Positions 1 through 64,000 of a stretch of DNA of 64,000 nucleotides are shown one piece after another. Origin of the DNA: a virus. Made by a program: the position numbers and the translations under genes. The notes beneath the pieces are model-generated. The model was not told where the DNA came from. It made no database searches and worked only from the letters and a program-made list of their open reading frames with translations. Position 1 is the first letter of the stretch. Every line of letters begins with the position of its first letter. The stretch is from IMG/VR virus record IMGVR_UViG_3300045988_132434, positions 25,638-89,637 of that record. The stretch is one strand, 5' to 3'.

Positions 1-16
1 TTATTCTTTGTTTCAT
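1..16 (-). CDS. 5' end of a minus-strand ORF that runs off the left edge (MKQRI...)
   Basis: ATG at 14-16 follows the stop of the upstream ORF closely (TAATAATG). Only 5 codons are visible. Confidence 0.25.
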
Positions 17-18
17 TA

Positions 19-576
19 TTATTCTTCGTTTTTAAGATTATGCTTAATATCATCGTACATGGCCATCTCAAACTTCTCTCCGTCATAGTGGCCGACAGCG
101 AGCAACTGACCGTTTGCCTCTGTAGCCTGATTGACAGACGGCGCATTGGCACGGATGATGAAGATGTCAAACTCCTTGATGCAGTCGAGCTGTTCAGGAG
201 GTATCATCTCCATGTTCTCGCGAGCCTCCTGACGGATGCGATGGATGTCGGCTTTAGTCAGGTTGGCGTAATCTTTCTGAGCCTTGCGCACAGCATCGGT
301 CTCTACCTTGATGCGGCGTGCCTCGTAGGCCTCACTGATGATGCGCTCATTCTGCCAAAGTGCTGCTTGGTTGAGGAAGTTCTGAAAACCTTTTTTCCCC
401 TCTGCCAATTTCATTACCGCAAGGGCTTCCTCGATGATGAGTATCTTGTCTTTCTGTCGCCAGGTAATCAGTCCTCTTCGCTCAAACTTATCAAAGACGG
501 AGATAACGAAAGCTATCTCTTTCAATTCTTTGAACATCTGCTTATTTTTGCCAAATCTCTTAAATGGATTCCACAT
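19..576 (-). CDS. hypothetical protein (185 aa)
   Basis: Long ORF, co-oriented and tightly packed with its neighbours. No motif recognised. Confidence 0.5.
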   Translation of the reverse strand: MWNPFKRFGKNKQMFKELKEIAFVISVFDKFERRGLITWRQKDKILIIEEALAVMKLAEGKKGFQNFLNQAALWQNERIISEAYEARRIKVETDAVRKAQKDYANLTKADIHRIRQEARENMEMIPPEQLDCIKEFDIFIIRANAPSVNQATEANGQLLAVGHYDGEKFEMAMYDDIKHNLKNEE

Positions 577-643
577 AGTTTTGCTGTTTTATGACCAACC
601 AACACAGCCCATTGACAGGAGTCTGTGTCGGTTGGCAGTTGTT

Positions 644-958
644 TTAATGGGTAATAAATCTCGTGCCATCTACTTCCAACACCAAGATGTCGTTGACCAC
701 GCGTATCTCGCCACTCTCCACAAACTGCACCTTACGCTGATGCTTTAGGATGTCAACCGATAGACAGACACAGTTACCTTCATCAACATGACCTGTCTTG
801 GTCAGAAAACGGATGAAGAACGGTTTGCGCTTTACGTTTCTGGCAGTCTGTGGATGCACATAGCCAGTCACCTGTTGACCCGTTCTTGGGTCGGTCCACT
901 GCCACTTCTCACAATAGGCACGTAGGTTCTGATAGGATTGTCGGGGTCTGCTGTTCAT
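644..958 (-). CDS. hypothetical protein (104 aa)
   Basis: ORF whose start overlaps the stop of the upstream gene by 4 nt (coupled). Confidence 0.45.
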   Translation of the reverse strand: MNSRPRQSYQNLRAYCEKWQWTDPRTGQQVTGYVHPQTARNVKRKPFFIRFLTKTGHVDEGNCVCLSVDILKHQRKVQFVESGEIRVVNDILVLEVDGTRFITH

Positions 959-1581
959 TTGTACGGTGGAAATTCAAAATGAAGGAAGTGATCTAACGTA
1001 GGCGACTGCACCTTGTTAAGGCTCGCATGGGCCTGTTGGCGATGTCGCAGGATGTCTGGAAACAACACGTTGCGGATAGGATGCGACCAGTCGCTCTTCG
1101 TGGAAAACAGACTGAAGTTCGGATAGAACGTCATCGTGTATGACACCAGATTTGCCGTGTAGGGTCTGTCGGTCATCAAGCCGGTCAGCACCACGGCACG
1201 CTCGTAGTTATACAACACCATGTGCGAAGCCACGTCGGTAACGTCTTTGCTATGAGTGTATAGCACCTTATCCTTATAGTCGGAAAGATACTTAGCCACC
1301 ATCTTACTACAGTCGTTGGCTGTCGTCAAGACCAGGTGGGTAATCCATCTGCGCTCAAAACATTGTTGCAGGAACACAAAGCTGTCGCTGTTGGCGGTAG
1401 GCATAGACAGTGCCATCACATGAGCATCTATCACAAGGAAACTGATGGCACGATAGAATTTCTCCATCGTCACGTCACCATGTGTGTAAAACACCAACAT
1501 CCTTTGTGGTGCCTGAGTTACTGCCTGTGGCAACTTTTTATCCACACAGCAGGGAGGAATGAAAAGAAGTGTATCGTCCAT
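955..1581 (-). CDS. hypothetical protein (208 aa)
   Basis: ORF packed directly downstream of the clamp gene. No motif recognised. Confidence 0.5.
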   Translation of the reverse strand: MDDTLLFIPPCCVDKKLPQAVTQAPQRMLVFYTHGDVTMEKFYRAISFLVIDAHVMALSMPTANSDSFVFLQQCFERRWITHLVLTTANDCSKMVAKYLSDYKDKVLYTHSKDVTDVASHMVLYNYERAVVLTGLMTDRPYTANLVSYTMTFYPNFSLFSTKSDWSHPIRNVLFPDILRHRQQAHASLNKVQSPTLDHFLHFEFPPYK

Positions 1582-1595
1582 CGTTGTACTATGAA

Positions 1596-2783
1596 TTATT
1601 CGTCGAGCAACATAGGCATTTCAAGCGCCAACACCTTGGGTGCGGGTTCGTCAGCAGTAAATACTACGGCATGTGAGTTGTCAAGCAGACGCATGCGGAT
1701 GGTGTTTGACGGTATGGCAGAGATACACGTTCTGAACGAATCAGATTTCAGTCCGATCTTGAAACCATCTGTGCACGCAGCTTCTGACAGGAATACCTGG
1801 TCCTCGCCCGACTTGGCAAAGTCTGAGTCGCTGGCCGATACGGTAAGAAACATACCATTCTTCTCAACCTCGATAAGATTGCTGACACTGCTTGAGAAGA
1901 GACTGACACGACGCAGGATGCCCAGCATCTCCTTCTTGTCAAACACGACGTAATAAGGACTCGATTTTGGTATGACGCTGTTGTAGTTTGGATATTTACC
2001 CTCGATATGCTTACAGATCAGTTCGGTGTCACCCGACGAAAAACGGATGACGTGACCGTCATTTTCGATGTCAACCGTCTCACATCCGTCGAAAGCCGAC
2101 AGGATTTTGAGGTAGTTGCGATGAACTAACGTCTTGCGAGATTCTCCGCTCCGGAAGAAATCACTGCCGCCTTTCTGTTCGTCGTTGCTGTGGTTGCGCT
2201 TGTATAGTATATTGCCGTCTGATCCGACAAATACGACCTCTGATTTATCTTCTGCTACGTCAACACATAACACCGACATAACGGGACGCAACAAATCTTC
2301 GGCTAAGAAGTTTTGTGCCTGCGACAATACCTCGTCCACCACCACCATAGGCAACTGGATGTGGGTGCAGGCTGCATCAACGGACTTCATGAAGGTGAAT
2401 GCTTTTCCGTCTTCACAGGGCACCGATACCTTACCGGTCTTGACATGATCAACGTCACCGGTGCAATAGGTCATTTCTACCGACTGATTGTTTTTAGCAA
2501 AGTCGAAGGTAATGGTACAGTCGGGCAGCGTTGACAGAAAAGGAATGACGACATTTACCGACAAGGCAATGGGCGAGGTAAACTCTCCTTCTACGATAGT
2601 CAATGGTGCAGGTACGGTCAACTGCGACTCAACTGTTGACGAGGTGAAGAAAAACTTGTCGCGCTCCTTCATCGTCAGCAATACGTTGTTGAATATGGCA
2701 ACAACATTCTTGGTAGTCATACACTTTGCCGACTTCTGCAATGCCTCTCTCAGGAGTTTGGATGATTGTGCTTGTAATTTCAT
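1596..2783 (-). CDS. dnaN: DNA polymerase III beta subunit-like sliding clamp
   Basis: 395 aa, the typical DnaN length. It has the GKYPNYNSVIP block (DnaN G-x-FPDY-x-VIP type) and a C-terminal LEMPMLL end like the DnaN PMRL end. The layout resembles three domains. Confidence 0.85.
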   Translation of the reverse strand: MKLQAQSSKLLREALQKSAKCMTTKNVVAIFNNVLLTMKERDKFFFTSSTVESQLTVPAPLTIVEGEFTSPIALSVNVVIPFLSTLPDCTITFDFAKNNQSVEMTYCTGDVDHVKTGKVSVPCEDGKAFTFMKSVDAACTHIQLPMVVVDEVLSQAQNFLAEDLLRPVMSVLCVDVAEDKSEVVFVGSDGNILYKRNHSNDEQKGGSDFFRSGESRKTLVHRNYLKILSAFDGCETVDIENDGHVIRFSSGDTELICKHIEGKYPNYNSVIPKSSPYYVVFDKKEMLGILRRVSLFSSSVSNLIEVEKNGMFLTVSASDSDFAKSGEDQVFLSEAACTDGFKIGLKSDSFRTCISAIPSNTIRMRLLDNSHAVVFTADEPAPKVLALEMPMLLDE

Positions 2784-2814
2784 TATGTTTTTATTTTTTT
2801 GTTAGGTTATGATT

Positions 2815-3426
2815 TTAGAATGGCAGCGCATCATCATCTGCGCCGTAGGTGTTGCCGGCAAACGGATCATTACTTGCCTCTGCAGGGGCTACATAATTGG
2901 TGGCTGCTCCTGCGGTACCTACATTCGATGTAGCGTATGGTGATGGCTGTTGGGTAGCCTGTGGCTGGTAGAGCATGGCCAGACGTTTGCTCACGCGCTG
3001 ACGGATAGCCTTGAAGAGGTGGGTAGTCTCATCGGTAGCACTTTGATTCACAATATCGGGGTCGGTATCCTTAAACTGCTCCTTGACCTGTTCTACGAGC
3101 TTGGGAAATCTCTGTGCAAAAAGTTTGATGTAATCATTAGAGAATGATAACTGCATTTCGTGTGTCGGTACCGTGACGTTGGTATCACCACGTTCCTGTG
3201 CCGATCGGCGTACCGCATTTTTGTAGTTCTCATTCAGAGGCCAGATGTTCACGCGCATCTTAGCCAGTGTGCGGTCTTGTTTCTGTGGATGTTGTTCCAC
3301 TTTGATTTCGTTCAGATCTGCGGGTATGCAGACGTACACTCTCTCTGGGTTATTTTTGTCAATACCCTTAAACACCTGCGCTCCATTGAGCGAGAGCAGG
3401 TCGATGTTGCCATTGTAACTTGCCAT
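2815..3426 (-). CDS. SSB-like single-stranded-DNA-binding protein with a non-canonical N-domain
   Basis: 203 aa. A globular N-part is followed by a Q/P/A-rich linker and an acidic C-terminal tip, GADDDALPF. This is the architecture and tip of the bacterial SSB C-terminal tail (SSB-Ct, DDDIPF). The gene lies between the clamp and primase genes. Confidence 0.5.
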   Translation of the reverse strand: MASYNGNIDLLSLNGAQVFKGIDKNNPERVYVCIPADLNEIKVEQHPQKQDRTLAKMRVNIWPLNENYKNAVRRSAQERGDTNVTVPTHEMQLSFSNDYIKLFAQRFPKLVEQVKEQFKDTDPDIVNQSATDETTHLFKAIRQRVSKRLAMLYQPQATQQPSPYATSNVGTAGAATNYVAPAEASNDPFAGNTYGADDDALPF

Positions 3427-3462
3427 TTGTTTGTTGTTTTTATTGTTAGTTAAATTTACGTA

Positions 3463-4077
3463 TTATTTCACAAGTCTAAATTCGTACACAAACACAAACG
3501 GGTTCTTCTCCCATGTGCCTTTGCCGCATATCTTGTCTATCATCTTGGCATAAGCCTCGCGTGGAGTAGTCGATAACTCGAAACTTAACGCTCCGCGTCT
3601 GATATAGGAGAATCCCCACATGTGGCTATGCACATCGGGATATTTCTGTATGCCTTCTGCCAAGCAGTCGTTGTCGCTAATGTCCTGCAAACGCTCAAAA
3701 CGAATATCGGTAATGCGGATGCGATGGGGCATTTTGGAAGCAAAGACAAACATCTTATTATTGTAAGCCTTAAAACTACGCAAGCAAGACCGTTTCAATA
3801 AAACCATTTCATCAGATGTTTCCGAAGTAAAATCGAAAACGTCCTTGTATGGCTGTGCCACGGCAATATTATGTCCTATCCTAAACGCAGCTTCTTTGTG
3901 TATAACCTTTTTCAGGTGACAAAAACAACTACCAAAATCGCCTTTATAAAGCGATACATCCTTAGCAGTAATGTCGGGAGAATCGCAATATCCTGCTATA
4001 CGTCTGGTCTGCGTCTTGCGTCCTTCAAGTACGGCTTTTGTCAGTCCGTACATGTCGTTAAACATTATTTTTTGCAT
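3463..4077 (-). CDS. ASCH/PUA-like domain protein
   Basis: The N-terminus MQKIMFNDMYGLTKAVLEGRKTQTRR matches the ASCH signature (G-x-K-T-x-T-R-R). The start was moved to the internal Met because the upstream small ORF ends at 4098. Confidence 0.55.
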   Translation of the reverse strand: MQKIMFNDMYGLTKAVLEGRKTQTRRIAGYCDSPDITAKDVSLYKGDFGSCFCHLKKVIHKEAAFRIGHNIAVAQPYKDVFDFTSETSDEMVLLKRSCLRSFKAYNNKMFVFASKMPHRIRITDIRFERLQDISDNDCLAEGIQKYPDVHSHMWGFSYIRRGALSFELSTTPREAYAKMIDKICGKGTWEKNPFVFVYEFRLVK

Positions 4078-4097
4078 ACACTTGTTGTCTTTACTGT

Positions 4098-4337
4098 TTA
4101 ATATAATCTCGCCCTGCTGTCGCTCATATCGTCCATCGTGCGCACCTTGCGCCATTTCTTGATTCTATTTTTTTGCGCATATACCGTTGACAGGCTGAGA
4201 TACTTACTGCAGGCGAGGTGCATCGGACTGATACTGCCGCCAAACAGCGACGAACTCTGTTCTCTGCAACTACACTTCGCAAGGTCGAAAGAGATGCAGT
4301 TCTCGCACTTGTGGGGGGGGTAGGAAAATATTTGCAT
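4098..4337 (-). CDS. small Cys-rich hypothetical protein (79 aa)
   Basis: Contains CENC...CSC cysteines. The 5' end holds an 8-nt C tract (plus-strand G8 at 4313-4320), and a second frame (4124-4345) is also open across the tract. Confidence 0.3.
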   Translation of the reverse strand: MQIFSYPPHKCENCISFDLAKCSCREQSSSLFGGSISPMHLACSKYLSLSTVYAQKNRIKKWRKVRTMDDMSDSRARLY

Positions 4338-4366
4338 AACATCATAGCTTTATATTAAATGACCAA

Positions 4367-4774
4367 TTATAAAGATAGCGGATTGCCGTAATAATCTATC
4401 TCTTCAATATCATCCACCGAATAACTCTCGATGCAATACTCATCGAAGTATTTATAAGGACAGCAACCGATGCGATAGTCTTTAGAGGTTTTTCCCTCTG
4501 CCTCCATCTTGTCGTAATCAACATAGCGTCCTTTGCAGGGCGTGAACTTGTCGATATTTCTGGGAGTGAAGACCAATAGTATCTGTGTATTGACAATGCC
4601 TCGCAACCGACGCAAGGCTTTTCTTGCCTGTTTCACGTCGCCAATGCCGAAGCAGAATCCTTTTGCCGTGCTTGCTTTACCACGGATTTCCCCGTGGTCA
4701 GTTGTGTTGTGTAATGTCTTGCCTGCAAAAAACTTTATCAATTCGTCCACAGACATGTAGCGGAATAGTTTCAT
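4367..4774 (-). CDS. hypothetical protein (135 aa)
   Basis: Clean ORF downstream of the primase gene. No motif recognised. Confidence 0.5.
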   Translation of the reverse strand: MKLFRYMSVDELIKFFAGKTLHNTTDHGEIRGKASTAKGFCFGIGDVKQARKALRRLRGIVNTQILLVFTPRNIDKFTPCKGRYVDYDKMEAEGKTSKDYRIGCCPYKYFDEYCIESYSVDDIEEIDYYGNPLSL

Positions 4775-4812
4775 ACGCTATAAATATATTAGTTAAACAT
4801 TGATTTTCTTAA

Positions 4813-7800
4813 TCAGAACGGCAAATCTTCCTCGTGGATATTAGGAAGCGTTGGAGCCGTTGCAGCAGGTGGTGCCATGCGCCTACCCTGCTTTCTGATT
4901 TTGTTGTTCTCCCACCGTTCTTTTTCCTCTACTGTAAGCGTAATGATATGACCATCATCATCGCGGTATGGTAACGGATCGGGACGCTCTGCATATTCTT
5001 TGGCTATGCGCTTGAGCTCGCGGTAGTCCTTCGGTATCGCGTCCTTACCTGGGCGGTAAAAGAAAAAAACGTGCTTGGAGGTCTGCATATAGCGGATAAA
5101 CTTCGGCTCAATGGTGTTGTCATTCTCCCATTCACGACCAGTAAAGTATTCCTGCGTAACCCACGCCTGTAGCTTGAAGCACTTGCGCTGTTTGTCGCTC
5201 TCGTTCTCGAAGAGGTGTTTGGGGTTACACGTTATCGACATATTCTCGCAATAGTCGTATATCTTCTTCTTGAAGGTAGCTCGGCTATACTCCTTCGACT
5301 TGCCCTCGGAAGCATCCGCCCAGTCGCGCATAAACTCGTTGAACATGTCGTCAGTGCATATTGGCACTCCGTAAACCTCGTTGCGAGAGAAGAACCACTC
5401 GAAGTAGCGGACAATGCTCTCCGTGAGCTTCTGAACCATCTGACGGCGACGCACATTGCCTTGCGGTGCAATGGCAAAGGTATGGTAGCGCATCAGGAAC
5501 TGCACTGCCAAAGCGCAAAGGTAGATGGTCTGATTGCGGTCGGTGTCGGTGAGCTTTGCAGGGTCTGTATCAAAACGCTTCATAATGTCGGATGGTGATC
5601 GTGCCGGCTGTCGCTTTTGAGGATTCTCGCGAGCAAAGCGGTCGGAGAAACTAACCAGTGGAAAACGACCAATAGTAGAGGGGTCGTCGTCGCTCAACGG
5701 ACTGTTGCTTGTTATGACGTGCATCGGTGAGTCTTCCATCTTCAAACTGACGGGGTCGCCAAATTTCTTTTCAACCTTCGTACCTTTGGTAATCTTGTTG
5801 TAGAAGTATTTGAGCGGAAAGCTCTTCTGCTTGTCCTCCCAGTGTACAACACGATACTTGCCGGGATATATGAGCAAGTCGGAAAGACAGAACTTTGCAT
5901 CGACAATGGTAAGAAAGTCTTTCATATCCACACAGAACACATTGACTGCCGAACCAACTACGAGGTTTACCAATACCGATTTACCACTACCACCAGAGGC
6001 TTGCTTCTCGTCGGCAATATTATCCTCAAGAAGATAAGGGCAGACGTTCTGCATCCCTTCCCATGAACGATAACAAAGTCTGCCAATGCCCGAAAGCATA
6101 TTGGCGAAATGGGCGTTCATTACGGCTCGCTCGTCATCAGTAAGTTTCTCTTTGCTACGCAGCACGTCTCGCTCTCGCTCCCAGAGGGTGTTTGAGAATC
6201 CACGCACAATACGCAGGATAGGCCAAAGATCTTTTTCTTGCTGTCCTTGCCAGTTGACATCCCAACGATAGGTCTGTGCCCATTCCATAAGGTCGCCACG
6301 CATCTGCTTTATCTCGTCGTAGCTGAACACTGGCGACCCGTCCTCGTTCTGCATCTTCTCCTTTTTGTCTATCGCTTCCAGTCGGTCGCGATATTCCTGA
6401 CGCTCGGTAATTGTAAAAGGAGTCTTGAACGCTCTCATCGTGAAGTCATACGGCTTCTTGGCGAGCGAGGGGATGAAGAAGTTGATGTCGTCATACGACA
6501 CCGTGCGGATGCTGTCGGGTGTTATCTTCAATGCCACATTATTGAAGTAGAAATACTCTGTATTGGCATCAAAAGCATCGGCAAAGTTTATCACCATGCT
6601 CTGCAAACCTCCAGCAGACTTTTCTGTGAAGGCCTTATCCACCATATTGGCGCAGTCGGACATCAAGCGTCGCTCGTTGTCGCTATGCCACCATGTCTGT
6701 TCTATATATTCCAAAAGCATTGTCTTTGCTGCCTGAATGATACTCTTTGCGTCGATATACTCTACGAAGCATTTGTTCAGGTGGATATACTGTCCCACGA
6801 GGTCGGTGCTCTCGGGGTCTATCATGCGGTAATATCCGTGTGCGGTCATAAAGAGCCACAATCGCGTAGGCGATACCTTGCAGGTAGGCAGTTTGGGCTT
6901 TCCACTTCGAGGGTCACGCGGATATTCTATCTCGAATGGCTCCGTGTTCCTGGCTCCACGCAATCGGGAGTAAAGCGGCAGACGAACATCATGGTCGAAC
7001 TGGAAGTTCTCTTCTGCGTTCATGGTATATGTCAGCATATAGTCGCGCACACTTCGGGGTGAGCAGCCATATAGCCATTGCCAGCGTCGGCAATAACGTG
7101 AGCGGAAACCTTCGGGCAGCATGGCATAATACAATGAACTGAACTTGCTGCATATCGCTCCGCAGTCGCGCTGTGAGGCAATGTCGTTGGGATAGAGGAT
7201 AATGACACGCTCGGCAAAACGGTTCATCTTCTGATATTGCACAGCACTGAAATCAAGATTTTCCCGTTTCCACTCGCCACGCTCTATGTACCAGAAGTTT
7301 CTCCGTCCGATGGAGAACGCCACATGATACCAACAGAAGTCTTGAAAATGCTGGTCTTCTGCCTTGTCAAGGCGCAAGGAACGCATAGCATAATACACGC
7401 TCAATGCGTCTTCGGGTGTACGACAAAAAACGATATTACGGGCTTTTATCTCGGCGGTGGGGATTGTGTATTTCTCCTCTTTGAAAGTTCCTTTCCCGTT
7501 ACCTTCTTTATCTTCTCTCTCTACCCAAATCTTCTTATCTTCAGTGTATTTCTCTTCGGGATCGTACTTAGCGATGGCAGCATGAACGGCAGTATTATCG
7601 CTCTTGCGATTATCCATTGCATGAACAAACACGTTGTCGCCCATGAGCCACTTGCTCACCTTCCTCACACTGTGCTCCTCGGCGGTAGAGAACACTATCG
7701 GTTCGCTCCCTGCCATGGCCGGACGGAAGAAGCAACCGTAGGAGTTCTGCGGTCCTACCTCTTGCGAGGCGAAGCACACAAACAGCGGATTCCACGGCGT

Positions 7801-8472
7801 ACCGTGGATAATCTCGCTCACATGCTGACCGTCACGTATTACGTCGGGCAGAGTGACACTCAGCAGGGAGTAGATGCGGAAGTCCTTGTTGAGCATGTCG
7901 GGGGTAAACGTACTGCCAAAGCCGAAACGAGGCAATCCTTTGTCGAGCGTCACCTCGCACCCAAGGGCTGCAAGCTCTTGTGGCGAGAAATCGGTCTTCG
8001 GCATAAAAGAGAACGTCTCGATGGTCTGCTGTGCCTGAGTACGGTAGTCCATCTTGGCAAACACCTCTGGGAAGGCACGGCGCACCTCGTCGGAGTCACC
8101 ATACACGTCCTTCACCAATCGCTGACAGATGCGCTGAAGACTATATCCGTGCATCGGGAGGTTCATCTTTGCTGCATATAGCTCGATGGCTCCGTAGCCT
8201 GTCTTACCCGTGCGAGTGCATTTCCATTTTACGGCTCCATGTTCTGCCATGCGATTGCCGTCAACGCCGTTGCCGTCGTACATGCCACCGCGCTCATTCT
8301 TGTAGATGATGAAGTGGGGTGTCTGCTTGGCATCGACATCCACGTCCTGCCCCTTCTTGCAGATCGGACAGAAACACGCGGTCTGGCCCTCGATGTGCTG
8401 CTCCGATGCAGGCTTCACGAGAAGGTGCAAGTCGATGTTTGCAAGACGGTTTAATATCGGGTGATAGAACAT
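4813..8472 (-). CDS. primase / SF3 (D5/P4-type) replicative helicase fusion
   Basis: 1219 aa. It has an N-terminal Cys cluster (CFCPICKKG) and a central Walker A, SGGSGKSVLVN, followed by VVHWED (Walker B-like). Size and layout fit phage/plasmid primase-helicases. It ends in EEDLPF. Confidence 0.8.
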   Translation of the reverse strand: MFYHPILNRLANIDLHLLVKPASEQHIEGQTACFCPICKKGQDVDVDAKQTPHFIIYKNERGGMYDGNGVDGNRMAEHGAVKWKCTRTGKTGYGAIELYAAKMNLPMHGYSLQRICQRLVKDVYGDSDEVRRAFPEVFAKMDYRTQAQQTIETFSFMPKTDFSPQELAALGCEVTLDKGLPRFGFGSTFTPDMLNKDFRIYSLLSVTLPDVIRDGQHVSEIIHGTPWNPLFVCFASQEVGPQNSYGCFFRPAMAGSEPIVFSTAEEHSVRKVSKWLMGDNVFVHAMDNRKSDNTAVHAAIAKYDPEEKYTEDKKIWVEREDKEGNGKGTFKEEKYTIPTAEIKARNIVFCRTPEDALSVYYAMRSLRLDKAEDQHFQDFCWYHVAFSIGRRNFWYIERGEWKRENLDFSAVQYQKMNRFAERVIILYPNDIASQRDCGAICSKFSSLYYAMLPEGFRSRYCRRWQWLYGCSPRSVRDYMLTYTMNAEENFQFDHDVRLPLYSRLRGARNTEPFEIEYPRDPRSGKPKLPTCKVSPTRLWLFMTAHGYYRMIDPESTDLVGQYIHLNKCFVEYIDAKSIIQAAKTMLLEYIEQTWWHSDNERRLMSDCANMVDKAFTEKSAGGLQSMVINFADAFDANTEYFYFNNVALKITPDSIRTVSYDDINFFIPSLAKKPYDFTMRAFKTPFTITERQEYRDRLEAIDKKEKMQNEDGSPVFSYDEIKQMRGDLMEWAQTYRWDVNWQGQQEKDLWPILRIVRGFSNTLWERERDVLRSKEKLTDDERAVMNAHFANMLSGIGRLCYRSWEGMQNVCPYLLEDNIADEKQASGGSGKSVLVNLVVGSAVNVFCVDMKDFLTIVDAKFCLSDLLIYPGKYRVVHWEDKQKSFPLKYFYNKITKGTKVEKKFGDPVSLKMEDSPMHVITSNSPLSDDDPSTIGRFPLVSFSDRFARENPQKRQPARSPSDIMKRFDTDPAKLTDTDRNQTIYLCALAVQFLMRYHTFAIAPQGNVRRRQMVQKLTESIVRYFEWFFSRNEVYGVPICTDDMFNEFMRDWADASEGKSKEYSRATFKKKIYDYCENMSITCNPKHLFENESDKQRKCFKLQAWVTQEYFTGREWENDNTIEPKFIRYMQTSKHVFFFYRPGKDAIPKDYRELKRIAKEYAERPDPLPYRDDDGHIITLTVEEKERWENNKIRKQGRRMAPPAATAPTLPNIHEEDLPF

Positions 8473-8759
8473 GATTGCTGTTATTTTTTTAAGAGAAAGA
8501 TAGACGACGATACGCCAAACTTTTTTCAGCGTGACCAGATTCCGAGGCTCTTACGTTCATTCTTAGTCAGCCTACTTATAGGAGGGCGTTACCGCTACCT
8601 CTATCGTCGTACTATCTTTTTATGTCGTAAAAAGACCGGTGGTGATGTCCCAGATATTCAAGAGATGGTTGTCCTACGCTTTACTCGTCACAACCACACA
8701 CCATATTTTAGAGGGCATTGCTGCGAACCTCCATCGCCACACGGTCTTTTGTTGCTTTA

Positions 8760-9182
8760 TTAAAGATTGACAAAAGTTTCTAATCGGTAGTATCTCACCG
8801 TACAGTTGCAGATCTTTTTCATCATTGCGACAATCAGGACGAAGAACTCTTTGATGCCGATAAACGCTTCATCGAGTCCGTGCACCATAATCATCGTGCG
8901 ACGATAACATTTTCCATTCTTCCACCGGCAGGAGTTCTCGCGGTCTATAACAAGATTCTTAACCTTGCCGGCCATCATCTTAAAGAGTGACGTACAGACA
9001 TCTTTGAGCAATTCAAAAGATGCACCATAGAAAAGCAGGGTGGGTATATCGTCGTTGATGCCACGCCTATCCTCTGCATAAGCAATGCGGTGCACGTAGT
9101 TGTGTGTGACAAGCCACGGCATCTTACGCTTGTTGGCCCTGTTGGGCACGTAGGGCAATGATAAAAGACCAAAGTACGGCAT
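8760..9182 (-). CDS. hypothetical protein (140 aa)
   Basis: ORF co-oriented with its neighbours. No motif recognised. Confidence 0.4.
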   Translation of the reverse strand: MPYFGLLSLPYVPNRANKRKMPWLVTHNYVHRIAYAEDRRGINDDIPTLLFYGASFELLKDVCTSLFKMMAGKVKNLVIDRENSCRWKNGKCYRRTMIMVHGLDEAFIGIKEFFVLIVAMMKKICNCTVRYYRLETFVNL

Positions 9183-9193
9183 GATGACCAGTT

Positions 9194-9841
9194 TTATTTT
9201 TCAATATTCAGACATTTCAGATGTTTCATCATCTGCCATGTTGAGTAAATACTGCGCTTGCAGTCAAATATAGGATCGTGAGCGACACCCTCGCCTTCGT
9301 AAGGCTCTACCAGCGAGTAGGCTCTGTTGGAATCATACGGCTGTTGTGCCGCATCAAGTATGATCTTCGCACCTTCCAGGAAAAAAGTACGGTGGTCACG
9401 GAAATTCTTATAAGAGACTGGCAGGTCTATCTGGAATTTCTGACAGATATTTCTCAGAATGGCAATATCGAAGTCTGACCCCTGTGACCATAGACAAATC
9501 TCATCACCATTGGCCATCTCTTTTATCCACTGGAAAAAATCAACGACCACGTTTTCAATGCTGTCGCAAGGTTGGCAGTCTGGTGCTGTTACAGCCACCT
9601 TTGCCTCTTTACTGCGAGTAGCCCACCAGTATGCCGTGTTCTGGTCAAAGGTGAATCCATTGACAAACTGCGATCGCAAATCAACATGGCGCAGGTACAG
9701 GTAGTCTGCATTGTGCATGTTGCCTTCTTCGTAAAAAGGAGTATCTACTTGATTTCTGTCCCATGCCACGGCACCGATACTCATCACGGCTGCCGTAGGG
9801 CATAAGGCGCACGTCTCTAAATCAAAAGTAATGTCTATCAT
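9194..9841 (-). CDS. DEDDh-type 3'-5' exonuclease
   Basis: Exo I FDLET, Exo II SQGSDFDIAIL and Exo III HDPIFDC motifs occur in the correct order and spacing. Confidence 0.8.
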   Translation of the reverse strand: MIDITFDLETCALCPTAAVMSIGAVAWDRNQVDTPFYEEGNMHNADYLYLRHVDLRSQFVNGFTFDQNTAYWWATRSKEAKVAVTAPDCQPCDSIENVVVDFFQWIKEMANGDEICLWSQGSDFDIAILRNICQKFQIDLPVSYKNFRDHRTFFLEGAKIILDAAQQPYDSNRAYSLVEPYEGEGVAHDPIFDCKRSIYSTWQMMKHLKCLNIEK

Positions 9842-10326
9842 TGTTTATCGTAAAAATTCTGTAATAGGTTTTTAATGCCAATAAACTCCCAAGGCTTCCA
9901 TTGGTCTGAGGTGAAACGCTTGACAACGGTTGCCGGACTCATGCCTCGCTCATTCATAAAGTCGAAGAAGCGCACACATAATCCTGCATTTGCCAGGCGA
10001 AGACTGTTGTAGAAGCTGCCATCCTGATCACTCGTCGCCAAGGTGTAGAGGTAGCCTCTGTCGCCCTCGTCACCACTTTCCGGCACACTTTGCAATAGAA
10101 TCTCTGACACCTCCTTGGTATCTAAAAATTGCTTTTTACATTTGTTTATACCGTCCAATTCCCACTGCTCGAAACCTTTTTGGCAGAAACGAAGATAAAA
10201 AGTAGAAAGAGTGAAGCCATAATGCTGAGTAAAAACAGCCAGTTTCTTCTTCTCCTCGACCGTAATATCATCTGCTCCTAAAAAAGAGTGGGGCTTTGAA
10301 AAAATACCAGTTACTTTCTTCGTCAT
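9838..10326 (-). CDS. hypothetical protein (162 aa)
   Basis: ORF preceded by a TATCTTTG box at 10352-10359 (minus). Its stop overlaps the start of the exonuclease gene. Confidence 0.5.
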   Translation of the reverse strand: MTKKVTGIFSKPHSFLGADDITVEEKKKLAVFTQHYGFTLSTFYLRFCQKGFEQWELDGINKCKKQFLDTKEVSEILLQSVPESGDEGDRGYLYTLATSDQDGSFYNSLRLANAGLCVRFFDFMNERGMSPATVVKRFTSDQWKPWEFIGIKNLLQNFYDKQ

Positions 10327-10451
10327 TTACAGTTTTAATTCTTAAATTTGTTACAAAGATATATCTTAAAATTGAAACAAACAATTTTTACCTTCATTTA
10401 TTCGAGTTTTTAACATTCTTTTTATATTGTGACCTTTTAATTTTTTAATGT

Positions 10452-11108
10452 ATGAAGTATCAGTACAATTACGGTTTTCTCGCTAAGTGGTTGGAAAACA
10501 ACAAGAAAAACTTACCCAAGGGTGCTATTCAGGAGGCTGTTGGTTCAAAGTCTAACAACGCTTTCAAGTCGTGGGTCAGAATGGACGGACCTATGCCAGT
10601 GATAACAATGGTCAGATTCTGCAACGCATTTCAAATCCCTATCTCATCATTTTTCCGTGATGCCGACGCTCAGGACGGTGCGGTACCGTCAAGACCAGAG
10701 CCTGACGATCAGTTAGAACCCAACGGTGGGTATGCTGACTTAGAGAGCAGAACACAGGGAGAGCGTACCGTGCTCGACCCGCTCGACGTGCCCATGATAA
10801 AGACAGTGATTCCCGGTTCGTCATTATCCGTCGCTGAAGTTACAGAGGATGATGCCCATGCCGACACCAATCAGATTGTGGTGGGCAACATTACCGATGC
10901 CAATATGGCGGCATTGATAAAACTGCAAAGAGAGCATGCAGCAAATGAGCGTGAATTGATGGAACAGAAAAGCAGACTGCTCGATATTATTGCCGAACAG
11001 CAAAAGCAGATTTCTGACTTGACAAATCAGTTGCTCAAACTAAGACAGCAACCAAGGGATGTCGGCTATACCTGTAGTCTGGTATCGGAGCAGACACCGG
11101 AGCGATAA
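10452..11108 (+). CDS. HTH (XRE-like) DNA-binding regulator with a C-terminal coiled coil
   Basis: One of only two convincing plus-strand genes. The N-terminal block KGAIQEAVGSKSNNAFKSWVRMDGPMPVITMVRFCNAFQIPISSFF has the XRE helix-turn-helix pattern. The C-terminal heptad-like region is rich in Q, L and E. Confidence 0.55.
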   Translation: MKYQYNYGFLAKWLENNKKNLPKGAIQEAVGSKSNNAFKSWVRMDGPMPVITMVRFCNAFQIPISSFFRDADAQDGAVPSRPEPDDQLEPNGGYADLESRTQGERTVLDPLDVPMIKTVIPGSSLSVAEVTEDDAHADTNQIVVGNITDANMAALIKLQREHAANERELMEQKSRLLDIIAEQQKQISDLTNQLLKLRQQPRDVGYTCSLVSEQTPER

Positions 11109-11144
11109 AAAAACAACCGCCTATTCCTCACGAACTGGCGGTTG
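11107..11144. terminator. hairpin terminator between convergent genes
   Basis: CAACCGCC (11114-11121) pairs with GGCGGTTG (11137-11144). An A7 run on the plus side reads as T7 after the hairpin on the minus strand. The loop contains CCTCACGAA. Confidence 0.7.
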
Positions 11145-11209
11145 GGGTTTAATATATTAGAAACGAATACTAAACCTAAAAAATAAAATAAAACTAAAAA
11201 AACTAAATA

Positions 11210-11740
11210 CTACTTTTGTATATGATCAGAAATCGCCAAACGCTTTTGACGATTGAAATAGTGTTCGTCAATTAAAGCAACGTGACTGTCGTTGCTCTTG
11301 TATGGTGCATCGACGTACCAATAGTCTTTATGCTTGAAGATAATCGGTGTGGTATTGCCAAAGGTCATAGGCAGTGCCATACCTTTCTTGTTGCAGTTGG
11401 GTACCAAAGACAAAATGCCGAAAAGAGCTGCTTCATTGACAACGGGCAACTTCTTCATTTCCTTCTCTAACGCTGATCCGTCTGCCGGCACGAAATATAC
11501 GTCTCCCGTTGGCGTGTCGATTCGTTCCCAGCCTTCTTTGGCTATCGTGTTGTCAAACTCAACGGCAACAATTCCGCCTGCCATGCCTTTGGGAGATTCA
11601 ATGTAGTGGTCTGCACCCTGTTTCTCTGCCCACTGACGGGCCTGTTCTGCTGCATCTGCACACTGGTCCACAAACACCTGCAGTTGGTCAGCTGTGTCAC
11701 TCGTTACGCTGATTTGGTAATAATAATGCGGTTTTTCCAT
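11210..11740 (-). CDS. hypothetical protein (176 aa)
   Basis: Clean ORF. No motif recognised. Confidence 0.5.
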   Translation of the reverse strand: MEKPHYYYQISVTSDTADQLQVFVDQCADAAEQARQWAEKQGADHYIESPKGMAGGIVAVEFDNTIAKEGWERIDTPTGDVYFVPADGSALEKEMKKLPVVNEAALFGILSLVPNCNKKGMALPMTFGNTTPIIFKHKDYWYVDAPYKSNDSHVALIDEHYFNRQKRLAISDHIQK

Positions 11741-11761
11741 ATCTCTATAATTTGTTATCTA

Positions 11762-12055
11762 TTATCTCAGTTTGCAATAAATCACAGGTTCTCCACACTC
11801 ATCATCCTTCATCTTAAAGCCTCTCATAGCCAACTCCTGCAGGTACAATGCCAATGGATCACCCAGCGGACATACTACTGCCTTGAAGTAGGTACGAAGC
11901 TGATAGTCGGTAAACATGTCGCAGTCTTCACGCCAATGGTCGAGCGGTTTGTATTTCTCGCAGAAGGCTTCTATCTTGGCAGGGATTACAAAGTCTTGCA
12001 AGGTGACTTCTGGCTGCGAGGTGACTTCTATTAGGTCTTGTTTCTTTCTGCCCAT
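11762..12055 (-). CDS. hypothetical protein (97 aa)
   Basis: Clean ORF packed between its neighbours. Confidence 0.45.
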   Translation of the reverse strand: MGRKKQDLIEVTSQPEVTLQDFVIPAKIEAFCEKYKPLDHWREDCDMFTDYQLRTYFKAVVCPLGDPLALYLQELAMRGFKMKDDECGEPVIYCKLR

Positions 12056-12060
12056 ACCTT

Positions 12061-12642
12061 CTATCGTCTATAGTAAAGCCATGTACAAATTCCAATAGCA
12101 GCTATCCAGAACAAAAAGATTGCGATTAGATCAGATGTTGATGTTGGCTTTATATCATCCGTATTCTTCTCTTCCTCCGTATTCGTGCTGTCTTTCTTTG
12201 CCCAATGGGTACCAACGTCCAATTTATTGTGCAACATAAGGCTGTCTATGGTGTGCTGCATCCGTGATATGGTCTCTTCCTGGTGATTTAGGCGTGCCTC
12301 GTATGTGGCATTACGCTCATAGTCACCCTTGCGGTGTATGGTGCGGTCGGTGGTGGTGGTCTTGTTGCCCTGAGCATCTGTGCTCTCGGTCACTCGCTCT
12401 GTGATGGTCTCCTCGTTGCTGCCTTTGTCGGTCATGGTACCAGAGGTGTGATTATCGTCCATAACTGTAACGGTGCTGCTGTCCGTCCTTGTCTCCGACT
12501 TCACCATGCTGTCCTTAACGCTGGCTACGACACTATCGCGCTGTTGCTCACTACTCCCCTGCTCCACCTTACGGGAGGCAGCGCAGCTCGCAAACGTGAT
12601 TACAGCCAGAATCCATAATGTAATGATCTTGATTTTTCCCAT
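12061..12642 (-). CDS. lipoprotein with a C-terminal transmembrane anchor
   Basis: The N-terminus MGKIKIITLWILAVITFASC carries a lipobox. The middle is polar and rich in T, S, D and E. The C-terminal hydrophobic helix is LIAIFLFWIAAIGICTWLYYRR. Confidence 0.6.
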   Translation of the reverse strand: MGKIKIITLWILAVITFASCAASRKVEQGSSEQQRDSVVASVKDSMVKSETRTDSSTVTVMDDNHTSGTMTDKGSNEETITERVTESTDAQGNKTTTTDRTIHRKGDYERNATYEARLNHQEETISRMQHTIDSLMLHNKLDVGTHWAKKDSTNTEEEKNTDDIKPTSTSDLIAIFLFWIAAIGICTWLYYRR

Positions 12643-12670
12643 GTTTTTATGTCTTGTTGGTTTCTGCGTA

Positions 12671-12678
12671 CAAAAGTA
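12671..12678 (-). promoter_or_regulatory. Bacteroidota -7 box (TACTTTTG on minus)
   Basis: Plus-strand CAAAAGTA lies about 30 nt upstream of the ATG at 12642. Confidence 0.5.
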
Positions 12679-12712
12679 AAAAAAGTCGCTGACACCAACA
12701 GGACATACTAAA

Positions 12713-12746
12713 ACACCGCCTACCCTTGGGAATGGGTAAGCGGTGT
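12713..12746 (-). terminator. hairpin downstream of the rep gene
   Basis: ACACCGCCTACCC and GGGTAAGCGGTGT form a 13-bp stem with one G-T wobble. The following T run is short. Confidence 0.5.
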
Positions 12747-12752
12747 GAAGGT

Positions 12753-14303
12753 TTATTGTTTTACAATCTTATATTTCATGGTTATTATCTTGCCGAATAC
12801 TTTTGCCAAACATTTTTCAATATGATTTTTGACGGCAATATCATTGAAGCGCTCCTCTATCATTGTATATAGAGCTTTATTCGGTATTCCTAAAAGAAGG
12901 TACGTACCTTCATACGACAAGAATTGAGCTTTTCGCAAGTCGGCTGCAAGGTCTTTGTCTATCAAGCGCAACAACTGCTGCCACTCCTTTTCTCCTGGCT
13001 TCACCTCGTCATCGGCAAAGAGAGATGGCTGTTGTATTACCTGTTTTTCACTATGCTGTTTTATCCACTGCTCCATAATGTAGAAAACGAAGTCTTCCAT
13101 CGTGCCGTTCCATCTGTGCGGCTGTTCTACCGCCTTGGGCACGCCATTATAAGCATACGCTTTGAAGTCGTTCCAAAGGTCTTCTGGAACATCAGCAACA
13201 AACGCCTTGAGCCGTTCTTCATCAAGCGTAGGATATAAAGACATCAATTTAGAGCACAAACGCTTTTCTGACGAACCACGATGAATTTCCAATTCTCGCG
13301 CCACACCCAACGGTGTGCGCTTGATGTGAAACTTTATTTTATCTGGATTACCTCGTTTTGCACCGCTCCTATAAATAGGCTCGTAGCCTTTTTTGTCGGG
13401 GTCGATGCACGCCAGCATGATTTCTATCTTGTTTTCCTCACATAGCCGTTCCATGTCACCACGCGCCACATCCAACACCTGTTTGCGGAACTGCGAGAAT
13501 TTCTGATATTTCTCAGTAGTCGTAACCTTTGCCGGCTGTTCATCACTCTTTTCCACATCGACCTTAAACATGCCCAACGCTTCTTTCAGTTCGCGATAGT
13601 CTATGACTGGGTGCATCTGTCCCTTGCTCGCATACTTCATCAATAGGAGGTAAAGACGCGACGTGTAAGCCGAATTACAGAAATAGGCTATACGTTCAAG
13701 ATGGTTGAAATATCCATCTGCCATATCAAACACGGCTTTTGCCACCTCGATATTGATTGTCACCTCGATATATCCGTCACGACGAAACTTGCGCACTTCC
13801 TGTCCGTCTTCGTCTGTCTTTGTGTCACTGTCTCCCGAATAGTTGAAGTCTTCGCCTTCCCGTGAAGTGAAGTTTTTGGGGATAAATATCTTGCTGAAGA
13901 TAGGCATATAGTCCTCACCTTTTCTAAGTCCTGTCTCTGGATCGAAACGTGGCAGATGAAACTCAATCTTCTTCATTTGATTGATGACCTTTGCCGACTC
14001 ATCATAATGACTGCTTTCTATTCCGAAGTCAGCCAGACGCAAGCGTATAGGTCCCATCTTCAACAGATCTTCTTTTGTAATACCACCATTAGGACGTTCC
14101 TTACTCAAATATCGGTGTTCATTCAGAAACTTAGCGAAATGGTCTTGCAAACGTCCGCTTACCAACAGCATAACATCCTGTTGTATGAGAGAATAGCTTT
14201 TTGCGTATGATGTGTAGTTGACGGGGGTATTTATCCAGCGCAGTTCATTCAAAGCAAGCTGGAGCTTTTCGTCATTATCTTCTTTTTTAGCCTTCTTTGC
14301 CAT
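12753..14303 (-). CDS. replication initiator (Rep, iteron-binding type)
   Basis: 516-aa ORF directly abutting an array of 22-bp-spaced iterons. The N-terminal part, LNELRWINTPVNYTSYAKSYSLIQQDVMLLVSGRL, resembles plasmid Rep_3/RepA-type initiators. The call relies mainly on context. Confidence 0.65.
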   Translation of the reverse strand: MAKKAKKEDNDEKLQLALNELRWINTPVNYTSYAKSYSLIQQDVMLLVSGRLQDHFAKFLNEHRYLSKERPNGGITKEDLLKMGPIRLRLADFGIESSHYDESAKVINQMKKIEFHLPRFDPETGLRKGEDYMPIFSKIFIPKNFTSREGEDFNYSGDSDTKTDEDGQEVRKFRRDGYIEVTINIEVAKAVFDMADGYFNHLERIAYFCNSAYTSRLYLLLMKYASKGQMHPVIDYRELKEALGMFKVDVEKSDEQPAKVTTTEKYQKFSQFRKQVLDVARGDMERLCEENKIEIMLACIDPDKKGYEPIYRSGAKRGNPDKIKFHIKRTPLGVARELEIHRGSSEKRLCSKLMSLYPTLDEERLKAFVADVPEDLWNDFKAYAYNGVPKAVEQPHRWNGTMEDFVFYIMEQWIKQHSEKQVIQQPSLFADDEVKPGEKEWQQLLRLIDKDLAADLRKAQFLSYEGTYLLLGIPNKALYTMIEERFNDIAVKNHIEKCLAKVFGKIITMKYKIVKQ

Positions 14304-14305
14304 AA

Positions 14306-14388
14306 CCTACGTTTTTATGTACTTAAACCTACGTTTTTATGCACCAAAACCTACGTTTTTGTTTACCAACTCCTACGTATTTGTTTAC
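14306..14388 (+). repeat. four direct iterons, CCTACGTTTTTRTKYAC, at 22-bp spacing
   Basis: Copies start at 14306, 14328, 14350 and 14372. Confidence 0.9.
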
Positions 14389-14431
14389 TTCATACACTCT
14401 AACTTACTGATTTCCAATCACTCCTATATTC

Positions 14432-14505
14432 CTTAATATAATATAATATAAATTATTGCTTTATTATTACATAAAACCGATATTTTATAATTATATTATA
14501 TTAAG
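14432..14505. repeat. AT-rich perfect 16-bp inverted repeat (probable DNA unwinding element)
   Basis: CTTAATATAATATAAT (14432-14447) is the reverse complement of ATTATATTATATTAAG (14490-14505). The spacer is almost pure A/T. Confidence 0.8.
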
Positions 14506-14548
14506 AGGCTTCAGACATACTGATTATCAATCTGTTATCTACGGTGTG

Positions 14549-14631
14549 GTAAACAAAAACGTAGGAGTTGGTAAACAAATCCGTAGGTTTAAGTAAACAG
14601 ATCCGTAGGTATTGGTAAACAAATCCGTAGG
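14549..14631 (-). repeat. four iterons in inverted orientation, GTAAACARAWCCGTAGG, at 22-bp spacing
   Basis: Copies start at 14549, 14571, 14593 and 14615. They are the reverse complement of the left array consensus. Confidence 0.9.
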
Positions 14632-14703
14632 TGCTTCAAATCTAAAACAGCACACCTTTGTAGTGACTTGGTAAAAAACTTTAGTAGGATTTTACCTTAT
14701 ATA

Positions 14704-15258
14704 TTACAAGTCTTCGTTGAATATCGCCTCACATTTCAAAAAAATATCCATATCGGTGTACGTCAGAAAGATAGAAACACCGTGGCCTGAGCTGGATGGT
14801 TTCAATTCTTGAAGGATGAAACCAATACTGTCACCTGTTTCATCAGGAATATTAAACGCCAGCCCAATGACGTCGCCGTCTGGACCTAAATTCTCCTCGG
14901 GTGTGGTGTTTGGATATTTCTTCTGCAAACTCTCAATTAAGTTCAAGAAAGGAATATGAGCTGACTCTACAGTTGGATATTGTAATTCAACCTCAGCACT
15001 AAACACCATTTTGTTTTTAGGAATATAGGCTACTACAATTATAGCGTCTTCAGCCATAAACCTACCGTTAAAGACCCTGACACCTGGTCCAGCGGCTTTT
15101 GATTGGGCTGCATCGTATGTCACACCCTTAGCCTTCAGCTTCAGAGCAAAGTTATCCACCGTTCCGTCCAATGGTATTCCCATGAACTTCATGTGCTGCT
15201 GTGCGCTCACTGCCATACACAGGCAGAGCACAAACAATACTGATATAATCTTCTTCAT
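14704..15258 (-). CDS. secreted protein (signal peptide)
   Basis: The N-terminus MKKIISVLFVLCLCMAVSAQQ looks like a signal-peptidase I-type (SPI) signal peptide. The rest is unassigned. Confidence 0.55.
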   Translation of the reverse strand: MKKIISVLFVLCLCMAVSAQQHMKFMGIPLDGTVDNFALKLKAKGVTYDAAQSKAAGPGVRVFNGRFMAEDAIIVVAYIPKNKMVFSAEVELQYPTVESAHIPFLNLIESLQKKYPNTTPEENLGPDGDVIGLAFNIPDETGDSIGFILQELKPSSSGHGVSIFLTYTDMDIFLKCEAIFNEDL

Positions 15259-15277
15259 AATAGATGAGTTTTGGATT

Positions 15278-15691
15278 TTACATTTTGTTTCTATCCAAAA
15301 ACTCTATCACTGCCTGTAATGCCAGGTCCTTGATAGGCACACCAGTACGCATCTTCATCAAGGCGATACGCTCGTAATACTCCATAGGCACGTAGATAGT
15401 GATGCCGTTCTCGGTTTTCTTACCTTTTGGCTTGCGTATATTCATCGCAATGTCGTTGCTGAATGATGGGGTTGCCGGCTGTTCTGTCCCAGGAATGGTG
15501 GAATTCAAAACTTCGGTGGTTGAAGTTTCGGCTGTCGCATCAGCGTTCATTGTATCTCCCCCACTCTCCTTTTTCTCTCTGTTCTCCTGGCGCTGTTGTC
15601 TGCCAGCCTCCAATATACGCTCGTTCTCGTCTATAGCTTTTGATTTTTCCAAACCAAAATGCGCAACTCGTTTTTTCATTTCTCTTGCCAT
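15278..15691 (-). CDS. ribbon-helix-helix partition adaptor (ParG/CopG-like)
   Basis: A disordered N-half is followed by a C-terminal GITIYVPMEYYERIALMKMRTGVPIKDLALQAVIEFL segment with a beta-alpha-alpha RHH pattern. It lies directly downstream of parA. Confidence 0.55.
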   Translation of the reverse strand: MAREMKKRVAHFGLEKSKAIDENERILEAGRQQRQENREKKESGGDTMNADATAETSTTEVLNSTIPGTEQPATPSFSNDIAMNIRKPKGKKTENGITIYVPMEYYERIALMKMRTGVPIKDLALQAVIEFLDRNKM

Positions 15692-15702
15692 AATCTTTAA
15701 TA

Positions 15703-16611
15703 TTAAAAGGTGAAACTGTTGATTATCTCTTTAGTGAAGCGCTCGTAGTCTATTCCTACCCTGCTATATGGTGCATAAGAAAAAATATCTTCCTGCATAG
15801 CCTGGGCTTCCACCATCTTCGTATCGCGACGTGTGTATGCGTCAAACATATAGTCTTGGTACTTCTCTCCCAGGTATGCCTTAAATTCCTTGGTGGCGTT
15901 GGTCTGATCGTTGCTCATCACCATCAGCAAGCCTCGGATGTCAAGCTCTGGATTAAGATCTTCGCGCGTTTCTTCAATGGCGTTGATGATTTCAGCAATA
16001 CCTTTTGTTGCCAACACCTCCAGTTGCACGGGCAATACCACACTTGTGGCTGCCGTGAGCGCATTGTATGTGAGTAGCGACATAGCCGGAGGACAGTCTA
16101 TAAGCACGTAGTCAAAGGCTTCTATGACGGTGTTCACTCCCTCGTCTGCCAGTTCGGTACCAGCCATTTCGTTCAGAGGCTTGGCAAGCAACTTGCAAAG
16201 GGCTTTGCGAGGCATGGCACGCTGATTAAGAAACGGTTCAATGGATATGAGCTGCTGCGCAGCCGGAGCGAGGTAAATGCCTTCGCGTACCTGATAGACG
16301 GGCAAATTGCTCTGTTGCACTAATGCGTCGTAAACGGTAGGCTTACCGACATTCTGAGTTTCGCTCCACCCAAAGAGAAACGAAGCACACGCTTGGGGGT
16401 CGAGGTCGATAATGAGTACACGGGGCAATCGGTGGTGCCCATCGGCATCCTCACCGAAACTGCCTTTGCCAAATCGACGTAAGCCTGCTGCCAGGCTCTG
16501 CACTGTTGTTGTTTTGCCTACACCGCCTTTGTGGTTGACAAAGGCAAGTACTTCTCGTAGTCTTTCCATATTATATAAAGTATTTAGTGTTAATAATGTC
16601 TGCTTGCGCAT
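15703..16611 (-). CDS. parA: ParA/Soj-family partition ATPase
   Basis: Deviant Walker A, NHKGGVGKTTT. A' / Walker B regions IIDLDPQ and VLIDCPP. Typical length. Confidence 0.9.
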   Translation of the reverse strand: MRKQTLLTLNTLYNMERLREVLAFVNHKGGVGKTTTVQSLAAGLRRFGKGSFGEDADGHHRLPRVLIIDLDPQACASFLFGWSETQNVGKPTVYDALVQQSNLPVYQVREGIYLAPAAQQLISIEPFLNQRAMPRKALCKLLAKPLNEMAGTELADEGVNTVIEAFDYVLIDCPPAMSLLTYNALTAATSVVLPVQLEVLATKGIAEIINAIEETREDLNPELDIRGLLMVMSNDQTNATKEFKAYLGEKYQDYMFDAYTRRDTKMVEAQAMQEDIFSYAPYSRVGIDYERFTKEIINSFTF

Positions 16612-16640
16612 AGAGAAAACATTGTTTTCGTATCACGTTG

Positions 16641-16648
16641 CAAATTTA
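16641..16648 (-). promoter_or_regulatory. Bacteroidota -7 box (TAAATTTG on minus) for the par operon
   Basis: Plus-strand CAAATTTA lies about 30 nt upstream of the ATG at 16611. Confidence 0.5.
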
Positions 16649-16894
16649 AGAATTATAATTGATATAACCAAACATTCACACATATTTATTTGTTTATTTA
16701 TTGATTTATTTGTTTATTGTTTCGTTTATGGCTTGGTTACTTTCTTTCTTTCTTTCTTTGTGTATTTATATATGTATTGATTACTTTGTTTATAAGTATA
16801 TTTATGTATATGTTTGTGTGTTTATTTATTGATTGATAAAAACGTTGATTTATTTATATGTTAGTTAATTTGTTTGTGTATTTGTGTATTTATG

Positions 16895-17000
16895 TGTGGA
16901 TGTATTTGTGTTAACGTGGAATTTATTATTCGTGTTAATATGGATTTATGGTTATGTGGATTTGTGGAAATGTGGAATTGTGGATTTATTGAAATGTGGA
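16895..17000 (+). repeat. TGTGGA(W)(W)(W) repeat field (candidate centromere)
   Basis: TGTGGA copies at 16895, 16955, 16963, 16971, 16979 and 16995, with variants at 16915 and about 16941. Four copies form an 8-bp tandem at 16955-16986. The field sits in a 330-bp T/G-only tract upstream of parA. Confidence 0.6.
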
Positions 17001-17022
17001 TTTGTGCGAATTTTATAGTCAA

Positions 17023-17064
17023 CAAAAAAACGAAGAACACGGATATTATCTTCGTGTTCTTCGT
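17023..17064 (-). terminator. rho-independent terminator
   Basis: Perfect 12-bp stem, ACGAAGAACACG / CGTGTTCTTCGT, followed on the minus strand by T7. Confidence 0.85.
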
Positions 17065-17089
17065 GTCACACGTTGGTTTCTTACTATAA

Positions 17090-17992
17090 TCAAATGGTGA
17101 TGTCGGTAGTTTCGCTGTTCCACTCATCGTTGACGGTCATCGCCATGCGCTGTTGGTGATTATAGAGTGACCCTGTAATAGTGGTGATTCTGTTGCGCTC
17201 AAAGGGTACGTCGGGGATGGTGATAGTGGCATAAGGACTGCTTGTGCTATTCATAGTAAACACAAGGTCGGTCTTATATCCTGCTTTTGGTACCAACAGG
17301 ATGTAGGCGAGGGTATTGTCTGTTGTGCCTCGGAGATTCTTTACGTCAGAGGTGCGCTGATTTTTCACCGCTTCAATAACGTCCATCGTTGCCCATGACA
17401 GCGCCTTGTGCTCTTGGAAGTCGAGCGTGATGGTGGTGCAATCATCTGGGAAAACGTCTGTGCTGTTGACTGAGAGTTTCGCCACCAAGCGGTCCAATGT
17501 CATATTTACCGTTGCCGTTCCTGCACCTACGCTCACGTCTTTCTCAGCTCCGAAGGTGTCCGATGTCTTGGTGGCTGTCAGTGCTACAGGCTGTGATGCT
17601 GTAATGGGAGTGAGGATGTTGGGTTCTACAGGCCAAGTGATATTTCCTGCATCCCATAACGTAGGTTCTTGGCTACGTGTTGCTACCACCTTCAATGTGT
17701 GATTACCATAGTCGAGTGTCAGGTCAGGCTCGGCAAAGTCCTTTGCCGTACTCGTTTGGTGGAGCACCTGCAGGAGTTTGCCCGTTGCCTTGTCGTAGTC
17801 CAGAATATAAAAATCCGTCAGTGCCTTGCTGTTGGCAGTGAGTGCAGCGCGTGTCTCTACCTGCATGCCACAAACGAGTTTGACGTGTGCCTTCTCCGTC
17901 GGCTGTTCCTGGATGGCTTCTTCATTGTTACACGCTGTAGTCAGGACGGTTGCCAGCATCGTTGCCAGCATCATAAAATTGGTTTTCTTCAT
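17090..17992 (-). CDS. lipoprotein (possibly fimbrillin-like fold)
   Basis: The internal start MKKTNFMMLATMLATVLTTAC carries a lipobox. The body is a beta-rich, T/V-rich sequence. Confidence 0.55.
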   Translation of the reverse strand: MKKTNFMMLATMLATVLTTACNNEEAIQEQPTEKAHVKLVCGMQVETRAALTANSKALTDFYILDYDKATGKLLQVLHQTSTAKDFAEPDLTLDYGNHTLKVVATRSQEPTLWDAGNITWPVEPNILTPITASQPVALTATKTSDTFGAEKDVSVGAGTATVNMTLDRLVAKLSVNSTDVFPDDCTTITLDFQEHKALSWATMDVIEAVKNQRTSDVKNLRGTTDNTLAYILLVPKAGYKTDLVFTMNSTSSPYATITIPDVPFERNRITTITGSLYNHQQRMAMTVNDEWNSETTDITI

Positions 17993-18024
17993 TGTTTCTG
18001 GGGGTAGTTCGTGATAGTTCTTCT

Positions 18025-18483
18025 TTACTCTCCAGGCACCGTGAAATCTATCCACTTCACGTTAGGAAAAAACTGCTGATAGTTGTCCTTGGTAATGTCC
18101 TGCTCCCAGTCTGTACCATCCATGTACTCGATGGTAACGCTGACAGGAAGGGCACGCACTTTTTCCACACCGATATAGCCGGTCGTTGTCATGCGCTTAT
18201 ATTTCTTTCCTGGGTCAAACGGTCCTGTGCCCGACACGTTGCGCAGTTGTAAGTTGGGTGTCATGCCAGACGACACGTCGCCAACCTCATTCACGGCACA
18301 CCATTCCACTTTTACGTACTTTACCTGCTTTTCACCGTCACACGTAAAACCGACATGTAATGCCTTGGTGGTATAGAGCAGCGTCGGTTTGAGTTTGAAG
18401 GTAGAAAAGACTACCTGTGCTTGTGCTGCATGGGCAACGGTCAACATTGCCAACAGCGATAAACATCTACAAAATTTCTTCAT
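18025..18483 (-). CDS. secreted protein (signal peptide)
   Basis: N-terminus MKKFCRCLSLLAMLTVAHAAQAQ. Confidence 0.55.
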   Translation of the reverse strand: MKKFCRCLSLLAMLTVAHAAQAQVVFSTFKLKPTLLYTTKALHVGFTCDGEKQVKYVKVEWCAVNEVGDVSSGMTPNLQLRNVSGTGPFDPGKKYKRMTTTGYIGVEKVRALPVSVTIEYMDGTDWEQDITKDNYQQFFPNVKWIDFTVPGE

Positions 18484-18516
18484 GTTTTTAATATTTTAAT
18501 GCGTTAATAATTTATT

Positions 18517-20055
18517 TTATTCATTCAGCCCACCGAGCATCGGCATGAAGAGGATGGCAGCACCTATGAGTGCAAAACCTACCACACCCATGGCCATTGC
18601 CATTAGCACAGCCAGTCCGCCAGCCACTATCTTCTTCACGGCAGTTCCATTGCCGTGGTCTTCCTCCGCGTCTTCCTCTCGCAGCGTCGGTTCACCTACC
18701 TGGGGATAGTGGCGCACCTGTTGGGGTTCTATACTGTGATTGTCTTCAGAGGCTATAATAGGCTCGCTATCAACGGCCGGTCTGTTCTCGATGGTCGGCT
18801 TATTATCGATGGTCGGCTTATTATCGATGGTCGGCTTATTATCGATGGTCGGCTTATTCTCAGTAGTCGGTTCGTCCTCTACCTTACCATCCACACACAC
18901 GATAACGTCACCATGCAGACTAACCTCAATCTTGCAGCCCGGCACAAGGTCCTTCTGATTGAAGGTTTTCTCGCTTCCGCAGTTGGCATGGGCAAAAAGG
19001 TGTCCGTTCATCTCCACCTCGTCAAAGTCGGCGACATACGTCACCTTACCCGTCTTCTCGCCTACCGTGGTATGATGACCGCGATACGTGGTAATAGCCT
19101 TAAACACGGGGCGAAACTTAAACGCGCAGTTATACTTTGCGTCATGGTCTGTCTGTCCTATGCGGTCGTAATAGTCGTAGTTGTCAAACTTGAATACAAG
19201 GCCGTCGGTAGGGTAGGGCAGTGTCTCTCTCTCCACCTCGGCAGAGCACACAATGTTCTCGATGTCCTGCTCCAGTTCGGCATCCGGCTTATCCAGTTCT
19301 ATCTGCTCTATGAAACCGCAAGAGAGAAAGCCCCAATATCCCAGGTCGTCCATAGCGTAATAATGCGACGTAACATCGTTAGCAATTACGCGGAACGGAT
19401 GAAACTCCAGACGCTTGCACTCGTCAGCCACAGCCTCCTTTTTCGCCATGATACCGTTGCTTGTAGATCTTGGTGATTTGCCAGCCTTGCTATAACTGGC
19501 AAACTCATCGAGTGAGATAATCACCTCACCACGCACCTCCACGCGATCATCATCTTTCCATTGCTCCACATATTCCTCCACGCCATCCACATACTTCATG
19601 TGTTCCAGGCAGTCGATACCATACAGCTCTTTGCCATGTCCGTAAGTGGCCTCCGAGAGTGTTCCGCGACGATAAACAAGGCTCACGGTCTCTCCATCGA
19701 ATTTCCATTCTACATCCACCTTCGCACCCTTGCTGCTAATATTGGCAGCACGCTGCTGTGCTCTCAGATACTTCACCACCGCCTTGGCATCGTGCAACTT
19801 CTTCATCGAGAGGCAAGCCGCGCGACGTGCCACCGTGCGCTTTCCGTTGCCGTTCTCGCTGTAGCACTGCTGCGTTGGCGAGTCTTTCAGCACCTCGTCT
19901 GGGTGCTCTTCCTCATACGCTTGCAAAGCAAAGTACAGTGCGTCATATTCCTCGTCGCTGATAGTGGGAGCATTCAGGGCGAAATATCTGTAATCATGCA
20001 CCTTCACCTCGTCCACCATAGTGCGGTAGTCGTCGAAATTCTCAATTTGTTTCAT
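18517..20055 (-). CDS. NAD-dependent DNA ligase-like protein, truncated, with a C-terminal repeat and hydrophobic tail
   Basis: The N-terminal LigA Ia-domain pattern is present (HDYRYFALNAPTISDEEYDALYFALQAYEEEHPD...DSPTQ), as is the adenylation KxDG motif (EWKFDGETVSLVY). No Zn-finger, HhH or BRCT region is visible. Instead there are four NKPTID repeats and the hydrophobic end AGGLAVLMAMAMGVVGFALIGAAILFMPMLGG. Confidence 0.75.
   Translation of the reverse strand: MKQIENFDDYRTMVDEVKVHDYRYFALNAPTISDEEYDALYFALQAYEEEHPDEVLKDSPTQQCYSENGNGKRTVARRAACLSMKKLHDAKAVVKYLRAQQRAANISSKGAKVDVEWKFDGETVSLVYRRGTLSEATYGHGKELYGIDCLEHMKYVDGVEEYVEQWKDDDRVEVRGEVIISLDEFASYSKAGKSPRSTSNGIMAKKEAVADECKRLEFHPFRVIANDVTSHYYAMDDLGYWGFLSCGFIEQIELDKPDAELEQDIENIVCSAEVERETLPYPTDGLVFKFDNYDYYDRIGQTDHDAKYNCAFKFRPVFKAITTYRGHHTTVGEKTGKVTYVADFDEVEMNGHLFAHANCGSEKTFNQKDLVPGCKIEVSLHGDVIVCVDGKVEDEPTTENKPTIDNKPTIDNKPTIDNKPTIENRPAVDSEPIIASEDNHSIEPQQVRHYPQVGEPTLREEDAEEDHGNGTAVKKIVAGGLAVLMAMAMGVVGFALIGAAILFMPMLGGLNE
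18791..18862. repeat. 18-bp tandem repeat x4 inside the ligase gene
   Basis: ATGGTCGGCTTATTATCG is repeated head to tail and encodes (D/E)NKPTI units. Confidence 0.9.
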
Positions 20056-20095
20056 TGTCTATAAAGTATTAAAAATGGTCATGTTGTTGTGCTGT

Positions 20096-20371
20096 TTATT
20101 CTTTGTTGTCGTGCCAGAAGTGGGAGTACTGCACCATATCGATGGCTGTTCTCAGGTTGTCGTCAGGATAACATTCGGCATCCAGTTCGAGATACATGGG
20201 AATCTCCTTGCCAGATTTGAATCCGACCGTTACCACGTTCTCATCTTTCTCGTGGTAGTGGTAATAGGCCACTTCACGGGCGTCAAACGTGATGACATGA
20301 TCCTCAAGTGCTTCGTTCTTGCCTTCAAAAATTCTCGCTACGATAAATGGATAAACTTTCTTTGTCTTCAT
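20096..20371 (-). CDS. hypothetical protein (91 aa)
   Basis: Start set at MKTKKVYPF (ATG 20369-20371). The upstream part of the tracked ORF overlaps the neighbouring small gene. Confidence 0.45.
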   Translation of the reverse strand: MKTKKVYPFIVARIFEGKNEALEDHVITFDAREVAYYHYHEKDENVVTVGFKSGKEIPMYLELDAECYPDDNLRTAIDMVQYSHFWHDNKE

Positions 20372-20393
20372 AATGATTCTGTTTTTATAGTTA

Positions 20394-20573
20394 TTACTGT
20401 TGTTTCTGTTCCTGTGCCACTGCCATGATAGTGTGGATGGTGTCTGTGAGGTATTTGCCGCCACCGTGTGCCATAATCCACTCGTGTGCGTCGTCCGTCA
20501 CTACGTATTGTCGTCTATTACCTCCGATGGCAGGTCTGCCTGCCGATCGTGTCGTTTTCCTGCTCTTTTCCAT
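20394..20573 (-). CDS. small basic protein (59 aa), possible DNA-binding
   Basis: MEKSRKTTRSAGRPAIGGNRRQYVVTDDAHEWIMAHGGGKYL... This ORF is below the track cutoff. It is preceded by TATAGACT immediately before the ATG. Confidence 0.4.
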   Translation of the reverse strand: MEKSRKTTRSAGRPAIGGNRRQYVVTDDAHEWIMAHGGGKYLTDTIHTIMAVAQEQKQQ

Positions 20574-20584
20574 AGTCTATAATG

Positions 20585-21355
20585 TTAATATTTGCTATAT
20601 CTATAGTAATCACTAACGTCTTCAATGTATTTTTCTATAACGTCAAACGGCTGTTCCCAGGACATTCGGCGCATGATGTCTTTCAGGTCTTTGCACAAGG
20701 TTTCTTTGTCGCACGCTTCTTCCGCTTCTTCGGCAGACATAAGCATCTCGTGGAGTATTTGGTGAGGATAGTAATCCGCCATCTGGTCAGCCGGTACCAA
20801 CATACTCTCATCGTGGCAATCTGCTGTTGCTGTCACTTCGTACAGGTCCAGGAAGTCCATAGTGCCTCCGATACCGTTTCCGTTGTAGCGGAACTCCACA
20901 ACAATCGCACCTGTTATATCCTTATACGTATAGTCCACGTCTATGCAATCGTCCCAGTCGAAGTCCTTGACGTTGATAATGTCCTTGATGCTGTCGTCAA
21001 CGCTGTTACAGATCAGTGTGCCAGTCGGCAGACATAGTGATACCCGTGCGTTGAAGTCGTCCTCGTCGATTTTGTTCTGAAGGTGCGCAGTCTGTTCTTC
21101 GAGGTCTTTTTTTGCTGTCGTTTCGTCAAGGTAAAAGAACTGTGCATCTTCCAGTCGCTCCGTGACATTATAATCTGCGTCCAAATAGTCGCCTTCTAAC
21201 TCGTTGTCGTCTGTGATGAAGCATGTTGTTGCGTGGATATAGTAAGCATCAAATGTCTTCCCCTGATTGGCTTTCAGAAACTCGCAAAGTTCTTTCGCGC
21301 TGAAACGCTTATGCAGTATATCGCTCGATAATGTGTGATTATATGTAGCTGTCAT
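20585..21355 (-). CDS. acidic hypothetical protein
   Basis: The start, MTATYNH, lies immediately after a conserved 31-nt element. The sequence is rich in D and E. Confidence 0.5.
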   Translation of the reverse strand: MTATYNHTLSSDILHKRFSAKELCEFLKANQGKTFDAYYIHATTCFITDDNELEGDYLDADYNVTERLEDAQFFYLDETTAKKDLEEQTAHLQNKIDEDDFNARVSLCLPTGTLICNSVDDSIKDIINVKDFDWDDCIDVDYTYKDITGAIVVEFRYNGNGIGGTMDFLDLYEVTATADCHDESMLVPADQMADYYPHQILHEMLMSAEEAEEACDKETLCKDLKDIMRRMSWEQPFDVIEKYIEDVSDYYRYSKY

Positions 21356-21360
21356 AACGT

Positions 21361-21391
21361 AGTGACTTGACCGTGGTGTCGAGGGCTGAAT
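21361..21391 (-). repeat. conserved 31-nt leader element, copy 1
   Basis: Plus-strand AGTGACTTGACCGTGGTGTCGAGGGCTGAAT. It ends 5 nt before the start codon at 21355. Confidence 0.9.
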
Positions 21392-21395
21392 GATT

Positions 21396-21713
21396 TTACA
21401 ATTCAAACAAAATTCTTGGGATTCCATTGAATAAAACAGGCGACTCCTTCCAGTCTATTGTGACCCAGTTGTTATAGTCCGCAATCTCTATCTCGTTGGT
21501 GGGAAAACCACCCTGCCAGTCGTTGAGGAAATATGCCGTGCCGTCTTCATAGCAAACAAATGATGTTCTGCAAGACTCAGATGATACCAGGACGAGATAA
21601 GCACCTTCTTCGCTGAGTGACTGTATGTCGTCAATGGTGTACTCTACATGCTCTCCTGAGCAATTATATTCTGCCTGCTCTATGAGCCGCTTTGCCAGTT
21701 CTTTCGTAATCAT
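21396..21713 (-). CDS. hypothetical protein (105 aa)
   Basis: Clean ORF. Confidence 0.45.
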   Translation of the reverse strand: MITKELAKRLIEQAEYNCSGEHVEYTIDDIQSLSEEGAYLVLVSSESCRTSFVCYEDGTAYFLNDWQGGFPTNEIEIADYNNWVTIDWKESPVLFNGIPRILFEL

Positions 21714-21725
21714 AGTTGTTCCAGT

Positions 21726-22142
21726 TTATTTTCCAAAAATATCTTTCATATACTCATCGTTCTGTAAACTCACCTGCTCTGATGTAAGTTCTATATCAGA
21801 TTCCGCACTAAACGGATCAATGCCTTCAACGACCTTATATAAAGGTCCAACAAAAACCCTAAAGGCGTCTTCGTCGCTACTTGCTGTTATGTGGCATATC
21901 ACATAATAGGTTCCGTTCTTGTCGGTACATTCCAACCTTACAGACCTCAGAACCCTTCCGTCTGGATTTTCTCTAACCGATATACCAATATTCTCAAGTG
22001 TCTCTATCACCTTGTATCTTATCTCGATGGGGTATCGCAGGAGATTGGGCGCATGATGCACTATGCTGTCGAAGTCCACATATCCCTTTATCAGTTTCGC
22101 AAGCTGATCATCTGTCAGCGTAAGAACACAGCGTTTTTTCAT
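21726..22142 (-). CDS. hypothetical protein (138 aa)
   Basis: The start codon lies directly downstream of leader element copy 2. Confidence 0.5.
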   Translation of the reverse strand: MKKRCVLTLTDDQLAKLIKGYVDFDSIVHHAPNLLRYPIEIRYKVIETLENIGISVRENPDGRVLRSVRLECTDKNGTYYVICHITASSDEDAFRVFVGPLYKVVEGIDPFSAESDIELTSEQVSLQNDEYMKDIFGK

Positions 22143-22147
22143 AACAT

Positions 22148-22178
22148 AGTGACTTGACCGTGGTGTCGAGGGCTGAAT
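22148..22178 (-). repeat. conserved 31-nt leader element, copy 2
   Basis: Identical to copy 1 over 31 nt. Confidence 0.9.
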
Positions 22179-22183
22179 AGGTT

Positions 22184-22420
22184 TTACTCAGGTAGATAGT
22201 TATAATTGTCGTTCAGATAATTCTTCAACTCGTCAATTTGCTCTGTTGAAGGTTCATCGCCATCAAGTTCTGAATCATCGAACATATCAAACCAACCACA
22301 ATCCGCATTCTCGGATATTGTAATGATGTAGTCTGCGATAGACTTATATCCACCATCCTTTATATACTGAGCGTTGTCATGCGCAATGCTCTGTACGTAT
22401 GTATCAATAGATTTCCTCAT
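22184..22420 (-). CDS. small acidic protein (78 aa)
   Basis: D/E-rich, for example FDMFDDSELDGDEPSTEQIDEL. Confidence 0.45.
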   Translation of the reverse strand: MRKSIDTYVQSIAHDNAQYIKDGGYKSIADYIITISENADCGWFDMFDDSELDGDEPSTEQIDELKNYLNDNYNYLPE

Positions 22421-22483
22421 AATTTTAATTTGTTAATTTTGTTAAATGTTGTTATTGAATTATTGTTCAAGCGGAAAATCCAC

Positions 22484-22491
22484 TATCTTTG
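22484..22491 (+). promoter_or_regulatory. plus-strand Bacteroidota -7 box, TATCTTTG
   Basis: Perfect TAnnTTTG on the otherwise silent plus strand. Confidence 0.5.
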
Positions 22492-22497
22492 CACTTG

Positions 22498-22665
22498 TCT
22501 TCGGAGAACTTTTAATCGTACCATTATGGAATTGAAAGAAAAAACAACTTCCGTTGACCGTCAATTCTTCGGAATTGTGGATTCAAACGCTCACAAGAGC
22601 AAATTTCTACTATCGTAGATTCGAACCAGATGGCTCGCGTAGCCCGGCTTAGGTCGGGCTTTTTA
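22498..22665 (+). ncRNA. candidate ~170-nt plus-strand transcript (small RNA or 30-aa peptide mRNA)
   Basis: Bounded by the -7 box at 22484-22491 and the terminator at 22641-22665. It contains the hairpin CAATTC-TTCG-GAATTG with a UUCG tetraloop, and a 30-codon ORF at 22526-22618. Confidence 0.35.
22641..22665 (+). terminator. plus-strand rho-independent terminator
   Basis: AGCCCG / CGGGCT stem followed by TTTTT. Confidence 0.7.
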
Positions 22666-23241
22666 TTCCTCCTCTTCCATATCTTCCTCCTCGTTATCCA
22701 GGTTCTGATAATCGTCACTGTGATCAATCAAATCATCAAGAGCTGCCTTGAAGCTATATTCTTTCATCGCATAATATGCATCATCAAAATTTAAGTCGTC
22801 ATATTCATCAAAAGAACGCCAAATGTCGGGCGATTTTAAAATACCACCATCAGGGTCAATTTTGAAATTAAACCAATAACTATCTTTCTTGGCACCCATA
22901 AAGCTTATCTCATAGTCGCGATAATCTAATGCTATATAGCTTATCTCGTTTAAGAACTTAATACCTTCAGAATCGCCTGCTACTGCATAAATTTTACCAT
23001 CCTCGCCTAAGCGTAAGTCAAACCATGCTTTTTCTTCATTAGGTTTATACCATGCAGCAAAATCATCAGAAGAGTACCTAAAATAATCGAAATATGCCAA
23101 GACTTTATCATTTATCCAATCTTCATCAAAAAAGTCCTTTCCGAACTTTGAATATTTAGAGTCAGCTAATGGCAATCTTACGCTTAACAAACATTGAAGG
23201 TTATGATTTAGCCCATCCATAATCATATCGAATTTATTCAT
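22663..23241 (-). CDS. acidic hypothetical protein
   Basis: ATG at 23239-23241 directly follows leader element copy 3. The C-terminus is NLDNEEEDMEEEE. Confidence 0.5.
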   Translation of the reverse strand: MNKFDMIMDGLNHNLQCLLSVRLPLADSKYSKFGKDFFDEDWINDKVLAYFDYFRYSSDDFAAWYKPNEEKAWFDLRLGEDGKIYAVAGDSEGIKFLNEISYIALDYRDYEISFMGAKKDSYWFNFKIDPDGGILKSPDIWRSFDEYDDLNFDDAYYAMKEYSFKAALDDLIDHSDDYQNLDNEEEDMEEEE

Positions 23242-23245
23242 ACTC

Positions 23246-23276
23246 AATGACTTGACCGTGATGTCGAGGGCTGAAT
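23246..23276 (-). repeat. conserved 31-nt leader element, copy 3
   Basis: AATGACTTGACCGTGATGTCGAGGGCTGAAT. Differs from copies 1 and 2 at 2 positions. Confidence 0.85.
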
Positions 23277-23321
23277 GATTATTATATAGATTCTGTAGTT
23301 TTTCAGAGGCTCTATAAGTGA

Positions 23322-23963
23322 TTATTTTTCATCTTCCTCTTCCTCTTCATCGCTGAACCACTGATATATCTTCATGTTATCAATGATCTCGTCGATAGAC
23401 TCTGAGATAAAGCCTTTTTCCTCCAGCCGCACACGCACCTCGTCCTCTTCATCCTCAGTGTATTCATCGAAGTTGCCGCGCATTAAGGTGGTGCAGCCTT
23501 CCTGGGTAAACACCTCCATGTTGGAAGGATATACCTTTATATTGGTTGCCATCAACTTGCCGAGTGCGTGGCAAGCGTATGCCAGTACAGGCTTCTCTAC
23601 ATGCCCACCACGCTCCGCGGTGTCAAGTATCAGCTGATACTCATCATCGTCACAATCTTCAAGATAGCGCACGATGTCGGTGTCATATTCTGAATCCCAA
23701 TCAAGTGTTCCGGTCTCCGCTTCTATCTGGTCGCGTCCAGACAGGATAACATTACCACCGCTATCCACCAACTGCCAATCGCTATCCGGCAGTGGATTGC
23801 CGTTCTCGTCCTCACTAAAGACAATGGAGTCGCCGAAGCAATCCGACAAGTCGTTCACTGTGCCGACATAAATTTTGTTACCTGCATTGTGGAATTGTCC
23901 GCCACGTCCAATGTGGAAACGTACCTTCATGCTCTGAGCTTCTTCTAAGATTGTTGTATTCAT
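23322..23963 (-). CDS. acidic hypothetical protein
   Basis: Start set at MNTTILEE because a TACCTTTG box (24033-24040) overlaps the longer ORF start. The C-terminus is SDEEEEEDEK. Confidence 0.5.
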   Translation of the reverse strand: MNTTILEEAQSMKVRFHIGRGGQFHNAGNKIYVGTVNDLSDCFGDSIVFSEDENGNPLPDSDWQLVDSGGNVILSGRDQIEAETGTLDWDSEYDTDIVRYLEDCDDDEYQLILDTAERGGHVEKPVLAYACHALGKLMATNIKVYPSNMEVFTQEGCTTLMRGNFDEYTEDEEDEVRVRLEEKGFISESIDEIIDNMKIYQWFSDEEEEEDEK

Positions 23964-24032
23964 AATTATTTGCCGCTTATAGGTTGCCGCCCTGTTCTGA
24001 ATGGTTCTACTATTCGTTTCTTTTATCTGACG

Positions 24033-24040
24033 CAAAGGTA
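24033..24040 (-). promoter_or_regulatory. Bacteroidota -7 box (TACCTTTG on minus)
   Basis: Plus-strand CAAAGGTA lies about 70 nt upstream of the ATG at 23963. Confidence 0.55.
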
Positions 24041-24129
24041 GTACTTTTATTTGAAACTATCAAATAAATGACGCATTATTTCATGATTATTGCGTATTTT
24101 ATTATTTTCTTTACATTCTTCTGTCATAT

Positions 24130-24545
24130 TCCACAGGTTCACGGATTTCTCTGTCTGTCTTCCGTGTCGTCCGTGGTTTTTCACGTTGTCACTCCTTCGG
24201 GTGTCGATCCCTCGCAAGCCAGCCGTGGGGAGTGGTGGCGGCTGTTCGCTATCCTCACGGACGGCAAATCAGCCTAAAAACAAAATACAAAATACTTTAG
24301 ATTATCAAAAATAGTTCCCGTCGGCGGAGTCGAACCACCGTTTGAGCCGTGCCGAGCGCGGGATGGGGTGGGGGTGTCAGTTGGCAGAGTCACCATCTGA
24401 CTTGTCGTTGTCTGGTGCGCTGCGCAGCTTCTCCAAGGCCATTTGTCGCAAGATGTGTGCGTACATCCTCGCACAGGTTGACACGAGTCCTGGAACTTCT
24501 GAACCAGCTCCTGAATCTTCAGCGTTTTTTCTTTGTTCATAGTCT
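24130..24545 (-). ncRNA. GC-rich non-coding segment with a tRNA-like T-arm/acceptor element (function unknown)
   Basis: About 530 nt lie between flanking genes with no convincing ORF. On the minus strand, 24316-24339 reads GGTGG-TTCGACT-CCGCC-GACGGGA, which is T-arm plus 3' acceptor-like. There are several GC hairpins. Confidence 0.3.
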
Positions 24546-24570
24546 TCTGTTTTTTTATATGGTTCAATAA

Positions 24571-25197
24571 TTAAGCCATTACAACCTCCTTCATGTAGGC
24601 TGTGATGTCTATGCCGTCGCAGATACACCCGTATGCCTCGTGTTCAATATTCACGTTTGCTCCTATCCTGATAAACTCTGCCTTGACTATATAATAGAGC
24701 ATATAGAACAGATAGGCGGGTTGGCGGATTTCTTGATCGTCGAACAATCGGCTGGGCCACTGGTCGATGTCATTTGATAAATACGAGATGAAGCCATCGC
24801 GGCTCGTGTGATTCTCCTTGATCCATTTAGCCAACAGTTCACGGTGTTTTTCTATCTTCGCTATAATAGCATCTTCCGCAGCCTGTGTCAGTTGGATTTT
24901 CACACGGCATCGGTCGGTTTCCCACGCTGTGTAATATTGTGGTCTCACAACTTCCAGGAACTCCAGTTGTATGTCGTCACTGATGAACTCCCGCAGCCAG
25001 AGCTCCCACACCTGCGTATAGTTCTTGCAAATATCGTGCCGATATTCCTGGTAGTCAAAGGTAAAGTCAATATCTTCCTCCTGTCCCGTCCGCTCACATT
25101 CGTAGTATATTTCCGCGTCTGGCTCCCAGATCGAATCGTAAAATCCCGCAAAGCTCTGCAAGCAGCCTATTGTTTCATTTTTGAATATATTTGCCAT
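24571..25197 (-). CDS. hypothetical protein (208 aa)
   Basis: Clean ORF. Confidence 0.5.
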   Translation of the reverse strand: MANIFKNETIGCLQSFAGFYDSIWEPDAEIYYECERTGQEEDIDFTFDYQEYRHDICKNYTQVWELWLREFISDDIQLEFLEVVRPQYYTAWETDRCRVKIQLTQAAEDAIIAKIEKHRELLAKWIKENHTSRDGFISYLSNDIDQWPSRLFDDQEIRQPAYLFYMLYYIVKAEFIRIGANVNIEHEAYGCICDGIDITAYMKEVVMA

Positions 25198-25233
25198 AAT
25201 TCAGTCGTTTTTTTTAGGCAGTATAATATAGTA

Positions 25234-25521
25234 TTATCTAAGCTCGGACAATTCCAGGTGCCCATATATTAGCTTGTCCTGCAGATCACGCAAGAAGGTT
25301 GTGGCACATTCTCTCTTTTCATCCTCCTTGAACGTCAGAATCTGTTCCTCGCGCGACATACTTTCATCTTCATACGCGAATGTGCCGTCTTTAATGCCTT
25401 CTATAATGGTCTTATATAGTCGGCGGCAACTGGCCTTTATTGTCGCCCATGTGCCGTAAAGCTGAAAGGAGGCGTAAGACTTCCATTCGTCGCAGGTGTT
25501 TAGTATTATAATTCTTGCCAT
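25234..25521 (-). CDS. small hypothetical protein, paralogue A
   Basis: Aligns by eye with 25874-26158 (ILNTCDE.KS..SF.LYG.WA..KA..RRL...I..GI......YED......Q......D.......F...LQ.KLIYG..EL.E.R). Confidence 0.5.
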   Translation of the reverse strand: MARIIILNTCDEWKSYASFQLYGTWATIKASCRRLYKTIIEGIKDGTFAYEDESMSREEQILTFKEDEKRECATTFLRDLQDKLIYGHLELSELR

Positions 25522-25557
25522 AATTTTTTGTCGTTTTTTATAGGTTCTATAATATAT

Positions 25558-25827
25558 TTAATATAATATCTCGTTGTCCGCTGTAAGGATGATCTCTCGC
25601 GGATAAGAGTCGGGGCGTACCTCGCAACGTTCTGCAAACTTCCAGAGGTCGCCGCACTGTCGCTCATAGACCAACACACCCGCCGACTTTCTGAATGTGC
25701 GTGCCGCGGTCGTCATACCGCATTTCGCTGCCGTCATTTCCTGCGGAGTGCTCCACCATTTAGCTATAATCTTCAAGATCTTGCCACCGACACAAAGCAG
25801 GTAGGTGTATTCTTTTCTATTGTCCAT
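25558..25827 (-). CDS. hypothetical protein
   Basis: ATG at 25825-27 (MDNRKEY). The tracked start is a non-ATG codon. Confidence 0.45.
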   Translation of the reverse strand: MDNRKEYTYLLCVGGKILKIIAKWWSTPQEMTAAKCGMTTAARTFRKSAGVLVYERQCGDLWKFAERCEVRPDSYPREIILTADNEILY

Positions 25828-25873
25828 AACTCCAAACAATTCTATAAAGTATTAAAATGTCAATTCTTCGTTA

Positions 25874-26158
25874 TTACCGAATCTCCACCAACTCGATTGA
25901 TCCGTAAATCAATTTACTCTGCAAAAGAGAATAAAAGGTGTTGCAATCTGTTTTTGCGTCTTCACGCAAACTTTCTATTTGTTTCGCTATATCCATATAC
26001 TTGTCTTCATACGAAAAATAGTATTTTTCAATGCCTGCAATAATAGCATTAACAAGGCGACGAGTTCCGGCCTTGGAAGATGCCCAGATGCCGTAAAGAT
26101 GAAATGAACTCCACGATTTCCGTTCGTCGCAAGTGTTTAATATATATACTCGTTTCAT
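25874..26158 (-). CDS. small hypothetical protein, paralogue B
   Basis: See 25234-25521. Confidence 0.5.
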   Translation of the reverse strand: MKRVYILNTCDERKSWSSFHLYGIWASSKAGTRRLVNAIIAGIEKYYFSYEDKYMDIAKQIESLREDAKTDCNTFYSLLQSKLIYGSIELVEIR

Positions 26159-26164
26159 AATTCC

Positions 26165-26518
26165 TCAATATTTTATAGGGTCTATAATATTCGTCTTATA
26201 CCACACCGCCGCCTGTGCCATCGTGTCCTTCAATGCCTCGATGAACTGCATGTAGTTGTTCTGGTTGATGGTGATATATCGTTCCGGGTGTTGTCCGTCA
26301 TGGTCGCCGCTTGTCAGGTGGATGACGCAGAATGTACGGTCGGTGTCGTGATAGGCTACAAAACCTCGTTGCTCCAAAACTGCCACTGTGCGGTCGAAGC
26401 CTGCCGGAGTGGTAGGTATTACCTGCAACACGCTCCAGGGGTATTCCTGAGCCGTGAGGAGCGTGTGTCCTTCCTGCTGACTGAGCAGGAAGGAATGAAT
26501 TGTTCTTGATGCTATCAT
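26165..26518 (-). CDS. hypothetical protein (117 aa)
   Basis: Clean ORF. Confidence 0.45.
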   Translation of the reverse strand: MIASRTIHSFLLSQQEGHTLLTAQEYPWSVLQVIPTTPAGFDRTVAVLEQRGFVAYHDTDRTFCVIHLTSGDHDGQHPERYITINQNNYMQFIEALKDTMAQAAVWYKTNIIDPIKY

Positions 26519-26937
26519 ACTGCAAAGTTAAGCAAAAGTTGACGGGTATCTACTTCTTGACGACGATATTTTTTTCTGCTCGCCTTCATGCGATCTTCTC
26601 GCATAATAGCATCCAGACGCTGCTGTTCTGCCTCGATGTGCTGTTCCTCTTCCTTGGTAAGCGGGGGGAAAACAAAAGACTCAAGGGCTTTTTTGAAGCG
26701 GTACTCGCTTACTTGCTCGTCGCCAATAAAGCAGTCCACACTCTGGTATGATCCATGACGAAGACGCACCTTGCCGCCTTTCCATGTCATATTGCCTATA
26801 GTGTAGCTCTTGTAATACCACAACAGACTATGATTAGTCAAGCCCCATGTTTTATCCCAATGTGCAGCGGCACTGGCGCTGTTATCGTAATAATTTTCTC
26901 TTCTTTGCGCTTCGCGCTTAAATTCTTGTAAAGTCAT
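26515..26937 (-). CDS. hypothetical protein (140 aa)
   Basis: Clean ORF with a 4-nt stop/start overlap with the downstream gene. Confidence 0.45.
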   Translation of the reverse strand: MTLQEFKREAQRRENYYDNSASAAAHWDKTWGLTNHSLLWYYKSYTIGNMTWKGGKVRLRHGSYQSVDCFIGDEQVSEYRFKKALESFVFPPLTKEEEQHIEAEQQRLDAIMREDRMKASRKKYRRQEVDTRQLLLNFAV

Positions 26938-26992
26938 AATCCTTAGTATTTTAGATGTTCGATAATAGGGGATGTCTAATTCCCGTGATGCC

Positions 26993-27670
26993 TTATTTCT
27001 CCTCCTTCGCTAATATTTTTCTCACGCTATAATAAGGCGTGTTAAACGGATATTTCACTTCGTTGACGACGTACACCACGGACGGCTCCGTCATGCGCAA
27101 TGTGTCTCGACACTCCACGCGGCCATACATGCCATGTGCCATGAAGTTCAGGGCGCACATCTTGCAGACAATAGAATCGCTGTCTTGTGCCACATACTCG
27201 AAGCGACGGCCGGCTGAATGGTCCAGTCTGCTCTTCTCCATATAGTGAGCCAGGAGCAAACGTCCGCTACCTGCTGCGCAGTCATTCACCTTGCCGTGGT
27301 CGCCGGCTCCCAGACCGCTGATCTGTGCCATAAGGTCCGATACGCTCTGAGGCGTGAAGAACTGGCCCGTCTTCGATGCCTTGCCACGGCTCAGATACAT
27401 TTCTTCATACAGGATGCCGAACACGTCCAGCCACTGGCCATGCTCCATCGCCGTTTTTACGTCGTTGAGCCACAGAAGAGCAAGATCGGCAAAGGTGGGA
27501 TTCTTTTGTGTGCAGTTTAAGAAATGCTGACCGGTTGTACCAGTCTTAAAAGCATCAATATTGAAAAACTCTATAAGATAGTCGCAGAAGTCGCTCAGGG
27601 CCATTTCCTGCGGTCTGCTGTGCTTGTTTGCCTGTTCGGTCAATACGTCGATATATTTCTTTTTATCCAT
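26993..27670 (-). CDS. HsdM/N6-adenine methyltransferase-like protein, C-terminally truncated
   Basis: GQFFTPQSVSDLM (motif X type), NDCAAGSGRLL (motif I) and VAQDSDSIVCKMCALNFMAHGM (the GQE...MN..LHG block) are present. The protein ends about 35 aa later with only a degenerate NTPY where NPPF/Y is expected. Confidence 0.6.
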   Translation of the reverse strand: MDKKKYIDVLTEQANKHSRPQEMALSDFCDYLIEFFNIDAFKTGTTGQHFLNCTQKNPTFADLALLWLNDVKTAMEHGQWLDVFGILYEEMYLSRGKASKTGQFFTPQSVSDLMAQISGLGAGDHGKVNDCAAGSGRLLLAHYMEKSRLDHSAGRRFEYVAQDSDSIVCKMCALNFMAHGMYGRVECRDTLRMTEPSVVYVVNEVKYPFNTPYYSVRKILAKEEK

Positions 27671-27702
27671 GATTTTCTCAATTTTTAATGTGTTCTATAA
27701 TA

Positions 27703-27730
27703 GGGGCTGCCCTGCTGCCAGGTGCAGCCC
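27703..27730. repeat. GC hairpin, copy 1 (GGGGCTGCCCTG-ctgc-CAGGTGCAGCCC)
   Basis: Near-perfect stem with no following T run. It is adjacent to the TATTATAGAAC motif. A homologous copy lies at 28582-28609. Confidence 0.7.
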
Positions 27731-27742
27731 GTGAATGTTGAT

Positions 27743-28558
27743 TTAATAGCCCTTCCAAAAGTAGGAGTGATGGCTATACTGGCTTAACGCCTTTTCTTTT
27801 GCGAACTCGCGGATCTCGTAGTCGTAGCCTTCCATTTCTTTCATTATCGCCTCCGCCTTACGTGCCAGTCGCAAATAGGCTGCGTACTTCTTCTTTGAAG
27901 CCTTCAGGCTCTCGATTTGGGCAAGTCGGCCGTTTTTGTAAAACTCTATAACTGCAACCGCTTTTCCTGCCTCCAGACGGTCGCCCGTGTTCCACTGCCA
28001 GTCGTTAGGATTCACTTCCTTCTTCTTGCCGGTGTAGCGGTTGATGCCGTGGCTCCAGTCGGCGGATATTGAGACGTTAGGACAATATTCTGTAATACGG
28101 TAATAGTCGCTGCAATTCAGCTTGAAACGGTATTCACCGAACGTGCTATAAAAGCCCGTAGCTTCATGTATGGCATCATGGAAGCGTTTATTCAGCACCT
28201 TGCCATCGAACTGTCTGCACACCTGAATAAGTCCGTCCAGGGCTTTAATTTCGAGCTGTCTGCGCTCGATCAATGCGTCAACGTGCTTTCCGTACTCCTT
28301 CACCTCGTTGGCCTTCTTATCGGCTTCATGCTTTTTAGCAGCCGCCATAAAGTCGTCCTTCGTGCCGATACTGTAGGCTTCTTCCTCTCTGCCTTGCTCA
28401 CGGCAAAACTGGTGGTGCAAATCTATATACTTCTGCGCATCGTCCTTGGTGGCAAAGTATCGCAAACCGTCCAGGCTTTCATACTTCCATACACATACGT
28501 TGCCGTCGTTGCAAATCAATTTCGTTGCTTCAAAAAGAATCTGATTCATATTTCTCAT
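27743..28558 (-). CDS. hypothetical protein
   Basis: Start taken at the ATG (MRNMNQILF) downstream of the upstream motif. Confidence 0.45.
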   Translation of the reverse strand: MRNMNQILFEATKLICNDGNVCVWKYESLDGLRYFATKDDAQKYIDLHHQFCREQGREEEAYSIGTKDDFMAAAKKHEADKKANEVKEYGKHVDALIERRQLEIKALDGLIQVCRQFDGKVLNKRFHDAIHEATGFYSTFGEYRFKLNCSDYYRITEYCPNVSISADWSHGINRYTGKKKEVNPNDWQWNTGDRLEAGKAVAVIEFYKNGRLAQIESLKASKKKYAAYLRLARKAEAIMKEMEGYDYEIREFAKEKALSQYSHHSYFWKGY

Positions 28559-28581
28559 TTTTTTACGTGTTCTATAATAGT

Positions 28582-28609
28582 GGGGCACCTGCTGCCAGGT
28601 GCAGCCCCG
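28582..28609. repeat. GC hairpin, copy 2
   Basis: GGGGCACCTG-ctgc-CAGGTGCAGCCCC. Confidence 0.7.
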
Positions 28610-28619
28610 TGATTGATGA

Positions 28620-29015
28620 TTAGTAAGACAATACCGCTATACGGTAGTACTCCGTATCTCCGTCGTTGTCTGGTATGTTGGCAATACACAGATCGCCCGT
28701 GGGTGCCTCGTAGATATACGAGCTACCTATAATATCATGCACCGTAAACTCGCCCCGTTGCTGGCTGTGTTCGCCACTGTTGGCAATACACGTGATACCG
28801 TTGTGATAGCCTCCAGCCGGTGCAGGGAAGTCCCCACCTACCATCCTATCCTGAAGGAAGCGCAACGAATAGCGGCCCGCCTCCTTGCTGTGCTGTTTGA
28901 GTACCTGAGCCAGGAGTCGCTTCGCCTCCTTCCATCGTGCCTCGTTGAACATGTCTCGACGTTGTGGGAGATACTGTGTATCATTCGTCACATTAAACAA
29001 AACTATCTGTGCCAT
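28620..29015 (-). CDS. hypothetical protein (131 aa)
   Basis: Clean ORF. Confidence 0.45.
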   Translation of the reverse strand: MAQIVLFNVTNDTQYLPQRRDMFNEARWKEAKRLLAQVLKQHSKEAGRYSLRFLQDRMVGGDFPAPAGGYHNGITCIANSGEHSQQRGEFTVHDIIGSSYIYEAPTGDLCIANIPDNDGDTEYYRIAVLSY

Positions 29016-29072
29016 ATCTGTAAAAATTAAAAAATTGGTGATGTTTATATCTGCCTATAATAGGCGTTTTTG

Positions 29073-29330
29073 TTAGTATTCGATGCAAAGTAATAGGGCT
29101 ATTACCACTGCAATAATGTTGTAACCGACGAACTGCCAGCCGGTGCACTTGATGGGATCGCCATCCTGGGCGTAAAAGCTATGCCGTGTGTGGAGCCACT
29201 GGCAGACCGTTTTCAGGACCGCCAGGGCGTTCTTGACCATACGAGTGACGAGTAACACGATAACGGTAATTAAAGCCGCCAGAAGGGCACGGGTGCCCGT
29301 TGTGCGTGATATTGTGATGTTCTGTACCAT
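29073..29330 (-). CDS. small membrane protein (two hydrophobic helices)
   Basis: The internal start MVQNITIS avoids overlap with the upstream gene. The hydrophobic helices are ALLAALITVIVLLV and FVGYNIIAVVIALLLC. Confidence 0.4.
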   Translation of the reverse strand: MVQNITISRTTGTRALLAALITVIVLLVTRMVKNALAVLKTVCQWLHTRHSFYAQDGDPIKCTGWQFVGYNIIAVVIALLLCIEY

Positions 29331-29341
29331 GTTGATATGAT

Positions 29342-29617
29342 TTAAGCGGTGTACATAAAATCGTCCAGATAATAACGCGTTCCGTATATGGTAAAATACG
29401 GACGGCATTCAGCTTCAGGATCACGCGGGCAAGTGTATTTTATGCGCTGCCAGCGTTGTGCCGTGTGTTCATTTCTGCTGGTGCAGTCACGCCATAATAC
29501 CCCTTCCCCGCCATCGTCTATAACGATGCAATAACCGCCATAATTGTTTGTCTGAAGGAAAGCGCAACCGAACTTTGAGAGCTCGTCGAACTCCTGTTTT
29601 TTCGTGATTCTTGCCAT
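29342..29617 (-). CDS. hypothetical protein (91 aa)
   Basis: Clean ORF. Confidence 0.45.
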   Translation of the reverse strand: MARITKKQEFDELSKFGCAFLQTNNYGGYCIVIDDGGEGVLWRDCTSRNEHTAQRWQRIKYTCPRDPEAECRPYFTIYGTRYYLDDFMYTA

Positions 29618-29677
29618 AATCTATAAAGTATTTAATATTGTTTGATGTAAGGACCGGCGGTACCGGTCTAACACCTT

Positions 29678-30055
29678 CTATTTTTGCAAGTTCTTTATAA
29701 ATTCACTTTCAACGTCCCAAGTGTTTTTTTTGGGATGATTCAGCAAAAAAGATTCTGCAAAATTTTTGTAATTTTCCAAACAGTCTTTTTTTACAGCTCC
29801 CTGCAAAAAAACGCGTTCACCACACGCGCCGCCGCGGGGGGCTACATTCTTTGCACCACAAGCAATACCCAGACGATCCAACACGTGCACAACATCCCAT
29901 GTGTCAACGTGTTTTGTGTTTTTGTCACTGTAGCCTGTTGTAACTATACCAAAAACAGCCAAACGACATAAAACTTTATATACGCGTGTATTTTTTCGGA
30001 TTCCATAAAGACGCGGATCTTTTATAAAGCTATATAATTTATTTATTTGTTTCAT
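29678..30055 (-). CDS. hypothetical protein (125 aa)
   Basis: Clean ORF. Confidence 0.45.
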   Translation of the reverse strand: MKQINKLYSFIKDPRLYGIRKNTRVYKVLCRLAVFGIVTTGYSDKNTKHVDTWDVVHVLDRLGIACGAKNVAPRGGACGERVFLQGAVKKDCLENYKNFAESFLLNHPKKNTWDVESEFIKNLQK

Positions 30056-30096
30056 AATTTTATTTTATTAAAAGTTGTTAAAAGTTGTTAGATAAA

Positions 30097-30116
30097 GGAC
30101 CGGCGGGCGCCGGTCC
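30097..30116 (-). terminator. GC hairpin (GGACCGGCG/CGCCGGTCC), putative terminator
   Basis: 9-bp palindromic stem downstream of 30128-30481. T-rich sequence follows on the minus strand. Confidence 0.5.
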
Positions 30117-30127
30117 CAGGTTGTTAA

Positions 30128-30481
30128 TTATAGGTTAATAGTTTCACCATTTGCCAAATCGAATATTGCTAATTGTTTGTTTGCACGTCCAAGTTCTATA
30201 GCCGTTTTCAAATCATTTACAATTATGGTGGCATCAAAATAAAACTGTCTATTATCAGGATTTAGCCATCCGCCGAAAGCGTTGATTTCCGGATGTTCAC
30301 TAACGCATTCTATAACTTTTTTCAAGCCGGCAAAACCGAATGAGTCTTGAGTATCAGCGACGGCAACAGCGTAACCAATAGTAATAGGCTGCAAGGTGGC
30401 AGCGGAAACGGTAAAACCTTCCTTGTTGTTTAATGCAATGGTTGCAAGTGCAACCAAGACAGATGTTTGTTTTTTGTTCAT
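30128..30481 (-). CDS. hypothetical protein
   Basis: Start at MNKKQTSV. A TACCTTTG box at 30518-30525 precedes it. Confidence 0.5.
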   Translation of the reverse strand: MNKKQTSVLVALATIALNNKEGFTVSAATLQPITIGYAVAVADTQDSFGFAGLKKVIECVSEHPEINAFGGWLNPDNRQFYFDATIIVNDLKTAIELGRANKQLAIFDLANGETINL

Positions 30482-30517
30482 AATGCTAAAGTATTTAATT
30501 TGTTTTTGTTTACGATG

Positions 30518-30525
30518 CAAAGGTA
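30518..30525 (-). promoter_or_regulatory. Bacteroidota -7 box (TACCTTTG on minus)
   Basis: Plus-strand CAAAGGTA lies about 37 nt upstream of the ATG at 30481. Confidence 0.55.
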
Positions 30526-31072
30526 ATAACTTTATTTGTTTTTACCAAATAAAATTATTAAAAAGTTTATATTTATATTTGTTTTTAACCTTTTCTAAAC
30601 AAATAAACCTATTTATTAAATATAATTTCACAAATAAACTTATTACTATACCTTATTATATATAATACCGTTTTTCGGTGGAGTGGTCCTCGGTGGCTGA
30701 TGGTGTCCTCCGTGGTGTCCTCCCTGGTGTGCGGCCGCATATTCACAGCCGGACACGCTGGCGGGGGCACGCAAGGCGCATCAGTGCGGCGGCGCTCTCG
30801 CCTGTGAATCGAAGTTGCAAGGAAAGTTTGCTGGATGCGATTGCTCTAATTATCAATTATTTAGATTTCTACACCGGATGGCTTTTTACAGGTAGATATG
30901 TAGGCTAAAATGCTGGCTATTAGCCATTTATAGGGGTAAAAGAATAATTCAGATATACCGTTTAACGCCCAAATATTTCCTCAAAACACACAAAAATCAA
31001 CAGAAAACGCTTTTTTTTACTGAAAACAAATATATTTATCACTAAAACTTTGGTATTATTAAATAAAAACAT

Positions 31073-31080
31073 TACCTTTG
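31073..31080 (+). promoter_or_regulatory. Bacteroidota -7 box TACCTTTG for the XRE gene
   Basis: About 39 nt upstream of the ATG at 31119. Confidence 0.55.
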
Positions 31081-31118
31081 CAAATAAATAGCAAATAAAT
31101 ATATATAGTTGTTTGATT

Positions 31119-31487
31119 ATGGAAACAGAAAAAAGACCAAAATCAGAGGTTAATCTTCGCAAACTCATGCAGAAAATGGGGTTAGGCACAAACGCATTTG
31201 CCGAAGCCTGCGGCATGAGTTCGCAGTCGATGGCACAATTCTTACGCAATAAATCGCTAACAACAGCGTCTATATATCGCATAGCAATGGCCCTCGATAT
31301 AGACCCTCGCGACATGTTCTTCCCAACCGACGAGGAAGAAACGACATTATCTTTTTCCGACAAAGAAAAAGAGGAGAAAAAAGAAAATACACAAGAGGAC
31401 ACACAACCGATAGTCAACACCACCGCCTTCTGTCCTCATTGTGGTGCAAAAGTCCGCGTGGGCGTGGTGCTGTTGCCCGAAGCGTAA
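31119..31487 (+). CDS. XRE-family HTH regulator (repressor-like) with a C-terminal Cys pair
   Basis: LRKLMQKMGLGTNAFAEACGMSSQSMAQFLRNKSLTTASIYRIAMALDIDPRDMFF is a classic XRE/Cro-cI HTH. The C-terminus contains CPHCG. Confidence 0.8.
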   Translation: METEKRPKSEVNLRKLMQKMGLGTNAFAEACGMSSQSMAQFLRNKSLTTASIYRIAMALDIDPRDMFFPTDEEETTLSFSDKEKEEKKENTQEDTQPIVNTTAFCPHCGAKVRVGVVLLPEA

Positions 31488-31555
31488 AAATCCCACGGCA
31501 AGCGTGTGCCTACCGTGGGAAAACAGACAAAAAGCCTCCGTACCCCTGTCTGCCG

Positions 31556-31993
31556 TTACATCTCCAAGTCGCTGCCGCCGCCAGGCTTCTGACCACCGCC
31601 GGAGCCTCCGTCAGCCGATACGCCACCTGTGAGGTCGTTGCAGGAGAGCATGACCTTGAAGTCGTCGGTGACGAGGGAGCGCATGAAGCTGTACGGGTTG
31701 CCGATCTTGTGCTGCGCCTTGTACGCCTTCATCACAGCAAGGTAAGCCTCCGTGCCCTTCGCCGACGTAGCGGACGGGCGGTTCTGCTTCCACCAAGAGG
31801 CCGCAAACTGCGCCTTCTTCGTGAAGTCGGCCTTTGCCACTTGCTGTTTCTCACTGTTCGGCTGTGTGCATCCATGATACCCTGCCGAATACATCTTACC
31901 CGTGCGCTTGTTGACACCAATGTAAGTAGTGTCCTTTTTGCACAGTTTGCCACTAATGGAACTAACCAAGTGGCTTGGAACAATCTTTGCCAT
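31556..31993 (-). CDS. hypothetical protein with a Gly-rich C-terminus
   Basis: MAKIVPSH... The minus frame looks protein-like. The overlapping plus-strand ORFs are R/L-rich antisense shadows. Local GC content is visibly higher than in the flanks. Confidence 0.45.
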   Translation of the reverse strand: MAKIVPSHLVSSISGKLCKKDTTYIGVNKRTGKMYSAGYHGCTQPNSEKQQVAKADFTKKAQFAASWWKQNRPSATSAKGTEAYLAVMKAYKAQHKIGNPYSFMRSLVTDDFKVMLSCNDLTGGVSADGGSGGGQKPGGGSDLEM

Positions 31994-32053
31994 ACGCAAT
32001 AAATTTTTCCGTGAAACATTGTCCCTAAAAAGGAACGAGAACTATCACAGAGC

Positions 32054-32086
32054 AAGTACTACGAAAGTACTATGAAAGTACTACGA
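32054..32086. repeat. three 11-bp tandem repeats, each containing the palindrome AGTACT
   Basis: AGTACT occurs at 32055, 32066 and 32077. The unit is AAGTACTAYGA. Confidence 0.85.
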
Positions 32087-32205
32087 CTTTGCTCATGGTA
32101 TAAAGGTACAAAAAACGTGCGTGAAACATCGGACACAGTGAGAGGGTCGGACACGTCGGATAGAAAAATATTCGGAGAAATGACGGGGATATGAAATAAT
32201 TGTTG

Positions 32206-32331
32206 TACCTTTGCACAAGATACTTCATAGCTAAACGGATCTTTGCGACAAAAGATCTTAAAAAAATTCATATTACATAAAGTATTAAATTTGGTTGATG
32301 TCTGTTGCCTGAGAAGGTAGCAGGCATTTTT
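32206..32331 (+). ncRNA. candidate ~115-nt plus-strand small RNA
   Basis: TACCTTTG box at 32206-32213. Internal 7-bp hairpin GATCTTT/AAAGATC. Terminator TGCCTG/CAGGCA followed by TTTTT at 32306-32331. No ORF. Confidence 0.35.
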
Positions 32332-32350
32332 CGTTTCCGTATGCCCACAA

Positions 32351-32379
32351 AAAAGCGGCTATTCTCACGAACCGCCGCC
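32351..32379 (-). terminator. minus-strand terminator with a GTGA-capped hairpin
   Basis: The minus strand reads GGCGGCGGTTC-GTGA-GAATAGCCGC followed by TTTTTT. It lies downstream of 32500-32781. Confidence 0.5.
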
Positions 32380-32499
32380 ACGAAAAATCAATAACTTCAG
32401 AAAAAAAAAGATATGTAGCATTACATAATCGTTATGGTTTATCGTCAGACAGACCTGACGAACCGACGTGCCTGTCTGACTCTTTCCGCTACCATACCT

Positions 32500-32781
32500 C
32501 TATGTCATTAAAACAGTTAGCACTAAAGCCGACACTACCGAGGCAACAGCGTCATAGGGGAAATTAGTATTATCTATTTCCCCCTTGACCTTATCCTCTG
32601 CTATCTGACTGCCAATATACAGGAAGAATGACAGCATCCATCCAAACACCACACATGGCAGACCATCCCATCCTGCAATATGGAATCCTGCCACACACAG
32701 CATGGTAACAACCATGATAATTAACATTCTCATCCACTTCTCTGCTGGCACTTTACCCAGCCACTTCATAATCTTTTTCAT
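32500..32781 (-). CDS. small membrane protein (holin candidate)
   Basis: 93 aa with three hydrophobic segments. It is the last gene of the structural operon. Confidence 0.4.
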   Translation of the reverse strand: MKKIMKWLGKVPAEKWMRMLIIMVVTMLCVAGFHIAGWDGLPCVVFGWMLSFFLYIGSQIAEDKVKGEIDNTNFPYDAVASVVSALVLTVLMT

Positions 32782-33224
32782 ACCTTAATGATTACATCTG
32801 AAATAACCTCAATCTGTTTCATCTCCCAATCAGGGTTGCTGGCGAGCAATCTGCCAAAAGCATCCTCGCTGATACCTTCTACATCGAGAGTAACATCGGC
32901 ATCTCCAAGCTCCTTGACAGCACTGTCAACAAGCTTTCTTACTCGGTCATACTCCGCAACAAAGGCTTTGTACTCCTCAGCCTTCATCTCGCAGTTTTCA
33001 CCTTTCTTGCTTTCATACTCCAGTGCTTTCTGCATTTTGCTCTCATAGTCCTCAATGTCATTGAGCTTTGATGTTGCATCCTTGCAAGCCTCCTGATAGT
33101 CCTCTGCTTTCTTCTTCACAGCATGACATACCTTCCAGACAGCAACCTTCTCACCATCCTCACATTTGCTAATCTTGGCATTTACAAGCACATTGTATGC
33201 CTCTGCAATCTTTCTTACTTTCAT
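32778..33224 (-). CDS. hypothetical protein (148 aa)
   Basis: Clean ORF with a 4-nt overlap with the downstream gene. Confidence 0.45.
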   Translation of the reverse strand: MKVRKIAEAYNVLVNAKISKCEDGEKVAVWKVCHAVKKKAEDYQEACKDATSKLNDIEDYESKMQKALEYESKKGENCEMKAEEYKAFVAEYDRVRKLVDSAVKELGDADVTLDVEGISEDAFGRLLASNPDWEMKQIEVISDVIIKV

Positions 33225-33262
33225 ATTTCTCTTCTCCTTTTTATTTAAGTTAATTAAGTTAA

Positions 33263-33595
33263 TTACTCTGCCACAGCCTTTTCCTCAGAGGTTTCCTCCA
33301 GAGTGGTTTCCTCTGTCTTAAACACAATTTTCTCAATCTCTCTTGCAACAGCAACCACAGCCTCAGTTTCATCTGACTTAGCCACATCAAGATTGTATCT
33401 CAATGCACCGTCAGCCTCTACTCGGATGTTCACGTTGGCAATATAGCCATTGTCCTTTGAGTCAAGGAATGTTTCATGGACAGACTCCACTTTTCCGCCA
33501 TTGGCAGACTGGATAGTGACGTTCACATTGTACTTCTCTGTCAGATACTCTGCCTGTGTCTGCTCTGACTTAGACTTGATAATCAATTCGTTCAT
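33263..33595 (-). CDS. hypothetical protein (110 aa)
   Basis: Clean ORF. Confidence 0.45.
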   Translation of the reverse strand: MNELIIKSKSEQTQAEYLTEKYNVNVTIQSANGGKVESVHETFLDSKDNGYIANVNIRVEADGALRYNLDVAKSDETEAVVAVAREIEKIVFKTEETTLEETSEEKAVAE

Positions 33596-33629
33596 AATCT
33601 TATTATTTATTTAGTTAAACATTATTTTG

Positions 33630-34934
33630 TTAGTTGTGTGGGGTTATGTTTATAGTCTTCAATATTTTCGTATCAGTTTCCTGATTCTTTTTTATCAGGA
33701 CTACTTTAACAGGTGTTACACCTGTTCTGTTAGTCAGATAATAATAATCCACGTTCTTTATCTCACCAGCAGCAAGTGTCACAGAACCAATCTTTAGAGT
33801 CCCTACAAGACTACCACTTATATATATTGCAAGACCTAAACCTGTTAGTGTCTGATCAATATCACCTCCTTTATATTTTACTTTTATGATGATAGAATAA
33901 TCACCAAAACCCAGTACAGGAACATCACCGTCCACAGGTAATCCCCACATCCAGTCAATATCAGTAAAGCTAACACTTGCTACATAATAACTTGATTTTG
34001 CTACCACATTACTACATGGCATTGGGATTCCACATCTTGAATTATCAGAAGGGGAAGCCCATATAGGAGACACTGTTTCTGTAATAGGCTGATCATCACC
34101 CCCAATATTCTGTGTCACCTTATAGGCTATCAACATTCCTATGAATACATAGTCAGTCAAAGGAGAGGCTACCTCACCTGTTATCTTATATGATGAGTCT
34201 TTATCACCTATTGTACCTAAGAAGCCATTACTGTATAGATACTGATTTTGTTTTGTTGCATCTTCATCCTTCATGTAGTACAAACTAAAACTCTCACTAC
34301 CTTTCCTGGCTACAGCAACAGCAAGTCGCCATATAACATTTTTGTAGATATTGTAATCAAATGTCTTAGCACGTACTCCTTCATCATTAACATTGAGACC
34401 AACATTGACATTAAAAGTACGACCACCAAATCTAACATCATCTATATTAAAGGGTATAGGTGCATAATGATTATATCCATCAAAATCCTGCAACCTCGAT
34501 GCATAGTAGTACTTACCATCCCATCCCGTAGGATAGTCATGTCTATACTCAGCTGCACTCTGGTCTTTAAGTCCACTGACAGATAATCCTGCCCTTAACT
34601 TTGCAGCATCGCTCCACATCATCATTGTGGGGAAAATAATACCCGTAGTACCATTAGTGATAGGAGTCAATGTCTGACTACCCAATATGATATTCTCCTT
34701 GTTAGGGTCGCTTGGATCTGCTACAGCTGTATATTCATGTGACTGCATCTTGACCAAACTATCATACCTACATGGCTTTATCTTCGACCATATATTGATA
34801 TTGGGACTTCCGCACAAATCATACTCCACACCATTATTTCTCTTGGGTGCAAGCACACCAATACTCTCGCCCAACGTCAGTTGTACATCTCTGATGCTCA
34901 CAGGAGCTGTTATCTTACCATTATCATGTGCCAT
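33630..34934 (-). CDS. putative tail fibre / receptor-binding protein
   Basis: 434 aa, beta-rich composition, immediately downstream of the large tail fibre gene. Confidence 0.45.
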   Translation of the reverse strand: MAHDNGKITAPVSIRDVQLTLGESIGVLAPKRNNGVEYDLCGSPNINIWSKIKPCRYDSLVKMQSHEYTAVADPSDPNKENIILGSQTLTPITNGTTGIIFPTMMMWSDAAKLRAGLSVSGLKDQSAAEYRHDYPTGWDGKYYYASRLQDFDGYNHYAPIPFNIDDVRFGGRTFNVNVGLNVNDEGVRAKTFDYNIYKNVIWRLAVAVARKGSESFSLYYMKDEDATKQNQYLYSNGFLGTIGDKDSSYKITGEVASPLTDYVFIGMLIAYKVTQNIGGDDQPITETVSPIWASPSDNSRCGIPMPCSNVVAKSSYYVASVSFTDIDWMWGLPVDGDVPVLGFGDYSIIIKVKYKGGDIDQTLTGLGLAIYISGSLVGTLKIGSVTLAAGEIKNVDYYYLTNRTGVTPVKVVLIKKNQETDTKILKTINITPHN

Positions 34935-34943
34935 ATCTTAATC

Positions 34944-37900
34944 TTATTTATTAACCTTGTTTTCCAATGCGCTCACTCTCTGCTCCAAACTGGTACAGCG
35001 ACCTTGTAAAGCACTCACTGATTGATTGAGTGATTGAGTAATTGATTTCTGATTAGAGTTTATCAACCTATACAGATTGCCTATACTGTAGGCAGTAGCC
35101 AGTTCTGAATCACTCTCTTCCGTCAAGTCTATACTGTCAGCCCATTTCTTCACTGACAACGCAGTACTTGCATCTACTCCAAGGCTAGACAGATAGGAGT
35201 CAGTATATAAACCTCCTCCTGCTATCCTCAGACCCTTATTTGCTGCATCATAACTGATAGTGATATTACCTATCTGTAAAGAATCGACAATAGCCCTGCC
35301 TGTAGTAGCCATATCACCATTTACATGGAGTTTATGGGTAGGAGAAGTTGTACCAATTCCGACATTGCCACTGCCTACATTACTACTGCTGGAAGCACAG
35401 ATATATACATTTGCCCTTGACGAATTGCCATATTGAATAAAAAGTGCTGTATCACACCAGAGTTCATCTGTGTTACCTATATGTATTCTATCACAGGTAA
35501 ATCTACCAGTTATATTATCTGTTCCGTCAAAACGCTGCCCCCAGATAGTCCTTGCTGTTTGTAATTTTGTAGCTGTAGCAGCATTACCTGTGATTGATGC
35601 AGAAGATGTAATATAACCTGCGCCATTAGTCAGTTGATTAGTATTATTTGGAATACTAATGGACTGTGCAGTAGATCCATTATAAGAACCGCTACTATAA
35701 CCACTCCATGAAAGAGAGTTAGTTACTTGTGCTGCCGAATCAGCATATCCAGCACTAATTTTCTCCCAATCATCAGATGACCACTTACCACCTCTCTTTC
35801 TTAATATCCTAAGATAGGTGTCAGCATAGCCCATCTTCAGTATAGCACCATATTGCACCTGACTATTATAATTTTCCATGCCTATTAAGTATGAATATTC
35901 TTCACCAGATGTATTATATATAAATGCGCGACGATGTGAGTTAGCAGCAGCTTTTATCCAATCAAGAGTAGTGTGTTGTACTGATACCTGTGAGCAATAC
36001 AACCCATCAGTAATACCATATCCGCTAAGAGTTGTTGGTTTACCACTTACATTACTCCATGTAACCGAATTGGCACTGCCAGCATTACCCGTAATATTGA
36101 TTCCCCAGGTACCTGTAGCATTTGATCCATCATTTGCAGCAAGGGTTTTGCTACTGGTAGGAAATGTATAAGTACATTCAGAAGTTCCATGCAGTTTGAA
36201 ATACCAATGGGGAGAATCTTCGGATTCATTAGCTTGCCCACCGCCAAATGAAATTATGGGGTTATAATAGTGACAATCTAATAGACCTTTAATATCCCCA
36301 GTCCCAAACACAATAGAAGATGAGTATCTTCCACTATTCCAAAGAGCCGGATTATTATTGTAACTAACCTGAATGATGGAACCATTAGTTAAACCACCAG
36401 CAAGTTTCCATCCTGATGATGCTAAACTTCCTAAGTATTTTTTGACATTAGCACCTAAGGAATAACTTATTGCCGTAGGCTTTCCTTCCTTAAAATATAT
36501 TGGCAGGGTTTCTGATCCTGCTGAATTATCTAATTTATTCGCTGTAGTAGCATAACTCACACTCTTGTTTGCATCAGCAGTATTATCTACATTACCAAGA
36601 CCAACATCTGATTTCGTCGGCTTGAAGCCTTCGTGATATACTCTCCACCAATCAGACCAACTATTTCTATCACCAATATGACGGAAGTAAAGATACGGTA
36701 ACTCTAAAGAACCATACGTTGCCAACTGAAAACCAGTATATCCTGTTATGGCAGATATTCCAGACCAATATGTTCCTGGCGCTCCTATAGCTGTCTTATT
36801 AGTACAGTACAGAAACCTTAATCTATTATCCGCGTGATTGAAATTCCAGTTATCTGTCACATTGGTTAATGAAAGATTTTCAGCAAAAAGCGTATTACTG
36901 CCAAGGTTAAGACTGCCAGTAAGTGTTCCACCAGTCAATGGGAGATACCCTAACAGTTCACTTCTATCAGCCTTACCACTAATATCTTGGTGACTCGTCA
37001 AATACCCTTTGCCTTCTACCCAGTCTTCTGTTGCATACCCTGCCAGAGCATCCGCAAGGTGGCTTTTACTAATCTGCTCAGTACCACTATTGCCCAAAAG
37101 AGACCACAGCAGCTCTGCATCAAGTCCACCTCCACCAGAGCCTCCTGATGAAGCAGAGTTCCCTAATGCAGAAATTCCTCCGTCAGACCATAAACTCATC
37201 TTCGCACGGATAGATGCTCCCGAAGATATATTGCCATTCACGGGCAAATCTGATTTCTTATCATCAACAACAGAGAATACCTTATTAAACCAGTCTATAG
37301 TTACAAAACGGTCTTTTAGCTCTTTCTGAGTGAGCACAACATCATTGTTGTCAAGGTCTTCTTGGCGCAAGCGTTCAATGAACAATTCGCCAAATATCTT
37401 CTGAGGTATAAGCAGAACCTCTGAACCTTTTACGGTCGTTGAGAACATACCACTTATACTTGCTAAGACGTTGAGCACATCGGTTTTGTCCGAGTTAATA
37501 AGTGCAGATAAATCTTTGATAGTGACATTACCTGTTGAACCCCAAGAAATGTTACCATTAGCGAGGTAGCCTGAGCCATCGAAGCGTAACAGAGATTTCG
37601 CCCAGTTCGTTACACCTGAGTAGTTGCTTTTATCCTCTATATCGCCCATTTCACCGCCATACCATGCTGCAATACCGCCACCTTTGTACTTGGCATCTTG
37701 TACCGCTCCGTTTATGCCCGACTGGATGTTCTTGCTCTTGTCACGGAGTGCAATCAATGTGGATAGGATAAGACCTCCATCTACTACGGTATCGTTCTTT
37801 AGCGCATCTTTAAGGTAATCGAGCTGCGCTACCTTTGTATTCGTAGCATAGTCAGAAGCAAGTGCCCAGTCGTCAATGGAGAATTTCTCTCCTGCTGACT

Positions 37901-39926
37901 TAGCGGTGATACAGCGTAATATATCCTTGTTATACTTGATTCCGTCAGATGAATATACAGCATAAACCCATAAATCATTTACATCATAAGGTGGTGTAGG
38001 TGTTGTGCCGAATATGCGCTTCTTCTCTCCTGCAAGAGCAAGAGCCTTCGTAATATCCTCATCGGTAATTATTGCCCACGTATATGTATTCGTTGAGTCT
38101 TTCAAGAAACGATATGCCTTGCCACTCGCCTTGTCATAATAGAGGTCTCCGATGTGTTTGTTTTTCGTATCGTCGTCAGTCCAACCTTGCGCAGGGAGAT
38201 TTTCAAGAGTAGGCTCTCCTTCATAATACCATGTCTCGATTGCGCCATCAATCTGGTTTTGCAGAGAGCCGATTATCTCGGAGTTATTGATGAGGTTCTT
38301 TACATCATCGCTCGATAGCGTATTGTCTTTGATATACGTATTTATATCCTTATCTCCAACGGTGCTTTTTGCGTCTATCTTGGCTTTAATCTCCAATGTT
38401 TTGCCTAACGAGTCATATCGTATAAATGAATTACCGTCAATGTCACCAATATAAGCATCTCCATAAACATTCATTTTTGCCCTGCCAGTAGTGGAGTTAT
38501 AGCCCAAATCGATCATACACTTCTTTTCAAGCGTATAATCGTTTATCCCTTGGAATATCTGATAACAAGGGGCTTCTTCACCACTTGACATTTCAATGAT
38601 CACACCTTGTCTTTCTGTTTTTGTTTTGTTTCCGAGTTGTGAAACATCATCGCCAACAGATGGTATGTCAGAGTCTTTTTCGCAATCGTCAACAGACAAA
38701 TCAATCCAATGATTCCCGTTTATATCCACCTCGTTGCTTTTGCGAACAACTGCACGCCAATATCTTTTATGTGTAAGATTCTCATCAACGCTTGTTCTAC
38801 TACAGAAAGCAAGGTCGCCAACGACAAAATCGTTGGTACGAAGATTATCTCCGTCTTTTCCCCTGAAATAACACCGATATGCCGTTGTAACAGCGCCTGT
38901 GTTATCATTATTACCAATCACATTACCATTCGCATCAACATTCTCGACACGGACAATAGTCATTCCTGCAACAGAAACAATCCTGTTGCCGGACGTATGC
39001 TGAAAGTTGCGTATTTCTACATTGTCAAATATGGCTTTTACTCTTGCATATATCTTATCGACCTCGATATAAGTTTTCCCATCGGCATCTTTTCTAAACA
39101 CTCCACCAGTACCAAGGAGTCCAGAGATAAACGAACTCCCAACTTGCAATCCTTGCAGGAAAGAAATCAGTCCGTTGGCTACGTCATCATGCACAGAAGA
39201 CAGCGCATGATCATCCATATACTTCGGCGTAACAATTCGGTCAACGGCTTCCGCTGCCGTAGTCTCATCGGCAACACCCGACAACGACGTATGCTGTCCC
39301 TCAAACGTGATACTGCCACCCGATACGATAGTCACAGCCTTGGCAAAGAGTTCACGAAACTTTGTGCCAGCCTTCATCGTGAGGTCTTTAAGGAAGGTGG
39401 TGAAGTTATCTACCGGACTGAAACTGAACCACTCGCTGTCATTCGGACCTGCCGATACGGCTTCGTCAGACGAGAGGTAGCCCGTTGCAATGCGACAATT
39501 CTCTTTCCAGTCGCGCGGTGTGGTACCGTTGTCGCCCGACGAGGTGATGATACCCTGCAGGAAGATGTAGTAGTACTTCTCGTCGCCTATCTGTTCGGCA
39601 TTTTCGTTCTTTCCGTAGATGTCGATTTCCTCTGACGGAAATACCACAACAGCCTCCTTCTGCGACGAGTCGCTGCGAGGCACAGCCACATAGACGTATT
39701 TCTCGGTATGGGAATTGAAAACGGTAGGTGAAGCCTGCAACGGCCATCGCTGATAGTTATGACCGGCATCATAGGGGATGATGTCTTTGACATATACCAA
39801 TATCTGTGCACCGCTCGTACACGATGCCTGGATATAGTCGGGTGTGCCCATTGCGTTCAACTGAATAAACAGTGCATTGGGCGAAATCCAATAGTTCCGT
39901 GGTGTTGCTTGTGTTAGTTGAGCCAT
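34944..39926 (-). CDS. large tail fibre protein
   Basis: About 1660 aa, rich in S, G, N and T. Contains a Gly run (SSGGSGGGG) and a C-terminal heptad coiled coil (SALQGRCTSLEQRVSALENKVNK). Start at MAQLTQ, downstream of the TATCTTTG box. Confidence 0.75.
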   Translation of the reverse strand: MAQLTQATPRNYWISPNALFIQLNAMGTPDYIQASCTSGAQILVYVKDIIPYDAGHNYQRWPLQASPTVFNSHTEKYVYVAVPRSDSSQKEAVVVFPSEEIDIYGKNENAEQIGDEKYYYIFLQGIITSSGDNGTTPRDWKENCRIATGYLSSDEAVSAGPNDSEWFSFSPVDNFTTFLKDLTMKAGTKFRELFAKAVTIVSGGSITFEGQHTSLSGVADETTAAEAVDRIVTPKYMDDHALSSVHDDVANGLISFLQGLQVGSSFISGLLGTGGVFRKDADGKTYIEVDKIYARVKAIFDNVEIRNFQHTSGNRIVSVAGMTIVRVENVDANGNVIGNNDNTGAVTTAYRCYFRGKDGDNLRTNDFVVGDLAFCSRTSVDENLTHKRYWRAVVRKSNEVDINGNHWIDLSVDDCEKDSDIPSVGDDVSQLGNKTKTERQGVIIEMSSGEEAPCYQIFQGINDYTLEKKCMIDLGYNSTTGRAKMNVYGDAYIGDIDGNSFIRYDSLGKTLEIKAKIDAKSTVGDKDINTYIKDNTLSSDDVKNLINNSEIIGSLQNQIDGAIETWYYEGEPTLENLPAQGWTDDDTKNKHIGDLYYDKASGKAYRFLKDSTNTYTWAIITDEDITKALALAGEKKRIFGTTPTPPYDVNDLWVYAVYSSDGIKYNKDILRCITAKSAGEKFSIDDWALASDYATNTKVAQLDYLKDALKNDTVVDGGLILSTLIALRDKSKNIQSGINGAVQDAKYKGGGIAAWYGGEMGDIEDKSNYSGVTNWAKSLLRFDGSGYLANGNISWGSTGNVTIKDLSALINSDKTDVLNVLASISGMFSTTVKGSEVLLIPQKIFGELFIERLRQEDLDNNDVVLTQKELKDRFVTIDWFNKVFSVVDDKKSDLPVNGNISSGASIRAKMSLWSDGGISALGNSASSGGSGGGGLDAELLWSLLGNSGTEQISKSHLADALAGYATEDWVEGKGYLTSHQDISGKADRSELLGYLPLTGGTLTGSLNLGSNTLFAENLSLTNVTDNWNFNHADNRLRFLYCTNKTAIGAPGTYWSGISAITGYTGFQLATYGSLELPYLYFRHIGDRNSWSDWWRVYHEGFKPTKSDVGLGNVDNTADANKSVSYATTANKLDNSAGSETLPIYFKEGKPTAISYSLGANVKKYLGSLASSGWKLAGGLTNGSIIQVSYNNNPALWNSGRYSSSIVFGTGDIKGLLDCHYYNPIISFGGGQANESEDSPHWYFKLHGTSECTYTFPTSSKTLAANDGSNATGTWGINITGNAGSANSVTWSNVSGKPTTLSGYGITDGLYCSQVSVQHTTLDWIKAAANSHRRAFIYNTSGEEYSYLIGMENYNSQVQYGAILKMGYADTYLRILRKRGGKWSSDDWEKISAGYADSAAQVTNSLSWSGYSSGSYNGSTAQSISIPNNTNQLTNGAGYITSSASITGNAATATKLQTARTIWGQRFDGTDNITGRFTCDRIHIGNTDELWCDTALFIQYGNSSRANVYICASSSSNVGSGNVGIGTTSPTHKLHVNGDMATTGRAIVDSLQIGNITISYDAANKGLRIAGGGLYTDSYLSSLGVDASTALSVKKWADSIDLTEESDSELATAYSIGNLYRLINSNQKSITQSLNQSVSALQGRCTSLEQRVSALENKVNK

Positions 39927-39948
39927 TATAATAGTCTTTTTCTGCAAG

Positions 39949-39956
39949 CAAAGATA
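39949..39956 (-). promoter_or_regulatory. Bacteroidota -7 box (TATCTTTG on minus)
   Basis: Plus-strand CAAAGATA lies about 23 nt upstream of the ATG at 39926. Confidence 0.55.
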
Positions 39957-40044
39957 AAAAAAAGACTTAGCAACTGTCGGACATCATAAAAGGTTCAAAA
40001 CAGAACCTTCGCCCGTTTTGAACCTTTATTATTGGTGAATATTA

Positions 40045-41103
40045 CTATATCTTCAATATCGGACTTCCATAGAAATTGAAGTCTGCCTTGAACAATACGG
40101 TATAAGGGGTATCGTTGGTGTCGTCTTTAAGTGTGATTTCGTCGTCCAGTATAAGGATGACCGGCAACCATGCGCCATCAACAATCATCCATACGTGTTC
40201 TGCCATCAGGAACTCATAAGCGTACCACTCCAAGCCGTACTCATCGAGCGGGTCGGTCTGATAAATCCAATGCTCCTGATCGTTTGATTTCTTGACAACA
40301 GTACGCGATACGCTGTTGAATTTCTCTTGCGTTGACTTGTCATACTGTGTGGAAGTCACGCTCATCTTCCGGCTATACTCTCTGCAAACGCTGATACTCT
40401 CCAATACACCAAACGAATTGATAAAGCGGAACACCTGTCGCTTGGAAGCCTCGGTCTGTGGGAGAGCGAAGAGTTGCTGGTCTTCTATGTTCTGATAGCC
40501 CTCCTTGCTGATTGTCACCACCTTTGATGTAGGTGCTTCGAGTTGTGTGCTGTCAAGTATTGACTGCTCGGTGGTGTAAGGGGGTGTATAGGCAAACGTT
40601 TCGCCTACTGCCACCAACTGCACCATAGACTGCGGTTTGCGCGTCAGCCTTTTTACAGTCTTCATTGCACCAGACAACAGCCTATCAAGGTCGGAGAACC
40701 CGCCAAACAGCGTACAGGGATAAGATGTGCCAGCACTTGTTACCGATGGGAAGTATGTTGCTTCAGTCTGTTTCAACGTACCATTCAGCAAATACTCATC
40801 GTACACCTTGACGTGGAATTTTACCACAGGATAGGTTGTTGGTACCGGCTTATATACGTAAGAATCACGAAAGGTGCGCAGCGCTGATGAAATATCCACT
40901 TCGACGGTCGAACTACTACTTTCTTCGACCACAGGAGCAGACATGCGGATGGTTTCGTAGTTTCCACCACTCATTCCACACGTCACGTCGATGATGACAC
41001 GATGGAAGGTGGGCGAACCACTGATAACTTCCGGTTTTATGAGCAGCGTAATGGGGTTGCCATTGAAGATGCTGCCCGATGTTAATTCTACTGATCTTGC
41101 CAT
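40045..41103 (-). CDS. structural (tail-associated) hypothetical protein
   Basis: 352 aa. Assigned by position in the structural operon. Confidence 0.4.
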   Translation of the reverse strand: MARSVELTSGSIFNGNPITLLIKPEVISGSPTFHRVIIDVTCGMSGGNYETIRMSAPVVEESSSSTVEVDISSALRTFRDSYVYKPVPTTYPVVKFHVKVYDEYLLNGTLKQTEATYFPSVTSAGTSYPCTLFGGFSDLDRLLSGAMKTVKRLTRKPQSMVQLVAVGETFAYTPPYTTEQSILDSTQLEAPTSKVVTISKEGYQNIEDQQLFALPQTEASKRQVFRFINSFGVLESISVCREYSRKMSVTSTQYDKSTQEKFNSVSRTVVKKSNDQEHWIYQTDPLDEYGLEWYAYEFLMAEHVWMIVDGAWLPVILILDDEITLKDDTNDTPYTVLFKADFNFYGSPILKI

Positions 41104-41123
41104 GTTCTATGTTTGTGTTTTTA

Positions 41124-43871
41124 TTAGATACTATACACTTCCAGTTCCACCTCGCCCATACCGTCTTTGTTGGTCACATCGGCATTGACTTTGTTGATGA
41201 GACACTTTTTCCCGTCTATCACCCACCATTCCTTCCAGTGGTTTGGAATATCGGCAATCTGTGCCACCGTTGCCGTACACCTGATGCGGAATTTCTTACG
41301 GTTGAGCAGGAAGTAGATAAACTCCTTGAGGAAGGTATCTACATAGCCTCTCGATTGTATTCTGATAAGTTCGCCATCCTCGTAGCGGTCGGCATCGCAA
41401 AGCGGAGCAGATGCCCATGCCGGCTGTTTGTAGGCACGGGGCTTGAGCGAGAAGTGTTCACCAAAGCCACCCTGCTTCACTCCGTTGTAGTCGTAGAGTT
41501 CGCCAAAGCATCCGATAGAGTCGGAGGTGAGCGCATACTGCCGTGACTTCATGCGCCATTTATTGTTGCCGAACCCGTCGTAGTTAGAGTCAAACTGCTC
41601 GAAGTTGGCACCGCTGTCACCACCTCTCATCATGGCGATGGCACATCCCCAGTCGTAGGATTGTAGTGGTGAGTTTCCATCTTCGGTCTTTGAGGGGTCG
41701 TAAGACTCCTTGCAGGTCAGTACCTCCGTCATATAGGCATTGACCAGCGTACCTGCCACATTCTGCCTGATGCGCTGTTCCACAAATTCATGTTCCATGT
41801 CCTCGTCGATGTAAGCCACAAGGAGCGGTTCTTTGTCAGCGGCATTGACGGTACCGATGGTGAAATTATCGGTTGACGACAGCGTGCCGTTTGCCTCGTA
41901 ATAGGATTTCTCGCGCTGATAGTTGACATCGTTAAACTGCACAGGCACGAAGTCAGACAGATACTCCATCACGTAGTCTTCGTTTCGCTGTGAGCAGTCG
42001 CCTTCTTCCACACCCTTAAACTGACCGACCTCAAAGAGCACAGGGTGCATATCGTTGACCGTGGTATAGTTGCCATCAATTTTGATGCGGTAGGCATTGC
42101 CTGTGCGCTGGTCGATATAGACTCTCATGTCGCCATGATTGGGGTTGCGGAAGATGTCAGTATAAGTTTTGTCGATAACGGTAGTCTTGGCAGGATCTGC
42201 GGTCTTGGGGTCTGGATAGTCGATGTAGTCATACGCGGTATCATAGTCTTTAACCTTATTTCTGATATTGTCACGCTGTTCCTTTGCATCCGACTCTTCC
42301 GAGTAACCGATGCGCACACCGGTAATCTTCTCCGTGACCTTGTTGACCGAGTGAATCTCTCCGTGGAAGGTGCGTGGGGTTGCGGATGTCTTGAGTACGT
42401 CGCGATAGAGGTATGCCGTGACTTTCTTACGCTCGTAGTCGTAGTGAAACTTCACACCAAACATGTTCTCCAGCGACTCCAACAGCGACGATACCGTCAT
42501 ATCGGGGAAGTTGCCTTCATCGGCTATCATATTGCGGATCTGTGCGGTGGCTTTGGCATAGTGGAGGGTAGGATAGATTTTGATTTCGTCAACGTTCTTT
42601 CCCAATACATACTCTTTTGCCCATTCCTTCGGCTCTGTCAGTGTAAAACTGTTGATCTCTACACCCGTCAGTTCTTCCAGTTCGAGCTGACCACCACATC
42701 CTCGGCTATTCAACCACTCGTTGACTCCTTGGAAGAGCAACTTTCGCGACTTGTCAGACACGGCCTTGTCAGACCCTTTGGTACCGACGGAGTTTCCGAA
42801 GAACGGATAGAACTTCTTATTGCCGTCTTTATCGGTATATGAACCTACGTGGAGCGGGTCGCTGGTCTTATAACTGCATTTGGTGGTGAAGAAACAAAGG
42901 TGCTTCATGTCCTCGATATTCTTCAGCACGTCGATGTCGTAAGCCACACCGAGGTGTTTAAACAGGCACTCTAAAAAATAAAGTACGTAGAAGCAGATGC
43001 CCGATTGCGGTCTCTTGGCATCGAGCACCCAGTACGGGCCGTGGTCTTCTATGTTGCCTTTACTGCCATCCACCTGTACCACGCTGTCGGAAGTGGTACC
43101 GTCGTCGGCCTTGTCGTAGTGCTTGTAGCAGATGCGTGCATTGCAGAACTTGGCAGGTCCCATTGACGAACCCCGTGCATTGCTCAGATACTCATCGGTC
43201 ACGTTGATATAGCTTTCCAGTTCTACGGGCTTATTCACCTTGATACCGTCTTTATAGGTCTCGGTGGTAAATTCCGCAATATCGTTGCCAACGCCGGTCT
43301 TGCATTTCCCTGGATAGGAGAATCCGAGAGCCTGCGGTTCAAACGTTGCCGATGAGGTCTGCGAGGGGAACCATTTCTTGATGGTGGTAGAGCTATGCTT
43401 TCCTGTCTTGTCGTACAACTTCACATAGAAGCTGTACTCCACGGTGACGGTGACATCAGAAATCTTCTCTCCGATGATCAGACTGGGCAGGTCGCTTTCT
43501 GGTATGGGTACCTCATTGCATTTCAGGTCGGAAATCAGCGAGTCGAAACTATCTACGGCAGAATCCACACTGACAGAGAGTCCGTCGGTCAGTTCTTCGT
43601 CCTCAGAGATAACCATCGGGCCACTGGCAAACGGCACTCCGTCGATGTATATCTGCATCGGCTCGTGCTCCATAGTGATGGGTCGGATGTCAGAACTGGC
43701 GTTATCTACGTTCTTGAACAGGTTGCGGTTGCCTTCAAAAGGGAGGTCAACGGGATAGGAGAACATCTCCGTATCGTTCCACATCGGATTCTGAAACTCG
43801 ATACTGAGTGAGGCATCTTCGCGTAGTGTGAGGGTCTTACCCTTGGCTTTGATTGCAATGTGTGATTTCAT
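41124..43871 (-). CDS. large tail/baseplate structural protein
   Basis: 915 aa. Assigned by position between the portal-proximal genes and the tail fibre. Confidence 0.45.
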   Translation of the reverse strand: MKSHIAIKAKGKTLTLREDASLSIEFQNPMWNDTEMFSYPVDLPFEGNRNLFKNVDNASSDIRPITMEHEPMQIYIDGVPFASGPMVISEDEELTDGLSVSVDSAVDSFDSLISDLKCNEVPIPESDLPSLIIGEKISDVTVTVEYSFYVKLYDKTGKHSSTTIKKWFPSQTSSATFEPQALGFSYPGKCKTGVGNDIAEFTTETYKDGIKVNKPVELESYINVTDEYLSNARGSSMGPAKFCNARICYKHYDKADDGTTSDSVVQVDGSKGNIEDHGPYWVLDAKRPQSGICFYVLYFLECLFKHLGVAYDIDVLKNIEDMKHLCFFTTKCSYKTSDPLHVGSYTDKDGNKKFYPFFGNSVGTKGSDKAVSDKSRKLLFQGVNEWLNSRGCGGQLELEELTGVEINSFTLTEPKEWAKEYVLGKNVDEIKIYPTLHYAKATAQIRNMIADEGNFPDMTVSSLLESLENMFGVKFHYDYERKKVTAYLYRDVLKTSATPRTFHGEIHSVNKVTEKITGVRIGYSEESDAKEQRDNIRNKVKDYDTAYDYIDYPDPKTADPAKTTVIDKTYTDIFRNPNHGDMRVYIDQRTGNAYRIKIDGNYTTVNDMHPVLFEVGQFKGVEEGDCSQRNEDYVMEYLSDFVPVQFNDVNYQREKSYYEANGTLSSTDNFTIGTVNAADKEPLLVAYIDEDMEHEFVEQRIRQNVAGTLVNAYMTEVLTCKESYDPSKTEDGNSPLQSYDWGCAIAMMRGGDSGANFEQFDSNYDGFGNNKWRMKSRQYALTSDSIGCFGELYDYNGVKQGGFGEHFSLKPRAYKQPAWASAPLCDADRYEDGELIRIQSRGYVDTFLKEFIYFLLNRKKFRIRCTATVAQIADIPNHWKEWWVIDGKKCLINKVNADVTNKDGMGEVELEVYSI

Positions 43872-44535
43872 CGTTTGGTAAATCAGTTAATGGATAGAGT
43901 TGTGCATCATCATAGAGTTTGATGTTGCGCTTGGCGAAGGAATATACCTTTGTATTGACATTGGCGGTAATCGCTTTGTAGCCCAAGGCCTTTACCGTAC
44001 CGCCATAAGCCACACAGACGGCATGGTCGTAGAGTGTCGCCATGCAACGGCTCTTGACTACCGACCCGTCGTGTGCATCAACACGGCCTGCCTTGATCAT
44101 GCCCAACGAGTAGTCGCGCAGACTGACCGACGCATCGAACTGCTCGTTATATACCATGGCGTGGTCGTGTGCCACCACCTCTGCCTCACCTAAGACGTAG
44201 GCATCGGCTTCTCCGTAGATGTGGACGGGTTGCTGGCAGTCGGTCACGATGACGCGCACAAACTCCTTGGCGTGGTCGGGACATTCGTTGAGATAGATGC
44301 CTGCCTCGTTGATTTCCTGACGGAGCGAGGCGTATAGCGCAGGAAACTCCCGACGTATCACCTCCACAAACTTACTCTTGACCACATCGTCCCAATACCT
44401 GCGCCATGTGGCCATCATCTGACTGACGTTATCAGAGTTTAGCATGGCCACGTAGCCTTCCGAACAGGCATGCCGTTCGTGGCACGCCTGCCGGCAGACT
44501 TCTTTGAGTATGGCAAAAGGTGTGTTTTTCTCCAT
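43837..44535 (-). CDS. hypothetical structural-module protein
   Basis: 232-aa ORF. Confidence 0.4.
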   Translation of the reverse strand: MEKNTPFAILKEVCRQACHERHACSEGYVAMLNSDNVSQMMATWRRYWDDVVKSKFVEVIRREFPALYASLRQEINEAGIYLNECPDHAKEFVRVIVTDCQQPVHIYGEADAYVLGEAEVVAHDHAMVYNEQFDASVSLRDYSLGMIKAGRVDAHDGSVVKSRCMATLYDHAVCVAYGGTVKALGYKAITANVNTKVYSFAKRNIKLYDDAQLYPLTDLPNDEITHCNQSQG

Positions 44536-44557
44536 GCTATATGTTGATGATTAACGG

Positions 44558-45640
44558 TTATTCTGTGGTTTCACCAAGTTCCTCGATGGCTTTGGTGAGG
44601 ATGGCTTCATAGCCAGTCATTTCGTCTTCCGACACAATGTCGCTGAAATCGTGACGCAAGCGGTCGATGCGCTCTTTCAGTCCATTGACGCGAGTCTTGG
44701 TGTTGGCCTTGTCCTTACGCATGATGTATTTGATGAGTGCATCGGCTTCGGCTTTGTGTTTGGCCTGGCGGTCACGCTCGGCTTTCACTTCTGGGCGGTC
44801 GGCAGCAATCTTCGCGGCTACGGTCTCGGCAAAGAGTGGGTCGCGAGCAAGAGCCTTTTCGTAGAACGGCTTGAACTGGGTGCGCAGATCCTGTGGTGCG
44901 ATGCTGAATGTCTTGCTGATATAGGCAATATATTCAGGGTCGCCGGTCTTCTGCGAGAGTCGCAGATATGCCTCGCCCATTTCGCGGTCAACAGCCATGT
45001 AGATGTCGGGCAGTATCTTGCTCTCAATCTCGGTGGCACGGGTGGCGAGGTCGGCAATCTCATTTTCGGTATAGATGGCTGTCTGCCCCTGTTCCACAGC
45101 TTTCTCGTTGGCTTCTGCCATTGTCTTGGCCTGTTCAGCCTTTGATGCCATTTCATTGCGGAGGTCGCGCACGCTGTTCACCTGCTCCTGCAGTTCTGCC
45201 GAGAGGAAGTGACGGATCTGTTTCAGATTGGGCATGGTAGCAGCAATGCTTTCTCCGTTAGGGTCTGCCACGATACCATTGTAGGTGAGAGGCTGGAGGG
45301 TTACGTCGGGTTTGATTTCGGGAAACAGCGATTTTTTAGCTTCCTCAAGAGCCTTCTGTTTCTGTTCCTCGTTGTACGCCTCCTGTGCTTCCTTGGTAGG
45401 TCTGCCCACTTTGCGCTTCTGCGGTGAGGCAGTGGCTTTTGTTTCCATCGTCTGCAGGTAGGTGATCATCTGGCGCACACGACGGTGGTAATCGCGGAAG
45501 CGTCGGCTGTCGCTGACGAAGGATTTTGCACGTGGGTTACTTTCCAACAACGACAGTCCTTCCTCGAAAGCCTGTCGCTGTTCGTCGGTCAGCATGCGTG
45601 CCGAGATCGCCGGTGTTAATGTTTGAATAATTTTCTCCAT
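44558..45640 (-). CDS. coiled-coil rich structural-module protein
   Basis: 360 aa with long A/E/K/Q-rich helical stretches. Confidence 0.4.
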   Translation of the reverse strand: MEKIIQTLTPAISARMLTDEQRQAFEEGLSLLESNPRAKSFVSDSRRFRDYHRRVRQMITYLQTMETKATASPQKRKVGRPTKEAQEAYNEEQKQKALEEAKKSLFPEIKPDVTLQPLTYNGIVADPNGESIAATMPNLKQIRHFLSAELQEQVNSVRDLRNEMASKAEQAKTMAEANEKAVEQGQTAIYTENEIADLATRATEIESKILPDIYMAVDREMGEAYLRLSQKTGDPEYIAYISKTFSIAPQDLRTQFKPFYEKALARDPLFAETVAAKIAADRPEVKAERDRQAKHKAEADALIKYIMRKDKANTKTRVNGLKERIDRLRHDFSDIVSEDEMTGYEAILTKAIEELGETTE

Positions 45641-45688
45641 AATTCCTATTTGTTATGTTATTTATAAAATATAAACTAATAGCCTTGT

Positions 45689-46768
45689 TTAATACAACAG
45701 GGGCGATACGAATATCTTGCTGTCTGGCTGGTTGTTTTCGTAGCCTTTGCTTGCTGAGTCGGTGATGTTGGTTGAGGGAGCGGTGGCAGTGGAGGAAGAC
45801 TCGTTGCCAGCAGCGGTCTTCTGTGCCTGCTTCTCAGCCTTGAGGATGCGAAAGATGGAGTCGCGGAGCGAGATGGACTCGTTGTGCGCCATCTGTCGGG
45901 TAGCCTTGTCGAAGGCAATGACGGAGGTTCGCTCCACGAGGCATGCGGTCATCAGTCGGCGCACCTTACGAAGGAGTTTGTCGCGGTCGTCAGCAAGCTG
46001 AAGACGGGCGATGAGCTCGTCACCAAACACATCGGCTATGTATTCGTCCTGTACGTAGCGGAGGTCTGGCAACAGACAGATGAACTTGTCGCGGTTGCCG
46101 TAAACATTGAGGTATTCCTGAAGGATGCTGCACGTAGGGATGAGGAGGTCGTGGTGCAGGTAGTAGTACTTGCTTTCCTGCCACAACAGCACGATTTCCT
46201 CTATGGCTGTGTGGGCTTCGGTATTTTCGTCTTTTGGTTCTTCTGTACTGTCGTCCTTTGGTACTTCTGTACTTATGCTGCTGTCTGCCGAGTCAGCTGC
46301 TTCGGCTGGCGTGTTGATGCTGACGGACCAGTCTTCGAGAAGCATGAGTAGGTTGTTGAGCGATACCATGGCCTCTTTTTTATATCCCGCCACTCCCTTG
46401 TCGAGAAGTTTCTCTGTGGCGGGGTCGTAGTCGTTGGAGGAGGCGATATTGACACCTGCACCGTTGACCGAAAGAATCTGTTGATAGGCGTGTCGCGCCA
46501 TGGCATCGTTGACCACCATGCGCTGGGCGAGGCAGAGGAGGACGCTCCACGGCTTCTTGACATAGGTACCGTCGGTCTTCTGCTGATAGAAGTTGTCGCC
46601 GCCAAGGGTGGCGTAGTATTCGCAGAGCTTGGTATAGAGGGGCTTGCCCAATTTGTCTTGTAGAAAATCTTTCTCGCTGTTGTCGAGTATGCCTTGAAGA
46701 GAACTGATCTCGTCGATGGCGTTGCTGGGAATGTGGAGCCGAAGCTCCTTGGTTGTTGATAGTATCAT
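45689..46768 (-). CDS. hypothetical structural-module protein
   Basis: 359-aa ORF directly downstream of the portal gene. Confidence 0.4.
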   Translation of the reverse strand: MILSTTKELRLHIPSNAIDEISSLQGILDNSEKDFLQDKLGKPLYTKLCEYYATLGGDNFYQQKTDGTYVKKPWSVLLCLAQRMVVNDAMARHAYQQILSVNGAGVNIASSNDYDPATEKLLDKGVAGYKKEAMVSLNNLLMLLEDWSVSINTPAEAADSADSSISTEVPKDDSTEEPKDENTEAHTAIEEIVLLWQESKYYYLHHDLLIPTCSILQEYLNVYGNRDKFICLLPDLRYVQDEYIADVFGDELIARLQLADDRDKLLRKVRRLMTACLVERTSVIAFDKATRQMAHNESISLRDSIFRILKAEKQAQKTAAGNESSSTATAPSTNITDSASKGYENNQPDSKIFVSPLLY

Positions 46769-46795
46769 GTGCGTTGATATTTTAAGTTGAGACGT

Positions 46796-48529
46796 TTATT
46801 CCTGCTTCGCCACCCCCGTTTTCGAGTTATCCAGCGTAGTGAGCACTTCGCGGTCTATCTGCCACACCAGGTGCGAGTCCCACTTATTGAACTTGCTTAT
46901 CACCTCCAATGGTCGGAGCATGAGCTGCTGCAATGGGGCAAACTGTATCTGCTTTACAAGGAAACGCTCGCGGAGGTCGGTGCCGCCCGATGATGTAGCG
47001 TCGCCTGGGGTGTTGCCTATGAGCTTCGAGTCCAAGCCCATGGCGAAGAAGATAATGGAAGATATTTCCTGGAGCTCGGTCTTCTCGGCTTGCGCTTGCG
47101 AGTTGGCCTTGCTCTCAATCTCCACAATCTCCCATGCCTTGTGCTCCTTGCCGTCCAGTCCGGTGAACACGGCAGAGATGAGAGCCTGACCCGCGTTGTC
47201 GGGATTAGACAGCCAGCGGTTGACATCGGTGAACACCTCCTGCTGTATCTGCGCCATCGTCTTGCTCTTGTTCTCGCCCTGCTGCGTGTAGAGCTGCTTG
47301 AGGTATTCCTGGTGGATGTAGATTACGCGACCGATGATGTTCGAGTTGCGTTTGCGGGTAAGGCGGTCGTCAACGATGGTGAAGGCATACTCAAAGATGC
47401 TTCCGGCAAAGATGCTATGCCACATGGCATCGGCATAGTAAGGACCGCCGAAGTCGCGTGGCGACATGATGAAGCGTGTTGGGCGGTTCTTGCGGCTCAC
47501 CCGCTGCTGACGAGCCTCACGCACATGGCGGTTGAGGTCAGCTACGGCTGTGTCGGCTGCAAGATAAGGCACGGCAGCAATGCGACGGTCGGTTTCGGTG
47601 GGCGTCTGCGTAGAGTCGAGCCATTGGTTAGACATATAGGCATAGTTGATGCGATACTGACTGTCCATGCGCTCCAGTCGGGTGGTGAACACCGAGCGAG
47701 GCTTTATGCCCACAATCTTCGGGTTCCATTGTGACGTAGGCACGGGGCGACCTTCAGAGTCCAACTGGCGTTGATTAAGCTGCAACTCGCAGAAGCATTG
47801 CGACATGAGCGCCATATCGCCTGCCATTTCGAGGTAGGTCTTGTGGAGATCATTGTTCTCGATAAACTCTTGCATCTCCTTTTTGGTTCGCTTCCATTCT
47901 TCCAATGCAGCCTTGAGCGACTTCATCTCTTCGGAGTCGGCATCTTCGGATTTCGACTCTGACGTTTGGTTAACCGAACGTGACGTTTGGTTTTCCGATT
48001 CTGACATTTGCTTTTCCTTAGCCTTGAGGTCGGCTATCTGTCCGCGGAGCAGGGTGCCGGCAGAGGGGTAGGAGATAGACTTCTCGGTGATATTGCCACC
48101 GACATACTGCGTATAGTGATACTTGGCGCACGGACCACGGCCAACGAGTATCTTCTTCACAAAGTCAACTCCCGCTGCCGGAAAAGGCGACATCTTGGAG
48201 AGCAGATACACGAGGTTAGGCAGTCGGTTGCCCACGCCCCATTCCATGAAACCAAGCTCAGGTGTGCCTACACCCTGCGGCTTGGCTTTGTTCTCGCCAC
48301 CGCTTGAACCGAACACGGCAGAGATTTCGCGTCTTGCCGAATTGCCGTCTGCTCCGGTCATGGTAGCAGAAGACGTGAGCTTCTGGTGAACGTAATCGCC
48401 CCATGAACACACACTGCTGCCTCCCTGCTTGGGCGCACAGAACGCGCCAGGCAGAACGGCCTCGTAGCCTTGCGACTGAAGCTCCTCACTACGCTGTTGG
48501 AGCTCGCTGATGTTGCTAACTGTTGTCAT
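46796..48529 (-). CDS. portal protein (putative)
   Basis: About 577 aa from MTTVSNISEL. The size, the first position in an operon after a promoter/terminator pair, and the acidic/polar C-terminal region fit portals. No database check was done. Confidence 0.6.
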   Translation of the reverse strand: MTTVSNISELQQRSEELQSQGYEAVLPGAFCAPKQGGSSVCSWGDYVHQKLTSSATMTGADGNSARREISAVFGSSGGENKAKPQGVGTPELGFMEWGVGNRLPNLVYLLSKMSPFPAAGVDFVKKILVGRGPCAKYHYTQYVGGNITEKSISYPSAGTLLRGQIADLKAKEKQMSESENQTSRSVNQTSESKSEDADSEEMKSLKAALEEWKRTKKEMQEFIENNDLHKTYLEMAGDMALMSQCFCELQLNQRQLDSEGRPVPTSQWNPKIVGIKPRSVFTTRLERMDSQYRINYAYMSNQWLDSTQTPTETDRRIAAVPYLAADTAVADLNRHVREARQQRVSRKNRPTRFIMSPRDFGGPYYADAMWHSIFAGSIFEYAFTIVDDRLTRKRNSNIIGRVIYIHQEYLKQLYTQQGENKSKTMAQIQQEVFTDVNRWLSNPDNAGQALISAVFTGLDGKEHKAWEIVEIESKANSQAQAEKTELQEISSIIFFAMGLDSKLIGNTPGDATSSGGTDLRERFLVKQIQFAPLQQLMLRPLEVISKFNKWDSHLVWQIDREVLTTLDNSKTGVAKQE

Positions 48530-48565
48530 TGTGATGAATATGTGTTTTGTTGAATGTTTATAGCG

Positions 48566-48573
48566 CAAAGATA
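48566..48573 (-). promoter_or_regulatory. Bacteroidota -7 box (TATCTTTG on minus)
   Basis: Plus-strand CAAAGATA lies about 37 nt upstream of the ATG at 48529. Confidence 0.55.
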
Positions 48574-48640
48574 GGGAAAGACAGAGAGAAGGTGCGGACA
48601 TGGTTCATCCTCGGAGGTTTTCTTTTTATATCGGATGAAA

Positions 48641-48676
48641 AACAAAAAGCACTGCTATCCTCACGGACGACAGGAC
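48641..48676 (-). terminator. minus-strand terminator with a GTGA-capped hairpin
   Basis: Imperfect stem around TCC-GTGA-GGA, followed by TTTTTGTTTTT on the minus strand. Confidence 0.5.
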
Positions 48677-48746
48677 TTGACAAAAAATTACATTTCAGTG
48701 TTAGTTAACCATTCAGTCGTATATATATGATATGCGTTGTATCTGT

Positions 48747-49127
48747 TTACATAGCGTAGTTGCGCAGCTCGTTGGCAGGGCACAACTCGTAGATCTCTAC
48801 ATTGTCAATCACCATATCCTCGCCTTGAAACAGCGTGACGATAATCTTGCGGTTATTCGGGGCGGGGTGTACGCTGCGGATGTTGTTGTTGGAAATCCAT
48901 ACCGGGTAGTCGCTGTCCTGGGTATATACCACGAGATACCACGGTCCGGTCTTGTACAGCTCGAGGGCGGTAGTCAGATGAGTTGAAACGATAGACGAAA
49001 CCCTGTTGATAGCCTTCTCAATAAACTCCTCCTTGTGTTTCCGTCCGAACTTGTCGAGCCAAGTGGCAAAGAGGGAGAACAGCAGGAAGATGAGAACCAC
49101 GATGAGTGATGAAAAAATGATATTCAT
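48747..49127 (-). CDS. membrane-anchored protein (N-terminal TM)
   Basis: N-terminus MNIIFSSLIVVLIFLLFSLFATWL. Confidence 0.5.
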   Translation of the reverse strand: MNIIFSSLIVVLIFLLFSLFATWLDKFGRKHKEEFIEKAINRVSSIVSTHLTTALELYKTGPWYLVVYTQDSDYPVWISNNNIRSVHPAPNNRKIIVTLFQGEDMVIDNVEIYELCPANELRNYAM

Positions 49128-49146
49128 AATTGTTTTTGTTTAATTG

Positions 49147-49788
49147 TTATTGAAATGTTGCTTGTTGTTTCGTTATTGTTTCTTTCAAGGAATATTTGTA
49201 AGAGCCCAGTCCGTTATCTTCGCCCTTCTCAATCTTCCCGTCGAACCCGGCCTTTTGCAAGCTTTGCACGAAGGCGTTGTAGTCTCTATCTACGATATAC
49301 GGAGAAATGTTCTCTTCTTCAAAGACAACGAGGTGAGGATTACAGTCGAAATCGATGCGCAGGAGCTTGTTGTCAATAAAATCACGTAATTTAACTATAC
49401 CGCGAGGATCACTAACGTGAAGATTATACACACCACGTCCGCTAATCCAGAGGTAAGCATAGCAATATAGCCGTTCTTCTTCGGCATCGTATCGCTTGGC
49501 GCATACAATGGTGGTGTCAGAGTTGCGGATCGACGAGATTGCGTAAAAACGTCCGTCCTCGATATGGTTGAGCATATATTCGCGACGCTCTTTCGGAGTG
49601 AGGAGCACGGGCATGTCGTCAGAGTCGGTCTTCCGCTTCTCCTCGCTCTTTCGCTGACTTTTCTTAGCAAGACGTTCCTTGTGCATTATCCGCACACGCC
49701 AAACGACAAAGGCCATGAAGAACGTCCAGCCGAAGATGGCACCAAGAAAGAATGCCCAGCCTAAAAAAGTAGATATAAATGTGTTCAT
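49147..49788 (-). CDS. membrane-anchored protein (N-terminal TM)
   Basis: N-terminus MNTFISTFLGWAFFLGAIFGWTFFMAFVVW, followed by a basic stretch. Confidence 0.5.
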   Translation of the reverse strand: MNTFISTFLGWAFFLGAIFGWTFFMAFVVWRVRIMHKERLAKKSQRKSEEKRKTDSDDMPVLLTPKERREYMLNHIEDGRFYAISSIRNSDTTIVCAKRYDAEEERLYCYAYLWISGRGVYNLHVSDPRGIVKLRDFIDNKLLRIDFDCNPHLVVFEEENISPYIVDRDYNAFVQSLQKAGFDGKIEKGEDNGLGSYKYSLKETITKQQATFQ

Positions 49789-49875
49789 TGTTCTCTATAA
49801 ATTCGTAAAAAGTGAAGTTTCTCTGCTTTTCTGATTACAAATGTAGGAAGAATTATTCTATCTATGCGGACATGC

Positions 49876-50041
49876 TCACAGCTCCACCAATACCTTTATC
49901 TCTCTATCCCCCCCCTCCTTGCGTATGCAGCGTAGGCGATATTCCTTTTGCGGAATATACGCGGCGGCTCTGCTCAAACATGCGGTCGTAGGGCGGAGTC
50001 TGCATCATGCCGAGGACGAGGGTGTGTGTGGTGTCAGTCAT
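49876..50041 (-). CDS. TRD-like mini-ORF T14 (frame broken at a G8 tract)
   Basis: As given: MTDTTHTLVLGMMQTPPYDRMFEQSRRVYSAKGISPTLHTQGGGG, then a stop at 49904. Compare the M.HhaI TRD block RIYSTRGIAITLSAYGGG. With one G fewer the frame continues as DREIKVLVEL to 49876. Confidence 0.55.
49908..49915. repeat. homopolymer C8 (G8 on the coding strand)
   Basis: Counted in the sequence. Out of frame relative to the conserved C-terminal end of T14. Confidence 0.95.
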
Positions 50042-50093
50042 CGCCAGGCTTGATTTCTTCTGTTTTCATTGTTTCTATTGTTTTATGTTTGTT

Positions 50094-50261
50094 TTAACGA
50101 TTCAATAGTGACATTAGTTCCACTGCTTTTTCCTTGTCGGAAAAACCTTTGATGTTTACCCATTTGCCGAAGATACTGCCTCCGACATATTTCTGAACCA
50201 TCCAAACGGTCACGGGTATGCAACCGTTGTAGACTTCCATTGGAACAATTCTTAGCTTCAT
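50094..50261 (-). CDS. small hypothetical protein S2 (55 aa, not TRD-like)
   Basis: MKLRIVPMEVYNGCIPVTVWMVQKYVGG... Below the track cutoff. Confidence 0.4.
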   Translation of the reverse strand: MKLRIVPMEVYNGCIPVTVWMVQKYVGGSIFGKWVNIKGFSDKEKAVELMSLLNR

Positions 50262-50264
50262 ATC

Positions 50265-50450
50265 TTATTCAAATTTATATACTATATGCGGTGTGGTGTT
50301 GCCCAGTCCGTCGCGAGGGTCGGCAATACCTCTCCCGACCATTGTTGTCACGGCATTGGCTATCTGCTTGCGCGGTCGGCTCTTTACGAGACCCTTGCCG
50401 TCCTTGCCGCTGCGTACCCATCCGATGTAATACTTGTCAATCATATTCAT
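50265..50450 (-). CDS. TRD-like mini-ORF T13
   Basis: MNMIDKYYIGWVRSGKDGKGLVKSRPRKQIANAVTTMVGRGIADPRDGLGNTTPHIVYKFE. Confidence 0.45.
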   Translation of the reverse strand: MNMIDKYYIGWVRSGKDGKGLVKSRPRKQIANAVTTMVGRGIADPRDGLGNTTPHIVYKFE

Positions 50451-50454
50451 ACTC

Positions 50455-50628
50455 TTATAGTGGAATGAGGACGTTTGCCACATTTCCCGATATTATCGTG
50501 TATGCTATCCCCCCCACATTGTTTATTACCAATTCGCTCACTCCTCGCTTGTCGGGAGTGTCGCGATAGAAGCGGATGGTGTCGTCATCGCGCCACTTCA
50601 TCCTTATAAGGTCTTTACGGTTACTCAT
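50455..50628 (-). CDS. TRD-like mini-ORF T12 (G7 tract in frame)
   Basis: MSNRKDLIRMKWRDDDTIRFYRDTPDKRGVSELVINNVGGIAYTIISGNVANVLIPL. Confidence 0.45.
   Translation of the reverse strand: MSNRKDLIRMKWRDDDTIRFYRDTPDKRGVSELVINNVGGIAYTIISGNVANVLIPL
50509..50515. repeat. homopolymer C7
   Basis: Encodes V-G-G in T12. In frame. Confidence 0.95.
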
Positions 50629-50763
50629 ATTCTATCAATATTGCGGGTGCTTTGATTTTTGAACTTGTACCTTGTATGATATTGCCTGCTCCCTCCTTGT
50701 GATAATGCGTAAGAATGGTAGCACATACTTGGGGGGCGAATTTAAGATTTGCTGTCTAATCAT
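50621..50763 (-). CDS. TRD-like mini-ORF T11 (own ATG out of frame at a C6 tract)
   Basis: The conserved frame reads KFAPQVCATILTHYHKEGAGNIIQGTSSKIKAPAILIEYE. The ATG at 50763 joins this frame only if the coding-strand C tract is 7 rather than 6. The conserved frame is also contiguous with T10 through one TAG. Confidence 0.5.
50731..50736. repeat. homopolymer G6 (C6 on the coding strand)
   Basis: Counted. Separates the T11 ATG from the conserved frame. Confidence 0.95.
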
Positions 50764-50899
50764 ATTCTATCAATACAATGGTGTGCTGTCCGTGCTCATC
50801 GTAAAGTCCTGCCCATCCGTCGTAGCGTGCGGACAGGGCGGTGGAGTACCCCCGACGTGGGCAGAGGTGCGAGAGGCGTTGCACGAATGGGATTTTCAT
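50756..50899 (-). CDS. TRD-like mini-ORF T10
   Basis: MKIPFVQRLSHLCPRRGYSTALSARYDGWAGLYDEHGQHTIVLIEYD. Confidence 0.5.
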   Translation of the reverse strand: MKIPFVQRLSHLCPRRGYSTALSARYDGWAGLYDEHGQHTIVLIEYD

Positions 50900-51069
50900 T
50901 ACCAACAATCAGGATTAAGATCTCTACCATTAACACCTTCAATATCAATGGCGTTTTTGTAACTGTAAAAACAAACATCTACAATCTCGTCGTCATTGAC
51001 TGTTACTTCCAATTCGCCATGTTCTTTACGCAAAAGCTCAAGGCGGTTTATAAGTTCGTTTATATTCAT
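50899..51069 (-). CDS. small hypothetical protein S1 (56 aa, not TRD-like)
   Basis: MNINELINRLELLRKEHGELEVTVNDDEIVDVCFYSYKNAIDIEGVNGRDLNPDCW. Confidence 0.45.
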   Translation of the reverse strand: MNINELINRLELLRKEHGELEVTVNDDEIVDVCFYSYKNAIDIEGVNGRDLNPDCW

Positions 51070-51078
51070 GTTTTTTCT

Positions 51079-51231
51079 TTATAAATATTCAACATATACC
51101 ATATTATCCTTGCCTACTGACGTAAGCGTATTTGTAATGCCCAACACGTTTATCTCCATGCGCTGAATGTTGGGGCAATCGTCACCATTCAAAGGGCGGC
51201 CACGGAAGGCTGCAATTCTTATTCGTAACAT
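51079..51231 (-). CDS. TRD-like mini-ORF T9
   Basis: MLRIRIAAFRGRPLNGDDCPNIQRMEINVLGITNTLTSVGKDNMVYVEYL. It has the A-x-RGR ... Q-R-x-E ... (T/S)N(T/S)LT(S/T)V-x-KDN pattern that I recall from many phage C5-MTase TRDs. Confidence 0.6.
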   Translation of the reverse strand: MLRIRIAAFRGRPLNGDDCPNIQRMEINVLGITNTLTSVGKDNMVYVEYL

Positions 51232-51395
51232 ATTGCTATCAGATTGTCTGTAGTGAGAAACGTACCTATACATTGCATCATACGTCCCTGCCGCAGATGC
51301 CATTCCTTATCGCGAAAATCGTTAGTGCCAGTTCTGCGACGCACGGCTTTTGCGTGTTCGGTTCGAGCTTCGTGTATCAGATAAATGTTACGCAT
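51219..51395 (-). CDS. TRD-like mini-ORF T8
   Basis: MRNIYLIHEARTEHAKAVRRRTGTNDFRDKEWHLRQGRMMQCIGTFLTTDNLIAICYE. It overlaps T7 and T9 by a few codons. Confidence 0.5.
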   Translation of the reverse strand: MRNIYLIHEARTEHAKAVRRRTGTNDFRDKEWHLRQGRMMQCIGTFLTTDNLIAICYE

Positions 51396-51556
51396 AGGAG
51401 GTTGTCTTTTGTTACTGTGCTGATGGTGTTACTCCACGGCCATGGGCTGGGACGATGCAGTTTGTCTTGGTATTTGCCCCCCCGGTCGCCATGCTCGCGG
51501 CGGTAGGCTTTCGCCTCTTCGGTGCGGTAGTGGACGAGGATGGATTTGTCAATCAT
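51377..51556 (-). CDS. TRD-like mini-ORF T7 (G7 tract in frame)
   Basis: MIDKSILVHYRTEEAKAYRREHGDRGGKYQDKLHRPSPWPWSNTISTVTKDNLLCVTFI. Confidence 0.55.
   Translation of the reverse strand: MIDKSILVHYRTEEAKAYRREHGDRGGKYQDKLHRPSPWPWSNTISTVTKDNLLCVTFI
51477..51483. repeat. homopolymer C7
   Basis: Encodes R-G-G in T7. In frame. Confidence 0.95.
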
Positions 51557-51701
51557 ACTCTATGAGAATTTTTGGTTTATCCACATCGTGACCCTTACCC
51601 CCCCCGGCTATGCACAAGGCTATGCCGTGTGGCGACACGATGATGCCGTTCTGCGAGGGGCTGTAGGAGCCGAGGATGATGGGGCGATGGTTGTTATTCA
51701 T
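51549..51701 (-). CDS. TRD-like mini-ORF T6 (G8 tract in frame)
   Basis: MNNNHRPIILGSYSPSQNGIIVSPHGIALCIAGGGKGHDVDKPKILIEYD. Confidence 0.55.
   Translation of the reverse strand: MNNNHRPIILGSYSPSQNGIIVSPHGIALCIAGGGKGHDVDKPKILIEYD
51598..51605. repeat. homopolymer C8
   Basis: Encodes G-G-G in T6. In frame. Confidence 0.95.
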
Positions 51702-51840
51702 ATATCACGATTACGCCTGTGGCTTTGAAGTTGGCTCCGTCAAGCGAAAGGTCAAGCACATTCGCTGCTCCCATTTTGAAATATTGGGATTTGATAGTGC
51801 GCGATGTGCCGTCGGATTCGGTGTTGAAAGGGAGTGTCAT
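51694..51840 (-). CDS. TRD-like mini-ORF T5
   Basis: MTLPFNTESDGTSRTIKSQYFKMGAANVLDLSLDGANFKATGVIVIYE. Confidence 0.45.
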   Translation of the reverse strand: MTLPFNTESDGTSRTIKSQYFKMGAANVLDLSLDGANFKATGVIVIYE

Positions 51841-52027
51841 AATTCTACTGCTACAAAGAACACGTCGCTGCAATCAGTGCGCGACATGATGGTTATTGCT
51901 ATGCCGTGAAATGCTCCGTTGAAACGTTCTGCGCTGAACATCGAGGCAGGGCAGGTGAGCAACCTACCCCCCCAATCATATCAGCTATGATGCGGATTAC
52001 ACGGTCGGGCGGATTGTCAGTTTTCAT
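51837..52027 (-). CDS. TRD-like mini-ORF T4 (frame broken at a G7 tract)
   Basis: The ATG overlaps the MTase stop (ATGA). As given it reads MKTDNPPDRVIRIIADMIGGVGCSPALP... with a stop at 51899. With one extra G it reads ...MIGGGRLLTCPASMFSAERFNGAFHGIAITIMSRTDCSDVFFVAVEL and ends at 51837 in an ATGA overlap with T5. Confidence 0.5.
51967..51973. repeat. homopolymer C7
   Basis: Out of frame relative to the conserved downstream part of T4. Confidence 0.95.
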
Positions 52028-53364
52028 TCTTTCTTCCTCTCCATATTCTCCTTGAACAATTCCTCGAAACCTTCGCAAGGGAATGTATGATACTCGCTGA
52101 AACTTGCGAAATCACTGTTCAATACGTCTCGCTCGTTCTCTATACAATTTTTCAGTTCGTCCAATTCTCTTTCCCATCCGTTGAGAGCGTTCATGCGTAA
52201 CGTGAGCCACGTCTTGAGGAACATCGCTGCCTCGTGTGTCGGTGGCAGGTCGAATTGAATGAATAGGGCGCTGTCAGAGTCGTTCGCCTTGAGGAACTTA
52301 CTAACGGCATCGTCTTTGAGGAAATAGCGGTCGGCTACTTCTTCTTCCAGTACATCCTCCAGTCGGGTCTTCAGTTCGAAGGGAGCGGGAAATTTATAGT
52401 CGAAGGCCACGTCACGGCGCATGGATATGCAGAACACGCGGTCGCGGTTCTGCGGCACACCGTAGTTCTTGGCGTTAAGGCGAGCCCAACGTGAGACGTA
52501 GCCGAGCGAGGAGAGCTTGTCGAGCCACTTCTGGAAGTCGGGCATGAACTTCTTGCTTACCAATGCCGCCACGTTCTCCTGCAAGAGATATTTCGGGCGC
52601 AACACCTCCACGGCATCTGCCACACGCCAAAGCAGTGCGCTTCGGGTGTTGCTGCCCTCCTGCAAGCCCATCTGCTTGCCAGCTTGCGATATGTCCTGAC
52701 AGGGCGAGGAGTAGGTGAAGAGGTCAACCTCGCGCCCTTCAAGCGAGCGTTTTACCTTGTGCCAGTCAATCTTGGTGATGTCGCCAAGAGCACAGTCGGC
52801 AAACTGCGGAAATACGAGATTGTGCATCTGGCAGGCGTATTTGTCAATGTCGCTCCATCCCTTGCACGTCCATCGGAAGCCGGGATGCCACTCCTTCAGC
52901 ACGTCGGCTGCCATAAGTTGCGAGTCGTAGCCGGAGAACGTGGTCAGAAAAATCTTTTCTTTACCAGAATCGTCTAAGTTCTTCGGCATATCGGGCAGAT
53001 AGTCGCCGATGTCGGTGAAGAGTGAGAGTTGCTTATACTTGCGTTTATTCGGCTGCGGATAGAACAGTGACTCGTAGATGTGAGCCAACACGTCCACCAC
53101 GATTGAGTTTCCTGCCTGCTTGTATTGCTGTGAGGCAGAAATCAGCATCACGTAATGCTTGTTCGGGATCTTGTTAAACAGTTTTTTGAAAAAACATTTG
53201 CCCAAAACGCTCTTTATGCGTTCTTTGGCCGATGCCACCGTCATTTGCATAATGGCAATTACGTTGTCGCGAACGCCCATCAGTCGGAAACACTCTTTTG
53301 GTGTGAGCTTGCGGATGGCATAACTCTTGATGGTACGGTCGGTGAAATTTAGTTTTGTGATCAT
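52024..53364 (-). CDS. cytosine-5 DNA methyltransferase core, circularly permuted (IX-X-I-IV-VI-VIII)
   Basis: Motif order along the protein: RKLTPKECFRLMG (IX, aa 18-30), QAGNSIVV (X, about aa 83), TTFSGYDS (I, about aa 141), SSPCQDIS (IV), LLQENV (VI), VPQNRDRVF (VIII). A helical ~110-aa tail follows, with no recognisable TRD. Confidence 0.85.
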   Translation of the reverse strand: MITKLNFTDRTIKSYAIRKLTPKECFRLMGVRDNVIAIMQMTVASAKERIKSVLGKCFFKKLFNKIPNKHYVMLISASQQYKQAGNSIVVDVLAHIYESLFYPQPNKRKYKQLSLFTDIGDYLPDMPKNLDDSGKEKIFLTTFSGYDSQLMAADVLKEWHPGFRWTCKGWSDIDKYACQMHNLVFPQFADCALGDITKIDWHKVKRSLEGREVDLFTYSSPCQDISQAGKQMGLQEGSNTRSALLWRVADAVEVLRPKYLLQENVAALVSKKFMPDFQKWLDKLSSLGYVSRWARLNAKNYGVPQNRDRVFCISMRRDVAFDYKFPAPFELKTRLEDVLEEEVADRYFLKDDAVSKFLKANDSDSALFIQFDLPPTHEAAMFLKTWLTLRMNALNGWERELDELKNCIENERDVLNSDFASFSEYHTFPCEGFEELFKENMERKKE

Positions 53365-53376
53365 ATTGTCTTTGCT

Positions 53377-53530
53377 TTATTCGTATTCTATCATTACCCC
53401 TGCATCGTTCACGTTAGCTTTCAGACATCGGCTCAGTCCGATTAGGCTTCCATGGTTGAACTCGGCAGTTACTTGCGTAAATACCCCCCCCGACTTTCGG
53501 GATGTGGTAGTCTATTGTGATGTTATTCAT
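53377..53530 (-). CDS. TRD-like mini-ORF T3 (frame broken at a G8 tract)
   Basis: MNNITIDYHIPKVGG is followed, in the conserved frame, by VFTQVTAEFNHGSLIGLSRCLKANVNDAGVMIEYE. This requires G7 rather than G8. The conserved frame is in frame with the MTase ATG across TAA plus 4 codons. Confidence 0.5.
53484..53491. repeat. homopolymer C8
   Basis: Out of frame relative to the conserved end of T3. Confidence 0.95.
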
Positions 53531-53654
53531 ATTCTTCAATCAGAAATACATTATATTGCCATAAACTTGTTGAAATGGTCGGGCAAACGTCAGTGCCTAA
53601 TCTACCTCCGTCGTTGTTGCCACGAGGGTATTGGTAGAGGTCGTGGTTAGTCAT
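53523..53654 (-). CDS. TRD-like mini-ORF T2
   Basis: MTNHDLYQYPRGNNDGGRLGTDVCPTISTSLWQYNVFLIEEYE. It has the PRG-N-x-GG ... PT(I/L)(S/T)(T/S)S ... N block. Confidence 0.55.
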   Translation of the reverse strand: MTNHDLYQYPRGNNDGGRLGTDVCPTISTSLWQYNVFLIEEYE

Positions 53655-53656
53655 AT

Positions 53657-53950
53657 TCAATCCTTTTCAATCTCCATTTCCCATTTCTTTTCATCGTGAG
53701 AGGAATAGACGGTATAGGGACAATTTTCTTTGTCGAGGATATTCTGTGCTTCGTCCAATATATCTCTTGTATAGAAACACCGACGCATAAGATACGCCAA
53801 AGCCTCAAACTGACCACGAGTAAGAAAGACCTCCTGCTCGCCGCAAGTAATACCTACATTATCAGTAATGGTAGAATAGAACAGCTTTACGTCCTCTTCC
53901 TTTCCTGTGTCCTCGTTCTTTACGATTATCTTTTCTGTATTGTAACTCAT
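53657..53950 (-). CDS. hypothetical protein (97 aa)
   Basis: Clean ORF. Confidence 0.45.
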   Translation of the reverse strand: MSYNTEKIIVKNEDTGKEEDVKLFYSTITDNVGITCGEQEVFLTRGQFEALAYLMRRCFYTRDILDEAQNILDKENCPYTVYSSHDEKKWEMEIEKD

Positions 53951-53991
53951 AATTTATTTCTCTTTTCATAAATCTTATTGTTTTTCACATT

Positions 53992-54363
53992 CTATTCAGA
54001 TACTCTTTTCACTGTCTTTAAATTACAGTTGGGAAAATCCATAACGTGTTTGAACTCATACGACACAGCATCTTCATAATGCGTTACATCACCATCAGTC
54101 TTTATTACGTTGATATAATCTTTATTCAAAGATGAAACAACCTGCTTGACCTCCGAGGCTCTGTGTAAATCGCATCCACCACCTTTGGTAAATACACACA
54201 AGAAATACCCATCACAATTCTGATAGTCTATTTCTCTATCATTTTTCACCTCTTTCTTCATTTTTCGTGCTGTCCACCAAATGTAAGTCATAAACAAAAT
54301 TGTTAAGACAAACGCAAACAACATTGATGCGAGCCAGAGTCGCCAATCATTCGTTATAATCAT
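53992..54363 (-). CDS. membrane-anchored hypothetical protein
   Basis: N-terminal TM segment, WRLWLASMLFAFVLTILFMTYIWW. Confidence 0.45.
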   Translation of the reverse strand: MIITNDWRLWLASMLFAFVLTILFMTYIWWTARKMKKEVKNDREIDYQNCDGYFLCVFTKGGGCDLHRASEVKQVVSSLNKDYINVIKTDGDVTHYEDAVSYEFKHVMDFPNCNLKTVKRVSE

Positions 54364-54378
54364 AATTTATTTCTCCTT

Positions 54379-54706
54379 TTATAATTCAACAAACACGCAC
54401 ACCCCTCCGCTTGCTGCGGTCAGAGCGTTCACCAACTTACCCCCCCCCAACCGTCCTGCTGCGCCTTAGAGCCGAGGAAGGATAGCTAAGGTCGGCGGCT
54501 CCAGGACAAGGGCAGTCGGCATAGCCCTGCTCGGTGGCTTGGCGTATGCGGAGGAACGTCTCGCCCTTGCGGTCCACAATCTGAAGGAAGGGTCGGTCAG
54601 AGGTGGAGTAGATACGGTAGAGCGAACCGTCGGGATAGCGCCCATACAGCTTGCCGTCCTTGGTGATGGTGCCACGCTTGTAGCGGGGCGTGTAAGGGTT
54701 ATTCAT
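54379..54706 (-). CDS. TRD-like mini-ORF T1 (frame broken at a G9 tract)
   Basis: MNNPYTPRYKRGTITKDGKLYGRYPDGSLYRIYSTSDRPFLQIVDRKGETFLRIRQATEQGYADCPCPGAADLSYPSSALRRSRTVGGG, then a stop at 54437. With G8 it continues as KLVNALTAASGGVCVFVEL to 54379. It has the RIR-x-AT-x-x-GY ... S-x-x-RR-x-R-V/T-G pattern. Confidence 0.55.
54440..54448. repeat. homopolymer C9
   Basis: The longest tract. As given it truncates T1. Confidence 0.95.
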
Positions 54707-55256
54707 CAATGGGCTTATCTTCTTGTGCTTCCTCAGCTTTCGGGTTATCATAACAATACGCACACAACACACACTTTTTACCGGACGCGTCCACCTTGAT
54801 AAGATGCCGGCAACTCTGGCATACCCCATAGCCGACCTTTACAGGATTACCATTCGGCAAAGAATCTCGGTGGGTGCAAACGTCTCCTATCTTCAAGAAC
54901 TCCGAATTGTCAAAACGAGCTATATGCTTAAACAATTCTTCTTTGTGAAGATCACACTCATCAGCATGGGTTTTTGCTTCATTACGTTCAAGTTGAAGCT
55001 GAATACATTCTCGTTTTAACTGTTCATTGTCCTTCTCCAACATGTCGCAACGGTCGCGCAACTGTTGCATATCGCCGAGCGTCTGCTTTGACGGGTTTTC
55101 ATCCTTGCGCTTCTCTTTGCCGTTCAACTGATGAACTACTTTGTTATAATCGTCCATGAGCTGAGACACACGCTGCTCCAGCTCAATGTTCTCTGCCTTT
55201 AAGTCGGCTACTATATAGGAAAGAGCCAACATGCGTTTGTTTTCTTCTGTTTTCAT
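54699..55256 (-). CDS. coiled-coil protein with a C-terminal Cys4 cluster
   Basis: Heptad-rich N-half. The C-terminus reads CQSCRHLIKVDASGKKCVLCAYC. Confidence 0.5.
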   Translation of the reverse strand: MKTEENKRMLALSYIVADLKAENIELEQRVSQLMDDYNKVVHQLNGKEKRKDENPSKQTLGDMQQLRDRCDMLEKDNEQLKRECIQLQLERNEAKTHADECDLHKEELFKHIARFDNSEFLKIGDVCTHRDSLPNGNPVKVGYGVCQSCRHLIKVDASGKKCVLCAYCYDNPKAEEAQEDKPIDE

Positions 55257-55282
55257 TGTTTTTTGTTTTTATTGAGTTATTG

Positions 55283-55546
55283 TTATTGTTTCTGTTCAAA
55301 TTCTACCATATACTTCAAATCGTCCTCACTGGGAGACTTGATGGAAATGTGTTTGGCTATGTATTCCAACTTTTCCTTCGATATGAATTTAATCTTTGAT
55401 TTTCGCCGTTTCATCTTCTGATACTTGATGGATGCCATATCAAACCTTGCGTCAAATCGGTTCACGCAACATAGATGATCTTTCCAGCGCGGAGCCAATC
55501 GGTCGAAACGTGTACAGACGAGCTTCTTTGCTAATCGTGCTTTCAT
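55283..55546 (-). CDS. small basic hypothetical protein
   Basis: Start at MKARLAKK, preceded by TTTATAGAGATT. The longer tracked ORF overlaps the upstream gene. Confidence 0.4.
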   Translation of the reverse strand: MKARLAKKLVCTRFDRLAPRWKDHLCCVNRFDARFDMASIKYQKMKRRKSKIKFISKEKLEYIAKHISIKSPSEDDLKYMVEFEQKQ

Positions 55547-55604
55547 AATCTCTATAAATCCTTTTATATTGTTAATGTTTTCGCATTGAGCTGAAATCTT
55601 TGTT

Positions 55605-55826
55605 TCACCAATATGCTCTCTGAGCAAAATACTCTTTTAAGGACAGATAACTACGCTTGTGAAAACGCCTTTTCATCTGACTGGGATTTTCGTGTCTATG
55701 CTGACGTTTTCTTGCCAAACGAATACTTGCACCAAGGACACAATATCCTCCATTCACTTTCACTAAATTTTCCGAATCAAACGAAATTGTGTACTCGTAA
55801 GTACGTTCTTTTATATTTGCTGCCAT
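55605..55826 (-). CDS. hypothetical protein (73 aa)
   Basis: Clean ORF. Confidence 0.4.
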   Translation of the reverse strand: MAANIKERTYEYTISFDSENLVKVNGGYCVLGASIRLARKRQHRHENPSQMKRRFHKRSYLSLKEYFAQRAYW

Positions 55827-55829
55827 AGG

Positions 55830-56297
55830 CTATCCATTTTTGAGGTTCAACTTCTCCTGCCATTCTGGGTCGTGTATATCACCGACAATCTCAAAGTCCT
55901 CAAGTTTCTGTTGCGTGATTTCGTCAGAGATGCCGTCAGAAATGCCACGCACAGCGGATTTCGGGTTTTTGACACAGGTAAGCAGAAACATCGCCTCTTC
56001 ATCACTCCACTCTATAATGCCGAAGTAATTATCACGCGCACCATCCTCCATGCGACTGAATGGGTATTCGTCCGAGCGAAGAATATCGCCCTCATAAATT
56101 TCCTTACCGTTCTTGTCGAGGAAGCCGGTGAACTGGCAGACGGTGCGAGGGTCAACCTTGTAGGGGATGTTTCTATTCAACATGCTTTCCTTTTGTCTAT
56201 CCTCGATAATGTATGTATTACCATTCTCCTTGTAGAAGAATCCACAAGTCCATTCTTGATTATCAAGACATTTAGCCTTAAACTTAATTGTTCTCAT
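55830..56297 (-). CDS. YopX-family protein
   Basis: MRTIKFKAK..., QFTGFLDKNGKEIYEGDIL and IVGDIHDPEW match the YopX pattern (F-R-x-W, TGL-DKNGK-IYEGD, GNIHDNPEL). Confidence 0.75.
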   Translation of the reverse strand: MRTIKFKAKCLDNQEWTCGFFYKENGNTYIIEDRQKESMLNRNIPYKVDPRTVCQFTGFLDKNGKEIYEGDILRSDEYPFSRMEDGARDNYFGIIEWSDEEAMFLLTCVKNPKSAVRGISDGISDEITQQKLEDFEIVGDIHDPEWQEKLNLKNG

Positions 56298-56331
56298 AGT
56301 TCTCTATATTTTAGTTAATACTCATATCGTT

Positions 56332-56595
56332 TTATCTCTTTCTTCGCTTCGCCCTGCGTCGTTCTTGCAGATTGTGCTGCACAAGTGGTGTAATGATAAA
56401 TGATGGCGACCCGTCAGGCATGATAAAACGGAAAACCCTCCTTGTTTTGCCTTCAAGAAAATCGTCTATATCTTTCATTACTTTGCAAAGAACCTCTTTC
56501 TGCGACTTCTTCTCTCCAGTCTGATGCTTATACATTTGACGAACATATTCCCAGTTAACGGTCACGATGTATTGTCTTTCTTTATGTATCTTCAT
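56332..56595 (-). CDS. hypothetical protein (87 aa)
   Basis: Clean ORF with a basic C-terminus. Confidence 0.45.
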   Translation of the reverse strand: MKIHKERQYIVTVNWEYVRQMYKHQTGEKKSQKEVLCKVMKDIDDFLEGKTRRVFRFIMPDGSPSFIITPLVQHNLQERRRAKRRKR

Positions 56596-56624
56596 AGTTC
56601 TCTATATTTTTCGTTAATACATTG

Positions 56625-57683
56625 TTACTTACTCTTTCTAATCTTCTCCATTTCCTCATTCTCTTTCGATAGTCGCTCCAGATGCTCCAATACAAGCGAA
56701 TACGACTGATTGTTCACCTGGTCTTCGGTGAGCGAGGCATACTTCTGCATGGTAGCAGTCGTAGCTGTATAGATTTCAAGCGGAGTAGAGGGCTGCTTCC
56801 GAGGATCAATCTTCTGCACTTTGAACACATGAGGAAACCTACGGCTTAGTGTGTGCATCATTCCCGTCCACCAAAACAACACCACCTGCCACTGGTAATC
56901 GGGAAAGTTGCGGAAATACGGCGCATTGTCCGTACACTGCATGCTCTCATAGTGGAAGTCATGCTTTACCATGCCCGTGTTCGGGTCAACAAACTTTGTC
57001 TTGGCGTTGAACACGGTGGCGAGGAACATAGACCGCGCGAGGTCAACGCTCTCTGCCTGCTGCATGAGCTGTTCGTCGCTGAACGTACCCATCTTCCGCA
57101 TACGGAGCAGATTGTTATGGATCTGCGTATAACTGCCCATGGTGTCGGTGGCAAAACGGTATTGCGCCCAACTGAACCCGTCCATATCGGGCAATGCGCC
57201 CTGAAACTCCTTCTCCATGCGCCACCACGAACGGCGACGCTTCACGGTGGGGTAGGGGAAACGGGTCAGGTACATGCCACGCTCATTGTCGAGCCAGTCG
57301 AAGATGCCCGCTCCCTGCGCCATATACTCAGCCGACTGCCTGTCGTTGGTCTTGGCCTTGGGAGAGAGCCAATAGTTAATCTGCCACAGATAGATGGGAA
57401 ATGTTTCACCACGCTTGCCATCTTTCAGAAAACGGCATGTGTAATACTGCTCCTCTATCGGATTTTGCAGATTAGGACCCTCCACGATCTGAATACCGGA
57501 CAGCGCAAAGAACAAGGCAATCTTCACGTTCTGCATCAAGAACGGATGATACCTGTCCTCTCGCTCTATCTGCTCAAGCATGACGCGGATAATGAGCTCC
57601 AACTGCTCCGTACTGCACTCATTCCACGAACGAGGCAACCGCAAGTCAATGCTGCATGTATCATATACGTCAAACGCTGCCAT
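56625..57683 (-). CDS. hypothetical protein (352 aa)
   Basis: Clean ORF directly downstream of the lysin gene. Confidence 0.5.
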   Translation of the reverse strand: MAAFDVYDTCSIDLRLPRSWNECSTEQLELIIRVMLEQIEREDRYHPFLMQNVKIALFFALSGIQIVEGPNLQNPIEEQYYTCRFLKDGKRGETFPIYLWQINYWLSPKAKTNDRQSAEYMAQGAGIFDWLDNERGMYLTRFPYPTVKRRRSWWRMEKEFQGALPDMDGFSWAQYRFATDTMGSYTQIHNNLLRMRKMGTFSDEQLMQQAESVDLARSMFLATVFNAKTKFVDPNTGMVKHDFHYESMQCTDNAPYFRNFPDYQWQVVLFWWTGMMHTLSRRFPHVFKVQKIDPRKQPSTPLEIYTATTATMQKYASLTEDQVNNQSYSLVLEHLERLSKENEEMEKIRKSK

Positions 57684-57687
57684 ATCA

Positions 57688-58242
57688 CTACCAGGTAATC
57701 TTATTCTTATTATTGTCTATCATCGAACCGTAACGGATAGCATCGAGTCGTCTGCGCCAACCGTTTTCAAAATGTTTCTGTGACGGTTTGCGCTTAATCA
57801 AATCGTCGATATACCGAACACGACGGTCTTTGATTCTCACAAACAAGGCGGCAGGCGACACGCTGTTGATAGCCGCAATAGTCTTCGGACCCACAATACC
57901 GTCAGCCTTCAGTCCCAGCATCTCCTGCACCAAGACGATAGCCCAACGGCCACTCAGCCACAGCCAATCTACCAGAATATTCGCCACTGACTGGTCATTG
58001 ATGCTGTCGGCACGATAGCGATTCCAGTAGTTTCTACGCATGATACGGGTAGCATCCTCCGCAGTGATAAGTCGGAGGTCTTTCACATCAATCACACCAT
58101 CACCATTCTTATCATAACCCTGTGACCGCCATGTGCCGATAGTCACACCACGGTTGGTAGCACCGCCACGATCCTTTGGGTCGTTGACGAAACCACCCTC
58201 AAACGAGAGGATAAACTGTGCGAGAGGTTCAAACTGTGCCAT
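57688..58242 (-). CDS. GH108-family lysozyme with a PG_binding_3-like C-terminal domain (endolysin)
   Basis: The N-terminal FILSFEGGFVNDPKDRGGATNRGVT is the GH108 signature (EGG...D.GG.T..G). The C-terminal part resembles the peptidoglycan-binding domain usually fused to GH108. Confidence 0.85.
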   Translation of the reverse strand: MAQFEPLAQFILSFEGGFVNDPKDRGGATNRGVTIGTWRSQGYDKNGDGVIDVKDLRLITAEDATRIMRRNYWNRYRADSINDQSVANILVDWLWLSGRWAIVLVQEMLGLKADGIVGPKTIAAINSVSPAALFVRIKDRRVRYIDDLIKRKPSQKHFENGWRRRLDAIRYGSMIDNNKNKITW

Positions 58243-58289
58243 ATTAGTTTTCGTTGTTTTATTATTTTAATTCTTAAAATTGTCTGATG

Positions 58290-58297
58290 CAAAGGTA
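58290..58297 (-). promoter_or_regulatory. Bacteroidota -7 box (TACCTTTG on minus)
   Basis: Plus-strand CAAAGGTA lies about 48 nt upstream of the lysin ATG. Confidence 0.55.
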
Positions 58298-58340
58298 AAA
58301 ATCAAAAACGACATCAACAGGACAAACTTTCACCTTCGCC

Positions 58341-58389
58341 AAAAAGAAACTCGGCACCGATACCTTTATCATAAAGGACCGATGCCGAG
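58341..58389 (-). terminator. strong rho-independent terminator after the capsid operon
   Basis: Long hairpin CTCGGCA...CCTTTA-tga-TAAAGG...TGCCGAG, followed by TTTCTTTTT on the minus strand. Confidence 0.8.
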
Positions 58390-58586
58390 GAACTATGAAG
58401 AGAAGAAACCAATGTTTCGAGCTATTCTTCTACGCTATCCGAAAAGCGTACCATCCAAAGTGCTACTATCAGATGTGTTGGTGTCCGAAGTGTTTCTATC
58501 CGAAATATTGCTGTCTGCAAACACCTTCTTTCTTGTGCGTGAAGAAACCTTAGCGACTACAGGCTCGCTCGTGTCAGAGCCGCTAT

Positions 58587-59150
58587 CTACACCGACGCTT
58601 TACTTGCCAGAAGTGAATCCCAGCCACCTTCGGGCTCTGTAATCTCATAGCGTCCGTAAATAGTGGGTTGCAGGGTTCCACTGCAAGTCACGCTACGCTC
58701 GTCGTCAGCTTTCTTACCGGTGTCACCCTTAATGCCACCCGAAGCATACTCTACCTTATGCTGAGAATCATATACGATGATACTCTTCTCGCCATCCTGG
58801 AAGATATAGCCAAGGTCGAGGTTGTTCAGAGCACGACCTACTTCTGCTGACGCTGCGTTTACGCTTTCGAGTACATAGTCAATCTGCTGTTTGTAACCAC
58901 CTCTACGGCCAAGTGATTCAAAAGAGTGTCCCTGTGAACTCTCCTTACACTCGAATTTATAGAGGCCTTTACCGGTGTTGAACGACTCGGTGGTCAATGC
59001 AGGGTAGATGTTCTTTTCTGCCTTCAAGGGAGCCTTGAGGTCAGCCTTGTTGAAAACATAGACGTTGACACCAAGACCACCAAAGTTCTCCAGACATTCA
59101 TTAGCTGCGAGAATATCCTTAATCTCAGGACATGTTGCTGTTACTGCCAT
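58587..59150 (-). CDS. virion structural protein (role unclear; decoration or tube protein)
   Basis: 187-aa ORF immediately downstream of the major capsid gene. Confidence 0.4.
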   Translation of the reverse strand: MAVTATCPEIKDILAANECLENFGGLGVNVYVFNKADLKAPLKAEKNIYPALTTESFNTGKGLYKFECKESSQGHSFESLGRRGGYKQQIDYVLESVNAASAEVGRALNNLDLGYIFQDGEKSIIVYDSQHKVEYASGGIKGDTGKKADDERSVTCSGTLQPTIYGRYEITEPEGGWDSLLASKASV

Positions 59151-59268
59151 ATTCTAATGAGTTTTTGTGTTTGTGTTAATGTTGTAATAGAAATGGCGAC
59201 GGTCACTGTTTCCGTCAGGTCAAGCGACCGTCGCCACAGATTTATAGAGAGCTGCTAAACCGTTGGGG

Positions 59269-60546
59269 TCATTTCTTGAAGAAAGCAGTCAGACCCATGT
59301 TCATGCCAGTGGCAGTGAGCTGAAGGGTCTTCTCGGTAGAACCGTTGCTCCAGTTGACGAACTTGCTGGTAGCACCATCTTCTGCAACGAGAGTCAGTAC
59401 CTGATTGATGGTGGTCTCTACAGGTTTGGTGTACTCTACACCATTCACCTTAACCTTACCATCGGTAGTGTCACCTGCAATGGTAATCACAAGGTTGGTG
59501 TTGTCGTAGTCACCTGCTACGTATTCAGTAGAAGCGAGGCTTCCGTCTGACATACAGAAGGCATACTTGAATGGGTTCTTGATACCAGCACCCTGGATTG
59601 ACTGAATCTGGAACTGGATGTCACGCAAGTCGTTGTCAGTACCGATCTTCACACCGACATAAGTCTGGTTACTCTCGGTGTCAACACCGTAAACAAAGTT
59701 CTTGTCGATGGTAGCGTACATGCGGTCGCCCTCGCCGAAATCGGCAACAGGGCAGAGCGTAACTTTTGAGAGTCCAGGCAGTTTGTAGTTACCACCTGCT
59801 TCATACTCTACCTTGAAGTTGCCATGATACTTGTTGGCATAACCGGCTGCAATGTTTGCTGCTGTAATCTCCGACATGTAAACGCGGACGTTTTGCTTGC
59901 GCAGACGAGCATCCCACTTACGCTGCCATGCAACGAAGTTGTCGTAAGGAGCAGAATCGTTATTATCAGCAGGTTCAGAGATAGCATCACATGGGATAAG
60001 GTTGCCGTTAGCCTCTGAGATAAGACCGTCCTCGATGTCGTGCTTAACGCAAGTGTGGAAACCATCGTAGAGAGCCAAAGCCTGGTCGTGAGCAGGAACG
60101 TCGTCGCCACCCTTATCAAGGTCAATGTCACCATTCCACAAGCAAGCGGTCAGGTTATCGGCATAGTTACGAAGGATTGCTTCGGCTGCCTCTGTAGAGA
60201 GTGGGTACTTGCCCTGAGCGTCTGTACCGAATACTGTTTCTACATAGCGGTCAATCGAATCGGTGTAGTGATCCCACGCGAGTTTCACGGTTAATGTACG
60301 CTCTTTGAGGAATCCAATTTCACTGTTTACCTTGGTGTGAACGTCCTTACGACGGGTTGTGCCACCCTTACGAAGAAGGATGTGGAAGGTGCGCTTGTAC
60401 TGAATACCAGTTACGATGTCAATACCAAGGCGGTCCATCTCTGCTGCGTCGGTATAACCAGGACCCATGAGGATTTCCTTTGATACCTGCTCGGCCACGT
60501 GCTGAAGCGCTTCAAGACCGATAAAATCTTTAGGAGTTGTTGCCAT
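59269..60546 (-). CDS. major capsid protein with an extra C-terminal beta domain
   Basis: 425 aa, directly after the protease-scaffold gene. The C-terminal ~70 aa (KVKVNGVEYTKPVETTINQVLTLVAEDGATSKFVNWSNGSTEKTLQLTATGMNMGLTAFF) resembles Bacteroides/Listeria-type beta repeats. Confidence 0.7.
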   Translation of the reverse strand: MATTPKDFIGLEALQHVAEQVSKEILMGPGYTDAAEMDRLGIDIVTGIQYKRTFHILLRKGGTTRRKDVHTKVNSEIGFLKERTLTVKLAWDHYTDSIDRYVETVFGTDAQGKYPLSTEAAEAILRNYADNLTACLWNGDIDLDKGGDDVPAHDQALALYDGFHTCVKHDIEDGLISEANGNLIPCDAISEPADNNDSAPYDNFVAWQRKWDARLRKQNVRVYMSEITAANIAAGYANKYHGNFKVEYEAGGNYKLPGLSKVTLCPVADFGEGDRMYATIDKNFVYGVDTESNQTYVGVKIGTDNDLRDIQFQIQSIQGAGIKNPFKYAFCMSDGSLASTEYVAGDYDNTNLVITIAGDTTDGKVKVNGVEYTKPVETTINQVLTLVAEDGATSKFVNWSNGSTEKTLQLTATGMNMGLTAFFKK

Positions 60547-60615
60547 AATTGTTGTGTGTTTGTGTTGTTAGTGTTAATGTGTTGTTGTGTTGGTTAAGGA
60601 TGTGGTAGGGAAAGA

Positions 60616-62286
60616 CTATTCCTCACCACGCTTGAAGCGTTCAAAGGCTTCTTTGCGTTCAACATTAGTCTTATACTGACTTGGGTCGAATGTGCGCAAC
60701 TGCTGTGTCTTTACTCCCTCGCCATTGTTCTCAGGAGCTTTGCCAGCGTTCTGCTCTGCACCGGCATCATTTGTCAGTTCGTCAATCTGAGCCTGCTTGT
60801 CGGCAAGCGACTGCTCGGCTGTGGCGAGTGCGTCCTTAGCGCCCTTCAGATTGTTCTCGGTCTCAGTCTTAGCGGCTGTGAGGTCGGCAATCTCCTTGTC
60901 CTTTGCCTCGGCGAGAGTTTTCAACTCGTCATCCTTCTTGGCAATGGCTTCGGCGTGCTGTGCGTTAAGGTCACTTAGTTCTTTACTGTGAGCCTCGTTA
61001 GCCTGGGCGAGTGCGGTCTCCGCGACTTCCTTTGCTTCGTTGGCTGCGTTTACATTGGCGGAGAGTTCATCAAACTTGCCCTGCAATTCTGCGAGAGCGT
61101 TCTCCGCTGTGGTGGCTTTCAGCTCTGCATCAGTCACCTTCTGCTCGGCTTCCTTCATGTGGGCTTCGAGAGAGTCAAGAAGCGAGGCGTTCATATACGC
61201 GCCCTCTTCCGTAACGGCAATCTCGCCAGCCTGCAATCCACAAGCTTTGCAAATAAGAGGATATTTCTCCATATTTATATTAGTGTTTGTGTTGGTTGCT
61301 TCCGGTTTCTCTGGTTCCGGCTCATTCTCCGGCTCGTTCTGTGGCTCAACCGTCTGCTCACGGTTGATAAGCTCGGCTCTGCCATCGTAAAGCTCAAAGG
61401 CGTGTTGCACCACTTCCATAAATGATGACTGACCATCCATCAAAATACCCTTCACGTCCTCGGCATTGAACACCTTGCCATGCAGATGCTCGTCGGTGGC
61501 ATTGGGGCAGGCTTTTTTTACGTCAGCACGAAACTCAACACCAAGTTCGGCAAGTTCCTTGATAAGTTCCTCGTCCTTACCATCGTTGGCAATATCACGG
61601 AAGGCGCGATTCTTGTCGAACGACTCGGGGTCGTAGAGCTCGTGATAAGTCTCGTTGGTGAATTGGTTGGTGCTTCCGTCGGCTTCAGTATAGAATGCCG
61701 CCATGACACCTATGCAACCGATTTCGTTCTTGGGGTGCATGTAATAGCGTTCGTCACAAAGCGAAGCAAGGTACATTCCGGCAGAAGCGCACATACCATC
61801 GACAAAAGCGATGACGGGCTGACCTAAAGAACGTGCATACTGAATAGCCTGCTCATAATCGTTCTTAGCCCATGCCGAACCGCCAGGAGTGTTGATGATG
61901 AAAACGTGTCCACGGCAAAGCGGATGGTTGGCAGCTCGCAACATCATGTCGCGATGGTCGATTGAGCCATAAGAGCAACCGCCACCGTTGCGCGTGATAG
62001 GACCGTCGATAGTGAGAACCGAAACAAACGGAAAGGTCTGCTCCTTCTCGAAGTCCAAAGCCCAATTAGGCTTAACCTGCTTGCCATCCTCCGAAATCTG
62101 ATATTCCTCCGGATAATAGATTGATCCGTCGGCAGACACGGCTGTGACATATCCGCAGTTCTTCTCCGGCTTGCTGAATGCCACATGAGTGTTTAGGTTG
62201 TGCTCAAGCGACTTGCGAATACCATGCACGAAGTCGGGACTAACCATCCACTTCTTTTCAGTAAGTATCTCAAATAAGCCTTTCAT
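60616..62286 (-). CDS. S49 (ClpP-fold) prohead protease fused to a coiled-coil scaffold domain
   Basis: IINTPGGSAWA ... VDGMCASAGMYLA ... IGCIGV is the SppA/S49 pattern. The C-terminal 200 aa are A/E/K/L-rich coiled coil. Confidence 0.8.
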   Translation of the reverse strand: MKGLFEILTEKKWMVSPDFVHGIRKSLEHNLNTHVAFSKPEKNCGYVTAVSADGSIYYPEEYQISEDGKQVKPNWALDFEKEQTFPFVSVLTIDGPITRNGGGCSYGSIDHRDMMLRAANHPLCRGHVFIINTPGGSAWAKNDYEQAIQYARSLGQPVIAFVDGMCASAGMYLASLCDERYYMHPKNEIGCIGVMAAFYTEADGSTNQFTNETYHELYDPESFDKNRAFRDIANDGKDEELIKELAELGVEFRADVKKACPNATDEHLHGKVFNAEDVKGILMDGQSSFMEVVQHAFELYDGRAELINREQTVEPQNEPENEPEPEKPEATNTNTNINMEKYPLICKACGLQAGEIAVTEEGAYMNASLLDSLEAHMKEAEQKVTDAELKATTAENALAELQGKFDELSANVNAANEAKEVAETALAQANEAHSKELSDLNAQHAEAIAKKDDELKTLAEAKDKEIADLTAAKTETENNLKGAKDALATAEQSLADKQAQIDELTNDAGAEQNAGKAPENNGEGVKTQQLRTFDPSQYKTNVERKEAFERFKRGEE

Positions 62287-62366
62287 TAGTAAAAAATCTG
62301 TGTTTTGTGTTGTTATCCTGAAAACAACCTTTTTACGCTGGTTGTCTGTGTTTTTGTTATCTGTTG

Positions 62367-62374
62367 CAAAGATA
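62367..62374 (-). promoter_or_regulatory. Bacteroidota -7 box (TATCTTTG on minus)
   Basis: Plus-strand CAAAGATA lies about 80 nt upstream of the ATG at 62286. Confidence 0.5.
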
Positions 62375-62400
62375 GATTTTTAATTACCTATAGCGAGGAC

Positions 62401-62436
62401 AAAAAAAGCCCTGCTACCCTCACGGGCGGCAGGACT
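62401..62436 (-). terminator. minus-strand terminator with a GTGA-capped hairpin
   Basis: AGTCCTGC...CCC-GTGA-GGG...GCAGGGCT, followed by T7. Confidence 0.7.
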
Positions 62437-62472
62437 GCTAATAGAAGGATTCATCCCAAAAACAGGGATTTG

Positions 62473-62952
62473 TTATATCAATGGAATAAATTCAGACAGG
62501 GATTTCAAACTGATCTGTACGGTGCGTTGCACACCACTGATTGTTTTCGTTGCAGGCGAATTGAAAGTAAACGTACCAGGAAGTGTATAGCATAACACAT
62601 CGGTACCGTCAGCCTTTTTAAGCACCACATAAAACTCATTGCCTTGAATGCTTTTATTGGCCTCGCACACATTATTATATCCATTGGTAATATTTGCACT
62701 AATATCAAAGGAGTAAATATTCCCATTTCCATTCTTCGCCATCGTCAACTTGGCCGTAATGGAGTCTGCCATGATGTAATCCTCACCACTCGTGGCTACA
62801 TGAAGTACTGGATTCCCAAACTTACAATTTGCGAGTTCAAGGATTTGTTTGACACAAAACGGAACGGGTAATACCGAACTTTTCACGGGATGAAGATAAA
62901 TATCTGTCACTCCGTCGAGAAATATCTCTCTGCAATTATCGGGTAAATTCAT
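62473..62952 (-). CDS. hypothetical protein (159 aa)
   Basis: Clean ORF. Confidence 0.45.
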   Translation of the reverse strand: MNLPDNCREIFLDGVTDIYLHPVKSSVLPVPFCVKQILELANCKFGNPVLHVATSGEDYIMADSITAKLTMAKNGNGNIYSFDISANITNGYNNVCEANKSIQGNEFYVVLKKADGTDVLCYTLPGTFTFNSPATKTISGVQRTVQISLKSLSEFIPLI

Positions 62953-63023
62953 ATAGGTACTAATTAAATATTATTATTTAACAAAAGTTGCGTTATCAAT
63001 TAACAATTAAAAACATATTATTT

Positions 63024-63755
63024 TCACTCCCAAATAAACTTGTCTATACGTTTAACCTTCTCATTGTCATCTTCATACTGCATATCGAATACCGAATAGG
63101 CGCGGAAATTGCAATGCTCCTGTTTGAACCATCGCTCGATGATGCGCCTGAGATTGTCTTTCTCGTCTCGGTTTGACTCTATGCCGTAACGCATCAGATA
63201 ACGCTCCAACATGGCGGTCTGTGACCGGCAGATGACCTGTCCGTGAGATGTGCAGAAATCAAAAGTGGATAATGCCCACTCCACAAGACTTCGCTTGAAA
63301 TCATCGTTGAGCATCACCACCAACCGACGCACGGCAGACTGGCTCAGATTCCATGTAGGCGTGACCACCCTTACCGTATCGACCACCTCTACCTCTCTGG
63401 GAAGAGCAATACACAGATAGTCTTCGTTGGCACTCTTATCGTAATCCAGTTTACCGCTCAACTGCTGCACCTCTGCAAAGGTAAGGTATTCTGCCTTATT
63501 ACGCTTTACCACAGCTTTCCCACCAAGCGGAGAAGCACCAACCAGCATATTCTTCCACTGCTGTTCGGAGAAGCACTGCGTATCAGTCTTTTTAGTCATC
63601 GAAGCCACGTTGGTAATACCGTTTTTCAGTACGAAAAACTCAGGCATATACCGATTGAACACCAACGGCTCATTCTTGGCCATGATGTGTTGCGGATCAC
63701 GATGCCGGAAAAACTGGCATCTGCTGGTAGGTAGGCGAAGGTAAATGTTTGGCAT
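63024..63755 (-). CDS. hypothetical protein (243 aa)
   Basis: Clean ORF. Confidence 0.5.
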   Translation of the reverse strand: MPNIYLRLPTSRCQFFRHRDPQHIMAKNEPLVFNRYMPEFFVLKNGITNVASMTKKTDTQCFSEQQWKNMLVGASPLGGKAVVKRNKAEYLTFAEVQQLSGKLDYDKSANEDYLCIALPREVEVVDTVRVVTPTWNLSQSAVRRLVVMLNDDFKRSLVEWALSTFDFCTSHGQVICRSQTAMLERYLMRYGIESNRDEKDNLRRIIERWFKQEHCNFRAYSVFDMQYEDDNEKVKRIDKFIWE

Positions 63756-63763
63756 AGTGATTA

Positions 63764-63997
63764 TTACATTTCAGAGTAGGTTTTCATGATGGCATCTGTC
63801 ACAGTAAAACTGTAGTTGAGCGAGTTCTTGTTTGACACTTTCCCAGTCATCTTATCAATGATTTCAGCCTGTCTGCCATCGAGATTAAACAGGAGTGCCG
63901 TAGCATCAATATATGCGCCACCAGACTCGGTGCGCTTGATAAATGCCTGTGCCAGATGTTCGTCTATGCCGAATATCATATTGACAGCCTTGACCAT
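63764..63997 (-). CDS. hypothetical protein (77 aa)
   Basis: ORF with its ATG at 63995-63997, near the window edge. Confidence 0.4.
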   Translation of the reverse strand: MVKAVNMIFGIDEHLAQAFIKRTESGGAYIDATALLFNLDGRQAEIIDKMTGKVSNKNSLNYSFTVTDAIMKTYSEM

Positions 63998-64000
63998 TTC

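What the first reader, a model, noticed from the sequence alone, without database searches (positions are those of the whole stretch)
52024..53364. The C5-methyltransferase core is circularly permuted (motifs IX-X precede I-VIII)
**Motif order read from the 446-aa translation**
- RKLTPKECFRLMG (IX), about aa 18
- YKQAGNSIVVDVL (X), about aa 83
- FLTTFSGYDS (I)
- SSPCQDIS (IV)
- LLQENV (VI)
- VPQNRDRVF (VIII)
- RYFLKDDAVSKFLK, then a helical tail.

Canonical enzymes run I to VIII, then TRD, then IX and X. The permutation point therefore falls exactly where the TRD should be. An insertion of about 45 aa also sits between motifs IX and X. Permuted C5-MTases are known but rare (M.BssHII is the precedent I recall). 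Here the permutation coincides with the loss or externalisation of the TRD.
Basis: partly seen in the sequence, partly recalled or inferred. Interest (0 to 1): 0.65.

Follow-up and report, generated by a model that had tools for sequence, protein, structure and literature searches.

The report
Permuted methylase with separate, switchable TRD genes
A gut phage encodes a cytosine DNA methylase whose catalytic core is rearranged and has no DNA-reading module. About fourteen tiny neighbouring genes each encode one such module, and eight of them carry slippery runs of G or C that turn them on or off, probably to vary which DNA sequences the phage protects from host restriction.

Summary
The 446-aa ORF lies on the minus strand at 53364..52024. 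It is a C5-cytosine methyltransferase with motif order IX-X-I-IV-VI-VIII and no target-recognition domain (TRD). Permuted C5-MTases are already known, so that part is not new.

The core sits inside a 4.8-kb array (54706..49876) of 14 mini-ORFs of 42-108 aa, three upstream and eleven downstream:
- Each resembles a single TRD module.
- They match, one to one, the tandem TRDs of a split multispecific phage methylase (Dulem virus 40) and the cis TRDs of related permuted enzymes.
- They are under purifying selection (pN/pS 0.08-0.31; core 0.12).
- Most abut or overlap their neighbours by ATG/stop overlaps.
- Which cassettes are present differs in nearly every related genome.

Eight of the 14 carry a G7-G9 or C6 run. 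Twelve of the 14 GGGGGGG matches in the 64-kb window lie here. Contigs with zero substitutions over 3.9-5.4 kb differ only in run length, which switches single TRD genes between intact and truncated.

Best reading: a modular multispecific methylase whose TRDs act as separate subunits (inferred, not shown) and are individually phase-variable. I found no description of this architecture.

The parts
52024..53364 (-). Permuted, TRD-less C5-MTase core (446 aa). Layout: N-terminal beta-hairpin, IX, variable insertion, X, disordered linker (aa 102-136), I-VIII, conserved strand plus helix (aa 366-385), hypervariable helical tail.
   Evidence: pN/pS 0.12.
54379..54706 (-). U0: TRD mini-gene (108 aa when intact; RIRQATEQGY...RRSRTVGGGK..TAAS..VFVEL type). 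OFF in the window: G9 at 54440-54448 runs straight into TAA. Its ATG overlaps the stop of the upstream 185-aa ORF by 8 nt.
   Evidence: Matches Dulem beta 139-156. Both halves are under purifying selection in different frames (pN/pS 0.08 and 0.16). It is intact (G8) in the otherwise identical contigs L086 and L088.
53523..53654 (-). U1: TRD mini-gene (43 aa), intact.
   Evidence: Matches Dulem beta 162-196, E 3e-8. pN/pS 0.31. Found in 55-57 related loci.
53377..53530 (-). U2: TRD mini-gene (51 aa when intact). OFF in the window: G8 at 53484-53491. The reading frame is intact at G7 or G10.
   Evidence: L086 and L088 (G10) encode the intact 51-aa product; the window, L087 and L090 encode a 38-aa truncation.
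51837..52027 (-). D1: TRD mini-gene (63 aa when intact). OFF in the window: G7 at 51967-51973. Its ATG overlaps the core's TGA (ATGA).
   Evidence: Resembles the cis N-terminal TRD of permuted P0177 (E 1e-3).
51694..51840 (-). D2: TRD mini-gene (48 aa), intact. ATGA overlap with the D1 ON-frame stop.
   Evidence: pN/pS 0.22. Paralogous to D8 (E 2e-5). Junction.
51549..51701 (-). D3: TRD mini-gene (50 aa), ON (G8 at 51598-51605, in frame). The most conserved cassette.
   Evidence: Found in 71 of 77 loci at median 94% aa identity. pN/pS 0.11. 147 database clusters, all stand-alone at 33-87 aa; the five 45-aa clusters inspected go out of frame after the G run.
51377..51556 (-). D4: TRD mini-gene (59 aa), ON (G7 at 51477-51483).
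   Evidence: The SNTISTVTKDNLL motif matches a TRD of permuted P0130. Phase data. The orthologous run is G9 versus G7 in near-identical L002 and L003.
51219..51395 (-). D5: TRD mini-gene (58 aa), a paralogue of D4.
   Evidence: pN/pS 0.19. D5 versus D4 E 2e-5.
51079..51231 (-). D6: TRD mini-gene (50 aa).
   Evidence: Matches Dulem beta 94-135. pN/pS 0.15.
50756..50899 (-). D7: TRD mini-gene (47 aa).
   Evidence: pN/pS 0.12. Matches a mini-ORF next to the distant permuted core in L091 (E 5e-7).
50621..50763 (-). D8: TRD mini-gene (47 aa when intact). OFF in the window: C6 on the coding strand at 50731-50736. C7 gives MIRQQILNSPPQVCATILTHYHK...
   Evidence: Matches Dulem beta 11-40. C7, C6 and C5 occur in the near-identical L001, L002 and L003, and C8 in L086.
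50455..50628 (-). D9: TRD mini-gene (57 aa), ON (G7 at 50509-50515).
   Evidence: Matches Dulem beta 231-284. pN/pS 0.17. Phase data.
50265..50450 (-). D10: TRD mini-gene (61 aa).
   Evidence: 42% identical over 50 aa to the cis N-terminal TRD of permuted P0145 (pairwise E 3e-10). pN/pS 0.29.
49876..50041 (-). D11: TRD mini-gene (54 aa when intact). OFF in the window: G8 at 49908-49915 runs into TAG.
   Evidence: tblastn hits fall only in TRD regions of phage C5-MTases (phi3T, SPbeta, H2, S. thermophilus phage 5093), E 0.04-0.8 against 2.3 Gb. Matches Dulem beta 66-91. Also.
50094..51069 (-). Two small non-TRD genes interspersed in the array: N1 at 51069..50899 and N2 at 50261..50094. Not part of the methylase.
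   Evidence: No TRD similarity. Present in only 7 and 29-33 loci respectively.

Best explanation
The locus encodes a modular, multispecific phage C5-cytosine methyltransferase built from separate parts.

(1) Shown. One polypeptide carries the whole catalytic fold in permuted order (IX-X-linker-I-VIII) and has no TRD.

(2) Shown. Fourteen adjacent mini-genes, three upstream and eleven downstream, each encode one TRD-sized module (42-108 aa). They are homologous to the tandem TRDs of multispecific or split phage C5-MTases. They are kept as individual ORFs by purifying selection and are chained by overlapping stop/start codons (ATGA, ATGAnTRA), which suggests translational coupling.

(3) Inferred. 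Each TRD mini-protein docks non-covalently on the core at the position a cis TRD would occupy. It would do so next to the invariant N-terminal hairpin that precedes motif IX and the invariant strand/helix at aa 366-385, perhaps by adding its conserved C-terminal hydrophobic strand (..ILIEY) to that small sheet. The TRD that is bound would decide the sequence methylated, as HsdS does in Type I systems.

(4) Hypermutability shown, adaptive role inferred. Eight TRD genes carry a G7-G9 or C6 run at Gly or Pro codons. The run changes length faster than any other site, so single specificities switch on or off independently. Splitting the TRDs into separate genes is what makes independent switching possible.

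(5) Inferred. The result is a phage population with mixed methylation patterns. That would hedge between hosts (probably Prevotella) with different restriction systems and methylation-dependent nucleases.
For: Permutation and absence of a TRD:
- for sequence. The AF2 model has pLDDT 85.8, and the tail (aa 377-442) is all-helical and does not look like a TRD. Foldseek result.

TRD homology of the mini-ORFs:
- Seven window mini-ORFs hit seven different, non-overlapping TRD modules of the Dulem virus 40 beta subunit.
- D10, D1 and D4 match cis TRDs of related permuted enzymes P0145, P0177 and P0130.
- D11 hits only TRD regions of phi3T, SPbeta, H2 and other phage MTases.

Real, separate genes:
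- pN/pS is 0.08-0.31 in the TRD frame against roughly 0.7-6 in the off frames. The core is 0.12.
- Gaps between consecutive genes are mostly -19 to +12 nt, and every TRD except D8 has its ATG at the junction.
- The D3 family forms 147 database clusters, all 33-87 aa and never part of a long MTase.
- Cassette presence and absence differs in nearly every locus, while ORF boundaries are kept.
- The same layout, a permuted core with TRD mini-ORFs, occurs in a lineage only 35-40% identical (L091).

Switches:
- GGGGGGG has 14 matches against 2.03 expected, and 12 of them lie in the array.
- Across loci, runs of 5 or fewer are in phase in 255 of 260 cases. Runs of 6 or more are in phase in 33 of 90.
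- Contigs with 0 substitutions over 3.9-5.4 kb differ only at the U0, U2 and D8 runs. In two independent assemblies this restores intact U0 (108 aa) and U2 (51 aa).
- The same pattern holds for L001-L003.

Plausibility of docking:
- Natural (M.AquI) and artificial C5-MTase fragments split between VIII and the TRD complement each other efficiently (PMC5944983; PMC3404938).
- Multispecific phage enzymes use tandem TRDs (PMC8936443). That those TRDs are interchangeable is my own knowledge.
Against: - There is no direct evidence that the mini-ORFs are translated, or that a 45-60 aa TRD can bind the core and confer specificity in trans.
- I know of no characterised C5-MTase that has a TRD-only subunit.
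The proposed docking surface is therefore a guess from conservation and secondary structure.
- TRD homology rests on short alignments with modest E-values in small databases. Pfam and PDB sequence searches with single mini-ORFs found nothing.
- For several tracts most genomes are in the OFF frame (U2: 1 ON against 13 OFF). That fits relaxed selection or rescue by frameshifting as well as it fits bet-hedging.
- Tract lengths come from assembly consensus sequences, not from reads.
Confidence: 0.6

Rival explanations
1. Cis assembly by recoding. Ribosomes join mini-ORFs to each other or to the core by programmed frameshifting, stop read-through or hopping, for example at the ATGA junctions or G runs. 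The active enzyme would then be a conventional single-chain multispecific MTase (TRDs-IX-X-I-VIII or ...VIII-tail-TRDs).
For: - In the window, the stop that ends U2 is in frame with the core ORF, and D8 follows D7 in frame after a TAG.
- D1's ATG overlaps the core stop.
- G runs could be slippery.
- Related enzymes do have cis N-terminal TRDs (P0177, P0226, P0145, P0130), and a rare D3-D6 fusion exists (P0361).
Against: - The in-frame relation of U2 to the core is not conserved. The upstream frames differ in L001-L008.
- Junctions shift frame in both directions with no common slippery motif.
- Every cassette except D8 has its own ATG exactly at the junction, whichever neighbour it has in rearranged arrays.
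- D8 orthologues have their own in-frame ATG.
- The large ORFs of the window are intact under code 11, so there is no sign of stop-codon reassignment.
Confidence: 0.12
2. Relics. The mini-ORFs are decaying fragments of a once contiguous multi-TRD gene. The core works alone, either non-specifically or with specificity supplied by its helical tail, or it is itself inactive. The G-run variation is neutral mutational noise.
For: - Five of the 14 TRD ORFs are frameshifted in the window.
- Long tracts are in frame in only about one third of cases, close to random.
- The core's tail is confidently folded and varies between alleles, so it could carry a function of its own.
Against: - pN/pS is 0.08-0.31, as low as the core, and that includes both halves on either side of each frameshift in their respective frames.
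- D3 is more conserved than the core (94% against 65-92%).
- ORF boundaries and overlaps are maintained across lineages as distant as 35-40% core identity.
- Intact copies reappear in otherwise identical genomes.
- Catalytic motifs of the core are invariant.
Confidence: 0.08
3. Silent cassette store. The mini-ORFs are donor cassettes that recombination moves into an expression site fused to the core, as in gene-conversion or shufflon-type specificity switching in Type I hsdS loci.
For: - The array is mosaic, with a different cassette content in almost every genome and some order changes.
- Short conserved junction sequences (..ATAGAATATGA..) flank many cassettes.
Against: - None of more than 200 core homologues or loci in this family carries a TRD in the core ORF.
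- All cassettes are in direct orientation.
- No inverted repeats or recombinase gene were noticed in the array, though this was not searched exhaustively.
- Silent cassettes would not need their own ATG, coupling overlaps, or purifying selection on start-proximal residues.
Confidence: 0.04
4. The tract-length differences are sequencing or assembly artefacts at homopolymers rather than biological switching.
For: Homopolymers are error-prone, and only consensus contigs were examined.
Against: - L086 (SPAdes) and L088 (MEGAHIT, a different sample) agree with each other at both U0 (G8) and U2 (G10), and differ from the window, L087 and L090.
- Changes of +/-2 nt and lengths from 3 to 11 are seen.
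- OFF variants of D3 form database clusters with up to 30 member sequences.
- The one other long G/C run in the window (4313-4320) was not compared between contigs.
Confidence: 0.05

Closest known systems
Natural circularly permuted C5-MTases of 'Type H' (M.BssHII, M.Alw26I, M2.Eco31I, M.Esp3I, M2.BsaI, plus 22 found in REBASE; PMC5944983)
   Same: Motifs IX-X precede I-VIII, and the chain break lies in the variable region between VIII and IX. Metagenomic relatives of the window protein at 42-50% identity (P0130, P0145, P0176, P0177, P0226) have this arrangement.
   Different: In Type H enzymes the TRD is fused in front of motif IX. Here the chain starts 17 residues before motif IX with only a short hairpin, and no TRD is present anywhere in the polypeptide.
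Multispecific Bacillus phage C5-MTases (M.SPRI, M.Phi3TI, M.H2I, SPbeta MtbP, M.phiBssHII)
   Same: Phage-encoded, with several TRD modules of about 40-60 aa encoded side by side, each presumably giving one specificity. D11 resembles a TRD of phi3T, SPbeta and H2.
   Different: Those TRDs are tandem domains of one polypeptide between VIII and IX in a colinear enzyme. Here each TRD is its own gene, the array lies on both sides of the core, and the core is permuted.
Split C5-MTases: M.AquI (alpha I-VIII / beta TRD-IX-X), M.EcoHK31I (motif IX in trans), and the unannotated alpha/beta multispecific pair of Dulem virus 40 (PP511379.1)
   Same: The enzyme is assembled from separately translated pieces. 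Dulem alpha and the C-terminus of Dulem beta are the closest annotated relatives of the two halves of the window core, and Dulem beta carries 7 tandem TRDs that correspond to window mini-ORFs.
   Different: In those systems the TRD stays covalently attached to conserved motifs. Here IX-X has been fused to I-VIII and the TRDs alone are detached, one per gene.
Type I R-M specificity subunits (HsdS) and phase-variable hsdS or Type III mod genes (phasevarions)
   Same: Works alike: a catalytic methylase takes its sequence specificity from exchangeable or switchable recognition modules, and simple-sequence repeats switch the specificities.
   Different: A different enzyme class (N6-adenine, an unrelated TRD fold) and cellular rather than viral. 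This is an analogy only, not homology.
Hypermutable polyG tracts in Campylobacter phages (receptor-binding proteins)
   Same: A phage genome uses G homopolymers inside coding regions to create phenotypic heterogeneity. This precedent is from my own knowledge; a text search retrieved Campylobacter and phage papers that mention polyG tracts, but I opened none of them.
   Different: The tracts here sit in methylase specificity modules, not tail proteins. Eight independent switches act on one enzyme system.

Membership tests
C5-cytosine DNA methyltransferase (PF00145) | Catalytic and cofactor motifs I (FxGxG-like), IV (PCQ), VI (ENV), VIII (QxRxR), IX and X are present | tested here: met
   FSGYDS, SSPCQDIS, LLQENV, VPQNRDRVF, RKLTPKECFRLMG and AGNSIVVDVL are all present. 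PF00145 scores 6e-50. The motifs are invariant in 42 homologues. Top Foldseek hits are M.MpeI and M.HhaI, E about 1e-15.
C5-cytosine DNA methyltransferase (PF00145) | Colinear order I to X with the TRD between VIII and IX | tested here: not met
   The order is IX-X-I-VIII. After VIII comes only the YFLKDDAVSKFL helix, one strand and a helical tail.
C5-cytosine DNA methyltransferase (PF00145) | Produces 5-methylcytosine at a defined sequence | not testable with these tools
   Needs expression followed by bisulfite, EM-seq or nanopore analysis.
Type H circularly permuted C5-MTases (M.BssHII group) | Motifs IX-X are N-terminal to I-VIII in one polypeptide | tested here: met
Type H circularly permuted C5-MTases (M.BssHII group) | The TRD is retained in cis at the new N-terminus, ahead of motif IX | tested here: not met
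   Only 17 residues (MITKLNFTDRTIKSYAI) precede RKLTP. The start is conserved in more than 200 homologues. Relatives P0177, P0145 and P0130 do carry cis TRDs.
Multispecific phage C5-MTases | Several TRD modules encoded in tandem | tested here: met
   14 TRD-like modules in the window. At least 10 further families occur in relatives.
Multispecific phage C5-MTases | The TRDs are part of the same polypeptide as the catalytic motifs | tested here: not met
   Each module has its own ATG and stop, in varying frames. D3 homologues are always 33-87 aa.
Multispecific phage C5-MTases | Several distinct target sequences are methylated | not testable with these tools
   No methylome data are available.
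Simple-sequence-repeat phase-variable (contingency) genes | A homopolymer tract inside the reading frame, whose length sets the frame | tested here: met
   G7-G9 or C6 in 8 TRD ORFs. Both flanks are under selection in their own frames.
Simple-sequence-repeat phase-variable (contingency) genes | Tract length varies between otherwise identical genomes | tested here: met
   0 substitutions over 3.9-5.4 kb, yet the U0, U2 and D8 tracts differ. L001-L003 show the same.
Simple-sequence-repeat phase-variable (contingency) genes | High-frequency, reversible switching within a clonal population | not testable with these tools
   Needs read-level or single-plaque data.

The most novel reading that the evidence does not exclude
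C5-cytosine methyltransferases can take their sequence specificity from free-standing TRD subunits of about 50 aa, a Type I-like 'M + S' organisation never described for this enzyme class. This phage lineage would then run a combinatorial, phase-variable methylome: one permuted core, a pan-repertoire of at least 24 plug-in TRD genes, and up to eight independent homopolymer switches per genome.
Probability: 0.5. Interest if true: 0.9.

Novelty: new variant of a known kind. Interest (0 to 1): 0.8.

Why it matters
If the TRD mini-proteins work in trans, this would be the first C5-MTase with exchangeable specificity subunits. That would bear on three things.

- **How TRDs dock on the catalytic domain.** This has been open since the multispecific phage enzymes were described. 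To my knowledge no structure of one has been solved.
- **Engineering.** It would give a natural template for programmable 5mC writers in which a 50-aa peptide sets the target.
- **Phage ecology.** It would be a phage counter-defence that is itself phase-variable, letting an abundant human-gut phage lineage (probably of Prevotella) hedge between hosts with different restriction and methylation-dependent systems.

Even if the trans model fails, the locus matters for annotation. Gene callers currently see an orphan 'DNA methylase' and a string of 'hypothetical proteins'. In fact they are one system, with hypermutable sites that will confound variant calling.

Tried and rejected
- **Stop read-through joining U2 to the core.** In the window the stop is in frame, but the upstream frame is not conserved in relatives. 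Rejected.
- **Highly conserved 'ORFs' ending ..VFVEL as RNA genes.** ARAGORN and Rfam found nothing in the whole window. They turned out to be the out-of-frame second halves of TRD genes.
- **Pfam scan of ten mini-ORFs**, and phmmer against PDB with D3 and D11. No useful hits; single TRDs are too short and variable.
- **tblastn of D4 against phages.** No match.
- **Bacillus phages Deep Blue and BCP01 as permuted relatives.** The single tblastn piece spanning IX-X and I-VIII comes from three tandem full-length MTase genes abutting in frame. They are not permuted, but they show how a permutant could arise.
- **First AF2 run with a shallow alignment** (78-100% identity). It gave pLDDT 45 and was discarded. 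Adding distant permuted homologues raised pLDDT to 85.8.
- **Sigma-70 promoter and terminator scan.** Counts were near chance and uninformative.
- **Megablast against INPHARED phages.** No match, and PHROGs recognised only 3 of 10 large proteins. The phage lineage is uncharacterised.
- **Six literature searches** found no description of stand-alone TRD genes or of phage methylase specificity switched by homopolymers.
Full report
**1. The observation**

The finding's coordinates hold a 446-aa ORF on the minus strand, 53364..52024.

- Pfam PF00145 matches at 6e-50 in three stretches.
- Against M.MpeI (4dkj), the I-VIII block aligns to chain 112-281, while query 15-64 aligns to chain 333-382.
- The clearest demonstration comes from the split methylase of Dulem virus 40. 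Core aa 15-119 equal the last 88 residues of its beta subunit (E 3e-19). Core aa 139-358 equal alpha residues 10-228 (E 8e-55).
- An AlphaFold2 model built with distant permuted homologues in the alignment is confident (pLDDT 85.8, pTM 0.80).
- Foldseek finds M.MpeI and M.HhaI at E about 1e-15. Being a sequential aligner, it covers only about 221-227 of the 327 residues of M.HhaI.

The permutation is real and conserved. More than 120 full-length homologues (78-100% identity) sit on 88-103 kb contigs. Eighty IMG/VR loci (65-92% identity) all begin MITKLNF....

**2. What is already known**

Natural permuted C5-MTases are on record: M.BssHII, M.Alw26I, M2.Eco31I, M.Esp3I and M2.BsaI, plus 22 more found in REBASE. 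[quoted passage not shown]

A search of 1.84 billion representative proteins gave 27,715 hits, mostly canonical enzymes. About a dozen representatives at 42-50% identity are also permuted:
- P0130, P0145, P0176, P0177 and P0226 carry one or two TRDs in front of motif IX (Type H).
- P0141, P0148, P0234 and P0121 start, like the window protein, just before motif IX ('MIAQIN..R.FDIRKL' against 'MITKLNFTDRTIKSYAIRKL').

The window protein therefore belongs to a TRD-less subset of a wider permuted phage family.

**3. The surroundings: an array of TRD mini-genes**

Reading all three minus-strand frames around the gene shows small ORFs packed head to tail from 54706 to 49876. Three lie upstream of the core (U0-U2) and eleven downstream (D1-D11). 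Four unrelated small genes are interspersed.

Their sequences look like single TRD modules, for example ..GISPTLHTQGGG.., ..SNTISTVTKDNLL.., ..RIRQATEQGY...RRSRTVGGGK... Most end in a hydrophobic strand (ILIEYD, VMIEYE, VFVEL).

Evidence for TRD homology:
- Seven of them align to seven different, consecutive TRD modules of the 373-aa Dulem beta subunit. The pairs are D8~11-40, D11~66-91, D6~94-135, U0~139-156, U1~162-196 (E 3e-8), U2~199-227 and D9~231-284.
- D10 is 42% identical over 50 aa to the cis N-terminal TRD of permuted P0145 (E 3e-10).
- D1 matches the cis TRD of P0177, and D4 matches a TRD of P0130.
- tblastn hits of D11 against 2.3 Gb of phage DNA fall only inside C5-MTase genes (phi3T, SPbeta, H2 and others).
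- Pfam and PDB sequence searches with single mini-ORFs were negative, as expected for short, variable TRDs.

**4. They are genes, not debris**

- Pooled comparisons with orthologues in the 83 related loci give pN/pS of 0.08-0.31 in the TRD frame. The two off frames give about 0.7-6, and the core gives 0.12.
- D3 occurs in 71 of 77 loci at a median 94% amino-acid identity, higher than the core.
- Consecutive genes are mostly separated by -19 to +12 nt. The next ATG is embedded in the previous gene's last codons (ATGA, TATGATTGA, TATGAATAA). This also explains the recurrent ..Y-E/D-stop endings.
- A search of 5.8 billion proteins with D3 returned 147 clusters. All are 33-87 aa, none has a Pfam domain, and none lies inside a longer methylase.
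- Cassette content differs in almost every locus, with about 70 different orders among 84 loci. At least 10 further TRD-like families absent from the window occur in relatives.
- A lineage whose core is only 35-40% identical (P0177, locus L091) also has four TRD-like mini-ORFs directly upstream of its core, which additionally carries one TRD in cis.

**5. Homopolymer switches**

Eleven G/C runs of 6 or more occur in the 64-kb window, and eight of them lie in this 4.8-kb array. GGGGGGG has 14 matches against 2.03 expected from shuffles, and 12 of them are in the array on the coding strand. Each run lies in a TRD gene, at Gly-Gly-Gly codons or, in D8, at Pro codons.

State in the window:
- U0 (G9), U2 (G8), D1 (G7), D8 (C6) and D11 (G8) are out of frame.
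- D3 (G8), D4 (G7) and D9 (G7) are in frame.

The sequence on both sides of every frameshift is under purifying selection in its own frame. Selection therefore acts on the full-length product.

Across related loci:
- Runs of 5 or fewer leave the two halves in phase in 255 of 260 cases.
- Runs of 6 or more are in phase in only 33 of 90 cases, close to the one third expected from random slippage.

The decisive comparison uses five contigs from other samples that encode the identical core. They show zero substitutions against the window over 3.1-5.4 kb. L089 and L090 are identical to the window throughout, while L086, L087 and L088 (3.9-5.4 kb compared) differ only in run length:
- U0 is G9 in the window, G8 in L086 and L088, and G7 in L087.
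- U2 is G8 in the window and G10 in L086 and L088.
- D8 is C6 in the window and C8 in L086.

L086 and L088 come from different samples and different assemblers. Both encode intact U0 (108 aa) and U2 (51 aa) where the window encodes truncations. L001-L003, which share one core protein, likewise differ internally only by homopolymer indels. Of the 45-aa clusters in the D3 search, the five whose sequences were read (P0445, P0449, P0450, P0453, P0454) go out of frame after the G run.

**6. How it most likely works**

*Shown:*
- A permuted catalytic core without a TRD.
- A conserved, selected, tightly coupled array of single-TRD genes.
- Hypermutable tracts that toggle individual TRD genes.

*Inferred:*
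- The TRD mini-proteins bind the core non-covalently where a cis TRD would sit, and so set its target sequence.

Supporting considerations:
- TRDs of the same types occur in cis immediately before the homologous N-terminus in related enzymes.
- The core's first 36 residues, and the segment ALF.QFDLPPTHEAAMFLKT (aa 366-385), are almost invariant, whereas the rest of the tail is hypervariable.
- In the model these residues form a hairpin (2-6, 11-15) and a strand plus helix (366-393). They are candidates for a docking sheet that the TRDs' conserved C-terminal strand could extend.
- C5-MTases tolerate being split at the VIII/TRD boundary (M.AquI and engineered fragments; PMC5944983, PMC3404938).
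- Multispecific phage enzymes use interchangeable tandem TRDs (PMC8936443).

Separate genes also give a rationale for the architecture. In a single multi-TRD polypeptide, one frameshift would remove every downstream TRD together with motifs IX-X. With one gene per TRD, each specificity can be switched alone.

The likely biological role is bet-hedging protection of phage DNA against varied host restriction systems and methylation-dependent nucleases. Two database names point to Prevotella as host.

**7. Rivals**

- *Recoding into a single chain.* Not excluded, but disfavoured. The frame relations and junctions are heterogeneous. The in-frame U2/core stop is not conserved. Every cassette except D8 has its own ATG, and D8 orthologues have theirs too.
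- *Decay.* Contradicted by the selection data and by intact alleles in clonal relatives.
- *A silent-cassette recombination store.* There is no expression site in more than 200 homologues.
- *Assembly artefact.* Unlikely, given concordant independent assemblies.

**8. Limits**

- No expression, binding or methylome data exist.
- A complex prediction could not be run, and model coordinates could not be inspected.
- TRD homology rests on short alignments.
- Tract lengths are consensus values.
- I found no publication describing free-standing TRD genes for a C5-MTase, or homopolymer-switched methylase specificity in a phage. The searchable library is incomplete, however.

**9. Verdict**

Taken as a whole, the locus is a new variant of the multispecific phage C5-methyltransferase: a permuted TRD-less core, 14 stand-alone TRD genes and eight homopolymer switches. 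It makes a sharp, directly testable prediction (trans-acting TRD subunits) and is worth experimental follow-up.

Noticed in passing
window 4313-4320 (C8 on the minus/coding strand), ORFs 4345..4124 and 4337..4098: This is the only other long G/C run in the window. It lies near the start of a small minus-strand gene that is split between two frames (MMLCKYFPTPP | HKCENCISFDLAKCSCREQ...). It may be another homopolymer-switched gene, unrelated to the methylase.
   Followed up: partly
window 53657-54363 and 50094-51069: Four small non-TRD genes are interspersed in the TRD array: orf123 (a membrane protein), orf97, N1 and N2. Each is present in only 5-33 of the related loci. They look like moron-type insertions of unknown function.
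   Followed up: partly
core protein aa 31-75 and aa 386-446 (window about 53274..53140 and 52209..52027): Two segments of the core are allelic among homologues that are otherwise 80-90% identical. The IX-X insertion has two forms, and the helical tail after PPTHEAAMFLKT has at least three unrelated forms. This looks like recombination of modules within the core gene.
   Followed up: partly
L085 (Dulem virus 40, PP511379.1) 2974-4914: Two adjacent CDSs annotated as separate cytosine methylases are really the alpha (I-VIII) and beta (seven tandem TRDs plus IX-X) subunits of a split multispecific C5-MTase. This architecture is not noted in the record.
   Followed up: yes
protein P0361 (80 aa), from a related contig: A natural in-frame fusion of a D3-type and a D6-type TRD (..KPKILISCGRFRQRMEINVLGITNTLTS..). 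Cassettes are therefore occasionally joined by deletion.
   Followed up: no
window 54699-55256 and 55830-56297; L001-L003: A 185-aa coiled-coil, Cys-rich ORF is coupled to U0 by the same ATGAATAA overlap. Upstream lie several YopX-domain paralogues (PF09643), up to three per locus in relatives.
   Followed up: no
whole window: The phage lineage is essentially uncharacterised. There is no megablast match for the array region in INPHARED, and only 3 of 10 large proteins hit a PHROG (head maturation protease, NAD-dependent ligase, sliding clamp). Contigs are 88-103 kb from human gut samples, including Hadza. Two database names attach relatives to Prevotella sp. MAGs.
   Followed up: partly
L084 (Bacillus phage Deep Blue) 1936-4885: Three C5-MTase genes stand in tandem, with the first two abutting in the same frame (3195/3196). 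This is the kind of arrangement from which an IX-X/I-VIII fusion could arise by deletion.
   Followed up: partly
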